Source: Dehalococcoidia bacterium (GTDB lineage: Bacteria; Chloroflexota; Dehalococcoidia; GIF9; AB-539-J10). From it: DNA of 64,000 nt. Positions 1 to 64,000 of this stretch are shown one piece after another (positions within the stretch are counted from its first letter, which is position 1; the number at the start of each line of letters is the position of its first letter). The position numbers and the translations under genes were made by a program. The stretch is taken from NCBI GenBank assembly GCA_049671165.1, contig JBATUN010000012.1, positions 23,102-87,101 on the forward strand. Direction: 5' to 3'. The notes beneath the pieces were generated by a model that saw only the letters and a program-made list of their open reading frames with translations, was not told where the DNA came from and did no database searches.

Positions 1-2271
1 GGACTGGCCGTCAAACACAACCTTAAGGGATGGGTTTACAACACTTCAGAGGATGTCAAGATTGAGGTAGAGGGTGAAGCAGAAGCTATCAAGCAGTTTG
101 AGCGCGAACTTGAGACCAACGCCCCACCGCTGGCTCATATCGAGAACACAACTATTGAGTATCACCCACTCCAAGGCTATAAAAACTTTGAAATTCGGCA
201 TAGTCAGGCTCAGGAAGGGAAATACCAGCTTATTTCTACAGATGTCGCTACCTGCCAAGCTTGCCTTGATGAGTTGCTAAATCCTGAAGACCGCCGCTAC
301 CGCTATCCTTTTACCAACTGCACCAATTGCGGCCCACGCTTTACCATAATTGAAGGTATGCCCTATGACCGCCCCAAAACCACCATGCGCTACTTCCAGA
401 TGTGCCCCCGGTGCCAGGCGGAGTATGATAATCCTCTGGACCGTCGCTTCCATGCCCAGCCCAACGCCTGCCCAAAATGCGGTCCGCAGGTCCGGCTAGT
501 CGATAAACGGGGCAATCTGGTAACCGAGTCGAATCCGATAGCCGCTGCCAGTCAGTTCCTTAAAGAAGGGAAAATTGTAGCCATTAAAGGCCTGGGGGGC
601 TTTCTCCTGGCTTGCGATGCCACGAACGACACCGCAGTTAAGACATTGAGGCAGCGGAAGAAGCGCCCTTCCAAGCCCTTTGCCGTAATGGTTGCTACTT
701 TGGAGGAAGCGAAAAGGCATTGCTACGTCTTACCAGAGGAGGAAGAATTACTTACCTCGCCTCAAAGTCCCATCGTGCTCATGATCTGGAAGGAGGACTC
801 GTCTGTGTCCCGGGAGGTAGCGCCAGATTTATGGTTCTTAGGGACTATGCTGCCCTATACACCGCTTCACCACATACTGCTCAGGGATACTGGTCGGCCT
901 TTAGTAATGACCAGCGGCAATCTCAGTGAAGAGCCTATCGCCAGGGACAATGATGAAGCCTTGAGGAGGCTTTCGGGGATTGCCGATTACTTTTTGGTCC
1001 ATAATCGGGACATCTATTCTCGCTATGACGATAGCGTGGCCATGGTAGAAAGGGGTACAAGCCAGCTCGTCAGGCGGGCGCGTAGCTATGCTCCCTATCC
1101 CATCCGCCTGCCGTTTCAAGCCAGGCAGGTACTTGCTTGCGGCGCTGAGGAGAAAAATAGTTTCTGTCTGACCAAAGATAAATATGCCTTCTTGTCGCAG
1201 CATATCGGCGATATGGAGAATATGGAAACCCTGGAACATTTCTATAGCACCATATCCCTGTACAAGAAACTTTTCCATGTAGAGCCTGAAGTTGTTGCCC
1301 ATGACCTCCACCCTGATTATCTGGCCACGAAGTATGCCCAAGAGTTAGGCGAGTCCGGTATGAAGCTCGTTCCGGTCCAGCACCACCACGCTCATATCGC
1401 CAGTTGCATGGCTGATAATGGGCTGGAGTCCCCGGTTATCGGCGTGGCCTTCGATGGCACAGGAATGGGTGGGGATGGAAATATCTGGGGAGGGGAATTC
1501 CTGGTCGCCGACTACCGTGATTATAGAAGGGCAGGACATCTCGAATACCTGCCTTTGCCCGGCGGAGCCGCAGCTATAAAAAGACCGCGTCGCACTGCCA
1601 TTGGCTATATTCTCACTCTATTAGGAGAAAATGCTCTCAACGCTGTCATTGCGAGCGGAGCGAAGCAATCTCAACTAACTTCTATCGGGCAGGTTACTGA
1701 ATTTGAGGTGGAGATTATCAAGCGTCAGATAGAAAGGAAGATAAATTCGCCGCTTTGCTCAAGCATGGGACGCCTTTTTGATGCCATATCAGCCCTGCTG
1801 GGCATAAGGGGCGAGATAGACTATGAAGGACAGGCGGCGGTGGAGTTGGAAATGGCTGCTTACTCTTCTGTCATTGCGATGAACGTAAGTGACAAAGCAA
1901 TCTCCCATGCTCAGGAACGCTACCCATACCGCATAGTAGAAGACGAGGGAATAAGAATCGTGCGACTGAAGGACCTGCTGTCAGCCGTGATAGAAGACTT
2001 ACATCAAGGTATCTCAAAGGGGATGATATCACTCAAATTCCACAACACCGTGGCTCGGATGATAAACGAGATGTGTCACTTGATAGCCAATGAAACCAGC
2101 ATCTCTCAAGTTGCCTTAAGTGGCGGCGTATTTCAGAATCGCCTACTGTTGAAAAAAACAGTCAACTTGCTCGAAAGCAGCGGTTTCCAGGTTTTTACCC
2201 ACAGGCAAGTGCCCTGTAATGATGGTGGCATCTCCCTGGGGCAAGCCGTTATCGCCAATTTCGCCATCTAA
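1..2271 (+). CDS. hypF: Carbamoyltransferase HypF (5' end lies outside the window)
   Basis: Frame-1 ORF open from base 1. It has an acylphosphatase-like N-terminus (VKHNLKGWVYNTSEDV), paired CxxC zinc fingers (CQACL...CTNCGPRF, CPRC...CPKCGP), a YrdC-like segment and a Kae1-like C-terminus. Two in-frame copies of the small repeat sit at 1644-1670 and 1869-1902. Confidence 0.9.
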   Translation, partial: GLAVKHNLKGWVYNTSEDVKIEVEGEAEAIKQFERELETNAPPLAHIENTTIEYHPLQGYKNFEIRHSQAQEGKYQLISTDVATCQACLDELLNPEDRRYRYPFTNCTNCGPRFTIIEGMPYDRPKTTMRYFQMCPRCQAEYDNPLDRRFHAQPNACPKCGPQVRLVDKRGNLVTESNPIAAASQFLKEGKIVAIKGLGGFLLACDATNDTAVKTLRQRKKRPSKPFAVMVATLEEAKRHCYVLPEEEELLTSPQSPIVLMIWKEDSSVSREVAPDLWFLGTMLPYTPLHHILLRDTGRPLVMTSGNLSEEPIARDNDEALRRLSGIADYFLVHNRDIYSRYDDSVAMVERGTSQLVRRARSYAPYPIRLPFQARQVLACGAEEKNSFCLTKDKYAFLSQHIGDMENMETLEHFYSTISLYKKLFHVEPEVVAHDLHPDYLATKYAQELGESGMKLVPVQHHHAHIASCMADNGLESPVIGVAFDGTGMGGDGNIWGGEFLVADYRDYRRAGHLEYLPLPGGAAAIKRPRRTAIGYILTLLGENALNAVIASGAKQSQLTSIGQVTEFEVEIIKRQIERKINSPLCSSMGRLFDAISALLGIRGEIDYEGQAAVELEMAAYSSVIAMNVSDKAISHAQERYPYRIVEDEGIRIVRLKDLLSAVIEDLHQGISKGMISLKFHNTVARMINEMCHLIANETSISQVALSGGVFQNRLLLKKTVNLLESSGFQVFTHRQVPCNDGGISLGQAVIANFAI
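1644..1670 (+). repeat. Small structured repeat copy 1 (TGTCATTGCGAG-N-GAAGCAATC), in-frame inside hypF
   Basis: tgtcattgcgagcggagcgaagcaatc, translated VIASGAKQS within HypF. Confidence 0.75.
1869..1902 (+). repeat. Small structured repeat copy 2, in-frame inside hypF
   Basis: tgtcattgcgatgaacgtaagtgacaaagcaatc, translated VIAMNVSDKAI. Confidence 0.65.
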
Positions 2272-2288
2272 AGAGTCACTTCCCCATT

Positions 2289-2325
2289 TGTCATTGCGAG
2301 GCTGGCAAAGCCACCCGAAGCAATC
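2289..2325 (+). repeat. Small structured repeat copy 3 (intergenic, after hypF)
   Basis: tgtcattgcgaggctggcaaagccacccgaagcaatc. Confidence 0.8.
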
Positions 2326-2366
2326 CCTTTGTGAAAAAAGAATCGACTCTGCTTTACTTCCCCACC

Positions 2367-2404
2367 TGTCATTGCGAGTCCCGATCCATCGGGACGTGGC
2401 AATC
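2367..2404 (+). repeat. Small structured repeat copy 4 (intergenic), with inner hairpin tcccgat/atcggga
   Basis: tgtcattgcgagtcccgatccatcgggacgtggcaatc. Confidence 0.8.
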
Positions 2405-2429
2405 TCATTGGGGAAAGATTTGCCCCTTT

Positions 2430-3704
2430 TTACGGCTGCCAGCTCAGGAAAGGGTAGGTCTGCTCATCAACGATATTCCAGATGTAGGAACGGTTGCGCG
2501 CGTCAGCATTAGCGACTGCGATTATGTTCCACCCTGCCCCTGAGAACGTGGCGATGTCCTTCATTCCGGTGGTGGTCTGGCCGATCCCGCCAGCCGAAGT
2601 AGCTTGTCCGCTAGGTTCGATATCCCAGAAGGAGTCGCTCACAGTGCCCTTGTTGTATCCCACCAGACCACCAACCTGCGAGGAGCCAGTCACACTGCCG
2701 ATGGAATAGGAGTGGGTCACGCTACCATAATAATTCACTCCCACCAGACCACCAATACGCGAACCACCGGTCACGCTGCCTATGGAATAGGAGTTGCTCA
2801 TACTCCCCTTGTAGTACCAATTATCCCCCACGAGACCGCCGACAGACCAGTTGCCAGTCACGCTGCAGCTGGAGTAGGAGTTGCTCAGAGTAGCCTGATT
2901 CCATCCCACCAGACCGCCAACACGTGAATCACCAGTCACGCTGCCGGCGGAATGCGAATTATTCATAATGCCCCCATTGTGCCCCACGAGACCGCCGGCA
3001 TGCTCTTCTCCACTGACGCTGCCTGTGGAATAGGAGTTGCTCATGGTGCCTTCACTATGTCCTACCAGACTGCCAACGTAATCATTGCCAATCACAGTAA
3101 CGTTCACCATGCCGATATCTTTGATGACCCCTTCCTGCCCGATCTCACCAAAAAGCCCTACATGGTCTTCGTCAGGGCGATTGATAAACAAGTCCTCTAG
3201 CGCATATCCCTGACCCTCGAAACTCCCAACAAACTGGTCATCAGAAGTTCCAACCGGCTGCCACCCCTGTCCCTGATTGGCTGTCTCACTCGCTAGTTCC
3301 ATATAACCGGCAGTACTAGAATCGAGGTCGTTCATGAGGATGTACCTGGCGCCCAAGTTGTTCCTGATATCATGCAAATCATACCAGTCTCGTATTTCCC
3401 ATATTTCTGGGGCAAAGTTAGCGAGGATAGAATAGCGGCCGTTCATGATGACGGTAGTTGTGGCGGCATTGACGTTGGCAATGGCGCCCACTTCGCCAGT
3501 CCAACTGGCAAAGTGGGCGCCATCCTCAGGCTCGGCCGCCAGGTTGACTACCGTCCCCTTGCCGTAGGTGAAGGTCGCCTCGCCGGGTGTGGTTACCTGA
3601 CCGCCTTCGGTGCTGGAGACAGTGAGGTCATACTGGACAAAGATGCAGCCTACCATGGCGCCTATTAAGGCTAGCGCAATTAGAAAGATGCCAACTTTTG
3701 CCAC
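2430..3704 (-). CDS. Surface/secreted protein with tandem GLUG-type repeats (GGLVG)
   Basis: N-terminal TM/signal segment (MAKVGIFLIALALIGAMVGC). At least 9 repeats of SNSYS.GSV.G...GGLVG, typical of the GLUG motif domain. Confidence 0.6.
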   Translation of the reverse strand: MAKVGIFLIALALIGAMVGCIFVQYDLTVSSTEGGQVTTPGEATFTYGKGTVVNLAAEPEDGAHFASWTGEVGAIANVNAATTTVIMNGRYSILANFAPEIWEIRDWYDLHDIRNNLGARYILMNDLDSSTAGYMELASETANQGQGWQPVGTSDDQFVGSFEGQGYALEDLFINRPDEDHVGLFGEIGQEGVIKDIGMVNVTVIGNDYVGSLVGHSEGTMSNSYSTGSVSGEEHAGGLVGHNGGIMNNSHSAGSVTGDSRVGGLVGWNQATLSNSYSSCSVTGNWSVGGLVGDNWYYKGSMSNSYSIGSVTGGSRIGGLVGVNYYGSVTHSYSIGSVTGSSQVGGLVGYNKGTVSDSFWDIEPSGQATSAGGIGQTTTGMKDIATFSGAGWNIIAVANADARNRSYIWNIVDEQTYPFLSWQP

Positions 3705-3821
3705 GTAACAGTTCAGCTTTCTCAGAATCCCCAGGTTATACTATATTGTATATCACCCCGCCGCACAGTCAACGGGTCGCTTTGGCGTGTGCGCCACCTG
3801 GGAGATCAGCCCATGATGAGT

Positions 3822-4361
3822 CTACTTGCCTTGTCGTAGGAAGAGGAACATGAGCAGGGCAGCGATGCTTTTGGCATCGCAGATTTCGCCCGAGGCAATA
3901 AGACGGGGTATCTCATCGGGGGAACCGCGGACCAGCTCGATATCATCAGTATCCTCAGCTACGAGACGAGCGGGCACAAGGTCAGTAGCCATAAAACAAT
4001 GGAGGTACTCCGTGCCATAGCCCGGAGTGGCGTAAAAGCCACCCAATTTGTCTATCTTCCGGGGGAAATAGCCAATCTCCTCCTGTAATTCGCGGCGCAC
4101 AGAGTCGACGGGCTCTTCGCCGGGATCAATGCCACCAGCCGGTATTTCCAGAAGAAACCTGTCCACGGCGTGGCGGAACTGGCGGACCATAAGGATATTA
4201 CCTTGTTCATCAAGGGCCACCACCGCTATGCAATCGCTGTGCTCCACTACCTCTCTAGTGGTTTTTGTGCCGTCAGCTTTCTCCACGGTGTCCACACGTA
4301 TGTTTACTGCACGCCCGTGATAAATCTGTTGGGTAGCTAGCTTCTTTTCCGGCTTCACCAC
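3822..4361 (-). CDS. NUDIX hydrolase (ADP-ribose pyrophosphatase-like)
   Basis: Nudix box GGIDPGEEPVDSVRRELQEEIGY. Confidence 0.8.
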   Translation of the reverse strand: MVKPEKKLATQQIYHGRAVNIRVDTVEKADGTKTTREVVEHSDCIAVVALDEQGNILMVRQFRHAVDRFLLEIPAGGIDPGEEPVDSVRRELQEEIGYFPRKIDKLGGFYATPGYGTEYLHCFMATDLVPARLVAEDTDDIELVRGSPDEIPRLIASGEICDAKSIAALLMFLFLRQGK

Positions 4362-4576
4362 ACTCTTGCTACTCAGCCAAAATGACGTTGCTTTGCGTGT
4401 AGGGGCGAGGCTTGTCCTCGCCGGAACGGTCTAACGGGGAGGGTACAAGACCCTCCCCTACGATTTGATTCTTCGATCTCCCCGTTAAGATAAGGGGGAT
4501 AAAGGGGGTTATGAATGTTTCTCAGCCTCCCCAGAATGATATTGCTGAACGCCTTCGACATAATGTTCTCATAGCC

Positions 4577-5041
4577 TCAAAGGTGGCGAATAAGAGCCAC
4601 CTCATCGCAATCGGGGAACTTGGGACAGCGATAGCATTCCGCCCAGACCTTCTGGGGTAGCTCTTTTTTGTCGATTAGTTGGAAGCCGTGTTTTTCAAAG
4701 AAAGCCGGCTTGCGAACGAGGCAAAAAACCCTGGGTATCCCTAGCTCCTTCGCGTCGCTGAGACAGGCCTGGATCAGCAAGGAGCCAATCCTCTGGTTCT
4801 GTTCCTGTTCATCTACAGCCAGAGACCTGATTTCTGCTAAATCAACCCAGGTAACCTGTAACGCTGCGCAAGCGATAACCCGACCTGCTTTCCTGACCAC
4901 GAAGTAATCTCTAATGCCATCATATATCTCAGATAAGGCGCGAGGCAACATCTCGCCTTTATCAGCAAAATGACTTATCAACCGGTGCATGGAGTTAGCA
5001 TCGCCCACCCTTGCCCTATCAACCTTCATATCAGCTTCCAT
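4577..5041 (-). CDS. GNAT family N-acetyltransferase (amino-acid acetyltransferase-like)
   Basis: GNAT acetyl-CoA binding motif region RIGSLLIQACLSDAKELGIPRVFCLV. Overlaps the nadK stop by 11 nt. Confidence 0.7.
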   Translation of the reverse strand: MEADMKVDRARVGDANSMHRLISHFADKGEMLPRALSEIYDGIRDYFVVRKAGRVIACAALQVTWVDLAEIRSLAVDEQEQNQRIGSLLIQACLSDAKELGIPRVFCLVRKPAFFEKHGFQLIDKKELPQKVWAECYRCPKFPDCDEVALIRHL

Positions 5042-5852
5042 TTCTTCCTCCTCCCAGTTTTTGCCACAGCGAATTATAGAAATAGGTTGGCTCGTGAATT
5101 CTTAAGAAGCGAGCTGTGTGAGGGCTGAGCTTCACTCTGACAGTTTGCCCGTCTGATAACGGTAATTCAACTTGTCCGTCAATGCTAAGTATGACCTTCT
5201 CTCTGGGGGCAACCTTCAAGTCAACTATGCTCTGTGAAGACACTACCAGGGCATGACTCAATCCGAGGTGGCAGGATATTGGTTGGAGGACAATTTCCTT
5301 GGATTGAGGATGAAGAATCGGTCCGCCAGATGCCAGAGAATAGCTGGTGCTCCCGGTAGCAGTGGCGACAATTACGCCATCAGCCCGGTAAGTGGTTAGC
5401 GCCGTGCCATCAATCTCGGCTTCTATGTTAACCAGGCGAACCGCCACGCTGTGTATCACCACATCATTCAAGGCATGAAAGCTTTTGTCTGCAACTTGAG
5501 CCTCGAGCATGGCCCTTTCCTCAATCCAGCCTTTCCCATCGAGCAAACCGGGCAAATAAGACAGGACCTCGTCGCCGTCTATCTCCGTGATAAATCCCAG
5601 CCTACCCAGGTTTATGCCTAAAATGGGCACTGACAAGGGGGCTACGATTCGAGCAACACGGAGGATAGTGCCATCTCCGCCAATACTGAGAATCAGCTCC
5701 GTCCCCACGACTTGGGATCTAGCTTTATCCTCGTCCCTGGTTGAGCACCGCCATGAAGAGACTCCCTGAGAGGATAGAAACTTCTGCAGCTTCTCGCTTA
5801 AGTCTCGGGCTTTCTCACGTAGAGGGTGATACAGAATGCCAATATGCTTCAC
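5031..5852 (-). CDS. nadK: NAD(+) kinase
   Basis: GGDGTIL motif (SIGGDGTILRVARI) and NAD kinase-like length and architecture. Confidence 0.85.
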   Translation of the reverse strand: MKHIGILYHPLREKARDLSEKLQKFLSSQGVSSWRCSTRDEDKARSQVVGTELILSIGGDGTILRVARIVAPLSVPILGINLGRLGFITEIDGDEVLSYLPGLLDGKGWIEERAMLEAQVADKSFHALNDVVIHSVAVRLVNIEAEIDGTALTTYRADGVIVATATGSTSYSLASGGPILHPQSKEIVLQPISCHLGLSHALVVSSQSIVDLKVAPREKVILSIDGQVELPLSDGQTVRVKLSPHTARFLRIHEPTYFYNSLWQKLGGGRNGS

Positions 5853-5945
5853 GGGTGAACGAAGTCTAGCACTGGCAAATTCTGGCTGTCAAACTATCTA
5901 ACAGAACCAACTCATATCGCTTTCCAGGAACCAAGTAAGGAATGC

Positions 5946-6743
5946 TTACTTCCCCTTGAACTTGGGCAAGGGCTTCTTCTCCAGGAATGCTTTCACACTC
6001 TCGCGGTGGTCCTCACTCTGCCGGCATATCCGTATGGAGTCGGTCTCAAGGTCAAGCTGACGCGCCAGGCTGTCGAAGAGACCGCGCCACAGCATCTTCT
6101 TGGTTAGTTCCACGGAAAGAGGTGCCTGCTGAACAATCTTGTTAGCCAATTCCCCGCTTGTCCTCATCAAGTCATCAGGTGGAACGACCCGACTGACAAG
6201 GCCGATTCGCAGGGCTTCGGCGGCATCGATTAACTCGGCGGTGTACATTAATTCCAGAGCGTTGGACATCCCTGCGGCTAGGGGCAGGTAACATGTCAGG
6301 CCGAAGTCAGGCACCAGTGCTCGTGCCACCTGGGCAACACCAAACCTGGCTGTCTCCGAGGCTATTCTGATGTCACAGCTCAGTGCTATAGCCAGACCGG
6401 CGCCAACACAAGGGCCGTTTACGGCGGCAATGGTTGGTTTTAGCAGCTTGGGGAAGATATCAGCAGCCGGCCACCCCGTTACCTGGAGACGGTTGAAGCG
6501 AGACTGCTCAGCAGCCCCAGTCAGCACCTGCATGGCGGAAACATCAGCGCCGGAGCAGAAACCACGCCCGGCACCGGTAACAATCAATACCCTGACATTG
6601 TCATCGCGGGCCACTTCATCTACTGCCAGAGGCAGGTTCATTCCCATCTTCACGGTAAGGGCGTTCAACTTATTCGGTACATTGAGGGTCAAAGTGGCAA
6701 CGCCGCAATCATCCTTTTCCAGTAACAGGTCTTCATACTCCAT
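5946..6743 (-). CDS. Enoyl-CoA hydratase/isomerase (crotonase) family protein
   Basis: Crotonase signature LIVTGAGRGFCSGADV and oxyanion-hole region. Confidence 0.8.
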   Translation of the reverse strand: MEYEDLLLEKDDCGVATLTLNVPNKLNALTVKMGMNLPLAVDEVARDDNVRVLIVTGAGRGFCSGADVSAMQVLTGAAEQSRFNRLQVTGWPAADIFPKLLKPTIAAVNGPCVGAGLAIALSCDIRIASETARFGVAQVARALVPDFGLTCYLPLAAGMSNALELMYTAELIDAAEALRIGLVSRVVPPDDLMRTSGELANKIVQQAPLSVELTKKMLWRGLFDSLARQLDLETDSIRICRQSEDHRESVKAFLEKKPLPKFKGK

Positions 6744-6828
6744 CCTGGTTCACCTCCTGTTCATACGGTTAGTTGAAAGAACCATTATAGCAGGGGCAGA
6801 GTAATTCTTTTGACCATCCCGCACCCAC

Positions 6829-7833
6829 TCAGCATATTCGAGGCAGCAATTCCCCGGATAGCATATCCACAATTCGGGAGGGGCCGAGCTTTGTCTTCAT
6901 CACCACCTTCCCAGGGTGCTCGCTGGTTACCTCTCCGATGATTGACGCATCTCTGCCATAGATGTTTTTCCTCATTCGGGCCAGAATCTTGTCGGCATCG
7001 GCGGGGTCAACTATGGCTACCAGCTTGCCTTCATTTGCCACATAAACGGGGTCCAGTCCCAGGAGCTCGCAGGCAGCTTTGACCTCTTCCTTCACTGGTA
7101 TCTTGGCCTCTTCTATCACAATGCCCACCTTCGATTGCCGGGCCAATTCGTTGAGCGTGGTAGCCAAGCCACCCCTGGTAGGGTCACGTAGGCAATGAAT
7201 CCTGGGCGAGACCTCCAGCATCTGAGACACTAATTTATTCAATGGAGCGCAGTCGCTCTTCAAAGTCATGGAGAACTTCAATCCTTCGCGCTGACTCATT
7301 ATAGCTATGCCGTGGTCGCCAATGGGGCCGCTCAAGAGAACCTTATCCCCAGCTCTGGCGTTGGCTCCTGAGATATCAACTCCAGGAGGGACTATCCCTA
7401 CGCCCGATGTAGTGATAAACAATTTGTCGGCTTGCCCTCGATCTACCACCTTGGTGTCCCCGGCGATGATACTTACGTCGGCTTCTTCAGCGGTTTTCTT
7501 TATTGATTGGACTATCTGCTCAAGCTCTCTCAGGAGAAAGCCCTCTTCTATGATTGCTGAGAGACTCAGATAGAGAGGCTTGGCTCCATTCATAGCCAAG
7601 TCGTTCACCGTGCCGCAAACGGCTAGCTTGCCGATATCGCCGCCTGGGAAAAAGATTGGATTCACTACGTAGCCGTCGGTGGTGAAAGCCAGCCGCCCAC
7701 TGGCTTCGAAAATAGCTGAATCGTCCAGTTTGTTCAGCGCCGGATTAGCCAGGAAGGGCAGGAATTTCTTCTCCACCAGCTCGTGGCTCAATTTCCCGCC
7801 GCTACCATGGGCTAAAAGAATGCTGTCATCCAT
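6829..7833 (-). CDS. hypE: Hydrogenase expression/formation protein HypE
   Basis: AIR-synthase-like fold. N-terminus MDDSILLAHGSGG and a C-terminal PRIC Cys typical of HypE. Confidence 0.9.
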   Translation of the reverse strand: MDDSILLAHGSGGKLSHELVEKKFLPFLANPALNKLDDSAIFEASGRLAFTTDGYVVNPIFFPGGDIGKLAVCGTVNDLAMNGAKPLYLSLSAIIEEGFLLRELEQIVQSIKKTAEEADVSIIAGDTKVVDRGQADKLFITTSGVGIVPPGVDISGANARAGDKVLLSGPIGDHGIAIMSQREGLKFSMTLKSDCAPLNKLVSQMLEVSPRIHCLRDPTRGGLATTLNELARQSKVGIVIEEAKIPVKEEVKAACELLGLDPVYVANEGKLVAIVDPADADKILARMRKNIYGRDASIIGEVTSEHPGKVVMKTKLGPSRIVDMLSGELLPRIC

Positions 7834-7862
7834 AGGCTTGCTCTATCTCTATCCGATAAATC

Positions 7863-8957
7863 CTATAAATCTTCAGTAGTCCCGTATTGATAATAAGCGG
7901 CGCAGGCGCCTTCACTAGAGACCATACAGGGACCGACAGGGCTTTCCGGAGTGCAGGCCTTCTTGAAGAGTTCGCACTCGAGCGGTGTAGCTGCGCCGCG
8001 GATTACGTCCCCGCACCGGCATCCCTTAGGCTCCTTCGGCCGTTTCAGGCTCACTGAAAACGCGTTGTCGGCGTCAAATTGCTCGTATTTTGCTCTAATT
8101 TTCAAACCACTCTTAGGGACAATTCCAATTCCCCGCCAGTTAGCTTCACCGATCTCAAAAACATTCTCCATCAGTTGCCGGGCTTTTATATTTCCCTCTG
8201 GCTTTACTCCCCGGGGGTAAGCTATCTCTACTTTGGGCTCGCCCTTTTCAATCTGCTCCACCAGCTTATCTATGCATAACAAAATATCCAACGGTTCAAA
8301 TCCCGAGATGACACAGGCCACCCCATAATGTCTGGGAATAAATTCATAGGGATGAGAACCAATTATGACACTGACATGTCCTGGACAGACGATGCCATCT
8401 AGCTTTACCTCGCCTGAATGGAGCAGTGCTTTCATCACCGGCGGGGTCAGCTTATTGAGGGATAGAACGTAGAAGTTTTCTATTTTCTCGTGTTGTGCCT
8501 CAAGTATAGAAGCAGCTATAGTTGGTGCCGTGGTCTCAAAGCCGATGCCTATGAAGATGACTGATCTCTCGGGATTGGCTTTAGCTATCTCCACAGCATC
8601 TATAGTGGAATATACTATTCGGATATCTGCTCCCTCAGCTTTCGCCTTTTGCAGGCTTGAATCGCTGCCGGGAACTCTTATCATGTCCCCGAAAGTAGTG
8701 ATAATAACGTCGGGCAGGTGTGCCAGGGCGATTGCTTTGTCCAGGTCAGCAATTGCTGTAACACAGACAGGGCAGCCGGGCCCCGACCTCATTTCCACCG
8801 TTTCGGGAACTAATTGGCGAATTCCATATCGCAGTATGGCATGCGTGTGGCCACCGCAGAATTCCATGAGTCTTATGGTTTTGGTGGAGCGCTGAGCAAT
8901 TTTGTATGCTAGCCCCCTGGCTAACTTGCTGTCCTGATACTCGTCAATGAACTTCAC
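7863..8957 (-). CDS. hypD: Hydrogenase maturation factor HypD
   Basis: HypD motifs CGGHTH, GPGCPVCVT, CPGHVS, FEPLD. Confidence 0.9.
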   Translation of the reverse strand: MKFIDEYQDSKLARGLAYKIAQRSTKTIRLMEFCGGHTHAILRYGIRQLVPETVEMRSGPGCPVCVTAIADLDKAIALAHLPDVIITTFGDMIRVPGSDSSLQKAKAEGADIRIVYSTIDAVEIAKANPERSVIFIGIGFETTAPTIAASILEAQHEKIENFYVLSLNKLTPPVMKALLHSGEVKLDGIVCPGHVSVIIGSHPYEFIPRHYGVACVISGFEPLDILLCIDKLVEQIEKGEPKVEIAYPRGVKPEGNIKARQLMENVFEIGEANWRGIGIVPKSGLKIRAKYEQFDADNAFSVSLKRPKEPKGCRCGDVIRGAATPLECELFKKACTPESPVGPCMVSSEGACAAYYQYGTTEDL

Positions 8958-9171
8958 TGAGACTTGCTATCTCTTCCAGGAGCTTCAGGGTCTCCTCGGC
9001 TTCAGCCTCATCTATAACGCCTATGGCATACCCTGTATGAAGCAATACGTAATCCCCCACCTTAGCCTCTGGAGTAAAGACGATGCTAACTCGACGCCTC
9101 ACCCCGGCGATTTCTGTTTCCGCCGCATCCCCGTCTATGGAAACAATCTTCACTGGTATTGCTAAACACAT
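8944..9171 (-). CDS. hypC: Hydrogenase assembly chaperone HypC
   Basis: Starts MCLAIP (the HypC N-terminal Cys motif). 75 aa. Overlaps the hypD start. Confidence 0.9.
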   Translation of the reverse strand: MCLAIPVKIVSIDGDAAETEIAGVRRRVSIVFTPEAKVGDYVLLHTGYAIGVIDEAEAEETLKLLEEIASLSEVH

Positions 9172-9260
9172 GACTTCCCGTATTTTAGCCTAAGTCCACC
9201 TATAATACAATCCAAGGGAGGGTCGACTCTATTTTTCTTTGAGGCGAGCCTTTCTTGCTG

Positions 9261-9298
9261 TGTCATTGCGAGTCCCGATTTATCGGGACGAAGCAATC
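9261..9298 (+). repeat. Small structured repeat copy 5 (intergenic, upstream of hypC operon end)
   Basis: tgtcattgcgagtcccgatttatcgggacgaagcaatc, near-identical to copy 4. Confidence 0.8.
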
Positions 9299-9520
9299 TT
9301 GGAGGGGAAAGAGAGAGTTGTGGCCTTTTTGTTAAAAATGCTTGCCAGGGCAGGGCAAGATATAGTAATGCGGGATATAATAATTCTTAATAAGATTTTA
9401 ACAAAAGTGGTATATCATATTATAAGCTAGAGATTTCGGGAAAAGTGAACTTTGCAAACAGGAGACTTTACTTTTACACGTACATAGGCGGTTCAGTTTT
9501 TAGATGACGGATAATGGGAG

Positions 9521-11155
9521 GTGACAACGAAGAATAGAAAAATTCTCTTACCAGCTCTGCTCTCTATTGCCCTCGTCTTCAGCCTGATTCTTCCCGCGGT
9601 GATTGCTGAAGCTTCAGCAACTACCCTACAGGGGACGTGGGTGCTGGAATATTACGGAGAACCGGGGAATCTCATAGCACCTTACCCGGACAAAGATACT
9701 ACACTCACAATCAGTGGCTCTGACTTTAGTGGACATGCCGGCATAAATTCGTATTATGGGAAGTGGAAAGTGGTTGGGGACAAATTATTGATTATAGAGG
9801 GCTATAGTACAGAAGCGGCTGGCCCCGAACACCTGATGGAACAGGAAGATCGCTATTTTCGTACCCTTTTTGTCCCTGAGGTGACTTACGAGATCACCAA
9901 TGGTAAATTGACCCTATCCTCCAGCGAAGGACTGCTCGTATTCATAAGTGAGGCTGCTGACAGGGGCCACGGGGAATGCAACGTCGGCAACTGGACGGAC
10001 ATCAAGCAGGTCGCCGCAGGCTCCAGCCACACCGTGGGTCTTAAGTCTGACGGCACCGTGGTCGCCGTGGGACGCAACGATTATGGGCAGTGCGACGTCG
10101 GCAACTGGACAGACATCACCCAGGTCGCCGCAGGCGGCCATCACACGGTGGGGCTCAAGGACGACGATACTGTGGTCACTGTGGGAGATAACTCCAACGG
10201 GCAGTGCGATGTCGGTAACTGGACAGACATCACCCAGGTCGCCGCAGGCGGTGCACACACGGTGGGGCTCAAGGCAGACGGCGGCGTGGTCGCCGTGGGG
10301 TTCAACCACTACGGGCAGTGCAATGTCGGCGGCTGGGGAAATATCACCAAGGTCGCTGCAGGCTTGTATCACACAGTGGGGCTTAAGGCCGACGGCACAG
10401 TGGTTGCCGTGGGATTGAACGACTACGAAGGGCAGTGTGATGTCGGCAACTGGACAGACATCACCCAGGTCGCCGCAGGTTACTCTCACACAGTGGGGCT
10501 CGAGTCCGACGGCACCGCGGTCGCCGTAGGATGGAACGACGATGGGCAGTGCGATGTAGAGGGCTGGACGAACACCACCCAGGTCGCCGCAGGCTTCTAT
10601 CACACGGTGGGGCTTAAATCCGACCACACGGTGGTCGCCGTGGGGTTCAACTACTACGGGCAGTGCAATGTCGAGGGCTGGACGGACATCATCCAGGTCG
10701 CCGCAGGCGACTGGCACACGGTGGGGCTTAAATCAGACGGCACCGTGGTCGCCGTGGGTGGTGCCATCCCGGACGATGCTATCCCGGACGATGCTATCCC
10801 CGAAGCCGGGTGCTTCATCGCCACCGCAGCCTACGGCACATCAATGGCAGAGGAAATACAAGTTCTGCGTGAGTTCAGGGATGAATACCTCCTGATCAAC
10901 TCGCTGGGACAAGCCCTGGTAGGCCTTTATTACAGGGTCAGCCAGCCGATGGCCGAGTTCATAACTGAGCATCCCAGCCTGAAGCCGATAGTGAGGGCTG
11001 GGCTGGTGCCCACTGTGGCCATGAGCACCGTAGTTGTCAACACCACTCCGGCCGAGAAGATAGTCATATTAGGCTTGCTGGCGCTGGTTTCAGTGGCACT
11101 GGCTGTATGGGCAACGAGTCGGCGAGGCAGAGGGCCAGAATATACCTCAGGGTGA
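9521..11155 (+). CDS. Secreted/anchored protein: META (HslJ-like) domain + ~9 RCC1-like beta-propeller repeats + C-terminal CFIATAAYG anchoring module + TM helix
   Basis: Signal peptide. META-like block LQGTWVLEYYG...AGINSYYGKW...LTLS. Tandem ~39-aa repeats CDVGNWTDITQVAAG.HTVGLK.DGTVVAVG.N.YGQ. C-terminus DAIPDDAIPDDAIPEAGCFIATAAYG...REFRDEYLL followed by a hydrophobic helix. GTG start, with the SD immediately adjacent (atypical spacing). Confidence 0.7.
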   Translation: MTTKNRKILLPALLSIALVFSLILPAVIAEASATTLQGTWVLEYYGEPGNLIAPYPDKDTTLTISGSDFSGHAGINSYYGKWKVVGDKLLIIEGYSTEAAGPEHLMEQEDRYFRTLFVPEVTYEITNGKLTLSSSEGLLVFISEAADRGHGECNVGNWTDIKQVAAGSSHTVGLKSDGTVVAVGRNDYGQCDVGNWTDITQVAAGGHHTVGLKDDDTVVTVGDNSNGQCDVGNWTDITQVAAGGAHTVGLKADGGVVAVGFNHYGQCNVGGWGNITKVAAGLYHTVGLKADGTVVAVGLNDYEGQCDVGNWTDITQVAAGYSHTVGLESDGTAVAVGWNDDGQCDVEGWTNTTQVAAGFYHTVGLKSDHTVVAVGFNYYGQCNVEGWTDIIQVAAGDWHTVGLKSDGTVVAVGGAIPDDAIPDDAIPEAGCFIATAAYGTSMAEEIQVLREFRDEYLLINSLGQALVGLYYRVSQPMAEFITEHPSLKPIVRAGLVPTVAMSTVVVNTTPAEKIVILGLLALVSVALAVWATSRRGRGPEYTSG

Positions 11156-11190
11156 AATAGATTGAAACGGGATAAACCCTGCCCCTACGG

Positions 11191-11217
11191 GATTGCTTCG
11201 CTGCGCTCGCAATGACA
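11191..11217 (-). repeat. Small structured repeat copy 6 (reverse orientation, upstream of ilvD)
   Basis: gattgcttcgctgcgctcgcaatgaca is the reverse complement of tgtcattgcgagcgcagcgaagcaatc. Confidence 0.8.
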
Positions 11218-11393
11218 ACTGAACAATTGCAGAACAACCTCAAAAAGACATTGCATTGACGCTAGTTAGGCATTGTGCTATTTTATGCGACATAATTCAT
11301 TTGAGGGACATGAGTTAAATCAACCCCAAGAAGTCTGACCTCAATCTACAGGGGCCTCCACGAAGACTGTGAGATTTTCATAGGGTGGGTTAA

Positions 11394-13061
11394 ATGCGAA
11401 GCGACATGGTGAAGAAAGGAATCGAGCGAGCACCTCACCGGGCGCTGCTGCGGGCTGTCGGTTGCTCATCAGATGACTGGGATAAGCCATTTATCGGAGT
11501 AATCAACAGCTTTACTGAGATTGTTCCCGGGCACATCCATCTGCAAACAATCGCCAAGGCGGTCAAACAAGGGATTCGCAGTCGGGGCGGGGTGCCTTTT
11601 GAGGTCAATACCATAGCTGTTTGCGATGGTATCGCCATGAATCACCCAGGAATGAAATACAGTCTGCCCAGCCGAGAACTCATTGCTGACTCGGTGGAAA
11701 TCGTTGCTCAGGCTCATGCTTTCGATGGCCTGGTATTCATCCCGAATTGCGATAAGGTCATTCCGGGGATGTTGATGGGCGCGGTCAGGCTTAATTTACC
11801 CTCTGTCTTTGTCAGTGGTGGTCCCATGCTAGCCGGGAAGCTTGTCTGGAGAAACGCTGCCAGGTCCGTTGACCTTATTAGTGTCTTTCAAGCTGTAGGC
11901 GAAGTGGCTAAAGGCAAGATGACCGAGGCTGAATTGCAGGAACTCGAAACGGTCGCCTGTCCTGGTTGTGGGAGCTGTGCCGGCATGTTCACTGCTAATA
12001 CCATGAATTGTCTCAGCGAGGCCTTGGGGATGGCTTTGCCGGGTAATGGGACGATACCCGCGGTGGAAGCACGGCGTCGGCAACTAGCCTATGAAGCCGG
12101 GCAGCAAGTCATGGAAGCACTGGCCAAAGACATTCGGCCCGAAGATATCATCACCAGCGATTCCCTTTACAATGCCTTTGCCGTGGACATGGCTCTGGGT
12201 GGCAGCACGAATTCCGTGTTGCATCTAACCGCCATAGCGCATGAGGCTGGGCTGGATTTCCCCTTATCCCTTATAAACAAGATTAGTGACTCCGTTCCTC
12301 ATATTTGTAAATTAAGCCCGGCCAGCGACTATCATATTGAAGATTTAGACTTAGCCGGTGGTATTCCTGCGATAATGCATGAGCTATCGGGACTACTGAA
12401 GCTCGAGGCAAGCACCATCTTGGGCAAGCCATTAGGTGACATAGCCAGGAAAGCTAAAGTCAGAAATAGAAAGGTAATCCGCCGCCTGTCGCAACCGTAT
12501 GCTCCTACTGGTGGCATTAGCATATTATTTGGCAATTTGGCGCCTGATGGCGCCGTGGTGAAAAACGCTGCAGTAGCTCCTGAGATGCTGGTTCATCGGG
12601 GTCCAGCGAGAGTTTTCAATAGTGAGGAGAAGGCTACGGCAGCGATAATGAAAGGCGAATTTAAGTCAGGTGAGGTAATAGTCATTCGCTATGAAGGCCC
12701 CAAGGGAGGGCCGGGAATGCGGGAGATGTTAGCAGCTACCTCCCTTCTCAGTGGTATGGGCATGGACAAAAAGGTGGCTCTTATTACAGATGGACGCTTT
12801 TCCGGAGGCACGCGAGGAGCAGCCATTGGTCATGTCTCTCCTGAGGCGGCAGAAAAGGGTCCGATAGCGGCTTTGAGGAATGGCGATATTACTAAAATAA
12901 ATATACCTAAACACAAATTGGAAATAGAACTAAGTCAAAAGGAGCTAAAACAACGGTTAGCTGCGTTACCTGCCTTCAAACCCAGGATTAAGACTGGCTA
13001 TCTCAAGAGGTATAGTGATAGAGTAAGCTCCGCCAGCACTGGGGCGGTGTTTACCGAATAA
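11394..13061 (+). CDS. ilvD: Dihydroxy-acid dehydratase
   Basis: Motifs [15 protein letters not shown] and [18 protein letters not shown]. Length 555 aa. Confidence 0.95.
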
Positions 13062-13070
13062 GGACCAATT

Positions 13071-14768
13071 ATGAAGAAAAGTGGTGCTCAGATTCTCTGT
13101 GAGAGTCTAGTTAAAGAAGGAGTAGAGGTTATTTTCGGTATTCTCGGTGGTTCTGTCTTACCGATATATGACACATTCCCCCAATATCCTGAACTCCGAC
13201 ATATATTGGTTCGTCATGAGCAGGGGGCAGCTCACGCCGCCGATGGCTATGCTCGAGCCACTCACAAAGCCGGTGTGTGTATAGCGACTTCGGGGCCGGG
13301 AGCTACCAATCTGGTTACCGGCATTGCCTGCGCTTACATGGATTCCGCACCGATGGTGGCTATAACTGGCCAGGTAGCTAGACCTGTTATTGGCAGGGAC
13401 GCTTTTCAGGAGATGGATATCACAGGAATTACCATCCCGATCACCAAACATAACTACCTTGTTACGGACGTTGGTGAGCTCGCTAGAACTGTCAAAGAGG
13501 CCTTTCACATTGCCCAGACAGGAAGGCCGGGACCTGTGCTTATCGACATACCGCGCGATGTCCAGCAAGAGCAGACGGACTTTGTCTATCCTGATAAGAC
13601 TGATTTGCCCGGCTATAGGATCATCTCTCGGGGGCATCCAGCTCAAATTAAGAAAGCGGCCAGGCTCATTAACGAGGCCGAACAACCTGTTGTCATCGCC
13701 GGTCGGGGCATAATTATTTCGCAGGCCTATGATGAGTTCAGGGAATTTGCTGAGAAAGCACAACTACCAGTAACTCACACACTTCTTGGCCTGGGCTCCT
13801 TCCCCGGGGACCATATACTTGATCTGGGCATGATGGGGATGCATGGGACAGGTTGCGCTAATATGGCAGTGCAGAGCGCCGATCTTCTTGTCGCTATTGG
13901 CATGAGATTTGATGACCGGGCTACGGCAAATACCGAAGAGTTTGCTCCCAATGCCCGCGTCATTCACATCGATATCGATCCTGCGGAGATTGGAAAGAAC
14001 ATCCGCACCGAGGTCCCGGTAGTCGGGGATATAAAGAGCGTGCTCACAGCCCTGAACGACGAGATTGAAAAGAGGGAGCACGTCGTTTGGCTTTCGCAGA
14101 TAGAACAGTGGAGGTGTGAGTATCCATCTTTGGAAATCAGGCAAAGCGATGAGGTATTGCCTCAATATATCATTCAGCAGATTTGTGAAGCCACACAAGG
14201 TAATGCTTTGGTGGTTACCGGGGTGGGACAGAATCAAATGTGGGCGGCACGATATTTCGTTTATACCAAGCCAGATAGCCTTATCTCTGCGGGAGGTTTA
14301 GGTCCGATGGGATTCGAACTACCCGCGGCCATGGGAGTCAAGATCGGTCGTCCCGAGGAGGTTGTGTGGTGCATTGCCGGCGACGGCGGCTTTCAGATGA
14401 CTATCCAGGAGTTGGCCACCATAGCTCAGGAAAATGTTGCTGTAAAAATAGCTATCATGAACAATGGTTATTTGGGCATGGTGAGACAATGGCAGGAGCT
14501 ATTCTACGGACGGCGCTACGTTGGCACGAAGCTCTGGAATCCCGATTTCGTCAAAATCGCCGAGGCGTATGGCATTCCTGGTGTCAGGGTGGAACGGAGA
14601 GAGGAAGTCATTCCGGCCATACAGAAAGCTATGGAGTGCCCGGGAGCTTTTCTTATAGACTTTCTTATCGAGCCCGAGGAAAACATTTATCCTATAGTGC
14701 CGCCGGGAGAATGCCTGGCTAGATTTTTCCTGCCATCAAAGCCGGAAGTGTTAGAGGGCAAATTCTGA
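13071..14768 (+). CDS. ilvB: Acetolactate synthase large subunit
   Basis: ThDP-binding enzyme with GDGGFQM motif. 565 aa. Confidence 0.93.
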   Translation: MKKSGAQILCESLVKEGVEVIFGILGGSVLPIYDTFPQYPELRHILVRHEQGAAHAADGYARATHKAGVCIATSGPGATNLVTGIACAYMDSAPMVAITGQVARPVIGRDAFQEMDITGITIPITKHNYLVTDVGELARTVKEAFHIAQTGRPGPVLIDIPRDVQQEQTDFVYPDKTDLPGYRIISRGHPAQIKKAARLINEAEQPVVIAGRGIIISQAYDEFREFAEKAQLPVTHTLLGLGSFPGDHILDLGMMGMHGTGCANMAVQSADLLVAIGMRFDDRATANTEEFAPNARVIHIDIDPAEIGKNIRTEVPVVGDIKSVLTALNDEIEKREHVVWLSQIEQWRCEYPSLEIRQSDEVLPQYIIQQICEATQGNALVVTGVGQNQMWAARYFVYTKPDSLISAGGLGPMGFELPAAMGVKIGRPEEVVWCIAGDGGFQMTIQELATIAQENVAVKIAIMNNGYLGMVRQWQELFYGRRYVGTKLWNPDFVKIAEAYGIPGVRVERREEVIPAIQKAMECPGAFLIDFLIEPEENIYPIVPPGECLARFFLPSKPEVLEGKF

Positions 14769-14909
14769 GCACAAAGCACGGGATGCTAACCAATATCAAG
14801 ACCCAAAGCTCCGATACTCAGAAGCAGGTGGGTTGGATTTGGGAATTTGGAGTTTGGATTTGTTTAGAGTTTGGGTATTAGGATTTAGAACTTATCTGTT
14901 GGGGGCAAA

Positions 14910-15401
14910 GTGACTGATACAAAACATACTTTAGTAGCCTTAGTGGAAGATAAGCCGGGGGTGCTTAATCGAGTGGCTAGTTTATTCCGACGGCGCTCCT
15001 TCAATATTCAGAGTCTTGCCGTAGGCGGAAGCGAACAACCTGGGTTATCTCGCATGACCATTGTAGCTGTCGGCGATTCTGCTCAAATAGAGCAGGTAAG
15101 GAAGCAGTTAGAAAAGCTAATCAACGTGGTAAAAGTCTCTGATATAACCGAAGAAAACATGGTGACCAGAGAATTGGCCTTGATCAAAGTGAAGACTACT
15201 GCCTCGACAAGAAGCGAGATTATGCAAATCGTGGGCGTTTTCCGGGCTAACATAGTCGATGTTGCTCCAGGTTCACTGACAGTGGAGGTGACTGGTGACG
15301 AAGACAAGGTGAATTCCCTGCTCGGGCTCCTTCGTGATTTTGGTATCAAGGAACTCTCACGAACTGGCAGGATCGCCCTGACGCGCGGAAGCAGTTCTTA
15401 A
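14910..15401 (+). CDS. ilvN: Acetolactate synthase small (regulatory) subunit
   Basis: ACT domain (LVEDKPGVLNRVASLFRRRSFNIQSLAV). 163 aa. Confidence 0.9.
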   Translation: MTDTKHTLVALVEDKPGVLNRVASLFRRRSFNIQSLAVGGSEQPGLSRMTIVAVGDSAQIEQVRKQLEKLINVVKVSDITEENMVTRELALIKVKTTASTRSEIMQIVGVFRANIVDVAPGSLTVEVTGDEDKVNSLLGLLRDFGIKELSRTGRIALTRGSSS

Positions 15402-15446
15402 GCAATATGCAATAGCTCACAACTGAAGGTTAATAGAGGAGGAATT

Positions 15447-16439
15447 ATGGCCAAGATTTATTATGACAAGGATGCTGACCTGAATCTGCTGAAAAGGAAG
15501 ACAATTGGCATCATTGGTTTTGGGAGTCAAGGACATGCCCATGCTCAGAACCTGAGAGACGGTGGCTGTGAGGTCGTAGTGGCTGAACTACCGGGCACCC
15601 AAGCTTGGAAAGCAGCGAAAAAAGCTGGTTTTGAAGTAGCCGCGGCGGCTGACGTGGCGAAGAAAGCAAATATAGTTGTTATGTTAGCCCCGGATACCGT
15701 GCAACCGAGAATCTATCGGGAGTCAATTGAGAGGGAGATGACCCGTGGCAAGACACTTATGTTCGCTCATGGTTTCAGTATCCACTTCTCTCAAATTGTG
15801 CCTCCAGCTGGGATCGATGTTAGTATGATAGCACCTAAATGTCCGGGACATATGCTCAGAAGGCTTTACACCGAGGGTTCAGGCCCCCCGGCGTTGGTGG
15901 CTGTCCACCAGGATACCTCGGGAAAAGCAAAAGAAACAGCTCTCGCTTATGCGAAAGGGATCGGTTGTGCTAGAGCCGGGGTCCTGGAAACGACTTTTGC
16001 TGAAGAGACTGAGACCGACTTGTTTGGTGAACAGACGGTGCTTTGCGGTGGAGTCTCTTCTCTGATAAAAGCTGGATTCGAAACATTGATAGAGGCGGGC
16101 TATCAGCCGGAGATTGCCTATTTCGAGGTCTGCCACGAATTAAAGCTCATTGTTGACCTGATATACCAAGGTGGTCTGGGTTACATGCGGTATTCGGTGA
16201 GTGACACGGCAGAGTATGGAGATTATACGCGAGGCCCGCGAATTATTGATGATTTGGTCAGGGAGGAGATGAAACAAATCCTGGCTGAGATTCAGGACGG
16301 CAGCTTTGCTACGGAATGGGTCTTGGAGAACCAAGCTGGTCGCCCCAGCTTCAATGCCATGAAAAGGATGGAAGCAGAGCATCCCATCGAAGTCGTGGGC
16401 AGAAAGCTCAGAAGTATGATGCCCTGGCTGAAAGGCTAA
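15447..16439 (+). CDS. ilvC: Ketol-acid reductoisomerase
   Basis: N-terminus [20 protein letters not shown] site [13 protein letters not shown]. 330 aa. Confidence 0.95.
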
Positions 16440-16460
16440 AAGAAAAGGACTGGCCTCAGA

Positions 16461-16724
16461 TTGTCTGCGCAGGAAGTTCTTGGCTATATTGCAGGAGTAT
16501 TTGTGACAGTGGCTTTAGTGCCACAGGTGGCAAAGATATTCAGGCTCAAGAGCGCTGCAGAGATAAGCCTGCCGTTCACCATTCTACTCCTTGTGGGTCT
16601 GCTTTGCTGGCTAGGCTATGGTATATTGTTCCAATTATTACCTGTCATTTTCTGTAATGCAGTGGGGGCAAGTCTTGTAGCTACGCTCTTGTTTGGCAAG
16701 ATGAAATACGGAAGAGGGAGATGA
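16461..16724 (+). CDS. SemiSWEET/PQ-loop family small sugar-transporter-like membrane protein
   Basis: 87 aa, three predicted TM helices. PQ motif (VALVPQVAKIFRLKSAAEIS) as in bacterial SemiSWEETs. Confidence 0.6.
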   Translation: MSAQEVLGYIAGVFVTVALVPQVAKIFRLKSAAEISLPFTILLLVGLLCWLGYGILFQLLPVIFCNAVGASLVATLLFGKMKYGRGR

Positions 16725-16895
16725 CGCCTGGCTGAAGAGCTAATTATTAGAAAAGTTTGGTGCTTACATCCTACTGCGAGCTTTGAAGAACTTTGTGAAA
16801 TTCTGTAATAGTCTCCTGCGCACACGCCTGCAGAAGGTAGTGAATTTTTGCTTGCGTTATCCTATAATATCGGAAACAGACTGGGAGGCGTGGCG

Positions 16896-17234
16896 ATGCT
16901 ATATTGTCAACACTGCAAGAAGATAATAGACGAAGATTTGGTGTTCTGTCCTAAATGCGGGGAAGTCTTGATTGAGGAAGATATAGAATGGCAGGATTTT
17001 GAACTTCAGGGGGAAGTTGAGGAGGCGAAAGATAGGGCGAATATGTATATTATTTTGGCAATAGTTCTGGTAACGCTGGGGATGACGGGTAGTAGTGTAC
17101 TTTTTGTCTCATCGAGTCTGCTTGGGCTTTTTGGGATTGTGTTTGTTTGCCTGGGTATCGGATGTACTGCGGCGGCTTACCGACATGAATGCAAGGCCAG
17201 GAGTTTGAAGAATCAGCTCAGTCGGTGCGATTAG
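16896..17234 (+). CDS. Zinc-ribbon membrane protein (hypothetical)
   Basis: Start moved to the internal ATG with SD GGGAGG 6 nt upstream. CxxC...CxxC ribbon (CQHCKK...CPKCG) plus two TM helices. Confidence 0.5.
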   Translation: MLYCQHCKKIIDEDLVFCPKCGEVLIEEDIEWQDFELQGEVEEAKDRANMYIILAIVLVTLGMTGSSVLFVSSSLLGLFGIVFVCLGIGCTAAAYRHECKARSLKNQLSRCD

Positions 17235-17351
17235 TCTTGAGCTGCGTTTAGCGATACTGGTACTTGGATTTGCGGTCAGCTCAGTGACAACTTCCGCTAC
17301 GGCTTGTTCATTTAGGTTTATCTTGCGTCACCTAAGCTTGCCATTAGGACA

Positions 17352-17609
17352 TTAAGGTGAAGTGCGCCTCAGTTCAAATACCACCGGGTTTCCCGCGTCA
17401 GGACAGGCGACTGTGGTCTTGTTTCGGTCTTTCTCCCAGGGGAATGAACCACCGAATCGCAGGACTGCCGCACAAGGAAAGAGAGAGTAAAAAGCCCATG
17501 AACACAGGTTGGGCGGCGTCTGTTCTCCGATGACAAACTCATCACCAACCTTGTGTTGAGCCTCGCAGGTCCCTTTCTGGGATATCACCTTAGCTATTAC
17601 ATGAGACAT
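17352..17609 (-). CDS. Small conserved Cys-containing protein (TIGR04076-like)
   Basis: 85 aa. Pattern KVISQKGTCEAQHKVGDEFVI...CSWAF.SLFP...FGGSFPWE...VACPD.GNPVVFELRR recalled as the TIGR04076 family. Recall-based, not verified. Confidence 0.4.
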   Translation of the reverse strand: MSHVIAKVISQKGTCEAQHKVGDEFVIGEQTPPNLCSWAFYSLFPCAAVLRFGGSFPWEKDRNKTTVACPDAGNPVVFELRRTSP

Positions 17610-17736
17610 CTCAACCTCCTATTCGACTATTGATTGCATTAATGCCTTTTGCCTCGGTTTCGTGTTGGTCGACTACAGTTGTCTATATATTACATTGTGG
17701 CGCGGCTCAGTACAAGTGAGTGTTGGAGGGTAGAAT

Positions 17737-18948
17737 ATGCTCTCGCTTCTATGCCAATCCTCCTTTTTTTGGGCGTTGCGCGCACCCAAGATTAATGGAC
17801 ATTTGGAACAGCCCGGGGGATTCACGCTGAAGATGCAAATGTGGCAATGCTATAATCATAGAGTTTACGGTGATGGATGTTGCTCTAGCAGGAATCAAAA
17901 GGGAGGCAGGAGATTGAGCTGTAAAGCTGTTGTTACCTTTTATGTGCCTGGGGTAGTCCCCACCTATGATGAGTTACTAACCAAGCTAGGGGCAGAAGTT
18001 GAGAAGACTTTTTGTGCTACTGAGGAAGAACTCATCTCTGCCTGTTGCGAAGCTGATGCTGTCATAGCACTGGGAATAAGGATAACGCCCGGTTATATCT
18101 TTAGTACCAAAGTAATCGAGAATCTGAATAAATGCCGACTGATTGCCCTTACAGGCATAGGTTATGATAATGTGGATATAGCCGCCGCTACAGAAAAAGG
18201 TATCTGTGTTACCAATAATCCTTATTACTGCTTGGAGGAGGTCTCAGACCACGCTATGGCACTTATTCTCGCCTGTGCCAGGAAGTTTTATCAACTAGTT
18301 CCTGACATCAAAAGTGGCAAATGGAGTACGCAGGCAGATTATTTGAGCGCCTTGAAGCCATTACATCGGCTATCTGGACAGACCTTGGGGCTTATTGGCT
18401 TTGGCAATATAGCTCGTGCCCTTGTCCCGAAAGCCAAAGCTTTTGGCTTCAGAATCATTGCCTATGCGCCCCATGTGCCTCACATCCTGTTTGAGACGTT
18501 CAAGGTGGAATCTGTGGAGCTCGACCAGTTACTCGAAGAGTCGGACTTTGTGTCCATGCATACCGCTCTCACCCGAGAAACCAAGCATATGATGAGGCTT
18601 CCGCAGTTCAAGAAAATGAAGCGCACCGCCCATTTTTTCAACACAGCCCGAGGAGAACTCGTGGACGAAAGGGCTCTTTGTACTGCCCTTTCAGAGGGAT
18701 TGATTGCCGGTGCTGGCCTGGATGTATTGGAGTCAGAACCTCCCGGCCAGGACAATCCGTTGCTCAAGCTCAACAATGTTCTCATTACCGGTCATTTTGC
18801 TTACTATTCCGAGGAGTCGCGCGAAGAATTATTCAGGTGGCCCTGGGAGGAGGTAGCCCGGGTACTGCAAGGGGAGTGGCCTCAGGGCTTGATAAATGCA
18901 CAAGTCAAAGAGAGGTCTAGCGCTAAATGGGGTTTTCACCCCAAGTGA
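17737..18948 (+). CDS. D-isomer-specific 2-hydroxyacid dehydrogenase family protein (N-terminal ~70 aa of ORF probably not translated)
   Basis: NAD-binding GLIGFGNIARALVPKAKAFGFRIIAYAP, catalytic R/E/H region (HTALTRETKHMM, FNTARG). True start likely downstream of 17737. Confidence 0.8.
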   Translation: MLSLLCQSSFFWALRAPKINGHLEQPGGFTLKMQMWQCYNHRVYGDGCCSSRNQKGGRRLSCKAVVTFYVPGVVPTYDELLTKLGAEVEKTFCATEEELISACCEADAVIALGIRITPGYIFSTKVIENLNKCRLIALTGIGYDNVDIAAATEKGICVTNNPYYCLEEVSDHAMALILACARKFYQLVPDIKSGKWSTQADYLSALKPLHRLSGQTLGLIGFGNIARALVPKAKAFGFRIIAYAPHVPHILFETFKVESVELDQLLEESDFVSMHTALTRETKHMMRLPQFKKMKRTAHFFNTARGELVDERALCTALSEGLIAGAGLDVLESEPPGQDNPLLKLNNVLITGHFAYYSEESREELFRWPWEEVARVLQGEWPQGLINAQVKERSSAKWGFHPK

Positions 18949-19414
18949 ATAGAGCTCATACTGAACTAGCTTTGCCAACGTACTTGGGCGATAGTCTGTA
19001 ATGCTTTCACGCTGAGAATACTTCTTGGGCAGGGTAGCCGATGTATGAGATGAGATTTGTAGGCTATGGCTGTGTCCAAAGGGAGTTCAGGGCTTTTGTT
19101 TAACAATCATACTTGTGTGCATGTTCTGGGAAGGCGTCTGACGGCCCTTGACAAGGGTTTGGAAGTGTGTTAGCATGATCATGCTCCAAGTAATCAAACA
19201 AGAACTTGGCGAGTGTGGAACCGACCGCCGAGTAAGTGGAAGCTGAAAGGTGCTGGGAGGCAGAGTCCCGGTGCAAGGTAGGTGGAAGCAGAAAGGAGAG
19301 GGGTGGCGAGCCAAGGATAGCGAGGTTACTTGGGGCAATTTTTGTTCCCAGGTCTTTTATTTATTATGCCGGTTATTAAGTATTGCTGCGGAACGAGGGA
19401 GCTAAGTTGGGGAG

Positions 19415-20860
19415 TTAGCGAGGCTTCGTCCCTTTAATTAACTCGGGATGGAGGATGCCAATGAAGGGTAAGTTGCGGTATTCTCCCTTGTAATCTAATC
19501 CATAACCCACTACGAACTCATCGGGAACCTCAAAGCCTACATAATCAAGAGGAACATTTATCAATCGGCGTGCTCTTTTATCAAGCAAGGTACAAACGCG
19601 AAGACTGGCAGGATTGTGGGCAGAAAGATGATTGAGGATGTAATTGAGGGTCATGCCAGTATCTACAATATCTTCAACCATCAGTACGTGTTGTCCCGTT
19701 ATGCTGCTATCTAGGTCTCTGGTTATCTTGACCACCTGACCGTCACCACCGTAGTATGAGATAGCCATAAAGTCCAGGGTAACCGGAAGAGAAAGGTGCT
19801 GCATAAGGTCAGCCATGAAGCAGACAACGCCCTTCAAGATGCCTACTAGCACTAACCGCTGACCAGCATAATCACGCGAAATATGTCTGGCCAGAGTTCT
19901 TACCCTTCGTTGAATTTTGGCGTGGCTATACAAAACTCGGTCGACTCCTTCTACTTTAGCCTCGCCGAGAGGGCCATAACCATATTTGGCTAACAGCTTG
20001 AGGAAATCATTTTTGTTCAGAAGCCTGATATTGACTTCAGGATAAAGCGCTCTAAGCTGGCGCAGCTTGCGGTTCTTCTCTGTCAGCAGATTTTGTTTTA
20101 ATGTGGTCAGTTCAACATAAAGGTCCAGCTCTGGTAAATAAAAATCGGGAGTGAACATCTCTGCTATTTTGTTGCCTTCCCACCTAAGAGGAAAGGAACG
20201 AGGCTCATAAAGCCATTCAATACAGTAGAAGTCAAGAAGTTTGGCAAAATCCTCCTCGCTGGGATGAGCGAAACTAGTTGGCCTCAACGTCGTAGCGGGT
20301 AATGAAGATACTCGAGACGATTTTCTTCGTTTCTCACTTGCCTTATAGTTTTGCTCTAGCAATTGATTAAGCTCTGCTCTCTCAAAGATGACGGCGCACA
20401 TATCGGCAACACTGAGGAGGAAGCTTTTATCAGCTTCGGAGAATTGGCGAGGCTCACGGGTGTAAATTCGAATCTCCCCGATAGCTTCTCCTTTCCCAAG
20501 TACAGGAACCCCGAGTATAGAAGATATTCCTTGCGCTAGTGCTATTTGGGGATATTGAATTCTTTCATCTTCAGCAGCATCGGCAATAAATACCACTTTC
20601 CCCTCAAGGATATCCGGAAGGCTTTTACGGGCATCAAGTGGCCCCTTTTTCAGATAAAGGTCGCTCAAACCATACGCGCCTACAGTGATCAAATATTCCT
20701 TTTGGGAATTGAGGGATAGGATGCGGCAGCCATTTGCCTGCATTGCCTTGGCAGTGCTTTTAGCTATAGAATTACAAATCTTCCTTAAGCCAAAAGCCGA
20801 ATTAGCAACTTTGGTTATCCGCTTAAGAGCTGAATAATAACTACCTCTGGACCTACCCAC
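19415..20860 (-). CDS. hpt: Three-module protein: GAF sensor + PD-(D/E)xK-like segment + hypoxanthine phosphoribosyltransferase
   Basis: C-terminal ~180 aa is canonical HPRT (VLMVEDIVDTGMTL PRTase loop, GFEVPDEFVVGYGLDY). N-terminal ~170 aa is GAF-like. Middle segment FTPDFYLPELDLYVELTTLK resembles a D...E.K nuclease core. One continuous ORF with no internal stop. Confidence 0.7.
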   Translation of the reverse strand: MGRSRGSYYSALKRITKVANSAFGLRKICNSIAKSTAKAMQANGCRILSLNSQKEYLITVGAYGLSDLYLKKGPLDARKSLPDILEGKVVFIADAAEDERIQYPQIALAQGISSILGVPVLGKGEAIGEIRIYTREPRQFSEADKSFLLSVADMCAVIFERAELNQLLEQNYKASEKRRKSSRVSSLPATTLRPTSFAHPSEEDFAKLLDFYCIEWLYEPRSFPLRWEGNKIAEMFTPDFYLPELDLYVELTTLKQNLLTEKNRKLRQLRALYPEVNIRLLNKNDFLKLLAKYGYGPLGEAKVEGVDRVLYSHAKIQRRVRTLARHISRDYAGQRLVLVGILKGVVCFMADLMQHLSLPVTLDFMAISYYGGDGQVVKITRDLDSSITGQHVLMVEDIVDTGMTLNYILNHLSAHNPASLRVCTLLDKRARRLINVPLDYVGFEVPDEFVVGYGLDYKGEYRNLPFIGILHPELIKGTKPR

Positions 20861-20872
20861 TTTTCTCGCACT

Positions 20873-23488
20873 CTATCCGCATTTAGTAAAGCCACAGGCG
20901 AGGCAAATGTTGCAGCCTTCCTGGTAAATCAAAGGACCACCACAATCGGGGCATTGCCCGGCCCAACTCTTAGCCATCTCAGGATTTCTGGAAGGCGTCT
21001 CAGGATTACTAGCAGTCGCCTCTTTCTTAATGTACTTCTCAAGTACGCTGGCGATAGCATCGGCACAGGATAAAATAGCATGTCCCTGCTCCCAAGCGAT
21101 AGACGGGCATCTAATGCCGCGCAGGTGCTTCACAATAGAATTTACATCTATTCCAGACCTTAGAGCCAGGGATGTTAGGCGGCTAATACCCTCAAGCTGT
21201 GCTGCCGCACAACCTCCAGCTTTTCCCAAAGTGGAGAAGACTTCGGATATTCCCTGCTGATCGAAATTCACTGTCACATAGATGTAGCCACACCCCGTGT
21301 TGACCCTTTCAGTTACACCCGTGGTAACTTTAGGCCTTTTCCGGGGAGCCAGCTTACCTTCAGCCTTTTTCGCCCCTTCACCGACAGTGAGGACCTGACT
21401 TCCTCGGCTCCTATCACGGTAAATGGTTATCCCTTTCAAGCCCTCCTGGTAAGCCAGCATATACACTTTAGCTACATCCTCGGGTGTCGCCTCGTGGGGA
21501 AAATTGACCGTCTTGGATACAGCATTATGTGTAGACTTCTGGAAGGCTGCCTGCATCTTAACGTGCCACTCAGGGGATATGTCATGGGCAGTGACAAAGA
21601 GCCTTTTTACCTCTTCGGGAACTTCTTCTATGTCTTTTAACCTCTTTCCTTCAGCTAGCTGCTTCATTAAATCCGGGGAATAGAACCCTCCCTTTTTGGC
21701 TGCCTCCTCAAAATAAGGGTTCACCTCTATAAATTCTTCGCCTTCCAGGATATGACGCACGTAGCTTAAGGCGAACAATGGTTCGATGCCGCTGGAGCAA
21801 CCAGCTATTATGCTCAGGGTGCCCGTAGGAGCAATAGTAGTTCTGGTGGCATTTCTCACTCTGAGGCCATCGGGGCGGTCATAGATGCTTCCTTGGAAAG
21901 CGGGGAATACCCCTCTTTCTTTTGCTAGTTCCATAGAGACCCCGGTCGCCTCGTCAGACATGAACTTCATCAACTCCTTTGCCTTTCCCAACGCCTCTTC
22001 CGAATCGTAGGGAATACCTAGCTGGATTAACATATCGGCAAAGCCCATCACCCCGAGCCCAATCTTTCTCGTTTTCTTGGTTGCCTCCTCTATTTCTGCC
22101 AGGGGAAATCTATTGACATCAATAACGTTGTCCAAGAACCTGACGGCAACCCTTATTGTTTCAGCCAACCTTGTGTAATCAGGATCAGTAGTCCCGTTTG
22201 TGGTTCGCAACATCCTGGCTAGATTGATGGAGCCTAGATTACATGACTCGTAAGGGAGCAGAGGCTGCTCACCGCAAGGGTTGGTGCTTACGATGTGGCC
22301 CAGTTGTGGGGTTGGGTTGTCATCGTCTATTCGGTCAATAAAGACAATACCCGGGTCGCCTGTTTCCCAGGCCAGAGCCACCATCTGGTCAAATACTCCC
22401 TTCGCATTGAGCTTACCCACTACCTCTTCGGTGCGCGGATTCTGTAGATTATAGTCAGTGCCAGTCTTGACTGCCTCCATGAACTGCTTGGTCACGGCTA
22501 CCGAGAGATTGAAGTTGGTTAGAGCTTTCGGGTCCTCCTTAGCCTCGATGAATTCCAGGATGTCGGGATGCTCAACATTGAGCATTGCCATATTGGCTCC
22601 GCGGCGCATGCCACCTTGCTTTATGACATCGGTAGTGGCATCAAAGGCTCGCATGAAAGAAACAGGGCCACTAGCAATGCCACCTGTAGAACCCACTCTA
22701 TCCCTTGCCGGTCTAAGTCGGGAAAAGGAAAACCCGGTACCTCCGCCACTTTTATGAATCAAAGCAGTATATTTAACCGCATCAAAAATAGATTCCATAG
22801 AATCCTCAATAGGTAAAACAAAACAAGCTGATAATTGCCCTAGTTCACGGCCGGCATTCATTAATGTGGGGGAGTTAGGTAAGAAATCCAGGTTTGCCAT
22901 TAACTGATAGAATGCCTCCTCCCAAAAGGAAACATCTGCTTTGGAATCGTAAAGGAGCTCGGCTGAGGCAATGTGCCTGGCGACGCGGCGAAATAACTCT
23001 TGTGGGGTCTCAATAACGCTCCCCTCTCCATCCTTTGTCAAATATCTTCTTTCCAGAACCCTTAAGGCATTATCGCTAAGCTTGACATCAGCAGTGACTT
23101 GAACCACTGGCTTGGCTAGAATAACAGGCATTTCTTTAGTCGCGGTTTCCATTTCAGGCTTAACCTCCTCTGGCTTAGCTGGCTCTTCAGCAGCCAAGAT
23201 TTCTTTTACCGCAGTCTGGATTTCAGACTCAGTGAATGGACGCTTCTGTGGACGGTGCTTTGGGACCAAGCGCTCCATTCCAGGTAGGGGTTGCTGCTGT
23301 TCCAAGCGTTCAATCACCTGGGTGGTGAGTTGCTCTATCTTGTTTCTATCACGTATACCCATTGACTCAGCATCAGCCACTACAGCTCTGAGAATTTCAG
23401 TGCGATTAAGAGATCCCTCACTGTTGTTTCTCTTATGACTATTATTTGACACAATGCTCTCCGGATATAGTATTTTGCTTTGCTTCAC
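20873..23488 (-). CDS. nrdJ: Adenosylcobalamin-dependent ribonucleotide reductase (class II)
   Basis: Motifs [21 protein letters not shown] and C-terminal Cys pairs CPDCGG...CNICLACG. 871 aa. Confidence 0.9.
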
Positions 23489-24366
23489 CTATCAGGAAAA
23501 GCTAGAGAAATAACATATCTCGCTTCACCATGACCAAAACCTTTGGATTCGATGAGTATACGTTTAATACCAGCATCAAGTCTAAAATCCTTGCGACATT
23601 TAACAGGACTGTCGTATTGGTAGGTTTTGTACAAAGTGGAAGTATGCCTAGCGAGTGTATGCACTGGCATATAGTCAGCCTTGCCCTTCGATTTTTTCCC
23701 GGGGCCTACACGCCACGCTAAACGAAGCACTTTGGACTTGGTTCTTGGCCGCTGACGCCAGAGCAGGACAATGCAAGGCTCCGCGCTAAGCTCGGCAATC
23801 CGAATAGCAGTTGAGCTAATGGAGACTCTGAAGATGTTGGCCAACCATTCAAGCGATTTAATAGATATGCCAAAACCCGATAAATGTTTCTTGAAAACTG
23901 CCTCTGGCATGAGGAGTTCTGTAGCAGCGGCGTCGCATAGGCGTTCTCTAGCTTTTGCACGGGCTATTGCAGGAGCTTGTGGGTTGAGGGTTCGAAATTC
24001 AACCTCCTCCACACAAGGTTCCAGGTTTAGCTCACTAAGTAAGGCATGCCCAATTTCGTGAGCACAGGAAAAGTTTTGCCTGGCCGAGTTATGGTTTTGG
24101 TTCACCCTAATCACGTCCCCGTCATGTAATTTGATTAGAATAGCGCTTACTTCCCCCAAATTCGCTTTTTCAATTCTTTTTATGCCCAGCAGAGGAGCAT
24201 ATTCTTCTGACAAGAATGGTGGCCTCCCATGTCCTCTCTGCTCAACCAATTGGTTCACAAGCTGTCTTGCTCGTTCAACAATAAGGCTGGTAGCTTGTTC
24301 CAAGTGGAGAGATACTGGTGATACTTGGCTGGTTGGGTTATCACAGGGCAAGTTATTCACACTCAT
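23485..24366 (-). CDS. ImmA/IrrE family metallo-endopeptidase (COG2856-like)
   Basis: HEXXH motif in SCAHEIGHALLSEL. Immediately downstream of an XRE HTH gene; overlaps the nrdJ start by 4 nt. Confidence 0.7.
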   Translation of the reverse strand: MSVNNLPCDNPTSQVSPVSLHLEQATSLIVERARQLVNQLVEQRGHGRPPFLSEEYAPLLGIKRIEKANLGEVSAILIKLHDGDVIRVNQNHNSARQNFSCAHEIGHALLSELNLEPCVEEVEFRTLNPQAPAIARAKARERLCDAAATELLMPEAVFKKHLSGFGISIKSLEWLANIFRVSISSTAIRIAELSAEPCIVLLWRQRPRTKSKVLRLAWRVGPGKKSKGKADYMPVHTLARHTSTLYKTYQYDSPVKCRKDFRLDAGIKRILIESKGFGHGEARYVISLAFPDR

Positions 24367-24369
24367 CGA

Positions 24370-24705
24370 TTACTCCCCATCATCGAAGAGGCTACCCTGA
24401 TGAGGAGGTGCTGCCGGTGGTGGCTTAAGGCCTTCCTTATACTCGTCCTCTGATAGAATGTCACTTGTGTCCTCAAATGATTTTTGTCTAGTACATTTTA
24501 GACCGAAGGCATCGAAGAGCTCCTGGAGCTTATGCATTACTGGCTCTGGCTGCCCCCTTATTCCTCTTTCGATGCTGTCTTGCGCTAATCCCGTTCGCTG
24601 AGCAAGCTGCATTGAACGCATCCCAAGCTTACTCTTCCAATAGCTGACGCATCGCCATATTTCAGTTCTCTCGTTGAGATCATGCTCTGTAGGTTGCCTT
24701 GTCAT
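24370..24705 (-). CDS. XRE-family helix-turn-helix transcriptional regulator
   Basis: HTH_3-like LGMRSMQLAQRTGLAQDSIERGIRG. 111 aa with an acidic/Pro-rich C-terminal tail. Confidence 0.65.
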   Translation of the reverse strand: MTRQPTEHDLNERTEIWRCVSYWKSKLGMRSMQLAQRTGLAQDSIERGIRGQPEPVMHKLQELFDAFGLKCTRQKSFEDTSDILSEDEYKEGLKPPPAAPPHQGSLFDDGE

Positions 24706-24751
24706 TTCCCTCCTCCTAATATTTCAATTCCATTAATAAAATTAGTTGCGT

Positions 24752-25291
24752 TCATTTTTGACCCTTCTGATGACTCCTGGCTAGTATTCCCAATTCCTCG
24801 CTAGGGAGTAGAGGTGGCTGGCTAGTAGAGACAGATGTTTTGGATTCCCTGCTTAGTAGGGTATCTACCTCTTGTTTTAGTGACGTAATATCAGCAAATT
24901 CTCGATAAACACTGGCGAAGCGAATGTAAGCAATGTGGTCCAGTTTCTTTAGTCCGTCCATGACCAAGTCACCGATATAGGAACTGGATACCTCGCGTTT
25001 GCCCACCTTGTAAAGCTCAGCCTCGATGGTGTCCACAAACTTGTCAATGGCGCCAGTGGGAAGAGGCCGTTTTTCGCAGGCCTTGCGAATACCCAGAAGA
25101 AGCTTATCCCGACTGAATTCCTCACGTCGTCCATCCTTCTTAATAATGAAGATATCATGTGGCTGTACGCGCTCGTAAGTAGTGAAGCGAGCATTGCAGG
25201 CGGGGCATTTCCTTCGCCGCCTCACTCCTTCGTCTAGACTCCGAGAGTCTATCACCCTTGATTCCTGCTTACCACAGTAAGGACAGTTCAC
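24752..25291 (-). CDS. nrdR: Transcriptional repressor NrdR
   Basis: Zn-ribbon CPYCGKQESRVIDSR...CPACNARF plus ATP-cone. Start re-placed at the GTG giving MNCPYCGK, with SD GGGAG 6 nt upstream. The ORF-track start at 25351 lies upstream of the predicted promoter. Confidence 0.85.
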   Translation of the reverse strand: MNCPYCGKQESRVIDSRSLDEGVRRRRKCPACNARFTTYERVQPHDIFIIKKDGRREEFSRDKLLLGIRKACEKRPLPTGAIDKFVDTIEAELYKVGKREVSSSYIGDLVMDGLKKLDHIAYIRFASVYREFADITSLKQEVDTLLSRESKTSVSTSQPPLLPSEELGILARSHQKGQK

Positions 25292-25322
25292 TGACTTCTC
25301 CCAAAGATTGTGGTGTGGAAGC

Positions 25323-25351
25323 ATTATACCACTAGATGTAGTAAGATGCAA
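25323..25351 (-). promoter_or_regulatory. Sigma-70-like promoter for the nrdR-xre-immA-nrdJ operon
   Basis: On the minus strand: TTGCAT, then 17 nt, then TGgTATAAT (extended -10). About 30 nt upstream of the NrdR GTG. Confidence 0.45.
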
Positions 25352-25748
25352 TACCCTACATGAAAAAAGAAGCGGTTCTTCTTTTTGATTGACACGACAC
25401 CTCTGATGAATTGTGTAATCTTGCGCCCCGAATGCTACCTGAACATACTAAGAGATACCACCAAGGCAATTGCCGATAGGGAATTGCCATTTCTTAAGTG
25501 TTTCAGGCTGTAAATCAGAATTTTGCGGAACCTGCGGCGACAGTTGGCGGACTGTCAAGGTCTGTCCTGAGCATGCTAGTCGCGTTGTCCGATTATTCCG
25601 AAACTCTGCATGTCTGAAGCCTATCCTGCTGAGCAATCTCAGGTGGAAAAAACCAGCCCTGCTACAAGGCCTGATCGGTGTCCTTCCATTATAGACCCGT
25701 CTGAGACCAGGGCAGTTCTGATCCTCGTTTCCTCTTATGCACAATACG

Positions 25749-27326
25749 CTACCTGCCATAGGAGAGCGCGTTGGTATCCTTTATGATCGTCCTGTTCAGT
25801 GACCAGATATTTCTGATGGCTTCTATCGTTCCAATCCCGGCAGCCGCTGGATGCCCACATGGACCAAAGAAGTGCCACTGAGGCGCTCCTGTGGTTCGGG
25901 CTCTGATACCGGCATACGTTGTGCCGTTCACCGTCTGTCCCAATACGTAGTTCAGGAAGTCTGGATCGTTATCGACAACTCCGGCCGTAAGATGATGCTT
26001 CATGGAGTTACATATTTTCAGCAGTAACTTGAGATCTCCCTTGGATTCCCATGTCGTTATGACCTGAAGAGGCCCAAAAACCTCGGTTGTAACCAACTCA
26101 ACATGTCGCGGAATGCTCTTCAGTGGCACGAACACGGCAGTGGGTTCAAAGCTGCCGTAGCAGGATGGCATCGAATGCCTCTTTAAGCGTTTGCCGCCGA
26201 ACTGTATCTTCGCGCCCCCGATGCTCAATAGCTTATCGATGTGCTCCTCAATCATCTCGTTGGTCCAAGTCAGCGACGGACCTATAGTAAGATCTCTTAT
26301 GCTGCGTTTGGCGGCAAGTTCTCCTATTCTCACCAGGAGGCCAAGCTTCACCCAGTTCTCGTGGACAGCCAATAGGCTCTGGGCCGAACACTTCTGACCA
26401 CTGGCCGCGTAGGCATCCTTATCGCACTCCTCTGCTACAAGGTCGATCATAGACGGGATTGCATTCGGCCCAATTATCTTCCAATCGAAGCCAGCATCCT
26501 CAATGCGGCACTTTCCTTTGGTCAGCTCCAATAGCCGCTCCGCAACCGAAGTGCTGCCGGTGAACTGTGTAAACTGAATGACCGGGTTGGTGACTAGTTT
26601 CTGCATTACCTCACCGCTGCAGTGAATCAGAAGCAGGTCCTGCGCAGGCATTCCACAATGCAGAAGCAGCCTTACGAAAGCTTCGGCAACGATGGAAGTA
26701 GTTGTCGCTTGCTTGACAACTGGTTTGTTTCCCATGTACAAGGCGCCCATCGTCTGTAAAGCCATTATCTCCAGTGGGAAATTGAAAGGTGTGATCACGG
26801 CCACGGGACCGTGGGGCCAGCGATAGTCGATGGCCTCCTGCCCCAAGTGATTGCCCGGAGTACTCTGTCCCTTGGCAAGGAACCTGACCTGATCGCCCGA
26901 GAAGTTCTCCAGGAATGTGGCTGTCACAGTGACTTCGTTGCGGCATTGTTCAGTGTCCTTGGGCATGACTCTCTGAATCAGCCTCGTGAAGTAGCTCTCC
27001 CCTTCGCTACTTCTGAGAAAATCGGCGAGCCTTTCGCTGATCTGTCCATACATCAGGTATCTTTCGACATTCATGATCGGGTTATGCAAACCATATTTGG
27101 GGCATTTTGCCAGCGCTTGAATGAAAGGTGCCAATTCCTCTTCGCTGGTACCCGGCATCTGGATGAACGGTTCGCCTGACATCGGGTCCAAGACCTCTCT
27201 GTACTTCTTGGCTTCTAGCCATCTCCCGTCGATGAAATTCATCAGATGAGCTGGCTTGGCCCCTGAGATTTCATCAGGTTGCCAAGGGAAGATGTCGTCT
27301 GGCGTCGCTGTTCTAACTCTGTTCAT
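25749..27326 (-). CDS. Aldehyde dehydrogenase family protein (P5C dehydrogenase/ALDH4-like)
   Basis: Catalytic Cys context GQKCSAQSLL and ALDH Glu region. 525 aa. Confidence 0.8.
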   Translation of the reverse strand: MNRVRTATPDDIFPWQPDEISGAKPAHLMNFIDGRWLEAKKYREVLDPMSGEPFIQMPGTSEEELAPFIQALAKCPKYGLHNPIMNVERYLMYGQISERLADFLRSSEGESYFTRLIQRVMPKDTEQCRNEVTVTATFLENFSGDQVRFLAKGQSTPGNHLGQEAIDYRWPHGPVAVITPFNFPLEIMALQTMGALYMGNKPVVKQATTTSIVAEAFVRLLLHCGMPAQDLLLIHCSGEVMQKLVTNPVIQFTQFTGSTSVAERLLELTKGKCRIEDAGFDWKIIGPNAIPSMIDLVAEECDKDAYAASGQKCSAQSLLAVHENWVKLGLLVRIGELAAKRSIRDLTIGPSLTWTNEMIEEHIDKLLSIGGAKIQFGGKRLKRHSMPSCYGSFEPTAVFVPLKSIPRHVELVTTEVFGPLQVITTWESKGDLKLLLKICNSMKHHLTAGVVDNDPDFLNYVLGQTVNGTTYAGIRARTTGAPQWHFFGPCGHPAAAGIGTIEAIRNIWSLNRTIIKDTNALSYGR

Positions 27327-27908
27327 GTGTTACCCTACCTCATTTCTGGTTTGGTGCTTGCCTCGGTGACAGGCTTGTCGGCGGCCCAGTCCTCGGCATG
27401 CTACAACAGAGATTCGTTGGGTGAAAAGAATATCGAAGTCTAGGGTTGTCGGGCAGTTGGTAAGAATACTTGTGAGTTGCCCTCTCACTTATCCTCCTGA
27501 TGCCGCTTCCACGGATTGGTTAAGTCGTCCAAGAACCCGTTAACGGCACCAGAATGCTATCTATTTCCTCAGTCTTTGTCAAACTCTGTGCTCCGCTGAA
27601 ACACTGGGTGCGTTGATCCTCAGCGCTGATTAATGAATATGGACGTTGCCGTGACAGCTCTGGTTGCAGGCTGTCGGAAGATGTCTCCCCAGTTCGAACT
27701 GCCGGGTGCCTGGTCGCCAACACGGGTCATCAGGCCAATAGTAAGTCAGTGTCGGGGAGTGGTCGTCTCTAAGGACACGCGGCGCTAATAAGTGCGTTGG
27801 TGGACAATTTCGGGAGAATGTGCTAGGTTTTCGTCTGCACAATAGTACCGGGATTAGTATCGCATTAGGCTGATGCTGAGAACATGACAAAGCTTTCTGA
27901 GTCCATCG

Positions 27909-28919
27909 ATGGAAGAAATACTGCCGAGTCTTTATAGAATCGAAGTTCCGCTCCCTGGAAGTCCTCTCAAAGCCACCAACTCTTATGTTGTAAAGGGGAC
28001 AGACCAATCTTTGATTATTGATACTGGATGGAATCGGGAAGACTGTATGGCGGCGCTTGTTTCCGGCTTGCGGGAATGTGGCGTGGACTTGAAGCAGGCC
28101 GATTTCTTCATCACCCACATGCATGCAGACCACTCGGGTTTAGTCTCAACTCTCGCTGAGCAAGGGGCAAAAATCTACTTTGGCCAGGCAGATGCGGAGA
28201 TTATTAGGTCTAGTACGCCTGGGCATTGGGAGAAGATGATTGATTTTGCTCGTAAGTGTGGCTTTCCTGGAGAAGAGCTGGAAAAGGCTATTGGAAGCCA
28301 CCCCGGTCGCAGATATAGCCCAAATACCTCCTTGAATTTTTGTATCTTAAGAGACGGTGATACGATAAGCATCGGGGATTACTTGTTTGGATGCATTGAA
28401 ACCCCGGGGCATACTCCGGGTCACATTTGTCTTTATGAGCACGGCAAGAAAATATTCATATGTGGTGACCATATCCTTGCTGATATAACTCCGAATATTA
28501 CCCTCTCCTTCGAGGATCGAAATCCATTGAAAGAATACCTGATGAGTTTGGACAAGGTTTATGATTTGGACGTTGAACTTGTCCTGCCCGGTCATAGGTC
28601 TATCTTCAGTAATCAAAAGGAGAGAATTCGAGAGCTGAGGCAGCATCATCAAGCCAGACTCACAGAGGTCATGTCCATTCTGGGCAAGGGTAAGCAAAAC
28701 GCATTCCAGGTCGCATCACAAATGACCTGGGACATAGGTTACAAGTCCTGGGATTTATTTCCTCCGGCACAGAAGTTATTTGCCTTTGGAGAGGCTCTGG
28801 CTCATTTGAAGTATCTTGAAGAGGAAGGGAAAGTGGGATTGGGTATGGAAAAGCAGGGAATTATGTTTTTCATCACACAGAATAAGAAGGAGGTACACAA
28901 ATGGCAGACGCTTACGTAG
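27909..28919 (+). CDS. MBL-fold metallo-hydrolase
   Basis: HMHADHSG (HxHxDH), plus downstream His and Asp ligands (TPGHTPGH, CGDH). Confidence 0.85.
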   Translation: MEEILPSLYRIEVPLPGSPLKATNSYVVKGTDQSLIIDTGWNREDCMAALVSGLRECGVDLKQADFFITHMHADHSGLVSTLAEQGAKIYFGQADAEIIRSSTPGHWEKMIDFARKCGFPGEELEKAIGSHPGRRYSPNTSLNFCILRDGDTISIGDYLFGCIETPGHTPGHICLYEHGKKIFICGDHILADITPNITLSFEDRNPLKEYLMSLDKVYDLDVELVLPGHRSIFSNQKERIRELRQHHQARLTEVMSILGKGKQNAFQVASQMTWDIGYKSWDLFPPAQKLFAFGEALAHLKYLEEEGKVGLGMEKQGIMFFITQNKKEVHKWQTLT

Positions 28920-29908
28920 TCTTAGCTGGAAAGCTTGGTTATGCTGAGTCAGAGAGACTTAGGAAGTTGCTCAAAAGGCTCATGGATAAGGAAGAAGCTG
29001 AGATAGTAGCTTCTCTTCCGTGTCCTGTGGCTGAGCTTGCCCAGAAGCTGGGCAAGAACGAAGAAAAGGTGAACGAAATGCTTAAGGAGCTTTTTGAGAA
29101 AGGGGTCATCTTCATGACTTCTAAGGGCTATCAATTTGCCAGGGACATATTTCAGCTCCATGATGCCACGGCCTGTGATGTGAGGTCGGACAAGGTCTGG
29201 GGGCGCGAGCTCCTCAATCTCTGGGAAGATTTCTGCCAGGCAGAATGGTACGCTGACTGGGCGAAGGTCGTTCAGACCTGGAAAATGCCTCTGTGGAGGG
29301 TGATTCCGGCCAGAAAAGCTATCTCCAAAGGAACGAGACTCCTTCCATCTGAGGACATGGAGACTATCCTTGATAAGGCTACCAGGTTTGCCCTAGCCAA
29401 CTGTTCTTGTCGGAGAATAGCCACAAGGTGTGATTTGCCGGTTGAGGTCTGTCTTCAAGTCAACCGAGCAGCGGAATACGCCATAACCAGAGGGACAGGT
29501 AAGGAACTGACTAAGAATGATGCGATGAAGGTTATGGATGTTGCGGAGGAGGCCGGTCTTATACATAGTGTGTTTAATGCTTCTGTAGTTACCAATGTGA
29601 TCTGCAATTGCTGCGGCGACTGCTGTATCTTCTATTATCCTCTTACCAAGTATGGTGTCCTCGAGAAGGGGGTGGCTAAGAGCAGATTCCAGGCAGAGGT
29701 GGACAAGGCAACCTGCAAGGGGTGTCAGACTTGCGTGGAAAGGTGCCCATTCGAAGCGGTCGATATGGTCAAAATCCCGGGGGAAAAGAAACTCAAGGCC
29801 CAGATAAGTTCAGAAAAGTGTTTTGGTTGTGGGGTCTGTGTCGTGGGATGTGAATCACAGGCCATCAAGTTCGTTGAAATCAGGCCTGCTGAGCACATCC
29901 CCGTTTAA
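28901..29908 (+). CDS. 4Fe-4S dicluster domain protein with Cys-rich CNCCGDCC motif (unknown function)
   Basis: Two ferredoxin-type motifs, CKGCQTCVERCP and CFGCGVCVVGCE. Overlaps the MBL gene by 19 nt (translational coupling). Confidence 0.6.
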   Translation: MADAYVVLAGKLGYAESERLRKLLKRLMDKEEAEIVASLPCPVAELAQKLGKNEEKVNEMLKELFEKGVIFMTSKGYQFARDIFQLHDATACDVRSDKVWGRELLNLWEDFCQAEWYADWAKVVQTWKMPLWRVIPARKAISKGTRLLPSEDMETILDKATRFALANCSCRRIATRCDLPVEVCLQVNRAAEYAITRGTGKELTKNDAMKVMDVAEEAGLIHSVFNASVVTNVICNCCGDCCIFYYPLTKYGVLEKGVAKSRFQAEVDKATCKGCQTCVERCPFEAVDMVKIPGEKKLKAQISSEKCFGCGVCVVGCESQAIKFVEIRPAEHIPV

Positions 29909-29971
29909 GGGTGGTAGCCCACAAAATCTGTTTGTGGGAAGAGCTTTATCAGAGCGATATGCGTTCTCTAA

Positions 29972-30877
29972 ATGGTAGGTGAGTGTCAAATGGCTGAAAC
30001 AAAAGTCGGCATTATTGGTGGAAGCGGGCTTTATAAAATGGAGGGGATGACAGGGATGGAGAAAGTGAGGATTAGCACGCCCTTTGGCGAGCCCAGCGAT
30101 GCTATCATCTTGGGCAATCTAGAAGGAGTGAAGGTTGCCTTTCTTCCCAGACATGGTGAAGGACATCGAATAAGCCCCAGTGAGCTACCGGCGAAAGCTA
30201 ATATCTACGCCTTGAAATCTCTGGGGGTGGAAAGGATTATCTCTGTGAGTGCTGTCGGCAGTCTCAAGGAAGAGATAGAACCTCTGGAGATAGTCATTCC
30301 CGACCAGCTGATTGATGCCACCAGAGGAAGAGCCAGCACTTTTTTCACCAATGGGATAGTAGGGCATGTATCTTTTGCTGAACCTTTCTGTCCCGTTTTG
30401 AGTCAACTCTCGTTTGAGTCAAGTGCCAAAGTTGGGGTTAAGGTACATAAAGGCGGTACTTATTTGGTCGTGGAAGGTCCACAGTTCTCCACCAAGGCTG
30501 AGTCACAGCTTTATTGCTCTTGGGGTGTTGATGTTGTTGGGATGACAGCTTTGCCTGAAGCTAAGTTAGCCAGAGAGGCAGAAATATGCTATGCCACGGT
30601 GGCCATTGTCACCGATTATGATTGCTGGCATCCGAGTTATGAATCGGTGACCACGGAGATGATCTTAACCAACCTGCGGAAGGGCATTGATACTGTGAAG
30701 AGAATCTTGAAGTTACTACTACCTTCCATACCACAAAAACGAGACTGTGCCTGTGCTGGCGTTCTTAAACATGCCATAGCCACTGAGGCAAAATACATAC
30801 CGGAGGAAAAAAAGAAAGAGCTAGGGTTGCTAATTGACAAGTATTTAGCTGGAGGTAAAGATGTCAGCCAGGTTTGA
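29972..30877 (+). CDS. mtnP: S-methyl-5'-thioadenosine phosphorylase / purine nucleoside phosphorylase
   Basis: VGIIGGSGLY N-terminus and PNP/MTAP family phosphate-binding residues. Start may be the internal ATG at 29990. Confidence 0.85.
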   Translation: MVGECQMAETKVGIIGGSGLYKMEGMTGMEKVRISTPFGEPSDAIILGNLEGVKVAFLPRHGEGHRISPSELPAKANIYALKSLGVERIISVSAVGSLKEEIEPLEIVIPDQLIDATRGRASTFFTNGIVGHVSFAEPFCPVLSQLSFESSAKVGVKVHKGGTYLVVEGPQFSTKAESQLYCSWGVDVVGMTALPEAKLAREAEICYATVAIVTDYDCWHPSYESVTTEMILTNLRKGIDTVKRILKLLLPSIPQKRDCACAGVLKHAIATEAKYIPEEKKKELGLLIDKYLAGGKDVSQV

Positions 30878-31889
30878 GTTTGGGTGTTTGCCTACTGCTA
30901 TCGGCAGCATGCCTCACACAGATCCCGGAGAGGCCTGTTCTATTATTATGAAATATCTTACTGACATCCCCATCTGGCCGCAGTTACCTAAGCGCTCTCC
31001 TAAGGAAAACATGATTGTCCAATTCAGCGAGGGTTTCCCCGGTGTAGTTATAGAAGGGGACAAAATTCGCATCGAGCCTACGGCTGATTTTGAGAGTGAA
31101 CTGGAGCAAATCTATATTGATTGTGAACAAGGTAATGCCATTAAATATGGCATTTCGACTGAATATGCTGCCGGGCTTTATGCTTTCCTCTCCAAAGCAA
31201 CAGGCAGTAAAATAGTCAAGGGGCAAGTCACAGGTCCTGTCACCTGGGGCCTGGCGGTTACCCGTCAGGATGGTCTCGGCATTCTCTATGACGATACTTT
31301 AGCTGAAACCGCGGCTAAGTTCCTGCGGCTAAAAGCTTCGTGGCAGGAGAATATCTTGAAGAAAATATCGCCTAACCCTATTATCTTTGTTGACGAGCCC
31401 TATTTAGTTTCTTTAGGCTCGGTGTTTACTCCTATTCCTGAGGGAAAAGTGCCTGTTCTGCTAGAGGAGGTGTTGAGGGGAATTAAAGGGATAAAGGGGC
31501 TACACTGTTGCGGAAACACTAACTGGTCAGTCATTCTGGACACCACAATTGATATTCTCAGCTTTGATGCTTATAACTATGCCTCTTCACTAAGCACTCA
31601 CTCGGGTAAGGTGAAATCATTTCTTGAACGTGGTGGCAGCATTGCCTGGGGGATAGTCCCGAACGAGGAAGAGGCTTTAGTTAAAGAATCTTTGCCCAGC
31701 CTTCGTGACCGACTTGAGGAAGCTATGGCTCCATTTACCAGGGATGGTGTTAAGTTCAAGCAGATTATAGCTCAAGGGCTGATAACTCCTTCTTGTACCC
31801 TGGCAGGCTTGTCACTGGAAGAGGCAAATCAGACTCTCGAATTAACGGCTGAATTGTCCCGTGACCTAAGAAGTCGATATGTGGTGTGA
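30861..31889 (+). CDS. metE: Short 'core' cobalamin-independent-type methionine synthase (MetE C-terminal-domain homologue)
   Basis: MetE-like motifs KGQVTGPVTWGL, IFVDEPY, HCCGN (His/Cys Zn ligands) and TPSCTLAGL. ~340 aa, no N-terminal MetE domain. Confidence 0.7.
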   Translation: MSARFEFGCLPTAIGSMPHTDPGEACSIIMKYLTDIPIWPQLPKRSPKENMIVQFSEGFPGVVIEGDKIRIEPTADFESELEQIYIDCEQGNAIKYGISTEYAAGLYAFLSKATGSKIVKGQVTGPVTWGLAVTRQDGLGILYDDTLAETAAKFLRLKASWQENILKKISPNPIIFVDEPYLVSLGSVFTPIPEGKVPVLLEEVLRGIKGIKGLHCCGNTNWSVILDTTIDILSFDAYNYASSLSTHSGKVKSFLERGGSIAWGIVPNEEEALVKESLPSLRDRLEEAMAPFTRDGVKFKQIIAQGLITPSCTLAGLSLEEANQTLELTAELSRDLRSRYVV

Positions 31890-31938
31890 CCTGGCGAGAT
31901 AACGACTCTCAGGTCGTATCTCTTAGGAGCAAAGCTTA

Positions 31939-32391
31939 TTATTCTGAGGTATCTCCTTCTAAAGCTCTTATTTTGCTTACTCTTTGTACGTGTCTGCCGC
32001 CTTCAAAATCCGTGGCTAAGAAAGCCTCGACGATTTCCAAAGCTGACTTGTTGTCCGTATCCTCTGCTCTAAGGCACAAGATGTTGGCATCGTTGTGCTG
32101 GCGCGCTCGTTGTGCTGCAAACGCGTTACGGCACAAAGCCGCCCTTATCCCCTTTATTTTGTTGGCAGCTATGCTCATGCCTATGCCGGTATCGCATATT
32201 AAGATGCCATGGTCAAAATTCCCTGACGCTACTGCCTCCCCGACTTTCCGGGCGATGTCAGGATAGTCCACAGGCTCGGTGCTGTAGCAACCAAAATCTT
32301 GATAGCTATGGCCTGCCTTTTGCAGGAAGGGCATAACTAGCTCCTTTAAAGCAAAGCCGCGGTGGTCACAGCCTATGGCAATACGAGTCAT
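31939..32391 (-). CDS. rpiB: Ribose-5-phosphate isomerase B
   Basis: N-terminus MTRIAIGCDHRGFALKE. 150 aa. Confidence 0.9.
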   Translation of the reverse strand: MTRIAIGCDHRGFALKELVMPFLQKAGHSYQDFGCYSTEPVDYPDIARKVGEAVASGNFDHGILICDTGIGMSIAANKIKGIRAALCRNAFAAQRARQHNDANILCLRAEDTDNKSALEIVEAFLATDFEGGRHVQRVSKIRALEGDTSE

Positions 32392-33008
32392 TTTGCCTCC
32401 ACGTATTCCTCATATGCTTTGTCAACCTCATGCGAAGGTATGATGCCCTCGCGCAAAATCATCGGCGGTTCGCGGGTAATATCCACTATTGTGGATTCCT
32501 TGCCGGCAGGACATTTGCCTCCGTTGATGAGAAGGTCGATTTTCCCTTCTAATTGTTGACCAACTTCCTCGGCAGTTAAGGCAGCTGGCTGGCCACTAAC
32601 ATTGGCACTGGTTCCGGTTATGGGGTTTCCCAAGCCTTTTATGAGAGCCAGGCAGACAGGGTGGTTAGGAACACGTACTGCTATGGTAGGTCCTGAGGCT
32701 AGCCAGGCAGGCAACGAATCTTTTTTTGATAGAACTAGAGTCAACCCACCAGGCCAAAAGCGCGTAGCCAAAAGCCAGGTAATTTCTGGTATTGGCTCGG
32801 CCAGAATGATCAATTGCTTTACATCAGCGATAAGCAAAGGGAATTGCTGACACTTGGGACGGTTCTTTATCTCATAAATCCTTTCCACGGCCGCGGAATT
32901 GAAGGCGTCAGTCCCCAAGCCATAGACCGTATCGGTCGGGAAAGCAATTACCCCGCCCTTTCGCAGGATTTTGACTCCTTTCCTAATTTCTCGTTGTAAA
33001 ACACTCAT
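32388..33008 (-). CDS. tsaC: L-threonylcarbamoyladenylate synthase (YrdC/Sua5 family)
   Basis: Motif VIAFPTDTVYGLGTD. 206 aa. Confidence 0.85.
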   Translation of the reverse strand: MSVLQREIRKGVKILRKGGVIAFPTDTVYGLGTDAFNSAAVERIYEIKNRPKCQQFPLLIADVKQLIILAEPIPEITWLLATRFWPGGLTLVLSKKDSLPAWLASGPTIAVRVPNHPVCLALIKGLGNPITGTSANVSGQPAALTAEEVGQQLEGKIDLLINGGKCPAGKESTIVDITREPPMILREGIIPSHEVDKAYEEYVEAK

Positions 33009-33196
33009 CTTTCTTAGTGTTAGTATAGCATGGTGCTTGTCCAGGTCAGAAGTTCTTTTCTTCCCACATTTGAAATCTTGGCAGGCTTTAACCGCGAGTG
33101 ATGAACATTGCCAGGCGAGAAAAGGCTTAACTTATTTCGGTTGATAATAGTTCAAGATAATGGTAAGCTAAATGCATCCACCGCCGCAAATCTGCC

Positions 33197-34861
33197 ATGA
33201 AGAAGAAGATAGAAAGCCACAGAATTACTGCCAGCGATGATATTGAAGTCTCTACTTATCTGGGGCTGGCCAAGGAGTTACGTGGCGAGCAACCTATAAT
33301 TGAACCCAAGCTACCCCCGAGCGAGCGTGACACTATAGTAGTGCTCGACTTTGGGTCTCAGTATAGCATGCTCATTGCCAGGCGGGTCCGGGAGTGCCAT
33401 GTTTCTTGCGAGCTTGTGCCTTACGATACGCCTTGGGAGAAAATAAGCACCCTTAATCCACGCGGATTTATCCTCTCGGGAGGTCCGGCCAGCGTTTATG
33501 ATGCTGGCGCTCCCATGCCTTTACCGTATATTTATGAGAGCCGTCTACCTGTGATGGGCATTTGCTATGGGACGCAGGCCATCGCTTATCACTTGGGTGG
33601 GGAGGTAACTCAGGGAACGAAGCGCGAATACGGCCACACAATCGTACATATAAGTGCTGAAGACTGTCCTCTTTTTGCCGGTCTTCCATCATCTTTCCCC
33701 GTGTGGATGAGCCATGGTGACCAAGTAATGGAGCTGCCGCCAGGCTTCAGAACCTTGGCTCATACTGAAAATTCGCCATTTGCAGTCATAGGTAGAGACA
33801 ATAGTATTTACGGACTGCAGTTTCACCCTGAAGTAGTTCACACAGCTCACGGCAAAACCATATTCCAGAATTTTGTACTTGAAATATGCGGCTGCCAGGG
33901 CAACTGGACACCGGCTAATTTCATAGCTGAGAGCGTAGATAAAATTAAGGAGCAAGTGGGTGGTGGGAGAGTGGTCTGTGCTCTTTCTGGAGGCGTTGAT
34001 TCAGCAGTAACTGCTACCCTGATTGACCGTGCTATTGGCAATAGCTTAACTTGTATCTTTATCAACAATGGCTTATTACGTCGTGATGAACCTGAAAGAG
34101 TGCTTAATACCTTCAAGCGTAACCTCAAAATGGATATAGTTTACATAGATGCTACCGATAGATTCTTGGAACGACTTAAAGGGGTTAACGATCCGGAACA
34201 GAAGCGACACTTAGTAGGAAACGAGTTCATCCAGATTTTTGAGGAAGAAGCGGCCAAATTAGGTAAGATTGATTTTCTCGCCCAGGGCACTCTTTATCCC
34301 GATGTCATCGAAAGTACCTCTACAGATACCAAAGCTGCTGCCAAGATAAAGAGCCATCATAACGTCGGCGGGTTACCGGCTAAAATGAGTTTCGCTCTTA
34401 TTGAACCCCTGAGGTATTTGTTTAAGGATGAAGTTCGACAGGTGGGGTTAGCTCTGGGCCTGCCCGAGGATAGGGTCTGGCGGCAGCCTTTCCCCGGACC
34501 GGGCTTAGCCATTCGTATCATTGGCGAAGTGACCAAAGAGAAGCTGGAGATACTCCGGGCTGCTGATTGGATCCTGATGAGTGAAATTAAGAAAGCCAAG
34601 CTTTATCGTCAGCTTTGGCAAAGCTTTGCTGTACTTACTGATGTCAGGAGCGTTGGCGTCATGGGCGACTACAGGACTTACGGCTACCTGGCAGCGGTCA
34701 GAGCAGTGACCAGTGAAGACGCCATGACTGCTGATTGGGCTCGCCTGCCCCACGATCTTCTCGCTACAATATCTGACCGCATAGTTAATGAGATTCCCAG
34801 TGTCAACAGAGTAGTTTATGATATCACCAGTAAACCACCGTCAACTATAGAGTGGGAATAA
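33197..34861 (+). CDS. guaA: GMP synthase (glutamine-hydrolysing)
   Basis: GATase domain (LDFGSQY...CYGTQ), PP-loop SGGVDS, conserved C-terminus. N-terminal ~35 aa of the ORF probably not translated. Confidence 0.93.
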
Positions 34862-34881
34862 GTAGCAAAGGAGGGGAAAAG

Positions 34882-35139
34882 ATGAGTTATTCTTCTGAAG
34901 AAATTGACGATGAACAGCTAGCTATAATAGACGATTTAGAAATGCTGCGCGAGGATTTGGTGGGCGAGTTGCAGGCCATTAACCAGTATCATGGGCATGT
35001 ATTAATCCTGGAGAATGAAGAGGCTGTGACTATACTGGAACATATTATTGAAGAAGAGAAAGAGCATGTTGCAGAGTTGCTCAGACTAATTCAGAGTCTC
35101 GACCCTGTTCAGGCTGGCAAATTTAGGGAGATTTCATAG
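34882..35139 (+). CDS. Small ferritin-like/rubrerythrin-like helical protein (hypothetical)
   Basis: Start placed at the ATG after SD AAGGAGGGG. Paired E..H helices (ELQAINQYHGH...EEEKEHVAEL). Confidence 0.4.
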   Translation: MSYSSEEIDDEQLAIIDDLEMLREDLVGELQAINQYHGHVLILENEEAVTILEHIIEEEKEHVAELLRLIQSLDPVQAGKFREIS

Positions 35140-35427
35140 AGATGTCACACAGAGTGAAACTAAAGGGTGTAAGGAAGAATAGAGGTAAGCATAAGAAGAA
35201 GAAGAAGAAGAGGTAGGTATTCTCCGGTGCCGAAACTGGCTGTCACTAGTGGTAACTTCCAATATCTTCTCCAGTCCTATCTTTTCAGAAACTGGCGTTG
35301 AGTCAGAAAGTGGAGGACTTAGTGCATCTATACTGTAAAGGCTGATGTGCGAAAGTGGAATTTGATGATATGGGTGGTGTGATGGAGGCAGGCAAACATA
35401 GGTAGGAGTTTGGAGTAGGTAAGGGAG

Positions 35428-35772
35428 ATGCCGTATTGTCCTCAGTGTCGGGATGAATTTCAGGACTGGGTGAAGGTCTGCCCGGACTGCAAAGTTGCTC
35501 TCGTGGCGGAATTGCCTCTTCAACCCAAGCATGAAGAAGTGGACGAGCCGCTGGTATACATTGCTACTGCCCCCAATGAATCGGTCGCGAGCATGTGGTC
35601 AGGAGTTCTTGAGGAGCATGGCATTCGCTGCCTACTGAAAAGTGCGAATCTTCGAGCAGCCATGTATGCCTTCACTTATAACATGACGTGCCAAATTCAT
35701 GTGTTGGCATCGCAGGCTGAGCGGGCAAAAGAGATATTAGCTCCCTTGCTCGAAATTGACGCGCGAGAGTGA
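35428..35772 (+). CDS. Zn-ribbon + DUF2007-like (putative signal-transducing) small protein
   Basis: CPQC...CPDC ribbon, then a C-terminal ~70-aa module resembling DUF2007. Confidence 0.45.
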   Translation: MPYCPQCRDEFQDWVKVCPDCKVALVAELPLQPKHEEVDEPLVYIATAPNESVASMWSGVLEEHGIRCLLKSANLRAAMYAFTYNMTCQIHVLASQAERAKEILAPLLEIDARE

Positions 35773-35775
35773 ATC

Positions 35776-37059
35776 TTGAAGATACTAGTCGTTGGTGGTG
35801 GAGGCAGGGAACACACCCTAGTGTGGAAGATTGCCCGGAGTCCCCGGGTGGAGAGAGTTTTTGCCGCCCCTGGAAATGCCGGCACAGCCGCTATTGCGGA
35901 AAACCTGAATTTGCATCCCACCGATATAGAAGGGCTGGGCAAGGCCGCTAAAGAAAAAGGCATTGATCTTGTCATTGTTGGCCCTGAGGCGCCCCTAGCT
36001 TCAGGCATAGTGGACTATTTTGATAAGCTTGGCATCGCTATTTTCGGTCCTACCAAAGCAGCCACCCAGATAGAATCGAGCAAGGTTTTTGCGCGAAATC
36101 TAATGGAGAAATGTGGCATTCCTTGTCCCAAAGGCGCCATTTTCTCATCTTATTCTGAAGCTCGGGAATTCCTTCGAAAACAGCATCTACCCGTCGTCAT
36201 CAAGGCCGACGGATTAGCGGCTGGGAAAGGTGTGATTATTGCTGGTTCTCTGACAGAAGCTCACAAAACCCTCGGCGATATCATGAAGGCTAAAGTCTTC
36301 GGCTCCGCAGGGGATAGAGTGATGATTGATGAGTATCTTGGCGGTCAGGAAGTAAGCCTCATAGCTTTCACCGATGGTAAAACAGTCTCGCCTATGATGC
36401 CAGCCTGCGACTATAAGAAAATCGGAGATAATGACCAGGGTCCCAACACGGGAGGCATGGGAAGTTACAGTCCGCCGGGTTTTTTCTCCGCCCAGATGAC
36501 AGAAAAGGTAACCAGGGATATTTTGTTGCCCACTGTAAAGGCTATGGCGAAAGAAGGCCTGCCTTATAAGGGAGTGCTCTATGCCGGGTTAATGATTGTC
36601 GATGGAAAGCCTGTGGTGCTGGAGTTTAACGCTCGCTTTGGCGACCCGGAGACTCAGGCCATTTTGCCTCTTCTCAAGACTGACCTCGTAGATGTACTTA
36701 TGGCAGTGATTCAGGGCAACCTCGACCGGGTGAACATAGAGTGGAGTCCGGAGGCCTGCGTAGGTGTAGTTATGGCTTCGGGTGGCTATCCTGGCAGCTA
36801 TAAAACCGGTTTTCGCATACAAGGGATAGAGGATGTGGATGAAGATGTGCTGGTTTTCCATGCGGGAACCAATTTAGGAAATGATGGCCTAATTTATACC
36901 GACGGCGGGCGAGTGCTTACCGTAGCAGGTGTGGGCAAGAACATGGCTGAGGCTCGGGAAAAGGTTTACCGCAACATCTCTAACATTTGCTTCGAAGGCT
37001 GTTATTATCGCAAAGACATTGCTTTGAGAGAGATAGATAAGATAAAATCTAAACCCTAA
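35776..37059 (+). CDS. purD: Phosphoribosylamine--glycine ligase
   Basis: N-terminus MKILVVGGGGREH and an ATP-grasp region. Confidence 0.95.
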   Translation: MKILVVGGGGREHTLVWKIARSPRVERVFAAPGNAGTAAIAENLNLHPTDIEGLGKAAKEKGIDLVIVGPEAPLASGIVDYFDKLGIAIFGPTKAATQIESSKVFARNLMEKCGIPCPKGAIFSSYSEAREFLRKQHLPVVIKADGLAAGKGVIIAGSLTEAHKTLGDIMKAKVFGSAGDRVMIDEYLGGQEVSLIAFTDGKTVSPMMPACDYKKIGDNDQGPNTGGMGSYSPPGFFSAQMTEKVTRDILLPTVKAMAKEGLPYKGVLYAGLMIVDGKPVVLEFNARFGDPETQAILPLLKTDLVDVLMAVIQGNLDRVNIEWSPEACVGVVMASGGYPGSYKTGFRIQGIEDVDEDVLVFHAGTNLGNDGLIYTDGGRVLTVAGVGKNMAEAREKVYRNISNICFEGCYYRKDIALREIDKIKSKP

Positions 37060-37182
37060 AAGGAAATCAAAAGGCAAAAGTAGAAATGCAAAATGACAGG
37101 TCAGAATACAAAAAATAAGTTTAGCAAAGCCTTTTTGCATTTTGAATTGTAATTCTAATTTTTTGTCTTTGATTTTTGACAT

Positions 37183-37662
37183 TTGTGGAGGATTTACATG
37201 GCAATGGCATTAGTGGGCGTAGTCATAGGTAGCAAGACAGATAACGAACTGATACAGCCAGCGCTGGACATGCTGAAGCAATTGGGCATTGATTATGAAC
37301 TCTCCGTTATCTCAGCCCACAGAAATCCCGAGAAGTCAAAGGACTATGGCTTGGGGGCAGAGAAGAGGGGGCTCAGAGTTATCATCGCCGCCGCCGGTTA
37401 TGCCGCTCACCTTCCCGGTGTCTTGGCTAGCTGGACAACCTTGCCTGTAATCGGTGTGCCCTTACCCACCAGTGAGCTTAAAGGCATGGACGCTTTGCTA
37501 TCTATAAGCCAGATGCCGGGGGGAGTGCCGGTAGCCTGTATGGGTATTGGAGCAAGCGGAGCCAAGAATGCTGCCTTGCTCGCCGTCCAGATTTTAGCCA
37601 TCGAGCATGGAGAGATAAAAGAAGCCTATCGCAAATATAAGGAAGAACTAGCAAGAGGATAG
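37183..37662 (+). CDS. purE: N5-carboxyaminoimidazole ribonucleotide mutase
   Basis: PurE fold. N-terminus VGVVIGSKTD. Start likely 37198 or 37204. Confidence 0.9.
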   Translation: MWRIYMAMALVGVVIGSKTDNELIQPALDMLKQLGIDYELSVISAHRNPEKSKDYGLGAEKRGLRVIIAAAGYAAHLPGVLASWTTLPVIGVPLPTSELKGMDALLSISQMPGGVPVACMGIGASGAKNAALLAVQILAIEHGEIKEAYRKYKEELARG

Positions 37663-37663
37663 T

Positions 37664-39019
37664 ATGATTGAGCGCTACTCTAGGCCTCAGATGAAGAAGA
37701 TCTGGTCTGAAGAGAACAAATTTGGCCAATGGCTGAAGGTGGAGATAGCTGTTTGTGAAGCCTGGGCTGAGCTGGGCGAAATCCCTCGAAAAGATATAGT
37801 CAAAATAAGGAAAGCCAGCTACAACTTGAATCGTATCGCCAATTTTCTGAAGGTGACCCACCATGATATGACGGCTTTTCTTAACTCGGTGGCTGAAAGC
37901 CTGGGGCTGGAGTCGCGCTTCATACATCTTGGTCTTACATCTTCGGATGTTATGGATACTGCCCTTGGCTCGCAACTGACCCAGGCAGCTGATATTTTGG
38001 CCAAAGACGTAGCCGAGCTTATATCCGTACTGGAGAGTAAAGCTATGGAGTACAAATACACTATTATGATGGGCCGGACCCACGGGGTTCATGCTGAGCC
38101 AACTACCTTTGGCTTGAAGATGGCCCTGTGGACTGAAGAAATGAAGCGTAATGCTCAAAGGCTGGCTGAAGCCAAGCAAATTATCTCTGTGGGTAAAATA
38201 TCCGGAGCAGTGGGCACTTATGCCACTGTGCCTCCTCAGGTTGAGAGAATAGCTTGCACTAGGTTAGGGCTTGCTCCGGCTCCTATATCAAGCCAGATAG
38301 TCCAGCGTGACCGCCATGCCCAATTCCTGACCACTTTGGCTATTATCGCCAGCTCCCTGGAGAAATTTGCCACTGAGATTAGAGGTCTCCAACGGACGGA
38401 AGTTCGGGAGGTTGAAGAGCCTTTTGAGGCAGGGCAAACAGGTTCCTCGGCAATGCCTCATAAGCGAAACCCTGAGCTTTGTGAGCGTATCTGTGGACTG
38501 GCTCGATTAATAAGAGGCTATGCTGTTACTTCTCTGGAGAACATCGCCTTGTGGCACGAACGTGACATCAGTCACTCATCAGCAGAGCGAATTATTCTGC
38601 CTGATTCCTGTCTGGCCGTAGATTACATGTTACATGTATTTACCTCAATAATGGACGGGCTCAAAGTTTATCCGGAAAATATGCGTCATAATATCGAGCT
38701 CACCCAGGGGGTTGTCTTTTCCCAAAGGGTGCTCCTTGCATTAGTAGGTAAAGGCCTACCGCGCGGAGAAGCTTATGAAATAGTGCAGGACAATGCCATG
38801 AAAGCCTGGGAGAAAAGGAAAACCTTTCTGAGCTTGCTTGAAGCAGATAAGAGAGTAACTCATCATTTGAGCAAAAAGGAACTGAGATCTCTCTTTGATT
38901 ATGGTTACTACATGAACCATGTGGACGATATCTTTAAACGATTGAACTTGACCAAAACCAGGCGGGGAAAGAAAGCTGGTAAGACTGAGTCAACTGAATT
39001 GGCTCCTAGGGCAGTGTAG
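37664..39019 (+). CDS. purB: Adenylosuccinate lyase
   Basis: Fumarate-lyase signature GSSAMPHKRNP. 451 aa. Confidence 0.95.
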   Translation: MIERYSRPQMKKIWSEENKFGQWLKVEIAVCEAWAELGEIPRKDIVKIRKASYNLNRIANFLKVTHHDMTAFLNSVAESLGLESRFIHLGLTSSDVMDTALGSQLTQAADILAKDVAELISVLESKAMEYKYTIMMGRTHGVHAEPTTFGLKMALWTEEMKRNAQRLAEAKQIISVGKISGAVGTYATVPPQVERIACTRLGLAPAPISSQIVQRDRHAQFLTTLAIIASSLEKFATEIRGLQRTEVREVEEPFEAGQTGSSAMPHKRNPELCERICGLARLIRGYAVTSLENIALWHERDISHSSAERIILPDSCLAVDYMLHVFTSIMDGLKVYPENMRHNIELTQGVVFSQRVLLALVGKGLPRGEAYEIVQDNAMKAWEKRKTFLSLLEADKRVTHHLSKKELRSLFDYGYYMNHVDDIFKRLNLTKTRRGKKAGKTESTELAPRAV

Positions 39020-39077
39020 TGATAGGGCCTTCACTTCAAATCCTGTATCTTAGCGCGTAACGGAGGAAAACGGAAGG

Positions 39078-40529
39078 ATGAAGACTGCGAAAGAATACCT
39101 TGATAGCATGAAGAAGATGCGTTTTGAACTCTACATGTTTGGAGAGCGGGTTACCAATCATGCCGATAATCCGATTATTAGACCGACAAGGAATTGTGTT
39201 GCTGCTACTTATGAACTTGCCGGAGAGTCCGAATTTCCGCAATATCACAACGTTATGACAGCCACCTCTCATCTAACGGGAAAGAAGATAAATCGTTTCT
39301 GTCACATTCATCAGAGTACTGAAGACCTGGTTAACAAGTCAAAAATGGGCAGAGGATTAGGTGCTTATACTGGTTCTTGCTTTCAGCGTTGTGTCGGGAT
39401 GGACACCTTGAACACTCTGTCGATAGTAACCTACGACATTGACCAGAAGTATGGGACCGAATACAACAAACGTTTCTTAGAATACTTGAGGTACGTACAG
39501 GATGAAGACCTCGTTTGTTGTGGTGCCATGACTGATGCCAAGGGCGATAGAAGTCTTCGTCCAGCCGAGCAAGCCGACCCTGACCAATACCTTCACGTAG
39601 TGGAGGAGAAGTCGGATGGCATTGTAGTTCGTGGGAACAAAATGCACCAGACAGGAGCTGTAAATTCACATGAAATCGTCTGCATGCCGACCAGAGCTAT
39701 GCGTGGAGAAGATAAGGATTATGCCGTTTCTTTTGCCTTGCCCAGCGACACCCAAGGGATCATATACATCTATGGCAGACAGCCGTGCGACACAAGAAAA
39801 ATGGACAGCCCGAATATGGATGTCGGCAACATTCTTTATGGGGGGCAGGAGTGCATGGTTGTTTTTGACGACGTGTTTGTTCCCTGGGACCGAGTCTTCA
39901 TGTACAAGGAATATGACTTTGCCGGCGACCTGGTAGAGAAGTTTTCTGCCTATCACCGCCAGAGTTATGCCTGCAAATCAGGTATGGGCGATGTCTTGAT
40001 TGGCGCCAGTCAACTAATTGCTGAATATCAAGGTACTGCCAAAGCTTCCCACATTAGAGACAAAATCATTGACATGATTCAGTTCAATGAGACCCTGATG
40101 TCTTGCAGTCTTGCCTGCGCTTATGAAGGCCACAGAGAAGCTTCCGGGACTTACCTTGTAGACACTTTGAGAGCCAATGTCTCTAAACTAAACGTGACGA
40201 AATTTCCTTATGATATAGCCAGACTGGCCCAGGATATCGCTGGCGGCTTAATAGTAACCATGCCTTCTGAAAAGGACCTTAAGCATCCCAAGATAGGCAA
40301 ATATGTTGGTAAGTATCTGAAGGGCGTTGATGGTGTTCCGATAGAGAATCGCATTCGTGTATTACGACTGATTGAGAATCTCACCGCGGGTTTAGGAGCC
40401 GCATGTTATTTGACAGAATCGATGCATGGTGCCGGATCACCTATGGCTCAGAAGATTATGATTGGCAGGCTGGCCAATATGGAGAGAATGAAAAGCAGCG
40501 CCAAGAGGTTGTGCGGCATTGAATCGTAG
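39078..40529 (+). CDS. 4-hydroxybutyryl-CoA dehydratase / 4-hydroxyphenylacetate 3-hydroxylase family protein (AbfD/HpaB-like)
   Basis: 483 aa. N-terminus MKTAKEYLDSMKKMRFELYMFGERV. A CxxxC pair (CFQRCVGMD) plus downstream H/C, as in the [4Fe-4S] site of 4-hydroxybutyryl-CoA dehydratase. Confidence 0.65.
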   Translation: MKTAKEYLDSMKKMRFELYMFGERVTNHADNPIIRPTRNCVAATYELAGESEFPQYHNVMTATSHLTGKKINRFCHIHQSTEDLVNKSKMGRGLGAYTGSCFQRCVGMDTLNTLSIVTYDIDQKYGTEYNKRFLEYLRYVQDEDLVCCGAMTDAKGDRSLRPAEQADPDQYLHVVEEKSDGIVVRGNKMHQTGAVNSHEIVCMPTRAMRGEDKDYAVSFALPSDTQGIIYIYGRQPCDTRKMDSPNMDVGNILYGGQECMVVFDDVFVPWDRVFMYKEYDFAGDLVEKFSAYHRQSYACKSGMGDVLIGASQLIAEYQGTAKASHIRDKIIDMIQFNETLMSCSLACAYEGHREASGTYLVDTLRANVSKLNVTKFPYDIARLAQDIAGGLIVTMPSEKDLKHPKIGKYVGKYLKGVDGVPIENRIRVLRLIENLTAGLGAACYLTESMHGAGSPMAQKIMIGRLANMERMKSSAKRLCGIES

Positions 40530-40607
40530 TTACTGGGTTGCGTTTATGGAGAAGCGACTTCTTGAACCTTTACTGAGAACATCCTAGTCTGGGCTAAGGA
40601 GGCAATT

Positions 40608-41561
40608 GTGGGTAGCAGCTCGACAGTCTTAGTGGATACCGACTTACCTCTAACTTTGTTTCGACGGGGCAAGGTAAGAGACGTCTATGGTCTAGATAAT
40701 GGACTACTCATCGTGTCCACTGACCGCATCTCTGCCTTCGATGTTGTCCTACCCTGTGGGATTCCTGATAAGGGGAAAGTCCTCAACCAGCTTTCTGCCT
40801 TCTGGTTTCAGAAAACTACCCATATCCTGCCTAACCACCTTATCAACGTGATTGATGGCGAGGATACACTTCAGGATGTCATTGCGAGGGCTGAAAGCCC
40901 GAAGCAATCTCAAGGGAAAAGACATTCGTCACCTACACTCGGCCCAAGCCTTATCGGCCGCTCTATGCTTGTGGCTAAGGCCGAACGCATACCCGTAGAA
41001 TGCGTTGTTCGAGGCTATCTCTCCGGCTCAGCATGGGCGGAGTATAAGGAGACTGGAAAAGTGGGCGATATCCGTTTGCCCTCGGGAATGAAGGAGAGTC
41101 AGGAACTGTCCCAGCCTGTTTTTACCCCCACTACGAAGAGCGAAACAGAGCATGACCGCCCTTTGACTAATAAAGACATAGGAGAACTGGGCATCGGCAA
41201 AATTTTTGAAGAACTGGAACAAAAAAGCCTGCGTATCTATAGCTATGCTCGGGATTATGCCAAACGCCGGGGCATAATAATTGCCGATACGAAGTTCGAG
41301 TTTGGTTTCGTCAATGGTAAATTAGCCCTTATTGATGAGCTGCTGACGCCGGACTCAAGTCGTTTCTGGGATGCCAGTCAATATGAGGTTGGCCATGCGC
41401 AGCCCAGCTTTGATAAACAGCCGGTTCGCGACTGGCTTTCAGATTCAGGCTGGGATAAAAGACCGCCAGCGCCTATGTTGCCGCCGGAAGTAATAGAGAG
41501 CACATCGAAAAGATATGGCGAGGTATACAGTCGGTTAACCGGGGGCATTCTCAGAGGATAA
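40608..41561 (+). CDS. purC: SAICAR synthetase with a ~30-aa in-frame insertion
   Basis: PurC core (GKVRDVYG, VSTDRISAFD, GRSMLVAKAERIPVECVVRGYLSGS). The insertion at about 40860-40950 contains repeat copy 40877-40909 translating VIARAESPKQSQ. Confidence 0.9.
   Translation: MGSSSTVLVDTDLPLTLFRRGKVRDVYGLDNGLLIVSTDRISAFDVVLPCGIPDKGKVLNQLSAFWFQKTTHILPNHLINVIDGEDTLQDVIARAESPKQSQGKRHSSPTLGPSLIGRSMLVAKAERIPVECVVRGYLSGSAWAEYKETGKVGDIRLPSGMKESQELSQPVFTPTTKSETEHDRPLTNKDIGELGIGKIFEELEQKSLRIYSYARDYAKRRGIIIADTKFEFGFVNGKLALIDELLTPDSSRFWDASQYEVGHAQPSFDKQPVRDWLSDSGWDKRPPAPMLPPEVIESTSKRYGEVYSRLTGGILRG
40877..40909 (+). repeat. Small structured repeat copy 7, in-frame inside purC
   Basis: tgtcattgcgagggctgaaagcccgaagcaatc (inner hairpin gggct/agccc), translated VIARAESPKQS. 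Confidence 0.75.
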
Positions 41562-41620
41562 TAAGACGGAGATTGTCAAGAGAATCAAGACCAAGTTGGG
41601 TACAGTGCTTTGTCACGCTC

Positions 41621-42589
41621 CTATCCAGACAATACCTTGACCAACCGCAACAAGTTGCTATCCAGTTCCTTACTTTTCTCCCAGGTTTCCCTCAAGGGAG
41701 TGAAAGCTATCTCTCCCTTCAGCTCCCCCGCCATGTAGCCTGACATACCCTTAACCAGGGCATCCACAGCCGCTGCTCCTAACTTACTCGCGAGAACTCT
41801 ATCCCTGGCTGTAGGTGAGCCACCTCTCTGGACATGCCCCAGCACGCAAATTCGGTACTCTAGCCTTAATCTCTCCCATACCTGTTGAGCGATGGATAAC
41901 GCACCGCCTGCATCATCTCCTTCAGCAACTATCACGATAGAGGATTTTTTGCCTCTCTTGAAGCTGCGCCTTATATCAAGGGAAAGCTGTTCTGGTTTTG
42001 TCTCTACTTCCGGAATCAAGATATTTTCGGCTCCGCCAGCAATTCCTACCTCCAGTGCAATGAATCCCCTACACTTTCCCATGACCTCGACGAAAAAGGG
42101 GCGTTGCAGCGACCCCGCAGTATCTCTGATCTTATCTATGGCATCCAAAGCTGTATTTATGGCAGTATCGAAGCCGATAGTGTAGTCCGTGCCATACACA
42201 TCGTTATCTATCGTGCCCGGAATGCCAATCACCTTCACGTTTCCTGCTTTGCCCAGGGCTGTGGCCCCCCGAAAGGTGCCATCCCCGCCTATAGTTATCA
42301 ACCCTTCGATGCCTTCGCGCCGGAGGACTTCATTTGCCTTCCTTATGCCTTCTTTAGTCTTCATTTCCTCACAGCGAGCTGTTTCCAGGATAGTGCCTCC
42401 ACGTTGGATAATGTTGGAGACCGACCTGCTGCCTAACTTTATGAAGTCCTCCTCCAATATACCGCAGTATCCTCGCCGAATTCCCACGATCTCCAACTTT
42501 CGGCTAACCCCGCACCGGACTATAGCCCTGAGGCAGGCATTCATTCCTGGAGCGTCACCGCCGCTGGTCAACACGCCAATCCTTTTCAT
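41621..42589 (-). CDS. pfkA: 6-phosphofructokinase
   Basis: N-terminus MKRIGVLTSGGDAPGMNA and PFK family GGDG motif. Confidence 0.93.
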   Translation of the reverse strand: MKRIGVLTSGGDAPGMNACLRAIVRCGVSRKLEIVGIRRGYCGILEEDFIKLGSRSVSNIIQRGGTILETARCEEMKTKEGIRKANEVLRREGIEGLITIGGDGTFRGATALGKAGNVKVIGIPGTIDNDVYGTDYTIGFDTAINTALDAIDKIRDTAGSLQRPFFVEVMGKCRGFIALEVGIAGGAENILIPEVETKPEQLSLDIRRSFKRGKKSSIVIVAEGDDAGGALSIAQQVWERLRLEYRICVLGHVQRGGSPTARDRVLASKLGAAAVDALVKGMSGYMAGELKGEIAFTPLRETWEKSKELDSNLLRLVKVLSG

Positions 42590-42645
42590 AATATCCTCCG
42601 ATGCAGCGCTATTCTACCATGAAATTCCTGGCTTCCTTGCGTCCC

Positions 42646-43182
42646 TTAGATTTTGTAGCTATCTCGATAATATACTAACAAGTATAACTCTCTAAGCAGG
42701 TCAGACTCGTTGTGCTTTATGATTTGCTGCAGATAGTTATCGTCCCTTGTGTGAAGGAATCTTTGCCATAGCAGAGGGACATCTCTGCCGCTGATGACCG
42801 GCTCATTAAAATAGTGCTCCGCATGGGAAAACAGCTCGTCTAGCTTGGGCCACTTGAGGTAGAGCGCCTCGGCCTTTTCCTTCCAGGGCTGGAACAAGTC
42901 TATTCCTTCTATATCGATCCCTTTAGCTTGAAGAAATCCTTTCTCGAAGGAGAGATTGTAGGCGTAGAACGGCCTGGGGAGAGTGGAAACGAGTTCAGCA
43001 AGCTGAACAGTGAACGGTGCTTCCTCTTCCGAATTCCGGCAAATTATCTCGAGGCGGCTTCCTTGAATGTAACCAAAGAGCACTATCTCATCGTGGTCCA
43101 CATCAAGACCGGTGGTCTCTATGTCAATCAAGGTTCCCTGTGGGATACCCAGCATCAGCTCTCGGCCGTATGAGGTAATCAT
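42646..43182 (-). CDS. DnaQ-like 3'-5' exonuclease / RNase H-like fold protein
   Basis: DEDD motif I LIDIETTGL. Possible motif II AYNLSFEKGFL. Confidence 0.45.
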   Translation of the reverse strand: MITSYGRELMLGIPQGTLIDIETTGLDVDHDEIVLFGYIQGSRLEIICRNSEEEAPFTVQLAELVSTLPRPFYAYNLSFEKGFLQAKGIDIEGIDLFQPWKEKAEALYLKWPKLDELFSHAEHYFNEPVISGRDVPLLWQRFLHTRDDNYLQQIIKHNESDLLRELYLLVYYRDSYKI

Positions 43183-43716
43183 ACCTGAATCTTCTTGCTT
43201 TCGCCATTATTATACAAGCCACATTGCACCAAAGATAGCATGATTCCGAACCCTGTCTTCCATCTACTGAGATGAATGCCAAACCACATGGTAGATAATG
43301 AGAAGAGCGAGCTCCAAATTCTGGAGCTCGCTCCTGAATATCGCTATTCAGTTTCGAATCACCCCTACTCTTCCACTTCAGCTTCCGGCTGAACTGCCGT
43401 TGCCCCTTCTTGGGAGCCTTGCCTTACAGACGAAGAGCTCGGGGCTTCCAATTGCTCTCCAGCAACGCACCCTACCTATCGAAGCTACCCCACCCCTTAC
43501 GTTGTCGGAGAGCTCCGATAAGGAAACACCCATCGGCATAACCAGGCTTCTGTCCGTGTCATGCGCCACCTCCTTGCCAGGCATCGACTCTCGTTGCCTA
43601 ACATTCATATGTTAGCAGAATACGAACATCGTGTCAAGAGATTATGCTGACTCTCTTCGGATTGGAGGCGGCTTGTACCTCGCCCGGGCTATTCGAGCCA
43701 TCCCGGCTGCTGTGCT

Positions 43717-44688
43717 CTACCTAGTGATCCGCGTGCCGGTGTTGCCCTGAAGTGCCGCTAGAGCGGTTTCAGGAAGGGTTATGATCACCTCCCGTTCCTC
43801 GCGCTGGTCAGGGGTCGCTTCTTCCAGAAACATTATGGCTGCCCGTATTTTTGGCTCCATGCTTCCCTTGCCGAATTGGCCCTCGTCCAGGAGCTTCTTT
43901 GCTTCAACCACACTCAGGGTCTTCAAGGCCTTCTGGTGAGGTGTGGCGAAGTCTCGATATACATACTCCACTGCGGTAAGAATAAACAGGACATCAGCGT
44001 CTATCTCGATAGCCAGACGAGCCGAGGCGTAGTCCTTGTCAATTACCGCTTCAACGCCGCGCAGATTGCGGTTATCCTCTCTAATGCCGGGGATGCCACC
44101 ACCACCCACGGCGACCACTATCTCGCCCGCATCCAGCATACTCTTTATGATCCGCGCCTGCTGGAGGCTGATGGGCATCGGCGAAGCGACTACGCGCCTG
44201 TAGCCCCGGGCACTGTCTTGGATGATATGCCAGCCTTTCTCCTGCCGGAGTCGTGCCGCTTCACTCTCAGAATAGAAAGGGCCGATTGGCTTGGACGGGC
44301 TCTGAAAAGCAGGGTCGTTCCTGTCCACGACAACCTGACTTACCACAGTGGTGATGTTATGTGGCTTCCCTGCCTGTCTCAGGCAGTTAGCCAGCGTGTT
44401 CTGAATCATGTAACCCATGAAGCCTTCTGTAGCGGCTACACAGATGTCCAGCGGCATGGGCGGTACCATATCCTGTGCCATCGTGCTGGCTAGAAGCAGG
44501 TTGCCTACCTGTGGCCCGTTCCCGTGAGCGATTACGATACGGCTCCCGCTGCTGAGCAGTCCCAGCAACTGGTCGGCGGTGCGCCGCAGGTTCTCATATT
44601 GCTCCTCGATGGTTCCGCTCTGCCCTGCCCTGAGGATACAGTTGCCCCCAAGGGCGACGACAAAGGTCTTGGTTCTGTCCCTGGTCAT
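43717..44688 (-). CDS. arcC: Carbamate kinase (amino-acid kinase family)
   Basis: N-terminus KTFVVALGGNCIL and IAHGNGPQVG. 323 aa. Confidence 0.7.
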   Translation of the reverse strand: MTRDRTKTFVVALGGNCILRAGQSGTIEEQYENLRRTADQLLGLLSSGSRIVIAHGNGPQVGNLLLASTMAQDMVPPMPLDICVAATEGFMGYMIQNTLANCLRQAGKPHNITTVVSQVVVDRNDPAFQSPSKPIGPFYSESEAARLRQEKGWHIIQDSARGYRRVVASPMPISLQQARIIKSMLDAGEIVVAVGGGGIPGIREDNRNLRGVEAVIDKDYASARLAIEIDADVLFILTAVEYVYRDFATPHQKALKTLSVVEAKKLLDEGQFGKGSMEPKIRAAIMFLEEATPDQREEREVIITLPETALAALQGNTGTRITR

Positions 44689-46145
44689 TGCTTCTTATTT
44701 CTCAGCGATGCGCTGTGACGAGTAGAGGTCGCACCCTCGCTCCCGTCATTCTGGGAGTCATGGAGGAGATTGCGAGCCCGTGCAAACTCTGACAATATTT
44801 CCTCAAGATTGGGCGATCCCACTTCCTGAAGTTCGTAAGAAACCCTGGTATGCGGTTTTCTCATGTCGATGATTCGGCTCAAGTCGATGGGTGTTGCCAC
44901 CATCACCGCATCGCAGTCGACCCTGTTGATAGTGGCCTCCAGATGTTCTAGCTGTCGTGTGCTGTACCCGATAGCCGGTAGGATCGGTCCAATACCTGGA
45001 TAATTCCTGAAGGCTTGGGCGATGCTCTCGACCGCGTAGGGTCTGGGATCTACAAGTTCTGCTGCGCCGCCTTGCCGGGCAGCAATAGTGCCCGCACCAT
45101 AGGCCATTCCCCCGTGCGTCAGCGTCGGTCCGTCCTCGATGACCAGGACTCTCTTGCCCTTGATAAGGTTCGGATTATCAATCTGAATCACGGATGCAGC
45201 GTCGACCATGATCGCATTGGGATTTACTGTGGCAATGCTCTCCCGCACCTTCCGTACGTTCTCGGGAGCCGCGCTGTCGATTTTATTGATAACCACCACG
45301 TCGGCCATTCGCAAGTTGACTTCCCCTGCATAATACGAGACCTCATGGCCGGCACGGTGAGGGTCGGCGACAGTTACCATTAAGTCGGGCTGAAAAAACG
45401 GGAAGTCGTTGTTTCCCCCGTCCCACACGATGACATCACAGCCTTCCGGGTCGTCCTCGCCAGCCTTCAGAATGGCCCTGTAATCGGCCCCAGCGTATAC
45501 GATAGTTCCCCGTACCAAGTGTGGCTCATATTCTTCTATCTCTTCGATGGTGCAGTTGTGTTTCTTCAAGTCGGCCAGCTCGGCAAGGCGCTGCACCCCT
45601 TGCTTCATCAGTTCGCCGTACGGCATCGGATGACGTACAGCGATGACTCTTAGGCCTTTTTTCTTTAGAAGCTCTATGATCCTCCTCGAAGTCTGGCTTT
45701 TACCGGAGCCTGTCCTCACCGCACACACCGCGATAACGGGTCTGTTGCTCTTCAGCATTGTGTCCTTTGGGCCAAGCATCATGTAAGTTGCTCCGGCTGC
45801 ATTCACGATTGCACCGATGTGCATCACGTGCTGGTAGGAGATATCACTGTACGCAAATACGCAGTCATCGACATTCAACTCTTCTATCAGCCGGGGCAAG
45901 TCTTCCTCTGCATAGATCGGAATTCCCTCCGGATATAGTTCACCCGACAGCTCAGGGGGATATTTTTTCCCGGAGATGCCCGGCACTTGTTGCGAGCCAG
46001 TGAATCCTACTACATTGTAGCGTTTGTTATTCCTGAAAAACACGTTGAAGTTGTGAAAGTCTCTTCCCGCTGAGCCTATGATGATGACGTTTCTCCTTGT
46101 CATGATGATGGTCTTCCTCCAGCGTTCGTTTTTCGCCTTCCTCAA
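44685..46145 (-). CDS. P-loop NTPase domain protein (cyclic-2,3-diphosphoglycerate-synthetase-like / DUF1611-like)
   Basis: Walker A GSGKS and Rossmann-like N-terminal segment. Overlaps the carbamate kinase start by 4 nt. Confidence 0.3.
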   Translation of the reverse strand: MRKAKNERWRKTIIMTRRNVIIIGSAGRDFHNFNVFFRNNKRYNVVGFTGSQQVPGISGKKYPPELSGELYPEGIPIYAEEDLPRLIEELNVDDCVFAYSDISYQHVMHIGAIVNAAGATYMMLGPKDTMLKSNRPVIAVCAVRTGSGKSQTSRRIIELLKKKGLRVIAVRHPMPYGELMKQGVQRLAELADLKKHNCTIEEIEEYEPHLVRGTIVYAGADYRAILKAGEDDPEGCDVIVWDGGNNDFPFFQPDLMVTVADPHRAGHEVSYYAGEVNLRMADVVVINKIDSAAPENVRKVRESIATVNPNAIMVDAASVIQIDNPNLIKGKRVLVIEDGPTLTHGGMAYGAGTIAARQGGAAELVDPRPYAVESIAQAFRNYPGIGPILPAIGYSTRQLEHLEATINRVDCDAVMVATPIDLSRIIDMRKPHTRVSYELQEVGSPNLEEILSEFARARNLLHDSQNDGSEGATSTRHSASLRNKKQ

Positions 46146-46367
46146 TGACCCAAAATATTAGCACATCTCGCCCTTTTGTGAATAGCTATACTTTGTTATG
46201 GACGGTGGCGAGGTCTGGCACAATAATGTGGTGGATGTCCTTCCGGCATTGATCGTGCCCTAGAGCCGAGTTACAGTTGACATAAAGCGTATTAATAGAG
46301 AGTGTTGCTTCTACTGGCGCACCTACGACGAAGTTGTCAAACAGATACCGGAAGTCAAGAGCACTGA

Positions 46368-46465
46368 GGACAGGTGTCCGCGCTGCGGAGCAGCCATGGG
46401 GGCACACCACTGCCGTGCCGGGGGCTTCTTTTGTCCCCTGTTATGAAGCTCCTTTACATACTCCC
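46368..46465 (+). repeat. Conserved ~95-bp block, copy 1 (candidate zinc-ribbon micro-ORF / leader) upstream of GNAT gene
   Basis: Aligns with 47333-47428. Contains GGAG-N5-ATG and an ORF ending ...CPRCGAAMGAHHCRAGGFFCPLL*. Confidence 0.5.
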
Positions 46466-46567
46466 TTGCTGAGGTTATCATATGCCGTATTTAAGTGGGC
46501 CTGGGCTCCGGGCCAGTATCCGATTTAATACGGCAAAGCTAGCTCAAGGATAGAAGGAGGTATTCAA

Positions 46568-47107
46568 ATGCTAAGGGGCAAGAGCGTTCTTCTACGGCCG
46601 TTTAAGAGGTCGGATATCTCATATTTTCTGAAATGGTTTAATGACCCGGAGGTAGTCCAGTATCTTGACATGTATCTGCCGATGACTGAAATGGCCGAGG
46701 AGAAATTCATCGAAGAACTGGGCACCACAAGGGCGATAAGCGATGTTTTTTTTGTTATCGAAGTGATCGAAGGTGACTCAACTAAACCTATCGGCAACTG
46801 CGGTCTGCACCAGATTAACCCAAAGGACCACAATGCCATTTTTGGAATCATCATAGGCGAAAAGGATTACTGGAGCAAAGGCTACGGTGTAGAGGGTGCC
46901 CGGCTGCTGATTAACTACGGCTTTGAACAATTGAATCTACATCGCATCTCATCGGCTGCAGTCGCCTTCAACGAACGCAGCATTAAGCTCCATAAGAAAC
47001 TCGACTTTCGCGAAGAAGGCCGCCTGCGGCAAGCCATGTTCAAGAACGGGCAATATCATGACCGGGTGGAGTTCGGCATCCTGAGGGAGGAGTGGAAGGG
47101 ATTTTGA
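46568..47107 (+). CDS. GNAT family N-acetyltransferase (RimJ/RimL-like)
   Basis: GNAT core (NCGLHQINPKDHNAIFGIIIGEKDYWSKGYG). Confidence 0.75.
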   Translation: MLRGKSVLLRPFKRSDISYFLKWFNDPEVVQYLDMYLPMTEMAEEKFIEELGTTRAISDVFFVIEVIEGDSTKPIGNCGLHQINPKDHNAIFGIIIGEKDYWSKGYGVEGARLLINYGFEQLNLHRISSAAVAFNERSIKLHKKLDFREEGRLRQAMFKNGQYHDRVEFGILREEWKGF

Positions 47108-47332
47108 CGGTGAAGCAGGGTAGTAAAAAGTGGCTACAGAAACAGGATTTCGGCCAACGCAGTTGACCACTCTCTTCGCCAAGAAAACGTGGAATTAGGG
47201 ATGGGTGGTAATCGGGATTCTTTTGGGTATCGATGCCATGGTCGTGGGCACTGCCTTTGGTTTTGACATAATGTTGCCGGTCATCTGTAATGACTTAGGA
47301 ACAGACTTACGCCAGTCATGATGAAATTAGCT

Positions 47333-47428
47333 GTCCCTGCTGTGGAGCAAGCATGGGCAAGTACCATTGCCGCACCTGCGGCTTCTCCCGTCCATTGTTA
47401 TGAAGTTCCTTTACTATCCTCCCTCAGA
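47333..47428 (+). repeat. Conserved ~95-bp block, copy 2, upstream of membrane-protein gene
   Basis: ORF ending ...SCPCCGASMGKYHCRTCGFSRPLL* (CPxCG-N8-CxxCG zinc-ribbon knuckles). GGAG-N5-ATG is conserved. Confidence 0.5.
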
Positions 47429-47433
47429 AATTA

Positions 47434-47787
47434 TTGACAAGTCTCTTGATAATAGTGGTATCATGTTCTTATAAAACCAATATAAAGTTGGTGGTCAAGT
47501 GTGTGGGTCAAAAGGTCCGCTGTAGAATGAAGAAGTTCTTTGAGGAAATATGGTGTGCAAACTGGTGGGGAAACATCTGGTATAGAAGCTTGTTTCCACT
47601 AATTCCTCTAGGCATAGGAATAGGATTGTGCAACTTGCCAGGAACCGCTACAGGAGTCGCTGGGTTGGTTTTCATAGGAATTGGCATAGGAAATTTCTGG
47701 TCGGGACTCGGGAATAGCATCAGGGAAGGCAGAAAGCAAGTGGCTGAAGTATGCGGTGAGAGAGAAAGGCAAGGAAAACCAAAGTGA
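47434..47787 (+). CDS. Small hydrophobic membrane protein (hypothetical)
   Basis: Gly/Ile-rich TM segments (LIPLGIGIGL, LVFIGIGIG). Start uncertain; 47527 is possible. Confidence 0.35.
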   Translation: MTSLLIIVVSCSYKTNIKLVVKCVGQKVRCRMKKFFEEIWCANWWGNIWYRSLFPLIPLGIGIGLCNLPGTATGVAGLVFIGIGIGNFWSGLGNSIREGRKQVAEVCGERERQGKPK

Positions 47788-47903
47788 GTAATACTGCCAA
47801 CGAATTTTGTACCCCTGAAGTGAACCTACTTTTGATACAACTGCCTGACTTTTGATACAGAAGACATTTATGATACAAAGCTTGTCAAGGGAGAGCAATC
47901 ACA

Positions 47904-48725
47904 TCAGCTTGTTCCGTGACTGCCGCCGGCCCGCCTGCCATAGCTGTGCGGCGGGCAGGCTGTGATAAGAGTGGTAGGCAACTTATTAATGGGGTGGGGA
48001 TAAACACATACTTCGGCTCCGTAAACCCTCTTGATATTCGGCGCTGTGAGTATGTCGAGTGGCGTGCCTTCAGCGTAAACTTTCCCTCCATTTAGCATGA
48101 CCAGCCAATCACAGTATTGGGCAGCCAAGTTCAAATCATGTAAAGCGATAATGACGGTCAAACTCTGCTCCAGGCAAAGACTCTTGACCAGATTGAGAAT
48201 CTCGACTTGATGGTTTATATCCAGATTAGCAGTTGGCTCGTCAAGGAGCATCGCCTTTGGCTGCTGGGTTAGTGCCCGGGCGATAATAAGCCTCTGTCTC
48301 TCTCCTCCTGAGAGCTCACTTAGTCTGCGCTCAGCGAAGGATTGGGTATGCGTTGCCTCCATCGCTTGCCAGGCGATAGCCAGGTCTTTTCCTCCCTCGT
48401 AGCGAAGAAGCCCGAGGTGAGGCGTTCGTCCCATAAGCACCACTTCAAAAGCCGTGAAAGCCCCGGGCAAGGCCGGGCTTTGCGGCACCGTGGCCACAAG
48501 GCGAGCCAGTTCATCTCGCTTAATAGTCCGTATATCGCGGCCATCAATCGAGATATGCCCGGAGAACAGGTCTATTGTCCGGGTCATGCCCTTGATTAAT
48601 GTCGACTTCCCCGAGCCATTGGGGCCAACCAGCCCCAGTATTTGGCCGGGCTTAGCTTTCATAGTCACATCGTGCAGGATGGCTCGATGGTCGTAACCCA
48701 GGCTGACATTGTCCAGCTCAATCAT
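47904..48725 (-). CDS. btuD: ABC transporter ATP-binding protein (cobalamin/siderophore type)
   Basis: Walker A GPNGSGKST, signature LSGGERQR, Walker B LLDEP. Confidence 0.85.
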   Translation of the reverse strand: MIELDNVSLGYDHRAILHDVTMKAKPGQILGLVGPNGSGKSTLIKGMTRTIDLFSGHISIDGRDIRTIKRDELARLVATVPQSPALPGAFTAFEVVLMGRTPHLGLLRYEGGKDLAIAWQAMEATHTQSFAERRLSELSGGERQRLIIARALTQQPKAMLLDEPTANLDINHQVEILNLVKSLCLEQSLTVIIALHDLNLAAQYCDWLVMLNGGKVYAEGTPLDILTAPNIKRVYGAEVCVYPHPINKLPTTLITACPPHSYGRRAGGSHGTS

Positions 48726-48739
48726 AGCGTCTTATCCTT

Positions 48740-49852
48740 TTAGAAGAAAGCGAGTCCTTTTCTTCTGCGCAGTAGATAAAGGAAGAACGGTGCTCCACAG
48801 AAAGCAGTAATTATTCCTACGGGAATCTCCGTAGGAGGAATTATGGTACGGGCTAAGGTGTCGGCCAGGATGAGGAAGACGGCGCCAACCAGCGTGGATA
48901 GAGGGAGCAAAAACCGGTAGTCCGGCCCCCAAATAAGCCTCACTGCATGAGGGACAAGTATGCCGACGAAACCGATAAGGCCGGTGAAGCAAATCGCTGA
49001 GGAAGTGATAAGGGTGGCAGCCGCCAGTAATATGAGCTTGACCCTTTCCACATTGATGCCCAGTTGTTGGGCCTGCTCTTCGTCAAGCTGCATGACATTG
49101 AGCGGTCGGGCATGAATCCAGATGACTACAAGGCCTGCTAATACACAAGGAAGGACCGTCCATACCTCAGACCATTTAGTTAGGTAGAGTCCACCCAGCA
49201 GCCAGAATACAATCCCACGTAGTTCTTCACCGGAAATGGCCATAAGATAGGAGGTGATGGAGGCCAGAAAAGCACTTAGAGCTACTCCAGCCAGGATAAG
49301 CGTGGTGGCGGGCAGGGTTTTGCCGACACGAGCCAGCAAATAGACCACAGCGACGGCACCTACGGCACCGATGAAGGCAAATAAGGGCACGGCCCCAAAA
49401 GCCATCCAGGCTAATGTGAACGGAATAAGCATGGCAATGGTAGCTCCCAGTCCGGCTCCTGAGGCCACACCTAAAAGATAAGGGTCGGCCAGAGGATTGC
49501 GAAACAGTCCTTGATAAGTAGCTCCGGCTACTGCCAGGGCTGCTCCTACTAGACCTGCCAGAAGGACGCGTGGCAGCCTGATATCCAGGATTATCGTTTT
49601 CAGAATTTCCAGGCTCAACGGCGCTCCGAAAATTTCGGGAGAAGAAGGGGTAATATGAACGAAGGGCAGTTGAGAGAGAAGGACTTGAAAAGTAGTGGTA
49701 AAGGGTATGGGAACGCTTCCCAGAGTAGTCGCAAATACGACTACCACTACCAATAGTGCCGCAAGCCCCAGTATAGAGTAGACTCTACTTTGCCAGCGAA
49801 TGGCAAAAGGGATAACAGGCTCGCTAAATGCCTCAGATGTAGTGCGTGCCAT
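48740..49852 (-). CDS. btuC: FecCD/BtuC-family ABC permease
   Basis: Polytopic membrane protein with FecCD-type topology. 370 aa. Confidence 0.85.
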   Translation of the reverse strand: MARTTSEAFSEPVIPFAIRWQSRVYSILGLAALLVVVVVFATTLGSVPIPFTTTFQVLLSQLPFVHITPSSPEIFGAPLSLEILKTIILDIRLPRVLLAGLVGAALAVAGATYQGLFRNPLADPYLLGVASGAGLGATIAMLIPFTLAWMAFGAVPLFAFIGAVGAVAVVYLLARVGKTLPATTLILAGVALSAFLASITSYLMAISGEELRGIVFWLLGGLYLTKWSEVWTVLPCVLAGLVVIWIHARPLNVMQLDEEQAQQLGINVERVKLILLAAATLITSSAICFTGLIGFVGILVPHAVRLIWGPDYRFLLPLSTLVGAVFLILADTLARTIIPPTEIPVGIITAFCGAPFFLYLLRRRKGLAFF

Positions 49853-49928
49853 GGCTAGATAAACCCTACGTAAATATCAAAAATGAAAGATAAGAAATCA
49901 AAATTACAGTTCAAAAAGCAAAAATACT

Positions 49929-50300
49929 TTATTTTTTCCCTTTCAGGGTCAATATACTGGTGGCCAGGATATTCGCAATCTCCGTGGCTTCCCTCAGAAG
50001 CCCATTAACGATTCCCTTGTCAGCTCTGCCGGAATCTCTGAGCAGCCCCAACCAAAACTTGCATTCGTTTGCTGACTTGAGAGCGTGACTGAAGAAATTG
50101 GTATAGTCCTTTCGCGAGGAAGCCGCCTGGGCCTCAATCACATTAGCTCCAATACTGGTGGTGCTTCTCAAGAGCTGGTCACTGATTATGCGCGAAGCCT
50201 GTTCCACTGGCAATCGGTCCACGAATCCTATTACATCCAGTGCGAATCTGTAGACACAATTCTTGAATTCGTCTTTGAATTTTGACCTGTCATTTTGCAT
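49929..50300 (-). CDS. Four-helix-bundle protein (23S rRNA intervening-sequence protein family, TIGR02436-like)
   Basis: YRFALDVIGFVDRLP...RSTTSIGANVIEAQ... characteristic of the family. Confidence 0.7.
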   Translation of the reverse strand: MQNDRSKFKDEFKNCVYRFALDVIGFVDRLPVEQASRIISDQLLRSTTSIGANVIEAQAASSRKDYTNFFSHALKSANECKFWLGLLRDSGRADKGIVNGLLREATEIANILATSILTLKGKK

Positions 50301-50326
50301 TTTTACTTTTGCCTTTTGATTTTCTC

Positions 50327-50857
50327 TTAGTATTCAATGCCTTCCCTGCTTTTTATTCCTTGATCATAAGGATGCTTCACTTCTCTCACTTCGCTGACCA
50401 AATCTGCCTTTTCTATAATCTTTTCTGTGACGCCCCGACCGGTTAAGACAAGCTCCAGCTGTGCTGGCTTTGTTTCCATAAGAGAAAGGACATCCTCTTC
50501 TTTCAGAAAGCCGTCGCGCACGGTAATGTTTATCTCATCCAGGACCAGCATATCCCAGGATGGGTCCCGGAATAGCTCCTTGATGAATTCCAGCCCTTTG
50601 GAGCATTCCTGACAGACATCGCCAGGATTCAGCTCCTTGTAGAAGTGAGGATGTTTCTTGGCGAAAAGGAAGGTCTTAACCCCCAGCTTCTGCAGGGATT
50701 CATATTCACCGTACCCGAATGCCTCGGGGTCTTTGAAAAAAGAGACGAAGCCGACCTTGAAACCATGCCCGGCAGCACGGGCTGCCTGACCGATGGCGGC
50801 GGTGGACTTTCCTTTGCCGGCCCCGGTATAGACTTGAATTAAGCCTTTCCCTTTCAT
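50327..50857 (-). CDS. cobO: Cob(I)yrinic acid a,c-diamide adenosyltransferase
   Basis: N-terminus MKGKGLIQVYTGAGKGKSTAA (P-loop). 176 aa. Confidence 0.9.
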   Translation of the reverse strand: MKGKGLIQVYTGAGKGKSTAAIGQAARAAGHGFKVGFVSFFKDPEAFGYGEYESLQKLGVKTFLFAKKHPHFYKELNPGDVCQECSKGLEFIKELFRDPSWDMLVLDEINITVRDGFLKEEDVLSLMETKPAQLELVLTGRGVTEKIIEKADLVSEVREVKHPYDQGIKSREGIEY

Positions 50858-50898
50858 CTCAGTTCGCCATTTATGCTTTCGGAGGAGAAAACCTTCAC

Positions 50899-51840
50899 TT
50901 AGCTACCCTCAGGCTCCTCAAATATCTCGGGGTGAATGAGATGGGCAAACCACTCCAAGCCTTTGACCAGCCTGGGGCCTGGACGTTGAGCTAAGTCATC
51001 ATCGAATGTATAGATTCTTCCCGTTTGACTGGCGTTGGTACTCGCGAGCTCGGTTGCATTGAGTGCCCAGTCATAAGACCATTCGCTCGTGATGATTATT
51101 TCCGGGTCGTGGAGGATGACCCATTCAATCTGGACCATGGCACCACCCTCGAAGTTTTCAGAGAAGATGTTCACACCGCCAGCTACATTGATCAGGTCGT
51201 CGATCCAGGTGTTCCTGCCGACAGTCCACATAGGGTCATGCCATGTGATATAGAAAACGCTCGGCTTTTCCTCAAACTCTTTGGTCTGCTCTTCTATTTC
51301 TTCAATCTTGCTTCCCATTCCGTTCACAAGCTGCGCAGCCTCCGCCTCCCTGCCGGTTATCTCTCCTATCTTCTGAATGCTGTCCAGTGCATCCTCCAGA
51401 GTCTGCGGCGCCACAGCAAACACTGCAAGCTCTTGTTCTTCCAGGGCGGGAATCAGGTCAAATCTGTGAAAATCAGTGGCCAATATCAGGTCAGGCTCTA
51501 AAGCAATTATTTTCTCTATATCTGGTCCGTAGTAATCTCCCACCTTTTCCTTGTCCTGGGCTTCCGGAGGGTAATCACAATACATTGTCACTCCCACCAC
51601 CTTGTCTCCCAGACCCAGGGCAAACAAAATCTCGGTGTTGGAGGGAGCCAGTGAGATGATTCTTTGAGGTGTCCCGTTAATGGCGACCAGCCTTCCCAGG
51701 TCATCAACTACATATTGTGTTGGCGTCTGCACAGGGGTGGTGCAGGCTGTCAGGACAAGGACTGTGCCCAGAAGCACTACCAGGGCCCAGTTTGTGCCTC
51801 GAGCCAAGATTTGCTTACGGAACATTCTCATGCCAGTCAC
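50899..51840 (-). CDS. btuF: Cobalamin-binding periplasmic protein of ABC transporter
   Basis: Class-III SBP fold, lipoprotein-like signal (VLVLTAC). First gene of btuF-cobO-(4HB)-btuC-btuD. Confidence 0.8.
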   Translation of the reverse strand: MTGMRMFRKQILARGTNWALVVLLGTVLVLTACTTPVQTPTQYVVDDLGRLVAINGTPQRIISLAPSNTEILFALGLGDKVVGVTMYCDYPPEAQDKEKVGDYYGPDIEKIIALEPDLILATDFHRFDLIPALEEQELAVFAVAPQTLEDALDSIQKIGEITGREAEAAQLVNGMGSKIEEIEEQTKEFEEKPSVFYITWHDPMWTVGRNTWIDDLINVAGGVNIFSENFEGGAMVQIEWVILHDPEIIITSEWSYDWALNATELASTNASQTGRIYTFDDDLAQRPGPRLVKGLEWFAHLIHPEIFEEPEGS

Positions 51841-52098
51841 TTTCGCCTCCCTTTACACAAAACTACTTGATTTTATACAAGTACACTTGTTTTTCACATT
51901 CTAGATATTGCCAGATGAAATGTCAAGGGATTGTCCTCGTTTAGTACCTTAGTGACACATCACCTCCTTTCTTCTATTTGCCGGGTCTTCAGGAAGCCAC
52001 AGCATAGAGACTCGACCGGCTATTCGAATCCGGTCAACACACTGAAATTGGGGAGCCTGATGTTGGCAAAATGTTAACAGAAGAAGAGGTATTACGAA

Positions 52099-52172
52099 GT
52101 GAGCCGTGCGAGACTCGAACTCGCGACACCCTGATTAAAAGTCAGGTGCTCTACCAGCTGAGCTAACGGCCC
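52099..52172 (-). tRNA. tRNA-Lys (anticodon UUU)
   Basis: Minus-strand sequence GGGCCGTTAGCTCAGCTGGTAGAGCACCTGACTTTTAATCAGG...TTCGAGTCTCGCACGGCTCA folds as a cloverleaf with anticodon loop CUUUUAA. Confidence 0.85.
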
Positions 52173-52196
52173 ATGATTCTGTGAAACTATGCGCAG

Positions 52197-52472
52197 CTAT
52201 TTTTCCACTGACAAGAGATTAGAAATATGGATGGCGAAAGCCGGGTGAATGTCGCAAATAAACCCTCCGTCCACTGCCTCCACAGAGAAGGTCACCCTGT
52301 TGGGCTTCCTGAGGGGATCGCCAAATTTATTAAGCCCCGTTTCATCCCAGGGCATATTGTGGCCTAGTATTTCCAGCAGGCCCTTCACATCCCTCGGGTC
52401 CTCTACTATCACTTCGAAAGGAAGCTGATGTGCTAACCCTTCCAACTGGCTATTATTTAGCTTTATCCTCAT
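52197..52472 (-). CDS. Hypothetical small protein
   Basis: 91-aa ORF between tRNA-Lys and the tRNA-Gly 3' fragment. No recognisable motif. Confidence 0.3.
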   Translation of the reverse strand: MRIKLNNSQLEGLAHQLPFEVIVEDPRDVKGLLEILGHNMPWDETGLNKFGDPLRKPNRVTFSVEAVDGGFICDIHPAFAIHISNLLSVEK

Positions 52473-52511
52473 CTTCTAATCTGTGCCTTTATCGCTTATG
52501 GTTATCGCCAC

Positions 52512-52554
52512 AGCGGGTGATGGGATTCGAACCCACGACGTCTTACTTGGGAAG
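52512..52554 (-). repeat. Displaced 3' portion of a tRNA-Gly(CCC) gene (anticodon loop to acceptor 3' end; att-site remnant)
   Basis: Minus strand reads TTCCCAAGTAAGACGTCGTGGGTTCGAATCCCATCACCCGC. Acceptor CACCCGC complements the orphan 5' half GCGGGTG at 59813-59852, 7.3 kb away. Confidence 0.7.
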
Positions 52555-52627
52555 CTAGTAAGTTACCAAATGGCTATTGACATGGTTACGTACTAGCATT
52601 ATCATCATTCATAGATAAGTTTAGGGA

Positions 52628-53818
52628 TTGTTCTGTGGGTTGTCAAGATTATGTATGGAGGTGAATGTGAAGACTTTAGAAGTGATGGAGAAGGTTTTGA
52701 AAGGTAAGAGGTTGAAGGCTAATACTCAGAGGCATTATCGTGAAGCGTTGGGTTCGTTAGCCCAGTACTCGGAAGATTGGCCTGTTAGTGGTGTGATAAT
52801 CAATGAGTGGTTAGCGTCTTTGGAAGGGTATGCTGATTCGACGATAAAGATGTGGTTTGACTGTGTTAATGCTGCGGGTAAATATGTATTGAAGGCATAT
52901 AAGATAGCTAATCCGTGTGCTGAGGCTGAGAGGCCGAAGGTAAGTAAGAAGAGGCGTAGGTATTTTACTGTTGACGAAATGGTCGCGATTATTAAGGCTT
53001 GTGTGAACGATTTTGAATTGGCGCTGGTGATGACGTTGATAGACTCTGCCTGTCGTATAGGTGAGCTGGTGGACTTAAGAGGTGGTGATGTTGGTGATGG
53101 TTTCATTAATGTGGCTGGTAAGACCGGGCAGAGGCGTTATAGGCTTGACGTGAGACTGTGCGAGAAGTTGAGGGATATGGCTGGTGGTGAGGATAAGCCT
53201 GTATTTAAGAACAGGTTTGGTAGGTTTTACCAGGATGGTGATGGTCTAGGGCATAGAGTTCGATATATAGTGGAACGTGCCGGTATTAAGGGTAAGAAGA
53301 TCGGTGTACATACGATAAGGCACAGTAGTGCTTCTTTGGTGGCAAGTGTGGGTATGAAGCCATTAGTGGTGAAGGCTCTGCTTCAGCATGACGATGTGAA
53401 TACGAGTATGGTGTATATCCATGATGTTGAAGATTTGATAATTGGTACTGATGAGTATAGCCCTCTCAAGCTAGTGGAGAAGCGGTATAAAGAAGCTCAT
53501 AGTGGTGAGGTTGAAGGTGAGCAGTTGCGGTTGAGTGATGGTCAGTTTGGTGATGAGTCTGTGGCATTAGTGCCTGTTAGTGGTGAGGTGGTAGATGCTG
53601 GTGGAGTAGATGTGCTGGTTAGTGATATGTTCCCTGAAATACCAGATGGTATTGTGGTCAGGACGTTGTTGAAGTACGAGGAGTTGATGCTAGTACGTAA
53701 GATCTTCATGTGGTACGCTAGCTATAATCCCGGTAATAGTGATGCGGCTAGGGTACGTGAGCTTATGAAGCGTATGCTTCGTAAGGGTGGCAGTGAATTT
53801 TATGCGAAGAGACAATAA
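52628..53818 (+). CDS. int: Tyrosine-type site-specific recombinase (phage integrase family)
   Basis: N-terminal SAM-like core-binding region. C-terminal catalytic residues in HTIRHSSASL...SMVYIH (HxxR...Y). Probable start 52655-52667 (SD GGAGG at 52657-61). Confidence 0.85.
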   Translation: MFCGLSRLCMEVNVKTLEVMEKVLKGKRLKANTQRHYREALGSLAQYSEDWPVSGVIINEWLASLEGYADSTIKMWFDCVNAAGKYVLKAYKIANPCAEAERPKVSKKRRRYFTVDEMVAIIKACVNDFELALVMTLIDSACRIGELVDLRGGDVGDGFINVAGKTGQRRYRLDVRLCEKLRDMAGGEDKPVFKNRFGRFYQDGDGLGHRVRYIVERAGIKGKKIGVHTIRHSSASLVASVGMKPLVVKALLQHDDVNTSMVYIHDVEDLIIGTDEYSPLKLVEKRYKEAHSGEVEGEQLRLSDGQFGDESVALVPVSGEVVDAGGVDVLVSDMFPEIPDGIVVRTLLKYEELMLVRKIFMWYASYNPGNSDAARVRELMKRMLRKGGSEFYAKRQ

Positions 53819-53935
53819 AAGGAGATGGAGGATGTAGTCGTGTGGATAATGTGGCTTTGTGATACAATTGCATAGGTTCAAATTTGAGCAATGTGGAGAC
53901 GTAGCTCAAGTAGTTGAGGTTATAAGGGAGTTGAA

Positions 53936-54295
53936 ATGAAAAAGGCAGGAACAATCGTTGGTGTTATAGCGGTTATCATCATTATTGTTGTAGTTCTAAC
54001 CTGTGATGGGATTGTCCCTAGGGATTCTACATTCGACATAAAGATATCTGGAACAGGGGGGCTTGAGTTTTCAGGCAGCTATATGGTAACGACATCAAAT
54101 GGGCAAGTAGTATCTAAATCAGTAGATGGGATGATTCCAGAGCAATATTCAGTGTCTGGAACACTAGTTTCAGTCATGTTCCAGAAACAAACCGAAGAAG
54201 GTACTCTTAGAGTTGAAATAGTTAAGGGAAATGAGGTTATTGCGAGTGAAGAGACAACTGCGGAGTATGGTATTGTTTCTGTAGCCACAGATTAA
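53936..54295 (+). CDS. Small membrane-anchored protein (hypothetical, island cargo)
   Basis: N-terminal TM IVGVIAVIIIIVVVL, then a beta-rich soluble part. SD-like GGGAG upstream. Confidence 0.4.
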   Translation: MKKAGTIVGVIAVIIIIVVVLTCDGIVPRDSTFDIKISGTGGLEFSGSYMVTTSNGQVVSKSVDGMIPEQYSVSGTLVSVMFQKQTEEGTLRVEIVKGNEVIASEETTAEYGIVSVATD

Positions 54296-54579
54296 AGAGA
54301 GGGTGATACTCGTACTAGGTCTTAGCCTTCATGGATGGGGTTTGGGTGGTCGGAGATTCAAAGACTCGAATGTCAGATAGAATTATGATGAAACTACGAT
54401 AGAGCGTATAAGGGGGATTAGACCTCGTTCTTACCTAGACCGTAGTTATTGACTTGTATTTCTGCAATGAGGACGCTAGGGCGTGCAGCGTTCTTCTATC
54501 GATAGTTCAGTTTTTATGTCTATCCTATATGTTATACTAAGATAAGCGTGAATCGTAAATTCAATTTTGGAGGTGCAGT

Positions 54580-54747
54580 ATGCCAGTACCAGCTGAAGTA
54601 CAAGCGGCTATAGTAACAGTGTCGGGGGAGTGGGCGAGATATCTTGTGACTGTGAGGGAAGAAGACCGGGAAGAGGTTCTCATAAAACTGTTGAAGTATT
54701 ACAAGGATGCTTACGAAGACCTTAAGAAGTTACAAAGTAAGTTCTAA
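54580..54747 (+). CDS. Hypothetical 55-aa protein (island cargo; not in the ORF track, <60 aa)
   Basis: ATG preceded by GGAGGTG. Sequence MPVPAEVQAAIVTVSGEWARYLVTVREEDREEVLIKLLKYYKDAYEDLKKLQSKF. Confidence 0.3.
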   Translation: MPVPAEVQAAIVTVSGEWARYLVTVREEDREEVLIKLLKYYKDAYEDLKKLQSKF

Positions 54748-55051
54748 CTGTAACGTTAAACAGGTGTAATAGTAGGTGTAATTGTTTGTTGGGAACGCTG
54801 TGCGTTCGCACTAGTAGGTAAGATACCCTGTTCTTAGTAGAAGGAGGGCGTTTATGCGCCGAGTGGTTCGTGGGGACGGAAGTGAACGTGGGACAAAAAG
54901 GAGGTGAAGATAGTAGGTGGTGATTGGGTCAAGGATTTAAGACTGAACGAAGTATCAGCGTGGGTTGACTACGTAGGATAATAGTTATAATGAGAATAAG
55001 GGGGTGTCGCTCCCTTATCAGAAGTTAAACAGAAAGGGAGGTAAGATATTA

Positions 55052-55456
55052 ATGGCAGGAAACGAGACAAGGGAACCAACACTAGGTGAAATTATAGAAG
55101 AGATTAAGAAGTCCAAGGATGAGATTATGAAAGAGATTGAAGGTTCTAGAATATCAAGGGAACCAACCCTAGGTGAGATTATGGAAGAGATTAAGGGGTC
55201 CAAAGATGAAGCTGTAAAAAGTAGCGAGGGTTCTAGAATAGCAATGTGGCTCACGCCTGCTGCATTTGGCGGTGCAATAGCATTATTTGGGGTTACACGT
55301 TTAGCAGGAGTGTCACTTAGCGATTGGGTCGTTTGGTGGCCAGATGCGCTGGTCGCAGCTGTGGGGCTTGGATTTATGATTTGGAGTGGGAGTATGGCAG
55401 CTAGGGCACAAGAACGATTTAGAGGCAGATGGAATGAGCCACCACCCAGATTTTAA
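55052..55456 (+). CDS. Two-TM membrane protein with duplicated N-terminal REPTLGEI(I/M)EEIK.SKDE repeat (hypothetical)
   Basis: Start at MAGNETREP after SD GGGAGG. Two hydrophobic helices, AAFGGAIALFGV and ALVAAVGLGFMIWSG. Confidence 0.45.
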   Translation: MAGNETREPTLGEIIEEIKKSKDEIMKEIEGSRISREPTLGEIMEEIKGSKDEAVKSSEGSRIAMWLTPAAFGGAIALFGVTRLAGVSLSDWVVWWPDALVAAVGLGFMIWSGSMAARAQERFRGRWNEPPPRF

Positions 55457-55511
55457 TGCAAGTTATAGACTGTTGACTGATGGCACCTAGATTGGTGCGG
55501 ATTATAACAGT

Positions 55512-55551
55512 GGGGTAAAGGGTGGCAATAGCTGATTTACCCCGTTCTTGT
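55512..55551 (+). terminator. Candidate intrinsic terminator hairpin
   Basis: GGGGTAAAgggtggcaatagctgaTTTACCCC (8-bp stem) followed by a T-rich gttcttgtc. Confidence 0.3.
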
Positions 55552-55697
55552 CTAGAACGTGGTCTGCCTGCTGAGTTTAAGAGCACACATGGGTTGGCTA
55601 GTAAGATGGCGAATAAGAATATGCAAGGTGTTGACGATTGTGAGGCAAGGACTGTAAACTTGGCATGAGTGTGTGAAGTAACGGTAGACAGGAGACT

Positions 55698-56486
55698 ATG
55701 GGAACTATAGATATAAGACTTGAGGAGACAACGGTGGAGCAAGAGGGGAAGAAGTATGCTCTTCGTGTATATAGCGAGGCTGCGTTAGAGGGTTTCAATC
55801 CAAAAGTGTTGGGATTGGGGAATATTGGTCAGAGGTCAAGACGAACTGATGTTATTGCTGCAGTATTTGACCTAGCGGGTTTCACAGGTTTTTGTAGTCA
55901 AGTCGACCCTCATTTGATCCTGCCAAGGTTCCTTAAGGAATTTTTAGATTGGCTTTTTGGAGATATCAAATCTGAGTTTGAAGAAAGAAGATTTGGGGAA
56001 AAGGTTCTGTTGTATTCGGATTTGCCGTTTTTTGCGAAATTTACGGGGGACGGCGTAGTGTTCCTATGGGATACAGCGAATATGGACATGCGTAAGGTGT
56101 GCAATGTTCTGGTGATCGCGGAGCATATATGGGATAACTATAGTAAAGCTTTTGCGCCGAAGGCGAAAAGGTATTTATCGCAGGTACCCAAAGCTCTAAA
56201 GTGCGGATTGGCATGCGGTCTGGTGTGTTCAGTAGGTAAGGGGGAAGATTATGTGGGGGCATGTATTAATATTGCGTCAAGATTGCAGAAGCTAAGTAAT
56301 ATGCGGTTTTGTTGTTCGCAAAGAGGAATAAACATTGAAGAAGGAATGCTGAAGAAGACTCAAGAAGCATATGTGACTAAACGTGTGTCAATAAGAGGAA
56401 TTGGAAGTGACGAGCGAGTCATAGTTGGAAAATCGGATTTTGAGAAGCTGTCAAAAAGGGATAAGGCAATCTTTAAGGACGTATAA
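55698..56486 (+). CDS. Standalone class III nucleotidyl (adenylyl/guanylyl-type) cyclase domain protein
   Basis: Three hallmark motifs present: VIAAVFDLAGFTGF (FxDxxGFT, metal Asp), KFTGDGVVFLWD (K..GDG, second Asp), GLACGLVCSVGKGEDYVGACINIASRLQ (G.H.G.V..G......Y...G..VN.ASR). 262 aa with no other domain. Confidence 0.7.
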   Translation: MGTIDIRLEETTVEQEGKKYALRVYSEAALEGFNPKVLGLGNIGQRSRRTDVIAAVFDLAGFTGFCSQVDPHLILPRFLKEFLDWLFGDIKSEFEERRFGEKVLLYSDLPFFAKFTGDGVVFLWDTANMDMRKVCNVLVIAEHIWDNYSKAFAPKAKRYLSQVPKALKCGLACGLVCSVGKGEDYVGACINIASRLQKLSNMRFCCSQRGINIEEGMLKKTQEAYVTKRVSIRGIGSDERVIVGKSDFEKLSKRDKAIFKDV

Positions 56487-56565
56487 GTGGAAACTGGGGG
56501 GGAAAGGTTCTTGTCAATTAAGCCCTATGATAGCGTTAGTTTCGGATTGTTACCAAGAACGAGTG

Positions 56566-56594
56566 TTGACTTGTTGATTGTGTTCGTGTAGAAT
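56566..56594 (+). promoter_or_regulatory. Sigma-70-like promoter (TTGACT-17-TAGAAT)
   Basis: Near-consensus -35 and -10 with 17-nt spacing, upstream of the 56769 gene and Rep. Confidence 0.5.
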
Positions 56595-56723
56595 ATTCGT
56601 GGTTCTTTAAAAGTTGAATCATGGAGTGACTATAGGTAATCGGTGAAAAACATACCGACAGCCTGCCTAGCTTAGCTGGGCCGGTGTCCGTTAGCGTCGG
56701 AGAAATTAGGTCGGGATTCCGTG

Positions 56724-56751
56724 AGGATCGCTATATAGCGGTCCTCTTTTT
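56724..56751 (+). terminator. Perfect 9-bp palindrome + T6 (attenuator/terminator-like) in the leader of the 56769 gene
   Basis: GGATCGCTATATAGCGGTCC followed by TCTTTTTTG, 18 nt before the SD AAGGAGG. Confidence 0.45.
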
Positions 56752-56768
56752 TGTTTAAGGAGGTGAAT

Positions 56769-57101
56769 ATGATGGACAGAGAAGAATTTTTCGTTGATGG
56801 TGTTCCTGAGAGCGGTTATCTTTGGTGTCGTGAGTGTGAGCGTGCTTATAAATATGGGTCATATAAGGAGGAGGTTTATAGATTGCCGGAGCAGTTTCCG
56901 ATTGAGTTGCGTACGGGGTTTTTTTATTTAGGTATTACTCCGTCTGATTTGAAGGATATAGATGGGAGTATACGTCAGATGTGTCCTTACCCTGGGTGTG
57001 ATGGTGACACTGTTTTTGATGCGTTTGAGTGGGAATGGCTGAGGTCATATCATCCTGAATATCCTGATGTTCCTGAGGATGGTGTTGTGTATCGTTTGTG
57101 A
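56769..57101 (+). CDS. Small Cys-rich (zinc-binding?) protein (hypothetical)
   Basis: Start MMDREEF after SD AAGGAGGTG. Motifs CRECERAY and CPYPGCDGD. Confidence 0.4.
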   Translation: MMDREEFFVDGVPESGYLWCRECERAYKYGSYKEEVYRLPEQFPIELRTGFFYLGITPSDLKDIDGSIRQMCPYPGCDGDTVFDAFEWEWLRSYHPEYPDVPEDGVVYRL

Positions 57102-57339
57102 TGGGTGAGGGGAAAAGATTTAAGGTGTTGGTGAGGTTGGGGCATCTTTAGATGGTTGGTGTTGTTGAGGGGACTTGTTGGCGTTCTGGAGTGAATTTGA
57201 GGGGATTGTTGCAAGGCTCAGGCAGAAGGCGGTGGCGGTACGCCACGCCTTGCCTATTTGTTGTTTTGTGGTGTCAGATGGTTGGGCTGGTCCTTTGTAG
57301 GAGTTGTGCGGGTAATAGTGGGAGGTCTTATCTCACTTG

Positions 57340-57465
57340 ACTATAACTACAAACTATCTCTATATAATGACTATACAGTAGATATATAGGAGTAATACTT
57401 AAGGAATAATCTCTATATACTAATAGGTGAAATGTTACTTGATTCGTGGGTTGCGGGTGTCATAG
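57340..57465 (+). promoter_or_regulatory. AT-rich iteron-containing region upstream of Rep (candidate replication origin/promoter)
   Basis: Direct repeats TCTCTATATA (2 copies) and the palindromic-ish CTATACAGTAGATATATAG, in a sharply AT-rich stretch between G/T-rich flanks. Confidence 0.35.
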
Positions 57466-58284
57466 ATGAGGAAACGTAGGGCTGAGTGGCGTGAGTTAAC
57501 GAGTGCTGAGAAGCGAAAGTATGCTATGGCTGTTAGGCGTTTGAATTTGGGGATTTGGGGTTATGCGATAAGTAGTCTAAGGGCTGTTCATCTGACGACG
57601 AGGGAAGGTAATGATAATACGCCGTGGGTGTTCGCCAGGGATTTAAGGAAGCTGGTCAACAGTTTTAGACGTGATGGGTATGATTTAGAGTACAACGGTG
57701 CTTTAGAGTTTTCACCGGAGAAGCATCTATTGCATTGGCATGGGATATTTAGGATAAAGGGCGGGTTCTTCTTGAGGCCTATGATTTCAGGGGAAGATAA
57801 GGCAGCGGTGAGGCGTGAGTTAGGTGACCGCTGGAACAAGTACCATGGTGCTTTTGCGGTGCAGATTACCGAAGTTGCGAGTAAAAGGGACCTGGAGAAG
57901 TATATATTGAAGCACATACTGAAAGAGTACATAGGGGTAGATGAGGATATGCGGAATAAGTTTCTATTCTCGAGAAAGTGGATGCGTGAAGGGTGGAAGA
58001 AGGTTGAGGACCTGGCGAAGTTGTGGGTGTTAGGCGGTCCTGAGTCCGATGGTGGTTTGAGTGCGATGTATATGACGAAAGAGGGATGGGATAAGGTCAA
58101 TGAGATAGTGCAGGCTTGGGCTCAGAAAGAGACAGGTATGTTTCGTGGCGCAGGTGTTAATGGTGGCCTGAGTGGTTATCTGTATATGGAATTAGGTCGT
58201 ATTCGTGAGGCGTTTGGGAGTGGGTTTGAAATTAGGCGTGATGGTGAGGTTTGTCGAAGTAAGTTTGAGTACGTGGATTTTTAG
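57466..58284 (+). CDS. HUH-endonuclease-like rolling-circle replication initiator (Rep) candidate
   Basis: Motif I-like AVHLTT, HUH motif LLHWHGIF, Tyr motif KYILKH (Y..K). Basic N-terminus. Followed by an SSB-like gene and preceded by an AT-rich iteron region. Confidence 0.45.
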   Translation: MRKRRAEWRELTSAEKRKYAMAVRRLNLGIWGYAISSLRAVHLTTREGNDNTPWVFARDLRKLVNSFRRDGYDLEYNGALEFSPEKHLLHWHGIFRIKGGFFLRPMISGEDKAAVRRELGDRWNKYHGAFAVQITEVASKRDLEKYILKHILKEYIGVDEDMRNKFLFSRKWMREGWKKVEDLAKLWVLGGPESDGGLSAMYMTKEGWDKVNEIVQAWAQKETGMFRGAGVNGGLSGYLYMELGRIREAFGSGFEIRRDGEVCRSKFEYVDF

Positions 58285-58287
58285 GAG

Positions 58288-58668
58288 GTGGATATGTTTT
58301 TGACAAGGATTGCTAGTACTGTATCGGGTCGTTCGACTAAGGGAGCCCGGCGAAGCTATGCTCCCGATGGTAAGGTGATTGGTGAGTTCTTTTTGGCTTG
58401 TGGTAATGGAAGTGTGAAGTATCCGACAATGTATGTGAAAGTTTGCGTATGGGAAGATTTAGCGGAGAAGGCGCTGGCTGTTATAGACCGGAAAGGTTTG
58501 AATGTTGAAGCTAGTGGTTTTCTGTTGATTAAGCAGTATGAAGGTGAGTATGGGAAGTCGGTTTTAATTGAATTGAAGGATGTTCGTGAGGTTAAGTTGT
58601 TTAATAGAGATGGTGAGTTAGAGCAAGTGCTTATTGATGGTGAAACCAAGAGAAAGGAGGTGAACTGA
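58288..58668 (+). CDS. OB-fold single-stranded-DNA-binding (SSB)-like protein
   Basis: Pattern ...GEFFLACGNG...YVKVCVWEDLAEKA...GLNVEASGFLLIKQYEGEYGKSV resembles the SSB OB core (W..V.W..LAE...KG..V.V.G.L). 126 aa. Confidence 0.4.
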   Translation: MDMFLTRIASTVSGRSTKGARRSYAPDGKVIGEFFLACGNGSVKYPTMYVKVCVWEDLAEKALAVIDRKGLNVEASGFLLIKQYEGEYGKSVLIELKDVREVKLFNRDGELEQVLIDGETKRKEVN

Positions 58669-58949
58669 TGGAAGAAGCGGTTCCGTTTAGTATTGATTTG
58701 AGTGATGAGGATATAGATGTGGTTGTGAAGGCGTTAGGTAAGCGCTTTAAGTTTGGCAAAGATGGTCCTGTTAAGACTGTAGCTTTGGCTTTAGTAGTGG
58801 CTGAGTTAGAGGTTGCCATGTATAAGACGTTGATGGATAAAGCTGGATGTGTTAATTTAGATGATGTTGTGAATAAGGTGAGGTTTTGGAGTTTGGAGCA
58901 AGGTTCGTCTTTAAGTGAGCGATGGCTGCGTCGTCATGGGATTACGTGA
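58668..58949 (+). CDS. Hypothetical protein (island cargo), start overlaps the SSB-like stop
   Basis: 93-aa ORF, ATGA overlap with the upstream gene. Confidence 0.35.
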   Translation: MEEAVPFSIDLSDEDIDVVVKALGKRFKFGKDGPVKTVALALVVAELEVAMYKTLMDKAGCVNLDDVVNKVRFWSLEQGSSLSERWLRRHGIT

Positions 58950-58967
58950 GTATGATGGGTGTTGCTA

Positions 58968-59042
58968 TGGAGCGGGAGACGGGACTCGAACCCGCGACTC
59001 TCTGCTTGGGAAGCAGATGTTCTACTACTGAACTACTCCCGC
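58968..59042 (-). tRNA. tRNA-Gly (anticodon CCC), copy A, CCA-encoded, atypical D-loop (no GG)
   Basis: Minus strand GCGGGAGTAGTTCAGTAGTAGAACATCTGCTTCCCAAGCAGAGAGTCGCGGGTTCGAGTCCCGTCTCCCGCTCCA. D-loop AGTAGTA lacks the conserved G18G19, so it may be impaired. Confidence 0.7.
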
Positions 59043-59295
59043 GTGAGTGCTGTTATGGCTATTGATGGTGAGGTACTGCGGTGAGTATCCTCCCCAATGG
59101 CCATTCAGGTATTGCTTGGATTGCAGGAGGTGGCTAGATAGATTGATACCACTACAGGTAATGGAGTTTGCTGAGTGAACTGGATGGAGAATTATGTCTG
59201 GGGTGCATGATAGGCTTGTAAGAGGCTTAAAAGTGCCTCTGAGGGCATTGCGGGGCAAAGTGACAGGCGGTGGCGATCGCTTGCGACAAGCCACT

Positions 59296-59523
59296 GCAAG
59301 AGAAGAGAAGAAAAGAGAAAGAAGAACAGAAGGAGAAAGAGAAGAAGCAAGAAAAGAAGCAAGAAAAGAAGCAAGAGAAGGAGAGAGAGAAGAAGCGAGA
59401 GAGGAAGCAAGAGAAGAAGCAAGGGAAGAAGGAAGAGAAGAAGATAAGAGAAGAGAAGATAAGAGAAGGGGAAGAAGAGAAGAGAAAGAAGGGAAGAAGC
59501 GAGAGAAAAAGAAAGAGAAGAAG
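59296..59523 (+). repeat. ~230-nt homopurine (A/G, few C, 2 T) low-complexity tract with GAAGCAAGA(A/G)AA-type periodicity
   Basis: Direct reading shows only two T in 228 nt on the + strand. Generates spurious K/E/R-rich ORFs in several frames. Confidence 0.8.
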
Positions 59524-59672
59524 TAACAAGAAGAGAAGAGGGGATACTGGCAATTATTTTTGTATCCCTGTCAAAGAAAGAATTTGAAGGGCAGAAGTAG
59601 GTGCGGAAGTGGTGGAATGGGGGCCGTGGAATGGAGAGTTGGGTGAGGGTTATGATGGCGGGAAGTGAAGTG

Positions 59673-59744
59673 AGCGGGAGACGGGACTCGAACCCGCGAC
59701 CCTCTGCTTGGGAAGCAGATGCTCTACCACTGAGCTACTCCCGC
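59673..59744 (-). tRNA. tRNA-Gly (anticodon CCC), copy B (canonical D-loop, no encoded CCA)
   Basis: Minus strand GCGGGAGTAGCTCAGTGGTAGAGCATCTGCTTCCCAAGCAGAGGGTCGCGGGTTCGAGTCCCGTCTCCCGCT. Confidence 0.85.
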
Positions 59745-59812
59745 GTGGGTGCTGTTATGGCTATTGGTAGTGAGGTAATGTGTTCGATATATCCCTCGAA
59801 TAGCCATTCAGG

Positions 59813-59852
59813 TATTGCTTGGGAAGCAAGCACTCTACCGCTGAGTTACACC
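59813..59852 (-). repeat. Orphan 5' half of the original tRNA-Gly(CCC) (acceptor GCGGGTG through anticodon loop)
   Basis: Minus strand GCGGGTGTAACTCAGCGGTAGAGTGCTTGCTTCCCAAG, then continues into the conserved ~90-nt unit (CAATACCTGAATGGCTATT...) rather than a T-arm. Confidence 0.7.
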
Positions 59853-59869
59853 CGCAATTAGTTATATTA

Positions 59870-61180
59870 TCAGGCGGGAGGACCGATAATGTCAAGGACA
59901 GATTTCTCTAGTGGTCTCATTGTCAACAATTTCCTGGCAATTTTAGGATATTTGGCAATGAAGAGTAATTCATCTTCCACGAGTGGCTTTTGCGCTTCCA
60001 CATTGGCATACCTTACTAGTTCCAGAATCTCTTCAGCTTGTCGGTCATCTTCAAACGACACCTCCATCTGCCCCATTATGTGACTGAAGCCTGATATGCC
60101 GATATATTGCCCTGAGCATATCTCTCTGCCAGTCTCTACAAGCTCTGGATCACCTCTACCCAGTTCGTTGAAGCTATATAGCTCGTAGTTCTCCGGGTCT
60201 TTCAATACTCCATCAGCGTGAATACCAGAACCGTGGGCGAAGGCGTTAGCACCGACGCCAGGCTGGTTTATAGGAATGGGGACCCTAAAAGCATAGCTGG
60301 CGAATTTACTTACTTTCCAAGCCTTTGTCAGGTCTATGGGCTTTCCTATTCGATATTCTTCAGCGAATCCCTTGGATTTGGTAATAGCTAGAGCCGTGGC
60401 TATTAGGTCAGCGTTACCGGCTCTTTCTCCAATACCATTGAGGGTGGTGTTTATGTAAGCATCCTGTCCACCGTCTATAGCCCCTTTAGCCCCGGCAAGG
60501 GAATTAGCCGCAGCCATTCCCAGGTCGCCATGGCAGTGGAGCTCGATAGGTATTCCAATGTTTTCTGCTAGTATCTTGGTGCTCTCGTAAATAGTAAATG
60601 CATTGTCATAGCCCAGGGTATCACAATACCTGAGTCGGTCAGCCCCGTGTTCCTTGGCTGCCAAGCCGAATCTAACTAAGAAATCTATTTCTGTTCTGGA
60701 GGCATCTTCGGCATTTACGCCTATGCTTTCAGCTCCATGGGCACGGGCCGCTTCTACAGCATCGACCATCATGACTACGATATCCTCTCGATCCTTTGTG
60801 CCCCCGAATTTGCCTTGAAGCATTTGGTCCGATGTGGAAATGGAGATGTTAAGGTGCTTAATACCAGGGACAAGCTTGAAGGTTTTTTCCACATCAGCAA
60901 CAACTGCCCTTATCCACCCCCCCAACCGGATGGGCTGCAAGACGCCCATCTCAGCCAGTTCCAGGTTTGCCTGAAGGTAAAGCGACTCGTGTCTGGTCGT
61001 CGGGAAACCAAATTCGGACTGGAAGACACCCATGTCATTGAGGTACATATTTATCATGGTTTTTTCCAGCTTAGACAAACCGAGGTTGGCGGTTTGAACG
61101 CCATCGCGATTGGTAACATCTATGAAATAAATCTTGGCCATCGTTGCCTCCCGGATGGGTGAATTGGATAAAGATAGCAT
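59870..61180 (-). CDS. 2-isopropylmalate synthase / homocitrate synthase / citramalate synthase family protein (short form, no LeuA regulatory domain)
   Basis: N-terminus MAKIYFIDVTNRDGVQT and DRE-TIM barrel HxH metal site (LHCHGDLGMA). Likely start 61142. Confidence 0.8.
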   Translation of the reverse strand: MLSLSNSPIREATMAKIYFIDVTNRDGVQTANLGLSKLEKTMINMYLNDMGVFQSEFGFPTTRHESLYLQANLELAEMGVLQPIRLGGWIRAVVADVEKTFKLVPGIKHLNISISTSDQMLQGKFGGTKDREDIVVMMVDAVEAARAHGAESIGVNAEDASRTEIDFLVRFGLAAKEHGADRLRYCDTLGYDNAFTIYESTKILAENIGIPIELHCHGDLGMAAANSLAGAKGAIDGGQDAYINTTLNGIGERAGNADLIATALAITKSKGFAEEYRIGKPIDLTKAWKVSKFASYAFRVPIPINQPGVGANAFAHGSGIHADGVLKDPENYELYSFNELGRGDPELVETGREICSGQYIGISGFSHIMGQMEVSFEDDRQAEEILELVRYANVEAQKPLVEDELLFIAKYPKIARKLLTMRPLEKSVLDIIGPPA

Positions 61181-61304
61181 TATTCTTTCGGGTTATCAAA
61201 TTCTGGCTCCCGTATGAGTGTCTGTGTCATCACCCTGAGAGGCGTTAGACTCTGCGCTGTCCCAGGATGGCAAGAAACGAAGGGGCTAGAAAGGCAGGAG
61301 GGTA

Positions 61305-62399
61305 TTGGAAACGCTTATTCAGAACTTCCTTGGTTTCGCCCTTTGGATTATACTAACGGCAACGATGGTCAGAGCAATAGAATGGTTTGATGGCAGGCTA
61401 AGGATACTGGACCAGAGCAAGCTTCCTGGGGAGCAAGTCTTCGTCAACCTGGATAACTACGGCGATGTGGTCGGCGCTATTAGGGAAATGAGGGTTCGCG
61501 GGGCACCGGCCATCGGGGTGGCTGCTGCCTACGGCATAGCTCTGGGTGCATCAGGTATAAAGACAGCCGACAAGGATGATTTTCTCGTGCAGTTGAATCA
61601 GGTCGCACAAGCTTTGGCTGCCTCTAGACCTACGGCGGTCAACCTCTTTCAAGCTATCAGTAGGATGAAGAAAGCTGCCGAGGGGGATGACGTTGCCGAA
61701 ATGAAGAAGTCGCTCATCAATGAAGCGAAGCGGATTCATCAGGAAGAAGTAACCGCAACCAAGAAACTCAGCCAGCTAGGAGCCGAGCTTATCCAAGATG
61801 GTTTTACTGTGCTTACTCATTGTAATGCCGGTGCTCTAGCTACCGCCGGCTATGGCACTGCTCTGGGTGTAATCAAAGCTGCCAAAGAACAGGGTAAGAA
61901 ACTGAGTGTCTTTGCCACGGAAACTCGTCCCTTGCTCCAGGGAGCCCGGCTAACTACCTGGGAGCTAATCCAGGAAGGCATACCTGTAACATTGATTACC
62001 GATTCCATGGCTGGCTATTTTATGAAACGGGGAGAGATTGACTGTGTCGTTGTCGGTGCTGATAGGATTGCCGCCAACGGCTATACTGCCAACAAGATTG
62101 GCACTTATACCCTGGCGGTACTTGCCAATGCCCACGGCATCCCGTTCTATGTCGCCGCCCCGACCACCACCATTGACCTCTCCCTGACCAGCGGCTACCA
62201 AATCCCCATTGAAGAGAGAAGCCCTGAGGAGGTAACTCATATCCGGGGAGTACCCATTGCTCCGGCAGGCATAAGGGCAGCCAATCCTGCCTTTGACATC
62301 ACTCCCCATAGTTATATAACTGCCATAATCACCGAAAAGGGCATAATAAGGGCACCTTATACAGAAGGGCTAAAGGCGATGGTCTTCAGATCTTTGTAG
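61305..62399 (+). CDS. mtnA: S-methyl-5-thioribose-1-phosphate isomerase (eIF-2B alpha/beta/delta family)
   Basis: N-terminal [13 protein letters not shown], then [12 protein letters not shown], and the C-terminal region is MtnA-like. Start probably about 61365. Confidence 0.8.
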
Positions 62400-62529
62400 T
62401 GACTTGATTCCTCAGGTGACATCTTCCACTACTATGGTCGTTCAACAAAGCAGGTCAAAGTTGTTCGAGACACAATATCTTGCTTTACCTTTCAGGAGTT
62501 GCAGTGATAAAATGGTATAAGGGATAGCG

Positions 62530-63282
62530 ATGTCAGGACATTCTAAGTGGGCAAATATTAAGCGGCAGAAGGGAGCGGCTGATGCCAGGCGCGGGCAGAT
62601 ATTCACCAAGCTTGCTCGAGAAATCATAGTTGCAGTGCGGCAAGGTGGAGCTAATTCAGATAGTAATTTCCAGTTACGTTTAGCAGTACAGAAAGCCCGC
62701 GATAACAACATGCCTTCGGATAATATAGAGAGGGCCATAAAGAGGGGTAGCGGTGAAGCCGGGGGAGCAGCCTTAGCTGAAGTGACATTCGAAGGCTATG
62801 GGCCGAGCGGGATAGCGGTTTTGGTGGAAACCCTGACGGATAACCGCAATCGCACTGTGCAGGATGTGCGCCGTCTGTTCACCAGGCACGGGGGAAATCT
62901 CGGTGAGAGTGGCTGTGTTTCCTGGCTCTTTGACAGCAGAGGAGTGATCACTGTAGAAGGCAATACCTCAGATGCTGAAGGAATAGTGCTACAGGCTATT
63001 GATGCTGGGGCTGAAGACGTGAAGGCCGAAAACGGTTATGTGGAAATCTACACCCAACCTCAGGATCTAGAAAAAGTAAGAAAGATCATTGAAGAGAAAG
63101 AGCATGTGGTTTCGGCGGAGCTCTCGCTAACGCCTAAAACGACAGTGGTACTGGACGAGAATAAAGCAGTTCAAGCTCTGAACTTCCTGGACGAGTTGGA
63201 AGGATTAGACGATGTGCAGCGTGTTTTCTCCAATATCGATTTTTCTGATGCTACCTTAGAAAGGCTGCGCAGTCAAACCTAA
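62530..63282 (+). CDS. yebC: YebC/PmpR family DNA-binding transcriptional regulator
   Basis: N-terminus MSGHSKWANIKRQKGAADARRG. 250 aa. Confidence 0.92.
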   Translation: MSGHSKWANIKRQKGAADARRGQIFTKLAREIIVAVRQGGANSDSNFQLRLAVQKARDNNMPSDNIERAIKRGSGEAGGAALAEVTFEGYGPSGIAVLVETLTDNRNRTVQDVRRLFTRHGGNLGESGCVSWLFDSRGVITVEGNTSDAEGIVLQAIDAGAEDVKAENGYVEIYTQPQDLEKVRKIIEEKEHVVSAELSLTPKTTVVLDENKAVQALNFLDELEGLDDVQRVFSNIDFSDATLERLRSQT

Positions 63283-63283
63283 C

Positions 63284-63784
63284 ATGCGCATTCTCGGCGT
63301 TGATCCGGGTACTATAAACTTGGGATATGGTGTGGTGGACGGCGAAGAGGAAATGCATATGGTAGATTGTGGGGTAGTCAATCTGTCAGCGCAGCTTCCT
63401 ATGGAGGAAAGGCTGCGCTCTCTCTACAGTGAGTTAAGCAAAATCATCGCCAGGCATAAACCAAGCGAAGTAGCCATTGAAGACCCCTTTATCGGCCACA
63501 ATGTAAGGTCAGCGTTCGCTATTGGGAAAGCGCAGGCTATAGCTATCCTGGCAGCAGCCAACAAGGGATTGCCTATCTACTATTACTCACCGGCCAAGAT
63601 AAAGAAGCAGATAACCAGCTACGGGCAAAGCGATAAGCGACAGGTTCAAGAAATGGTGAGAGTCCAGCTCCGGCTTGCTGAGCTGCCTCAGCCTAGCGAT
63701 GCTGCAGACGCCTTAGCGGTGGCTATGTGCCACATTCAGCAGAGGCGCCTTAGCCAATGGCTCACCGAACATACGCCGGAATGA
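63284..63784 (+). CDS. ruvC: Crossover junction endodeoxyribonuclease RuvC
   Basis: N-terminus MRILGVDPGT, RNase H-like fold. 166 aa. Confidence 0.92.
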   Translation: MRILGVDPGTINLGYGVVDGEEEMHMVDCGVVNLSAQLPMEERLRSLYSELSKIIARHKPSEVAIEDPFIGHNVRSAFAIGKAQAIAILAAANKGLPIYYYSPAKIKKQITSYGQSDKRQVQEMVRVQLRLAELPQPSDAADALAVAMCHIQQRRLSQWLTEHTPE

Positions 63785-64000
63785 TAGCCACATTAGAAGG
63801 AACACTGGAATATCGTGGTGAAGACTCTGTTATCATCAACGTTGGCGGCATAGGTTTTCGGGTATATGTCTCCAGCTCAACTTCAAGCCAGTTAGGAGCT
63901 GTCAAGGGCAGGGTTTCCCTTTATACCCATCTCCACGTGAGGGAGGATAATATTTCCCTTTACGGTTTTGCCTCCAGCGAGGAATTAACTTTGTTCAAGA
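63781..64000 (+). CDS. ruvA: Holliday junction ATP-dependent DNA helicase RuvA (3' end outside window)
   Basis: ATG overlapping the ruvC stop. Translation MIATLEGTLEYRGEDSVIINVGGIGFRVYVS... is the canonical RuvA domain I. Confidence 0.85.
   Translation, partial: MIATLEGTLEYRGEDSVIINVGGIGFRVYVSSSTSSQLGAVKGRVSLYTHLHVREDNISLYGFASSEELTLFK

Follow-up and report, generated by a model that had tools for sequence, protein, structure and literature searches.

The locus described here raises the question of what a nucleotidyl cyclase without partner domains does on a small mobile element. Dehalococcoidia are hard to grow, and their mobile elements are little known. In the window, the whole 64-kb stretch of Dehalococcoidia DNA that was analysed, a 262-aa protein with cyclase motifs is encoded between a small membrane protein and a small Cys-rich protein. 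The original prediction, made from the letters of the window, treated this trio as a candidate signalling or defence module, possibly Pycsar-like. The features on which our analysis relies are as follows.

52512-52557, − strand: partial tRNA-Gly copy, distal att end (3′ half through the anticodon loop; core CTTGGGAAGC)
52628-53818, + strand: tyrosine integrase, 396 aa (PF00589, 7e-13; phrog_1 integrase, 3.6e-30)
53936-54295, + strand: 119-aa protein with an N-terminal hydrophobic segment, variable cargo (no family match)
54431-54442, + strand: first att-like site within the element, TTACCTAGACCG, resembling the tRNA-Thr anticodon arm and with a TTGAC box after it (pattern scan and alignment)
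54580-54747, + strand: 55-aa ORF (ORF list; no significant family match)
55052-55456, + strand: 134-aa protein with two predicted transmembrane (TM) segments and a duplicated 29-aa N-terminal repeat (sequence)
55548-55559, + strand: left junction, att-like core TTGTCTAGAACG (left arm common to L174 and L168)
55560-56561, + strand: insertion (cassette) of 1,002 nt (cyclase is the only long sense-strand ORF with homologues)
55631-55660, + strand: promoter-like site in the cassette, upstream of the cyclase (TTGACG-18-TAAACT, 9/12; consensus match only)
55698-56486, + strand: class III nucleotidyl cyclase, predicted adenylyl cyclase, 262 aa (conserved residues, profile and AlphaFold model)
56550-56561, + strand: right junction, att-like core TTACCAAGAACG (same core as in the L111 tRNA-Thr repeats)
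56566-56756, + strand: leader of the Cys-rich and Rep genes (promoter and terminator scan; fold z-score −3.2; kept in L169)
56769-57101, + strand: Cys-rich protein, 110 aa, CxxC...CxxxxC (four invariant Cys)
57466-58284, + strand: HUH-type rolling-circle replication initiator (Rep), 272 aa (PF23343, 2.8e-5, 24.7 bits against a cut-off of 27.8)
58288-58668, + strand: weak single-strand DNA-binding protein (SSB) match, 126 aa (PF00436, 8.4e-5, 23.0 bits against 26; TIGR00621, 0.012)
58668-58949, + strand: 93-aa ORF, last gene of the element (ORF list; no family match)
58968-59042, − strand: tRNA-Gly(CCC), integration target and proximal att end (ARAGORN; Rfam tRNA, 70.4 bits)

Fold and catalytic residues of the cyclase

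The 262-aa protein, which NCBI labels 'hypothetical', carries the motifs FDLAGFTGF (D58), KFTGDG (K114 and D118) and NIASR (N191 and R195), the three catalytic hallmarks of class III enzymes that had been claimed for this ORF. D58, K114, D118, D184, N191 and R195 do not vary among 52 homologues that share 44-77% identity with it, and thus the cyclase motifs are not there by chance; R168 is retained in at least 90% of the homologue sequences. In profile alignments, D58 and D118 line up with the metal Asp residues of CyaB and CyaC, and the transition-state pair N191/R195, four residues apart, lines up with the NIAARLQ motif of CyaC. The family profile matched CyaC (1wc0) with an E-value of 1.3e-4 and CyaB with 7.7e-3. 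K114 and D184 (DxxGxxxN pattern) correspond to the adenine-type K/D pair of base recognition, and in the HMM alignment to class IIIb enzymes D184 falls two residues off their Thr position. The spacings K-4-D, D-7-N and N-4-R are those of canonical adenylyl cyclases, e.g. Rv1625c. They also agree with the K/D adenine pair cited in 10.64898/2026.08.12.744502. The residue pattern predicts that the product is probably cAMP, made from ATP.

The AlphaFold2 model (pLDDT 92.8, pTM 0.86) consists of the cyclase core and an N-terminal extension of ~48 residues, with no further domain. A Foldseek search of the PDB returned 98 matches at E≤0.001, of which the 50 best were all class III cyclases (best match, E 1e-8 and target-normalised TM 0.70). 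The fold is shared with the homodimeric adenylyl cyclases CyaC of Spirulina (1wc0/1wc1), CyaB of Pseudomonas (3r5g) and Rv1625c of Mycobacterium (4p2f), with E-values of about 1e-8 to 1e-7, target-normalised TM scores of 0.66-0.73 and 12-18% identity in the Foldseek alignments. As in these enzymes, one chain carries the two metal Asp residues, the Lys/Asp pair, the Asn/Arg pair and the RxG arginine. Unlike them, the window cyclase has a longer spacer between the two Asp residues (60 residues) in addition to its extension, has no sensor or membrane domain, and is missed by PF00211 and NCBIfam.

This failure of curated models was general. The ORF matched nothing in Pfam at E≤1, PF00211 included, precomputed Pfam domains were found in none of the 120 homologues listed, and NCBIfam, PADLOC and PHROG models gave no match (for PADLOC at E≤1, PycC included). 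The profile hit to PF00211 that the original prediction had looked to is therefore missing, because the protein is so divergent, but the class III fold and the catalytic residues are in place. Its further claim, that the cyclase stands alone without a sensor or other domain, is borne out by the Pfam search and the model. As judged from residues and predicted fold, the 262-aa protein is a class III nucleotidyl cyclase, highly divergent but with its catalytic residues intact.

The rolling-circle element and the cyclase cassette

The cyclase had been placed on an integrated mobile element, and an element of 6.5 kb (52.51-59.01 kb) at tRNA-Gly(CCC), with an integrase, an HUH Rep and a weak SSB match, was indeed delimited. 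The partial tRNA-Gly copy at its far end is invariant at 38 of 46 positions compared with the two tRNA-Gly(CCC) copies (58968-59042 and 59672-59744), has an identical CTTGGGAAGC core, and is 91% identical to the tRNA-Gly of the sister element L171. The integrase is 64-71% identical to those of the sister elements L168 and L171, which terminate at the same tRNA; L171 is a complete 3.4-kb element without the cyclase. The Rep motifs HLTT, HWH and YILKH align across five Reps, including relatives above the Pfam cut-off for PF23343 (L090, 38.1; L111, 28.6), and the window Rep has no match in phage or PHROG collections. Every gene from 52628 to 58949 lies on the + strand, as the original prediction had noted for the trio, and the GC skew is +0.32 to +0.46 compared with about ±0.1 in the flanks.

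Integrase, Rep, weak SSB match, insertion into a tRNA gene with a partial tRNA copy at the other end, genes that all point one way and a strong strand skew are all shared with known integrative HUH Rep elements, whereas the distance of the Rep from curated families (24.7 bits for PF23343) sets this element apart from known small rolling-circle elements. Searches of viral, phage and plasmid collections gave no circular relative. The element is patched together from small pieces; for example, 53812-54927 has no counterpart in L174 by blastn. On the evidence of its Rep motifs, tyrosine integrase and tRNA-derived att ends, it is classified here as an integrative rolling-circle element.

Within this mosaic, the cyclase insertion is flanked on both sides by a 12-nt repeat resembling the tRNA-Thr anticodon arm. 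Backbone homology to L168 and L174 ends at 55557/55563 and restarts at 56564/56566 in L175 and L169, while L174 is uninterrupted at the site where the window holds the cyclase. Past the left core, TTGTCTAGAACG, the window sequence instead resembles the tRNA-Thr arm in the L111 repeats; past the right core, TTACCAAGAACG, the backbone is homologous to L174, L169 and L175. Contigs related through the cyclase alone match 55595-56488. The 50-100 nt upstream of the cyclase are conserved across contexts, and the promoter-like site at 55631-55660 falls in this stretch.

Similar sites occur elsewhere. A non-coding piece at 54335-54464, which holds TTACCTAGACCG, is 72% identical to the sequence directly downstream of the cyclase in L087 and 77% identical over a shorter stretch in L088. 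Of the 19 loci of the window's close relatives (clade A), 7 have the same att-like core at 28-452 nt beyond the 3′ end of the cyclase gene, many of the contigs being too short for a judgement, against a background frequency of 0.05 per kb with both strands counted. In L111, the gene order is tRNA-Thr, integrase, Rep, cyclase, SPFH and a 45-nt repeat, and the cyclase is one of four protein genes in all. These alignments suggest that the cassette probably entered the element at a recombination site mimicking the tRNA-Thr anticodon arm. Alternatively, the cassette could be what is left, after decay, of a larger element like L111, and would then not be a self-moving unit.

The arrangement recalls tandem accretion at tRNA att sites in that internal att-like sites part the modules of the window. 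It differs in that the units are tiny, down to 1 kb and one gene, and in that the internal sites mimic tRNA-Thr whereas the outer element uses tRNA-Gly. In layout only, it also resembles integron cassettes: a single ORF precedes a short recombination site and recurs in different arrays, and these arrays adjoin a tyrosine recombinase gene. Unlike in integron cassettes, the site resembles a tRNA anticodon arm rather than attC, and the cassette carries its own promoter-like site.

The cyclase family and the likely role of the cassette

A profile search of 1.84 billion representative proteins found just 534 relatives of the cyclase (representative clusters), so the family is small and isolated. 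It occurs in 151 of 185,579 species genomes, patchily across phyla; according to MAG labels, its hosts include Chloroflexota, Bacteroidota, Acidobacteriota, Lentisphaerota, Verrucomicrobia and Betaproteobacteria. Most members are chromosomal and lie beside phosphodiesterase-like and GAF genes. In clade C, a GAF-HD-GYP gene is downstream of the cyclase in 23/23 loci; in clade D, a coiled-coil membrane-anchored protein is encoded upstream in 33/38 loci. Class-II-PDE-like genes are present in 12 loci of each of these two clades, and at a single clade D locus, L093, a cNMP-binding protein is encoded beside the gene pair. Clade A has no chromosomal partner genes and is the only subclade linked to Rep elements (6 of the 19 loci, one of them weakly). 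At least five loci, namely the window, L085, L087, L090 and L111, have Rep beside the cyclase gene; they share little or no DNA beyond the cyclase.

The explanation that we favour, and regard as fairly probable, is that an adenylyl cyclase is the sole cargo of a mobile cassette in a rolling-circle element and alters cyclic-nucleotide signalling in the host. The enzyme would most likely act as a head-to-tail homodimer, as each chain carries all six catalytic residues, and would most likely convert ATP to 3′,5′-cAMP, given its adenine-type Lys/Asp pair. The 1,002-nt cassette (55560-56561) would have been inserted with this one gene into the 6.5-kb tRNA-Gly(CCC) element. Because the cassette has no receptor or effector gene, its signal would be read by host proteins encoded elsewhere; GAF-HD-GYP, cNMP-binding and phosphodiesterase-like proteins, encoded next to chromosomal Dehalococcoidia relatives of the cyclase, are candidates for this role. 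By this route, the element may alter the cyclic-nucleotide signalling of its host.

Several clade-A neighbours point to a role in conflict as much as in signalling. Type IV restriction genes lie beside the cyclase in L086 and L097 (Mrr; mREase_IV, 3.6e-90 in L086) and in L089 (GmrSD/HEC-06, 2e-201), an NYN/HEC-09 gene in L084, and a gene with a match to PADLOC 'cll' in L087. Elsewhere in the family, P0252 is a fusion of AbiTii and cyclase (57 bits against a cut-off of 27.6), a TIR protein is encoded 113 nt downstream of the cyclase in L060, and the cyclase of L125 is fused in frame to a P-loop NTPase. The cyclase might thus be a solo conflict gene, for defence or counter-defence, that infection or arrival in a new host would switch on and whose product would activate an effector elsewhere, drain ATP, or disturb nucleotide-based immunity or regulation of the host. 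The patchy distribution across phyla would suit such a gene, and the Mrr, GmrSD and NYN neighbours together with the AbiTii fusion lend some indirect support to a looser defence or conflict role. However, no effector is linked to the clade-A cyclase, no PADLOC model matches it, the two fusions and the TIR neighbour are single cases, and clades C and D resemble ordinary signalling loci. Moreover, defence genes and mobile elements cluster anyway, so that proximity to the cyclase is weak evidence. We therefore keep the conflict gene as a possible but rather unlikely explanation.

A broader proposal can be put forward only tentatively. Dehalococcoidia might possess a family of miniature integrative rolling-circle elements that exchange one-gene cassettes at anticodon-arm mimics. 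A solo adenylyl cyclase might be favoured among these cassettes because the cyclic-nucleotide receptors of the host would then give the element a means to take over or defend that host. Such a gene would serve conflict or hijacking without any linked effector.

The adjacent genes and the weaker explanations

The original prediction had described the upstream neighbour as a two-TM protein with a duplicated repeat. Its two hydrophobic segments, read as TM helices from the sequence, lie in the C-terminal half, and the duplication is an 87-nt tandem repeat (55068-55154 and 55155-55241, 79% identical). Most of its 19 homologues are ~105 aa long with a single copy of the repeat. The gene is accompanied by an integrase in L168 and L174, and L174, which at 94% DNA identity is the closest relative of this region, lacks a cyclase at the junction. 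One homologue, P0133, shares an operon with a SocA_Panacea antitoxin-type protein, a hint that the family may be toxic.

The downstream neighbour is Cys-rich, as predicted. Its start is more likely ATG 56769 than TTG 56751, because AAGGAGG precedes the former and the resulting 110 aa fit the lengths of the homologues. Two homologues are fused to GerE/LuxR-type HTH domains, and in L169, L170, L171 and L173 the gene adjoins Rep without a cyclase. An AlphaFold2 model (pLDDT 89.4) gave no significant match to PDB folds and showed no cNMP-binding fold. The leader of this gene and Rep has no match in Rfam. It includes a promoter-like site at 56566-56594 and a structured stretch; a terminator-like hairpin at 56723-56746, with a T run, directly precedes the ribosome-binding site of the Cys-rich gene.

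The association of the three genes is not conserved, an outcome that the original prediction had named as counting against it. A cyclase was found in none of 9 loci of the 2-TM gene (L161-L168 by tblastn; L174 by blastn only) and in none of 6 loci of the Cys-rich gene (L169-L173 by tblastn; L175 by blastn only, its 43 nt upstream of the shared backbone being too short to reveal upstream content). Conversely, neither neighbour was found by tblastn in any of 160 cyclase loci. In the window, the genes are separated by gaps of 241 nt and 282 nt, with an att-like site on each side of the cyclase and separate promoter-like sites. On these comparisons, the 2-TM and Cys-rich genes are assigned to the recipient element and are not partners of the cyclase, and the proposed cyclase-plus-membrane-protein module does not hold for the 160 cyclase loci and the 15 neighbour loci.

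A three-gene module of the Pycsar or Pucsar kind is thus largely refuted by the neighbourhood data. In such a module, the target of the cyclase signal would be either the 2-TM protein, serving as a minimal membrane effector, or the Cys-rich protein. The three genes do lie side by side in one direction, both Pycsar and Pucsar are known to use membrane effectors, and the P0133 operon hints at toxicity. Further similarities are that the cyclase is a standalone class III-type enzyme of ~260 aa on mobile or island DNA and adjoins a small membrane protein. However, known PycTM and PucTM effectors combine a cNMP-binding domain with three TM helices, whereas the 2-TM protein has only 134 aa and no such domain. 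PF00027 is absent from both neighbours, in line with the original prediction, and no cNMP receptor was found within the window. For lack of a cNMP-binding effector, the cyclase does not belong to Pycsar or Pucsar as defined. The Pycsar uridylate cyclase 8jsz ranks 29th among the structural matches, after ordinary adenylyl and guanylyl cyclases. Finally, the window cyclase has the adenine-type K/D pair, and neither the narrow pyrimidine pocket nor the E/K guanine pair described for PucC. Together with the absent PycC match and the unconserved neighbours, these differences leave the Pycsar-like reading of the trio highly improbable.

It is equally hard to regard the cyclase as a neutral passenger, acquired by chance and useless to element and host. 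The mosaic structure of the element and the existence of complete sister elements lacking the gene would allow this. However, the ORF is intact with all catalytic residues, its subclade adjoins Rep in the five or more loci that otherwise share little or no DNA, and its upstream stretch is conserved across contexts. Least credible of all is a palm-domain nucleotidyltransferase other than a cyclase (primase-like, polymerase-like or another maker of nucleotide signals) that serves replication of the element. The cyclase fold does have relatives among the palm domains of polymerases, and both the Rep-adjacent loci and the four-gene L111 would suit this role. However, no residue specific to cyclisation varies, not even the transition-state Asn/Arg pair or the base-selecting Lys/Asp pair, and cyclases rather than polymerases make up all of the 50 best structural matches. 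Complete sister elements such as L171 presumably replicate without the gene, and the family is mostly chromosomal, with phosphodiesterase-like and GAF genes as neighbours.

The present analysis reveals an annotation gap, in which a whole family of intact class III cyclases is missed by Pfam, NCBIfam and PADLOC. Clade A appears to have left its chromosomal signalling partners and is now found as a single gene on very small mobile elements, beside defence genes. It provides an uncomplicated setting in which to ask how a mobile element benefits from producing a cyclic nucleotide in its host. The junction analysis points to cassette exchange at mimics of the tRNA anticodon arm which, if true, would explain how mosaic mini-elements are assembled.

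Fold and catalytic residues of the cyclase

The ORF at 55698-56486 (+ strand) was found, as predicted, to encode a 262-aa protein carrying the catalytic motifs FDLAGFTGF, KFTGDG and NIASR. As direct searches found no match in Pfam (E ≤ 1), PADLOC, NCBIfam, PHROGs or the PDB sequences, its identity was revealed only by a family profile and a structure model. A database search returned 180 homologues; among the 120 listed, nearly all are about 262 aa long, and precomputed Pfam domains are absent from every one. NCBI carries the identical protein as 'hypothetical protein, Dehalococcoidia bacterium', and JGI names a dozen relatives 'class 3 adenylate cyclase'.

We aligned 52 sequences sharing 44-77% identity with the window protein. 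D58, F62, T63, K114, G117, D118, G119, C169, G170, D184, N191 and R195 are invariant, and R168 is conserved in at least 90% of the sequences. The profile from this alignment reached Spirulina CyaC (E 1.3e-4) and Pseudomonas CyaB (7.7e-3), whose residues match the cyclase motifs one for one. The AlphaFold2 model (pLDDT 92.8, pTM 0.86) was compared with the PDB by Foldseek, and the best 50 matches were all class III cyclases, headed by CyaC (E 1e-8, target-normalised TM 0.70), with the Pycsar uridylate cyclase 8jsz at rank 29. The class III cyclase fold and the catalytic residue set are thus intact, and the original prediction was right to call the protein a class III cyclase. Its proposed check against PF00211 came out divided: no curated model detects the protein, though fold and residues place it in the class III superfamily.

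K114-4-D118, D184-7-N191 and N191-4-R195 follow the spacing seen in canonical adenylyl cyclases, e.g. Rv1625c. According to the Pucsar preprint, the K/D pair recognises adenine (10.64898/2026.08.12.744502). Taken together, the K/D pair and the canonical spacings predict a homodimeric adenylyl cyclase, the product of which would be cAMP.

The integrated Rep element and its one-gene cyclase insertion

An integrated element occupies 52.51-59.01 kb, in agreement with the original prediction, which placed the cyclase on an integrated mobile element. Its main features are an integrase, a Rep gene, and a tRNA-Gly gene and its partial copy at the ends, as listed below.

Features of the element (window positions)
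52512-52557, partial tRNA-Gly copy (3' half), at the other end of the element from the tRNA-Gly gene
52628-53818, + strand, tyrosine integrase (PF00589, 7e-13)
54431-54442, third core-type site (see below), in non-coding sequence that is also conserved in loci L087 and L088, downstream of the cyclase
55052-55456, + strand, protein with two predicted transmembrane segments (2-TM), 134 aa
55631-55660, promoter-like site inside the insertion
55698-56486, + strand, cyclase
From 56769, Cys-rich protein
57466-58284, + strand, HUH Rep (PF23343, 2.8e-5, just under the cut-off)
58288-58668, + strand, SSB (weak match)
58968-59042, tRNA-Gly(CCC), abutted by the element

Every gene from 52628 to 58949 lies on the + strand, and the GC skew across this interval is +0.32 to +0.46 versus about ±0.1 outside. 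The Rep motifs HLTT, HWH and YxxKH align with relatives that clear the PF23343 cut-off. The same att arrangement recurs in L171, a sister element that is complete at about 3.4 kb and in which an integrase is followed by a 135-aa ORF, the Cys-rich gene, Rep and tRNA-Gly. Nothing resembling the element was found in the phage, plasmid and viral collections; no Rep relative was found in the phage collection, and nothing relevant on Dehalococcoidia rolling-circle elements turned up in the literature searched. An inovirus-like prophage (PF23343 includes the inovirus gene II protein) was set aside because no morphogenesis ATPase or capsid protein was matched in Pfam among the nine element ORFs or in NCBIfam among seven of them; no capsid or morphogenesis gene was found in the element. 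Searching Rfam over 52-60 kb matched tRNAs only.

Beyond the element, a second tRNA-Gly(CCC) at 59672-59744 is 93% identical over 109 nt to the copy at 58968-59042, and a third, partial copy lies at 59816-59855 (83%). The stretch between the first two genes (59294-59535) is purine-rich with a 12-nt period. This tandem array may have been left by previous integration events at this tRNA. On the other side, tRNA-Lys (52099-52172) and the partial tRNA-Gly copy flank a 91-aa ORF without a family match (52197-52472, - strand), which may belong either to the host or to an older element.

The cyclase is a one-gene insertion in this element. In DNA comparisons, backbone homology to the related loci L168 and L174 ends at 55557/55563 and restarts at 56564/56566 in L175 and L169, and contigs related through the cyclase alone match 55595-56488, up to the stop codon. 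L174 is uninterrupted at the site, reading ...ccccgtta TTGTCTAGAATG aggtattgaca..., and the window reads ...ccccgttc TTGTCTAGAACG tggtctgcctgctgag... at the left junction and ...cggattg TTACCAAGAACG agtgttgactt... at the right; the insertion therefore spans 55560-56561 (1,002 nt). It is flanked by an imperfect 12-nt direct repeat and contains no receptor or effector gene.

This 12-nt core corresponds to the reverse complement of the tRNA-Thr anticodon arm, and the core with its flanks matches the 45-nt repeats of the cyclase locus L111, which are located in and derived from tRNA-Thr(GGT). L168 departs from the window and L174 right after the same core; thus, the three elements have a common left arm and three different continuations. 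In seven of 19 close relatives, the core occurs downstream of the cyclase, on the + strand and at a distance of 28-452 nt; the background frequency is 0.05 per kb with both strands counted. Most copies of the site have a TTGAC(A) box in the right arm. This junction pattern probably reflects site-specific recombination, and the 1-kb unit is putatively mobile in its own right. The cassette would have entered by integrase-mediated recombination at the tRNA-Thr-like site.

The 2-TM and Cys-rich neighbours

The neighbours were correctly placed by the original prediction. The 2-TM gene probably starts at ATG 55052, in agreement with its homologues, and its product has two hydrophobic segments in the C-terminal half, read as transmembrane helices from sequence alone. 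An in-frame 87-nt tandem duplication (55068-55241, 79% identical) gives two copies of the REPTLGEIxEEIKxSKDE segment; the repeat is duplicated in four of 20 family members, and most others are about 105 aa long with one copy. The Cys-rich gene most likely starts at ATG 56769 behind AAGGAGG, and its product has four invariant Cys. The model of this protein (pLDDT 89.4) gave nothing significant by Foldseek against the PDB (best E = 1.0, ribosomal proteins) and no cNMP-binding fold. Two Cys-rich homologues have an N-terminal LuxR/GerE-type HTH.

The three genes were proposed as a candidate module, which their distribution does not support. The 2-TM family has 19 homologues and the Cys-rich family 22, with no tie to the cyclase in the loci compared, and none of the 160 cyclase loci has a 2-TM or Cys-rich gene; tblastn of all other element proteins against these 160 loci gave one distant integrase match only. 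By tblastn, no cyclase match was found in L161-L173. The comparison of L174 and L175 was by blastn only, and the 43 nt that L175 has upstream of the common backbone are too few to show what precedes it.

Loci with neighbour genes and no cyclase
L161-L167: 2-TM homologues in different contexts, including one SocA_Panacea operon
L168: integrase (71%), 186-aa ORF, 2-TM (71%), two other ORFs, tRNA-Gly
L169, L170: integrase end, 186-aa ORF, Cys-rich (70%), Rep (74-75%)
L171, L173: Cys-rich next to Rep
L174: end of the integrase, followed by the 2-TM region (94% identical in DNA)

In L165 (5400-6883; also L166 and L167), the 2-TM homologue P0133 (43% identical) ends a three-gene run. The run begins with a SocA_Panacea (antitoxin-type) protein, a hint that members of the 2-TM family may act as membrane toxins. 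The leader of the Cys-rich and Rep genes (56566-56768) is conserved in L169. Within it are a promoter-like site, about 130 nt of structured sequence (z-score -3.2) and, ending just ahead of the ribosome-binding site, a terminator-like hairpin (56723-56746 plus a T run). It has no Rfam match; an attenuator, a small control RNA and a replication origin are possible identities.

Family context and possible role

Profile search of 1.84 billion representative proteins found 534 relatives of the cyclase at E ≤ 0.001 and 150 at E ≤ 1e-30. With so few relatives, the family is small and stands apart from most class III cyclases. The relatives occur in 151 species in the genome collection, 348 were confirmed by a metagenome scan, and none was found in the viral_contigs, GenBank phage or PLSDB plasmid collections. 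Source labels of the MAGs include Chloroflexota, Bacteroidota, Acidobacteriota, Lentisphaerota, Verrucomicrobia and Betaproteobacteria, among others. Gene neighbourhoods were overlaid on a neighbour-joining tree of 161 sequences, which was divided into four clades.

Clades of the cyclase family
Clade A: 19 members including the window protein, mostly from metagenome contigs; no chromosomal partners; Rep-linked in 6 of 19 (L086 weakly)
Clade B: 60 members from many phyla; no constant partner
Clade C: 23 members from Dehalococcoidales; GAF + HD-GYP protein encoded downstream in all 23, and a class-II-PDE-like gene in 12
Clade D: 58 members from Dehalococcoidia; coiled-coil membrane-anchored protein upstream in 33 of the 38 with sufficient flanking sequence; 12 have a PDE-like gene

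The PDE-like gene of clades C and D encodes a metallo-beta-lactamase-fold protein (PF02112, 2e-7), and at a single clade-D locus, L093, a cNMP-binding protein adjoins the cyclase pair. The clade-D upstream proteins (L001-L011, L092-L137; e.g. L003 9031-9921) are 230-320 aa long with a conserved N-terminal motif ILTKPLPEILDEME, a long Ala/Glu/Lys-rich coiled-coil-like region and a C-terminal membrane anchor, and have no Pfam family match; 17 loci also have a shorter, anchorless, divergently transcribed paralogue. A likeness of their TKPLPEILDEME motif to REPTLGEIxEEIK of the 2-TM protein was rejected (hhalign probability 0.3%).

Clade A recurs next to Rep, and all Rep-linked cyclases fall in this clade. 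L111 (1278-5070) comprises, within about 3.7 kb, tRNA-Thr(GGT), an integrase (272 aa, phrog_216 at 1.3e-8), a 200-aa Rep, the cyclase, an internal att-like site, an SPFH/Band 7 protein and the 45-nt direct repeat. In L090, Rep follows the cyclase by 7 nt, and the end of Rep lies just upstream of it in L085 and L087. In L125 and L143, the cyclase adjoins apparent tRNA-derived stretches, seen in translation. ORFs in L084 (6011-6319), L086 (4589-4768) and L089 (6085-6975) have a common C-terminal sequence, ...GREEVVPDILKAAGLAT, and are separated from the cyclase islands by differing genes. The same sequence near three clade-A islands suggests that these occupy one common chromosomal hotspot; the common gene looks like what we take to be methylenetetrahydrofolate reductase.

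The main alternative, which we judge rather unlikely, is that the cyclase acts in conflict, as defence or counter-defence. Defence genes do neighbour clade-A cyclases, namely Mrr in L086 and L097, GmrSD/HEC-06 in L089, NYN/HEC-09 with an IS in L084 and a PADLOC 'cll' match in L087, but this proximity could follow from the clustering of defence genes with mobile elements. The AbiTii-cyclase fusion P0252 (57 bits vs cut-off 27.6), the TIR neighbour of the cyclase in L060 and the in-frame fusion to a P-loop NTPase in L125 also favour a conflict role, but each is a single case. P0252, from the representative search, has 405 aa, an N-terminal AbiTii domain (PF18864; PADLOC AbiTii at 5e-15) and an intact cyclase domain. 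In L125 (5680-7323), cyclase residues 1-224 are joined to about 320 residues with Walker A GEQGIGKS, Walker B IIIDD and a weak nSTAND3 match (E 0.0037), which could be a genuine fusion or a recombination scar.

Pycsar and Pucsar are defined as a cyclase with an effector carrying a cNMP-binding domain. The window has no PycC model match, no such effector and no conserved pair, and the adenine-type base pair of its cyclase also counts against the Pycsar-like reading of the original prediction; the system is not Pycsar or Pucsar as defined. The cyclase instead probably works like an ordinary solo adenylyl cyclase on a putatively mobile cassette. Its product would be read by host proteins resembling those found with the cyclases of clades C and D; the 64-kb window, searched for a second cyclase and for cNMP-binding, PDE and GAF-HD proteins, gave one weak match (19418-20872, E 6.5e-4).

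Cyclase-fold proteins are rare among viruses: BFVD gave four matches at E ≤ 2.2e-3, from two giant viruses, one uncultured tailed phage and one algal virus. A literature search for adenylate cyclases encoded by mobile elements found nothing relevant. The gene is an uncurated addition to a known kind of enzyme in a mobile and unusual setting, and the finding would gain interest if a role in conflict or host takeover, or cassette exchange at tRNA-mimic sites, were confirmed.

Follow-up and report, generated by a model that had tools for sequence, protein, structure and literature searches.

The closest described parallel to the locus studied here is tRNA-dependent lysogeny, reported for the actinobacteriophages Fionnbharth/K4, cluster L, Gaia and others (Guerrero-Bustamante and Hatfull, mBio 2024, PMC10865867). 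The principle that an element brings its own tRNA has been established experimentally in mycobacteriophages (PMC10865867); an earlier hint, to judge from its citation there, came from prophage Lj965 of Lactobacillus johnsonii. Classical tRNA and tmRNA islands, in which the anticodon loop is a recognized sublocation of integration (Williams 2002; Islander database, PMC4383910), provide the second point of reference. Within the 64,000-nucleotide stretch of DNA analysed here (the window), we consider it highly probable that an element with a tyrosine integrase has entered the anticodon loop of a tRNA-Gly(CCC) gene, that the tRNA it carries substitutes for the broken one, and that the locus is a composite of two such elements.

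A split host tRNA gene and its occupant

The host is a Dehalococcoidia bacterium (Chloroflexota). Genes seen in the window include ruvC and yebC, and the assignment comes through the integrase described below, which a homology search found to be 100% identical to a protein of a Dehalococcoidia MAG at NCBI; exact-sequence look-ups of this integrase with two start choices found nothing on record. A cyanobacterial host, prompted by a GCGATCGC site, and an early guess at archaeal split tRNAs were both rejected on the flanking genes and the NCBI name (Dehalococcoidia bacterium).

On the left, the locus is anchored by a host tRNA-Lys(UUU) gene (52099–52172, minus strand; ARAGORN; Rfam 71.2 bits), the position of which is unchanged in occupied and empty-site loci, and by a 91-amino-acid open reading frame (ORF) between tRNA-Gly and tRNA-Lys (52197–52472, minus strand; from the ORF list, with 208 homologues). 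On the right stands an HMGL-like gene of the homocitrate/isopropylmalate synthase family (59870–61180, minus strand; ORF list); PF00682 is recorded on its homologue in related loci, and exact-sequence look-ups of the protein with two start choices found nothing on record. Inside these landmarks are the displaced 3′ half of a host tRNA-Gly(CCC) (52512–52554, minus strand), on the host side of attR, and the orphan 5′ half, GCGGGTGTAACTCAGCGGTAGAGTGCTTGCTTCCCAAG (59820–59857, minus strand). Both fragments had been proposed in an earlier note on this DNA and are present, with complementary acceptor strands (GCGGGTG/CACCCGC); together they make up a third tRNA-Gly(CCC), distinct from the two complete copies described below.

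Comparison with empty-site homologues, a check named in the earlier note, revealed an intact host tRNA-Gly(CCC) in L163–L169, at the same place and between the same neighbours: HMGL-like gene, promoter, tRNA-Gly(CCC), the adjoining homologue of the 91-amino-acid ORF, and tRNA-Lys. The 3′ half aligns with the 3′ part of this intact tRNA (mean pairwise identity of 98.5% among 12 occupied loci) and the 5′ half is identical to its 5′ part (98.0% among occupied loci). The junction, defined by this comparison, is a common core, CTTGGGAAGC, made up of the anticodon loop and adjoining stem bases and present as direct repeats at 52546–52555 (left copy) and 59818–59827 (right copy). It is centred on the anticodon loop; its length is 10 bp in the window and reaches 14 bp among relatives. 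Integration does not restore the host tRNA, because the core spans only 10–14 bp: at attL the sequence after the 5′ half is CAATACCTGAATGGC... where a rebuilt gene would have a tRNA 3′ half, and neither ARAGORN nor Rfam called a tRNA at the attL or attR junction. A promoter-like site of the host gene (TTGACA-18-GATAAT, 59866–59895, minus strand; 11 of 12 positions in a consensus scan) lies 8 nucleotides before the orphan 5′ half, and an equivalent precedes the intact tRNA in L163 and is present in all occupied loci. In the window this site would now read into the 5′ half, then an attachment arm (unit B) and then a complete tRNA (copy B).

The mobile stretch between the halves (52555–59817, 7.26 kb) has all of its genes on the same strand. 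A tyrosine integrase gene with a GTG start after GGAGGTG (52667–53818, plus strand) adjoins the displaced 3′ half and is preceded by a promoter-like site (TTGACA-17-TATCAT, 52577–52605, plus strand; a match to the consensus at 11 of 12 positions). The protein matches PF00589 (E = 7e-13) and the PHROG 1 integrase family (E = 4e-30), and R130, K152, H215, R218, H241 and Y250 are invariant. Integrase ORFs are intact and dN/dS is 0.11–0.33; judged from these ratios, the integrase is under purifying selection. Cargo ORFs of 119, 55, 150, 262 and 116 amino acids follow (53936–57101, plus strand; ORF list), with functions unassigned and without significant matches in Pfam, PADLOC or PDB; those of 119 and 150 amino acids have weak PHROG matches to families of unknown function (E ~1e-3 to 9e-3). 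A by-eye resemblance of the 262-amino-acid protein to class III nucleotidyl cyclases, unsupported and without a PDB match, was dropped.

The next gene (57466–58284, plus strand) encodes a putative rolling-circle replication initiator of the HUH type (Rep). Its PF23343 score of 24.7 bits is below the 27.8 cut-off, many of its homologues carry PF23343, and the motifs H90-W-H92 and Y146-x-x-K149 are invariant; Foldseek returned weak matches only, to circovirus, geminivirus and AAV Rep domains, and no match was found in GenBank phages, PLSDB plasmids or PDB sequences. The product is probably an HUH Rep. An SSB-like protein (58288–58668, plus strand; PF00436, E = 8e-5, below cut-off) is encoded directly after Rep, as always in related elements, and a 93-amino-acid ORF with a homologue in L090 (58668–58949, plus strand; ORF list) is the last gene of the Rep-type element. 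Searches of the element with Pfam and PHROGs yielded no families of structural or lysis genes. The gene-bearing strand is extremely poor in C: the element has a GC skew of +0.43, where host genes have 0.00, and C makes up 8% of its third codon positions. The skew, the putative HUH-type Rep and the SSB-like protein would fit a single-stranded phase of replication; because Rep-less elements share the skew, Rep acting in cis is no explanation for it.

Attachment arms and the composite of two elements

The two complete tRNA copies claimed in the earlier note are both called as tRNA-Gly(ccc) by ARAGORN, the kind of prediction suggested there, and by Rfam model RF00005 (gathering score of 29 bits). 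Copy A belongs to the Rep-type element and has CCA encoded (58968–59042, minus strand; 70.4 bits); copy B has the family consensus sequence, without encoded CCA (59672–59744, minus strand; 74.2 bits), and is identical or near-identical to the tRNA of 12 related loci. Each differs from the host tRNA by about 20%; among loci, conservation of the element tRNA stands at 98.7%. Copies A and B are separated by four transitions, all private to A, one of which changes G18 to A and two of which compensate each other in the D stem (GCUC/GAGC to GUUC/GAAC). With the G18A change, no separate promoter and copy B present to make it redundant, copy A may plausibly be defective; it nonetheless scores 70 bits as a tRNA. 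A consensus scan found no promoter-like sites inside the units that precede the two copies.

These units are the P arms of attachment sites. Unit A (59043–59119, minus strand) is the P arm of the attP of the Rep-type element, with site 2 at 59055–59064 and site 1 at 59095–59106; its core is clipped to CTTGG (59115–59119), the CCAAG remnant that had been noted there. Unit B (59745–59817, minus strand; site 2 at 59757–59766, site 1 at 59798–59809) is a P arm that is now the element side of attL. A motif search places a third site, AATGGCTATTG, in the P′ arm (52569–52579, plus strand), overlapping the −35 hexamer of the integrase promoter; it is kept as AATGRCTATTGAC in all 12 aligned loci, and within it is the copy of CAATAGCCAT that had been reported beside the 3′ fragment (52570–52579, plus strand). 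The motif AATRRYYATTS matches the window seven times against 1.3 expected, a number that none of 100 shuffles reached, and five of the seven matches are in the att regions. Lying on both sides of the core, one of them over the integrase −35 hexamer, these quasi-palindromic 10-bp sites most likely bind the integrase or an accessory protein, as far as sequence can tell.

The earlier note had read the units as reiterated ~90-nucleotide repeats with a conserved hairpin. Repetition is borne out by alignment (58970–59078 versus 59672–59780, 109 nucleotides, 93% identity, spacing of 702/703 nucleotides; and 59096–59119 versus 59799–59822, 24 nucleotides, 96%), whereas the proposed length is not, the repeat being the tRNA plus about 78 nucleotides; the '~90-nucleotide unit' is the attP P arm, 72–78 nucleotides long, with repeated AATRRYYATT sites. 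As a conserved structure the hairpin did not hold up. An inverted repeat exists in both window copies, but across 13 related units there is no covariation and no RNAalifold consensus structure: site 2 is the same in all of them and site 1 is not, and the proportion of pairing cells, 81%, equals that of the shuffles. RNAalifold and pair counting on the unit gave no support for a hairpin in either RNA or DNA, and the hairpin appearance is that of repeated copies of the quasi-palindromic 10-bp attP-arm site. A small inner stem around GATA seemed compensatory when judged by eye.

The window contains a composite of two elements. The complete one, ~6.6 kb long, has tRNA copy A together with the integrase, Rep and the SSB-like protein; of the other, which lacks Rep, a right-end remnant of ~700 bp with tRNA copy B is left. 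The remnant (59158–59671, plus strand) matches the right ends of L089, L092, L093, L098 and L101 at 83–87% identity. It holds a K/E/R-rich gene (59194–59526) with 19 copies of a 12-nucleotide purine repeat (59298–59523; TRF), and the gene is without the promoter that it has in related elements. Between the two parts lies a 38-nucleotide filler (59120–59157) that had no match when searched with blastn-short against all fetched loci, and this middle junction is unlike the canonical left end of an element. The flanks of the two tRNA copies match different element types, Rep-type for A and Rep-less for B. Scars also occur elsewhere, as a truncated second tRNA in L090 and as integrase C-terminal fragments inside L090, L094, L095 and L101.

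The simplest reconstruction is a history of tandem integration followed by deletion. An element would have integrated into the junction of a resident one, and a later deletion would have taken out the integrase of the resident and cut the middle core back to CTTGG. Copy B, with the consensus sequence, would now have the host promoter, and the redundant copy A would be drifting. That related elements had successively integrated or recombined at the anticodon loop was already suggested in the earlier note, and the empty site, the integrase and the two element types support it.

Related loci, mechanism and competing explanations

At least 13 related metagenomic loci have the layout of host 5′ half, unit and complete element tRNA, as expected from the earlier proposal that the elements supply their own tRNA-Gly. 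Junctions among the fetched loci number 14 attL, 19 attR and 7 attB. Each of the 13 relatives carries one tRNA-Gly(CCC) and the window carries two; the two-copy state sets the window apart from related loci. Target and cargo tRNA match in more distantly related loci, which split tRNA-Gly(UCC) (L006), tRNA-Ala(UGC) (L160/L159/L013) or tRNA-Val(CAC) (L130/L141) and carry the corresponding tRNA. L006 was briefly taken for a classical duplication of the 3′ half, and inspection showed the layout of half, unit and full tRNA. L003, L104 and L103 form a clade whose target is not a tRNA; it has the same arm geometry and carries no tRNA. In L128, a classical relative that carries the 3′ tRNA part, the tRNA is rebuilt at the junction. 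Elements range overall from 1.6 to 7.3 kb, with a minimal core of integrase, attP and tRNA (1.6 kb) and mosaic cargo (2.9 to 7.3 kb). A decayed tRNA-Gly(CCC) relic was seen in the clade that targets tRNA-Ala.

We propose that the integrase inserts the element at the CTTGGGAAGC core, splitting the host tRNA into orphan 5′ and 3′ halves, and that the element's complete tRNA-Gly(CCC), 72 nucleotides from the crossover and co-oriented with the broken gene, would compensate for a tRNA that the host may need. Integration would place this tRNA directly behind the host tRNA promoter, and RNase P would presumably free it from a transcript of 5′ half, arm and tRNA. In L130/L141 and L160 the cargo tRNA is not behind the host promoter, so promoter capture is no family-wide rule. 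The halves are about 98% conserved, flanking intergenic DNA is 76–81% identical (~20–25% diverged) and integrase dS is 0.18–0.93; conservation of the halves amid such diverged surroundings implies that the split state is young or reversible in each lineage.

A bolder reading, which we offer tentatively and regard as possible but improbable when all of its parts are taken together, is that these loci represent an undescribed Dehalococcoidia family of tiny elements with a single-stranded, rolling-circle phase and a portable integrase–attP–tRNA backbone that combines addiction with a promoter swap. On this joint reading, integration would give the host tRNA promoter to the element tRNA; the host halves would be kept whole by frequent excision or else would decay, as in L001 and L002, making the element unlosable; target and cargo tRNA would be exchanged together when integrase specificity changes; and Rep-less forms would be satellites of Rep-bearing forms.

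We think it unlikely that the locus is instead a fossil, in which one ancient integration was inherited vertically, the elements are immobile or domesticated, and local rearrangement produced the two copies. All 10 contigs of one close host lineage (P0124) are occupied, no attP junction, excised circle or circular contig was found among the fetched loci and contigs, and no relatives were found in IMG/VR viral contigs, GenBank phages or PLSDB plasmids, a scan of IMG/VR with the integrase family returning only distant (24–35%), unrelated integrases. Integrase and host flanks also diverge on a broadly similar scale, so part of the pattern goes back to elements that stayed in place for long and were inherited vertically. 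A fossil does not account, however, for halves that remain 98% conserved beside neutral DNA that is 20–25% diverged and integrase dS of up to 0.9, or for integrases that are intact and constrained. Individual pairs of loci are discordant, in both directions (L001 and L002, flanks 98/94% and integrase 86%; L092 and L111, flank 84% and integrase 91%). The mosaic cargo, the use of the same tRNA target in other host contexts (L084, L116), the origin of copies A and B from two element types, and a mutational skew of single-strand type that runs throughout the element and is absent from host genes all argue in the same direction.

It is very unlikely that the two-copy state is an artefact of metagenome assembly that joined strain variants of a single-copy locus. 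The window does come from a MAG contig, and many related contigs break inside the element, indicating strain heterogeneity, but the copies are 9% different and have unlike flanks, and a simple repeat error would therefore neither collapse nor chain them; the contig is colinear into host genes on both sides, and a comparable composite with a truncated second tRNA occurs in an independent sample (L090).

Split tRNA genes, some of them 'recently split', are reportedly present in the archaea Nanoarchaeum, Caldivirga and the Desulfurococcales. The halves of archaeal split tRNAs are trans-spliced via a bulge-helix-bulge and are the sole source of that tRNA. A bacterial counterpart, in which the halves in the window would be separately transcribed, paired via AATGGCTATT/AATAGCCATT and joined in the same way, would accommodate halves conserved on a par with functional tRNAs, a 10-nucleotide complementarity after the 5′ half and before the 3′ half in the window, and an outward promoter-like site that faces the 3′ half. 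We nevertheless give it hardly any credence. The host is bacterial, and we know of no splicing endonuclease in bacteria. The complementary stretches are copies of the quasi-palindromic site, of which a third copy exists and which also occurs in the clade with a non-tRNA target; site 1 flips its orientation among relatives, and there is no covariation. Lying 9 and 14 nucleotides from the junction, the stretches offer no evident bulge-helix-bulge geometry (judged by eye). In L001 and L002 the split host tRNA has a 2-nucleotide deletion in the anticodon stem, with an acceptor-stem mismatch as well in L002, and with two intact tRNA-Gly(CCC) genes in the same locus the halves are not the sole source of this tRNA.

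An origin of the two copies by duplication, without any integrated element, can practically be set aside: two 152-nucleotide blocks are indeed 91% identical at a spacing of 702 nucleotides, but their left flanks are not duplicates and match two element types, the copies differ by ~20% from the host tRNA, the host gene is intact in the empty site, the related loci also contradict it, and the integrase, core repeat and att-arm sites flank the region.

Comparison with described systems

Integration of an element that disrupts a tRNA and brings its own has consequences for annotation. Near integrases, a tRNA half without its partner or an 'extra' tRNA gene can mark an island border of the kind that homology-based island finders miss because they expect a long 3′ repeat, and element-borne tRNAs can be the functional copy, which calls for caution. 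The related loci form a natural comparative series, from a classical restoring relative through full-tRNA variants for four tRNAs to a variant with no tRNA, in which the joint evolution of target choice and tRNA cargo can be seen. The 1.6-kb integrase–attP–tRNA module is also a possible compact integration tool for the genetically hard-to-handle Dehalococcoidia.

Like classical islands, the element has a tyrosine integrase at its end, an anticodon-loop crossover, a displaced 3′ tRNA fragment at the far end and a tRNA gene that acts as a hot spot permitting tandem arrays. In classical islands, however, a 3′ tRNA portion of ~40–50 bp regenerates the gene, whereas here there are a 10–14-bp core, an orphan 5′ half and a whole tRNA that is supplied. 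Archaeal split tRNAs resemble the locus in having halves parted at position 37/38 by kilobases, with mobile elements proposed as the cause; they differ in that the host here is bacterial, the halves resemble inert remains of att sites and intact genes are at hand as substitutes. The locus resembles integrative HUH Rep elements and ssDNA prophages in that an SSB-like gene comes after the gene for a putative Rep, in which candidate HUH and catalytic Tyr motifs are seen, in having its genes on a single strand, and in a strong bias of strand composition. It differs from them in that morphogenesis genes were not detected here (Pfam, PHROGs), in integration into a tRNA by a tyrosine integrase, and in having Rep-less siblings with the same integrase–att–tRNA backbone and skew.

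The likeness to tRNA-dependent lysogeny is closer. Both systems use a tyrosine integrase and an attB that overlaps a host tRNA gene, both have a short core (8–17 bp in the phages, 10–14 bp here) from which the tRNA is not rebuilt, and in both, closely related members of the integrase family restore the tRNA classically (Boilgate in the phages, L128 here). Unlike the phages, the elements described here are 1.6–7.3 kb in size, have neither recognizable virion genes nor relatives in phage collections, in some cases carry a putative HUH Rep and an SSB-like protein, and live in Chloroflexota instead of Actinobacteria. The cargo tRNA abuts attP, 72 nucleotides from the crossover, whereas the Fionnbharth tRNA lies elsewhere and has its own promoter; the cargo tRNA of our element points the same way as the target, so that integration would put it behind the host promoter. 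That the tRNA is required has been proven in the phages and would hold here by analogy. The element works like the phage system, and the label 'lysogeny' does not apply as far as we can see.

The strategy itself has been known since 2024 from mycobacteriophages; what is new is a family of non-phage elements that uses it. To our knowledge it has so far been shown experimentally only in actinobacteriophages. The locus extends the practice of disrupting a tRNA and bringing one's own from actinobacteriophages to another phylum and to tiny non-phage elements, which suggests that the strategy is a solution of general use to integrases whose core is short.

The host tRNA-Gly gene and the element copies

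All three tRNA genes that ARAGORN calls in the window are on the minus strand: tRNA-Lys(UUU) (52099–52172) and two tRNA-Gly(CCC) genes, copy A (58968–59042) and copy B (59672–59744), which score 70.4 and 74.2 bits against the Rfam tRNA model (gathering score, 29). The two complete copies claimed in the earlier note are thus confirmed, and every one of its sequence details at the locus, including the orphan 5′ half and the 3′ fragment, was found to be present. Its reiterated unit is indeed a repeat, although of a tRNA plus about 78 nt upstream rather than of about 90 nt: 58970–59078 matches 59672–59780 (109 nt, 93%) and 59096–59119 matches 59799–59822 (24 nt, 96%), at a spacing of 702/703 nt and with a divergent patch between the two stretches.

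Upstream of unit B, the arm sequence preceding copy B, lies GCGGGTGTAACTCAGCGGTAGAGTGCTTGCTTCCCAAG (59857 to 59820, minus strand), the opening 38 nt of a tRNA-Gly(CCC) that differs from both copies. The matching 3′ part, CTTCCCAAGTAAGACGTCGTGGGTTCGAATCCCATCACCCGCT, is found at 52554 to 52512 and has an acceptor strand (CACCCGC) that pairs with GCGGGTG; CTTGGGAAGC is a 10-bp direct repeat common to the sites of both halves. The empty-site comparison proposed earlier was run using homologues of a 91-aa open reading frame (ORF) located between the 3′ half and tRNA-Lys. These led to loci (L163–L169) that hold an intact tRNA-Gly(CCC) (GCGGGTGTAACTCAGCGGTAGAGTGCTTGCTTCCCAAGCAAGACGTCGCGGGTTCGAATCCCGTCACCCGCT) among the same neighbours, in the order HMGL-like gene, TTGACA...TATAAT, tRNA-Gly(CCC), 91-aa ORF and tRNA-Lys. 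The orphan 5′ half in the window is identical to the 5′ 38 nt of the intact gene, and alignment of the empty site with 12 occupied loci places the break point inside CTTGCTTGGGAAGC, the anticodon loop and adjoining stem bases. A split tRNA was rejected as the identity of the halves, which this comparison shows to be one broken host gene. The junction in the excised element (attP) is predicted to read ...AATAGCCATTCAGGTATTG-CTTGGGAAGC-TAGTAAGTTACCAAATGGCTATTGAC... and the empty host site (attB) ...GACGTCTTRCTTGGGAAGCAAGCACTCTACC...; searched with regular expressions, all fetched loci together contain 14 attL and 19 attR (element–host junctions) and 7 attB.

Ending 8 nt ahead of the orphan 5′ half is a sequence that resembles a promoter (TTGACA-18-GATAAT, matching at 11 of 12 positions), the counterpart of the promoter of the intact gene at the empty site. 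Because units A and B contain no promoter-like site and 58700–60000 contains no terminator-like site, we infer that tRNA B would be read from the captured host promoter within one transcript, behind the 5′ half and the arm, and then freed by normal end processing. Copy A has no captured host promoter. It differs from the family consensus by four private transitions, of which C11U and G24A keep the D-stem paired, G18A lies in the D-loop, which the earlier note had described as lacking GG, and one falls in the variable region. Three of the four are C-to-T changes on the plus strand, the same direction as the compositional skew of the element, and the set fits relaxed selection on a redundant copy.

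That the element tRNA would stand in for the broken gene is argued most strongly by the co-variation of cargo tRNA and target among related loci, which were obtained by exact look-ups and by scans of genome and metagenome collections. On a Dehalococcoidales bin10 chromosome (L006, CP070842.1, about 9930–11530), the order is tRNA-Gly(UCC) 5′ half, unit, complete tRNA-Gly(UCC), integrase and 3′ half; the whole element, about 1.6 kb in length, interrupts the anticodon loop of the host tRNA-Gly(UCC) and consists only of the integrase, the att arm and the complete tRNA. In two loci (L130 and L141) the split gene is tRNA-Val(CAC), broken at CTTCACACGC; the orientation is reversed, and roughly 130 nt separate the host 3′ half from the tRNA-Val(CAC) of the element. 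In L160, L159 and L013, tRNA-Ala(UGC) is split near the anticodon loop and an intact tRNA-Ala(UGC) stands right after the integrase. Behind the att arm, these loci also carry a decayed sequence resembling tRNA-Gly(CCC), its acceptor stem broken (ATAAGAG...CTCCTGC; L160, 16570–16644, and L159, 7055–7129, minus strand), which looks like the leftover of a target switch. A classical mode occurs in L128, where a hybrid tRNA-Gly(UCC) lies directly behind the host promoter and the 3′ half is displaced, and tRNA-Gly(CCC) is targeted in a different host context in L116, L112 and L084.

The att arm, element genes and strand composition

The earlier note had described a conserved hairpin in the unit. Its stem, ATGGCTATT with AATAGCCAT, pairs in the window, but the hairpin is not upheld across 13 units: site 1 is variable (AATGGCTATT, AATAGTCATT, AATGACTATT) and site 2 invariant, compensatory changes between them are absent, paired cells (81%) are as frequent as in shuffles, and RNAalifold predicts no structure at either site. 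The motif AATRRYYATT is almost its own reverse complement, which is sufficient alone to account for the apparent inverted repeat. Three copies surround the core. Sites 2 and 1 are about 33 nt apart on one side of it, with site 1 about 9 nt from the core; site 3 lies about 14 nt beyond the core and overlaps the −35 hexamer of a promoter-like site before the integrase (TTGACA-17-TATCAT, 52577–52605). A sister clade with 60–64% integrase identity (L003, L104 and L103) uses a non-tRNA target immediately upstream of an Fe-S protein gene, with GCTRGTTCAAGRAGGAGG as its core and integration site, and keeps the three-site geometry; its sole complete element (L104, 9880–13300) contains no tRNA. Integrases at 36–54% identity are accompanied by ATGTACAT-type motifs at the corresponding places. 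Because the geometry persists without a tRNA target and the motifs follow the integrase, the unit can be identified as the P arm of attP, whose sites vary in step with the integrase and are putative protein-binding sites.

A second promoter-like site, outward-facing (52618–52646, minus strand), sits beside the integrase start, where it opposes the integrase promoter and is directed across the core. Its TTGACA is conserved in all aligned loci and recurs in the clade that lacks a tRNA. Transcription from this site would enter the host 3′ half, the 91-aa ORF and tRNA-Lys when the element is integrated, and the arm and element tRNA when it is circular.

All ORFs within the 7.26 kb that separate the halves are on the plus strand. 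The first encodes a tyrosine integrase (PF00589, E = 7e-13; PHROG 1, E = 4e-30) with a GTG start, which matches a protein from an NCBI ‘Dehalococcoidia bacterium’ MAG at 100% identity and has 293 homologues in sediment and subsurface metagenomes. Near the opposite end, a 272-aa protein matches PF23343 (REP_ORF2-G2P) weakly, yet many of its 78 homologues have this domain and the H-W-H and Y-x-x-K motifs are invariant in the family; Foldseek matches to its AlphaFold model (pLDDT 85.6) are weak and recur on the Rep nuclease domains of circoviruses, geminiviruses and AAV. An SSB-like gene directly follows this Rep-like gene. The other ORFs lack significant matches to Pfam, PADLOC or PDB, and such PHROG hits as they gave are weak and to families without an assigned function. 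Searches of Pfam, PHROGs, PADLOC and PDB sequences gave nothing for a 262-aa cargo ORF (55698–56486, plus strand), and a likeness to nucleotidyl cyclases, seen by eye, was not supported. ORF 55004–55456 contains an 87-nt tandem duplication (55068–55244; 2 copies, 81% match) that yields a repeated ‘REPTLGEI(I/M)EEIK’ segment, and its protein has a hydrophobic C terminus.

The DNA between the halves has a GC content of 43–46% (about 50% in the host) and a GC skew of +0.35 to +0.55 (about ±0.1 in the host). Third codon positions of element genes contain 8.2% C and 34% G (skew 0.61), compared with a skew of 0.00 in host genes on the same strand, and the skew of element intergenic DNA is 0.40. The coding (plus) strand is extremely C-poor in the window element and its relatives, every one of which has a skew of +0.33 to +0.43 (window 52555–59817, L001, L002, L083–L103 and L111). 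The skew is a mutational strand bias of the C-to-T kind, which is expected where DNA spends time single-stranded. It would fit rolling-circle replication; Rep-less elements are as skewed as Rep-bearing ones.

Two elements in the window and their persistence

One invariant order unites the 13 loci whose integrases are at least 68% identical: it runs from the host promoter and host 5′ half through the 72-nt unit, complete GCGGGAG-type tRNA-Gly(CCC), cargo, integrase, AATGRCTATTGAC site and core to the host 3′ half, 91-aa ORF and tRNA-Lys. Cargo is of two types. Type I has Rep and an SSB-like gene, and a tRNA usually with an encoded CCA end (window main element, L083/84, L086/87, L090, L103 and L116); type II lacks Rep, ends in a K/E/R-rich gene with its own strong promoter and has a tRNA ending in ...GCTCAC (L001, L002, L089, L091–L093, L098, L101 and L111). 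L088 is a mosaic, as its Rep is joined to a type II right end. Occupied metagenome contigs (L178–L187 and many of L083–L162) very often stop a few hundred bases past the integrase, which suggests strain-level cargo heterogeneity within samples.

Both types are represented in the window. The stretch 57190–58954 (Rep, SSB-like gene and a 93-aa ORF) is homologous to type I elements, and 59158–59671 is 83–87% identical to type II right ends. The latter contains a low-complexity, K/E/R-rich ORF (59194–59526, plus strand) with about 19 copies of a 12-nt purine repeat (AAGAAAGAGAAG; 59298–59523). In type II relatives the N terminus of this gene is conserved, and an operator-like inverted repeat, CGTTCTtgtctAGAACG, and a TTGACA-16-TATAAT promoter precede it; the window gene lacks the promoter because homology begins only about 35 nt before the start codon. 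Further left come 38 nt without a match in the fetched loci and a clipped core, CTTGG, which abuts unit A. Copies A and B thus derive from two different elements. The simplest history would be that a type I element integrated in tandem beside a resident type II element (attP × a junction of the resident), and that a deletion then took out the resident integrase and most of its cargo; the order of events is our inference. A comparable scar is seen in L090 (an additional SSB-like gene, and the truncated 3′ end of a tRNA-Gly), and integrase C-terminal fragments occur inside L090, L094, L095 and L101. With two cargo types in the window and an intact empty site elsewhere, the earlier proposal of successive integration by related elements is supported and, the hairpin excepted, that interpretation was essentially right.

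Fossil elements of long residence would accord with the lack of attP junctions or circular contigs among the fetched loci, with the occupation of 10 of 10 contigs in one close host lineage and with integrase and flank identities of similar magnitude. Continuing mobility, on the other hand, is favoured by several observations: these identities disagree between pairs, the integrases are intact and constrained (dN/dS 0.11–0.33; dS 0.18–0.93), cargo is mosaic among elements, other genomic contexts are hit at an equal target, and two elements met within the window. Host halves and element tRNA are also far more conserved than the surrounding DNA: across 12 occupied loci, the 5′ halves share a mean pairwise identity of 98.0%, the 3′ halves 98.5% and the element tRNAs 98.7%, against 76–81% for adjacent intergenic DNA and 72–77% for att arms. 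Halves left inert for so long should have diverged; the split state is therefore either young in each lineage or undone at intervals by excision. The 5′ halves of L001 (14120–14145) and L002 are short of 2 nt in the anticodon stem, and the L002 3′ half (about 9877) has a C2–A71 acceptor mismatch. In these lineages the host gene is dead: excision could not give back a functional tRNA, and the host presumably depends on the element tRNA. Such decay looks like an addiction-like ratchet.

Relation to tRNA-dependent lysogeny

A classical tRNA-restoring island was rejected because its defining feature, restoration of the target gene, was tested and found to be absent. The closer parallel is tRNA-dependent lysogeny, described by Guerrero-Bustamante and Hatfull (mBio 2024, PMC10865867), in which the integrase core within the tRNA gene is only 8–17 bp, the tRNA is not rebuilt and viable lysogens require a phage tRNA of the same isotype, whereas sibling phages use a classical core of 43–50 bp. 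Its authors expected the phenomenon outside Actinobacteria (PMC10865867), and later papers mention this mode for some rhizobial prophages.

At the sequence level the window element resembles this system on three counts, and the finding is real. In contrast to those phages, the element is not recognizable as a phage, and no relatives were found in phage or plasmid collections. Its phylum is Chloroflexota, and the elements here are small (1.6–7.3 kb), some with an HUH Rep and an SSB-like gene, and have extreme strand skew. The window system is a variant of a recently described kind, with no new principle, and is of interest to specialists in mobile elements and tRNA biology; it differs from the described cases in that the substitute tRNA is placed in cis behind the host promoter, and in that target and cargo tRNA visibly switch together within one integrase family.
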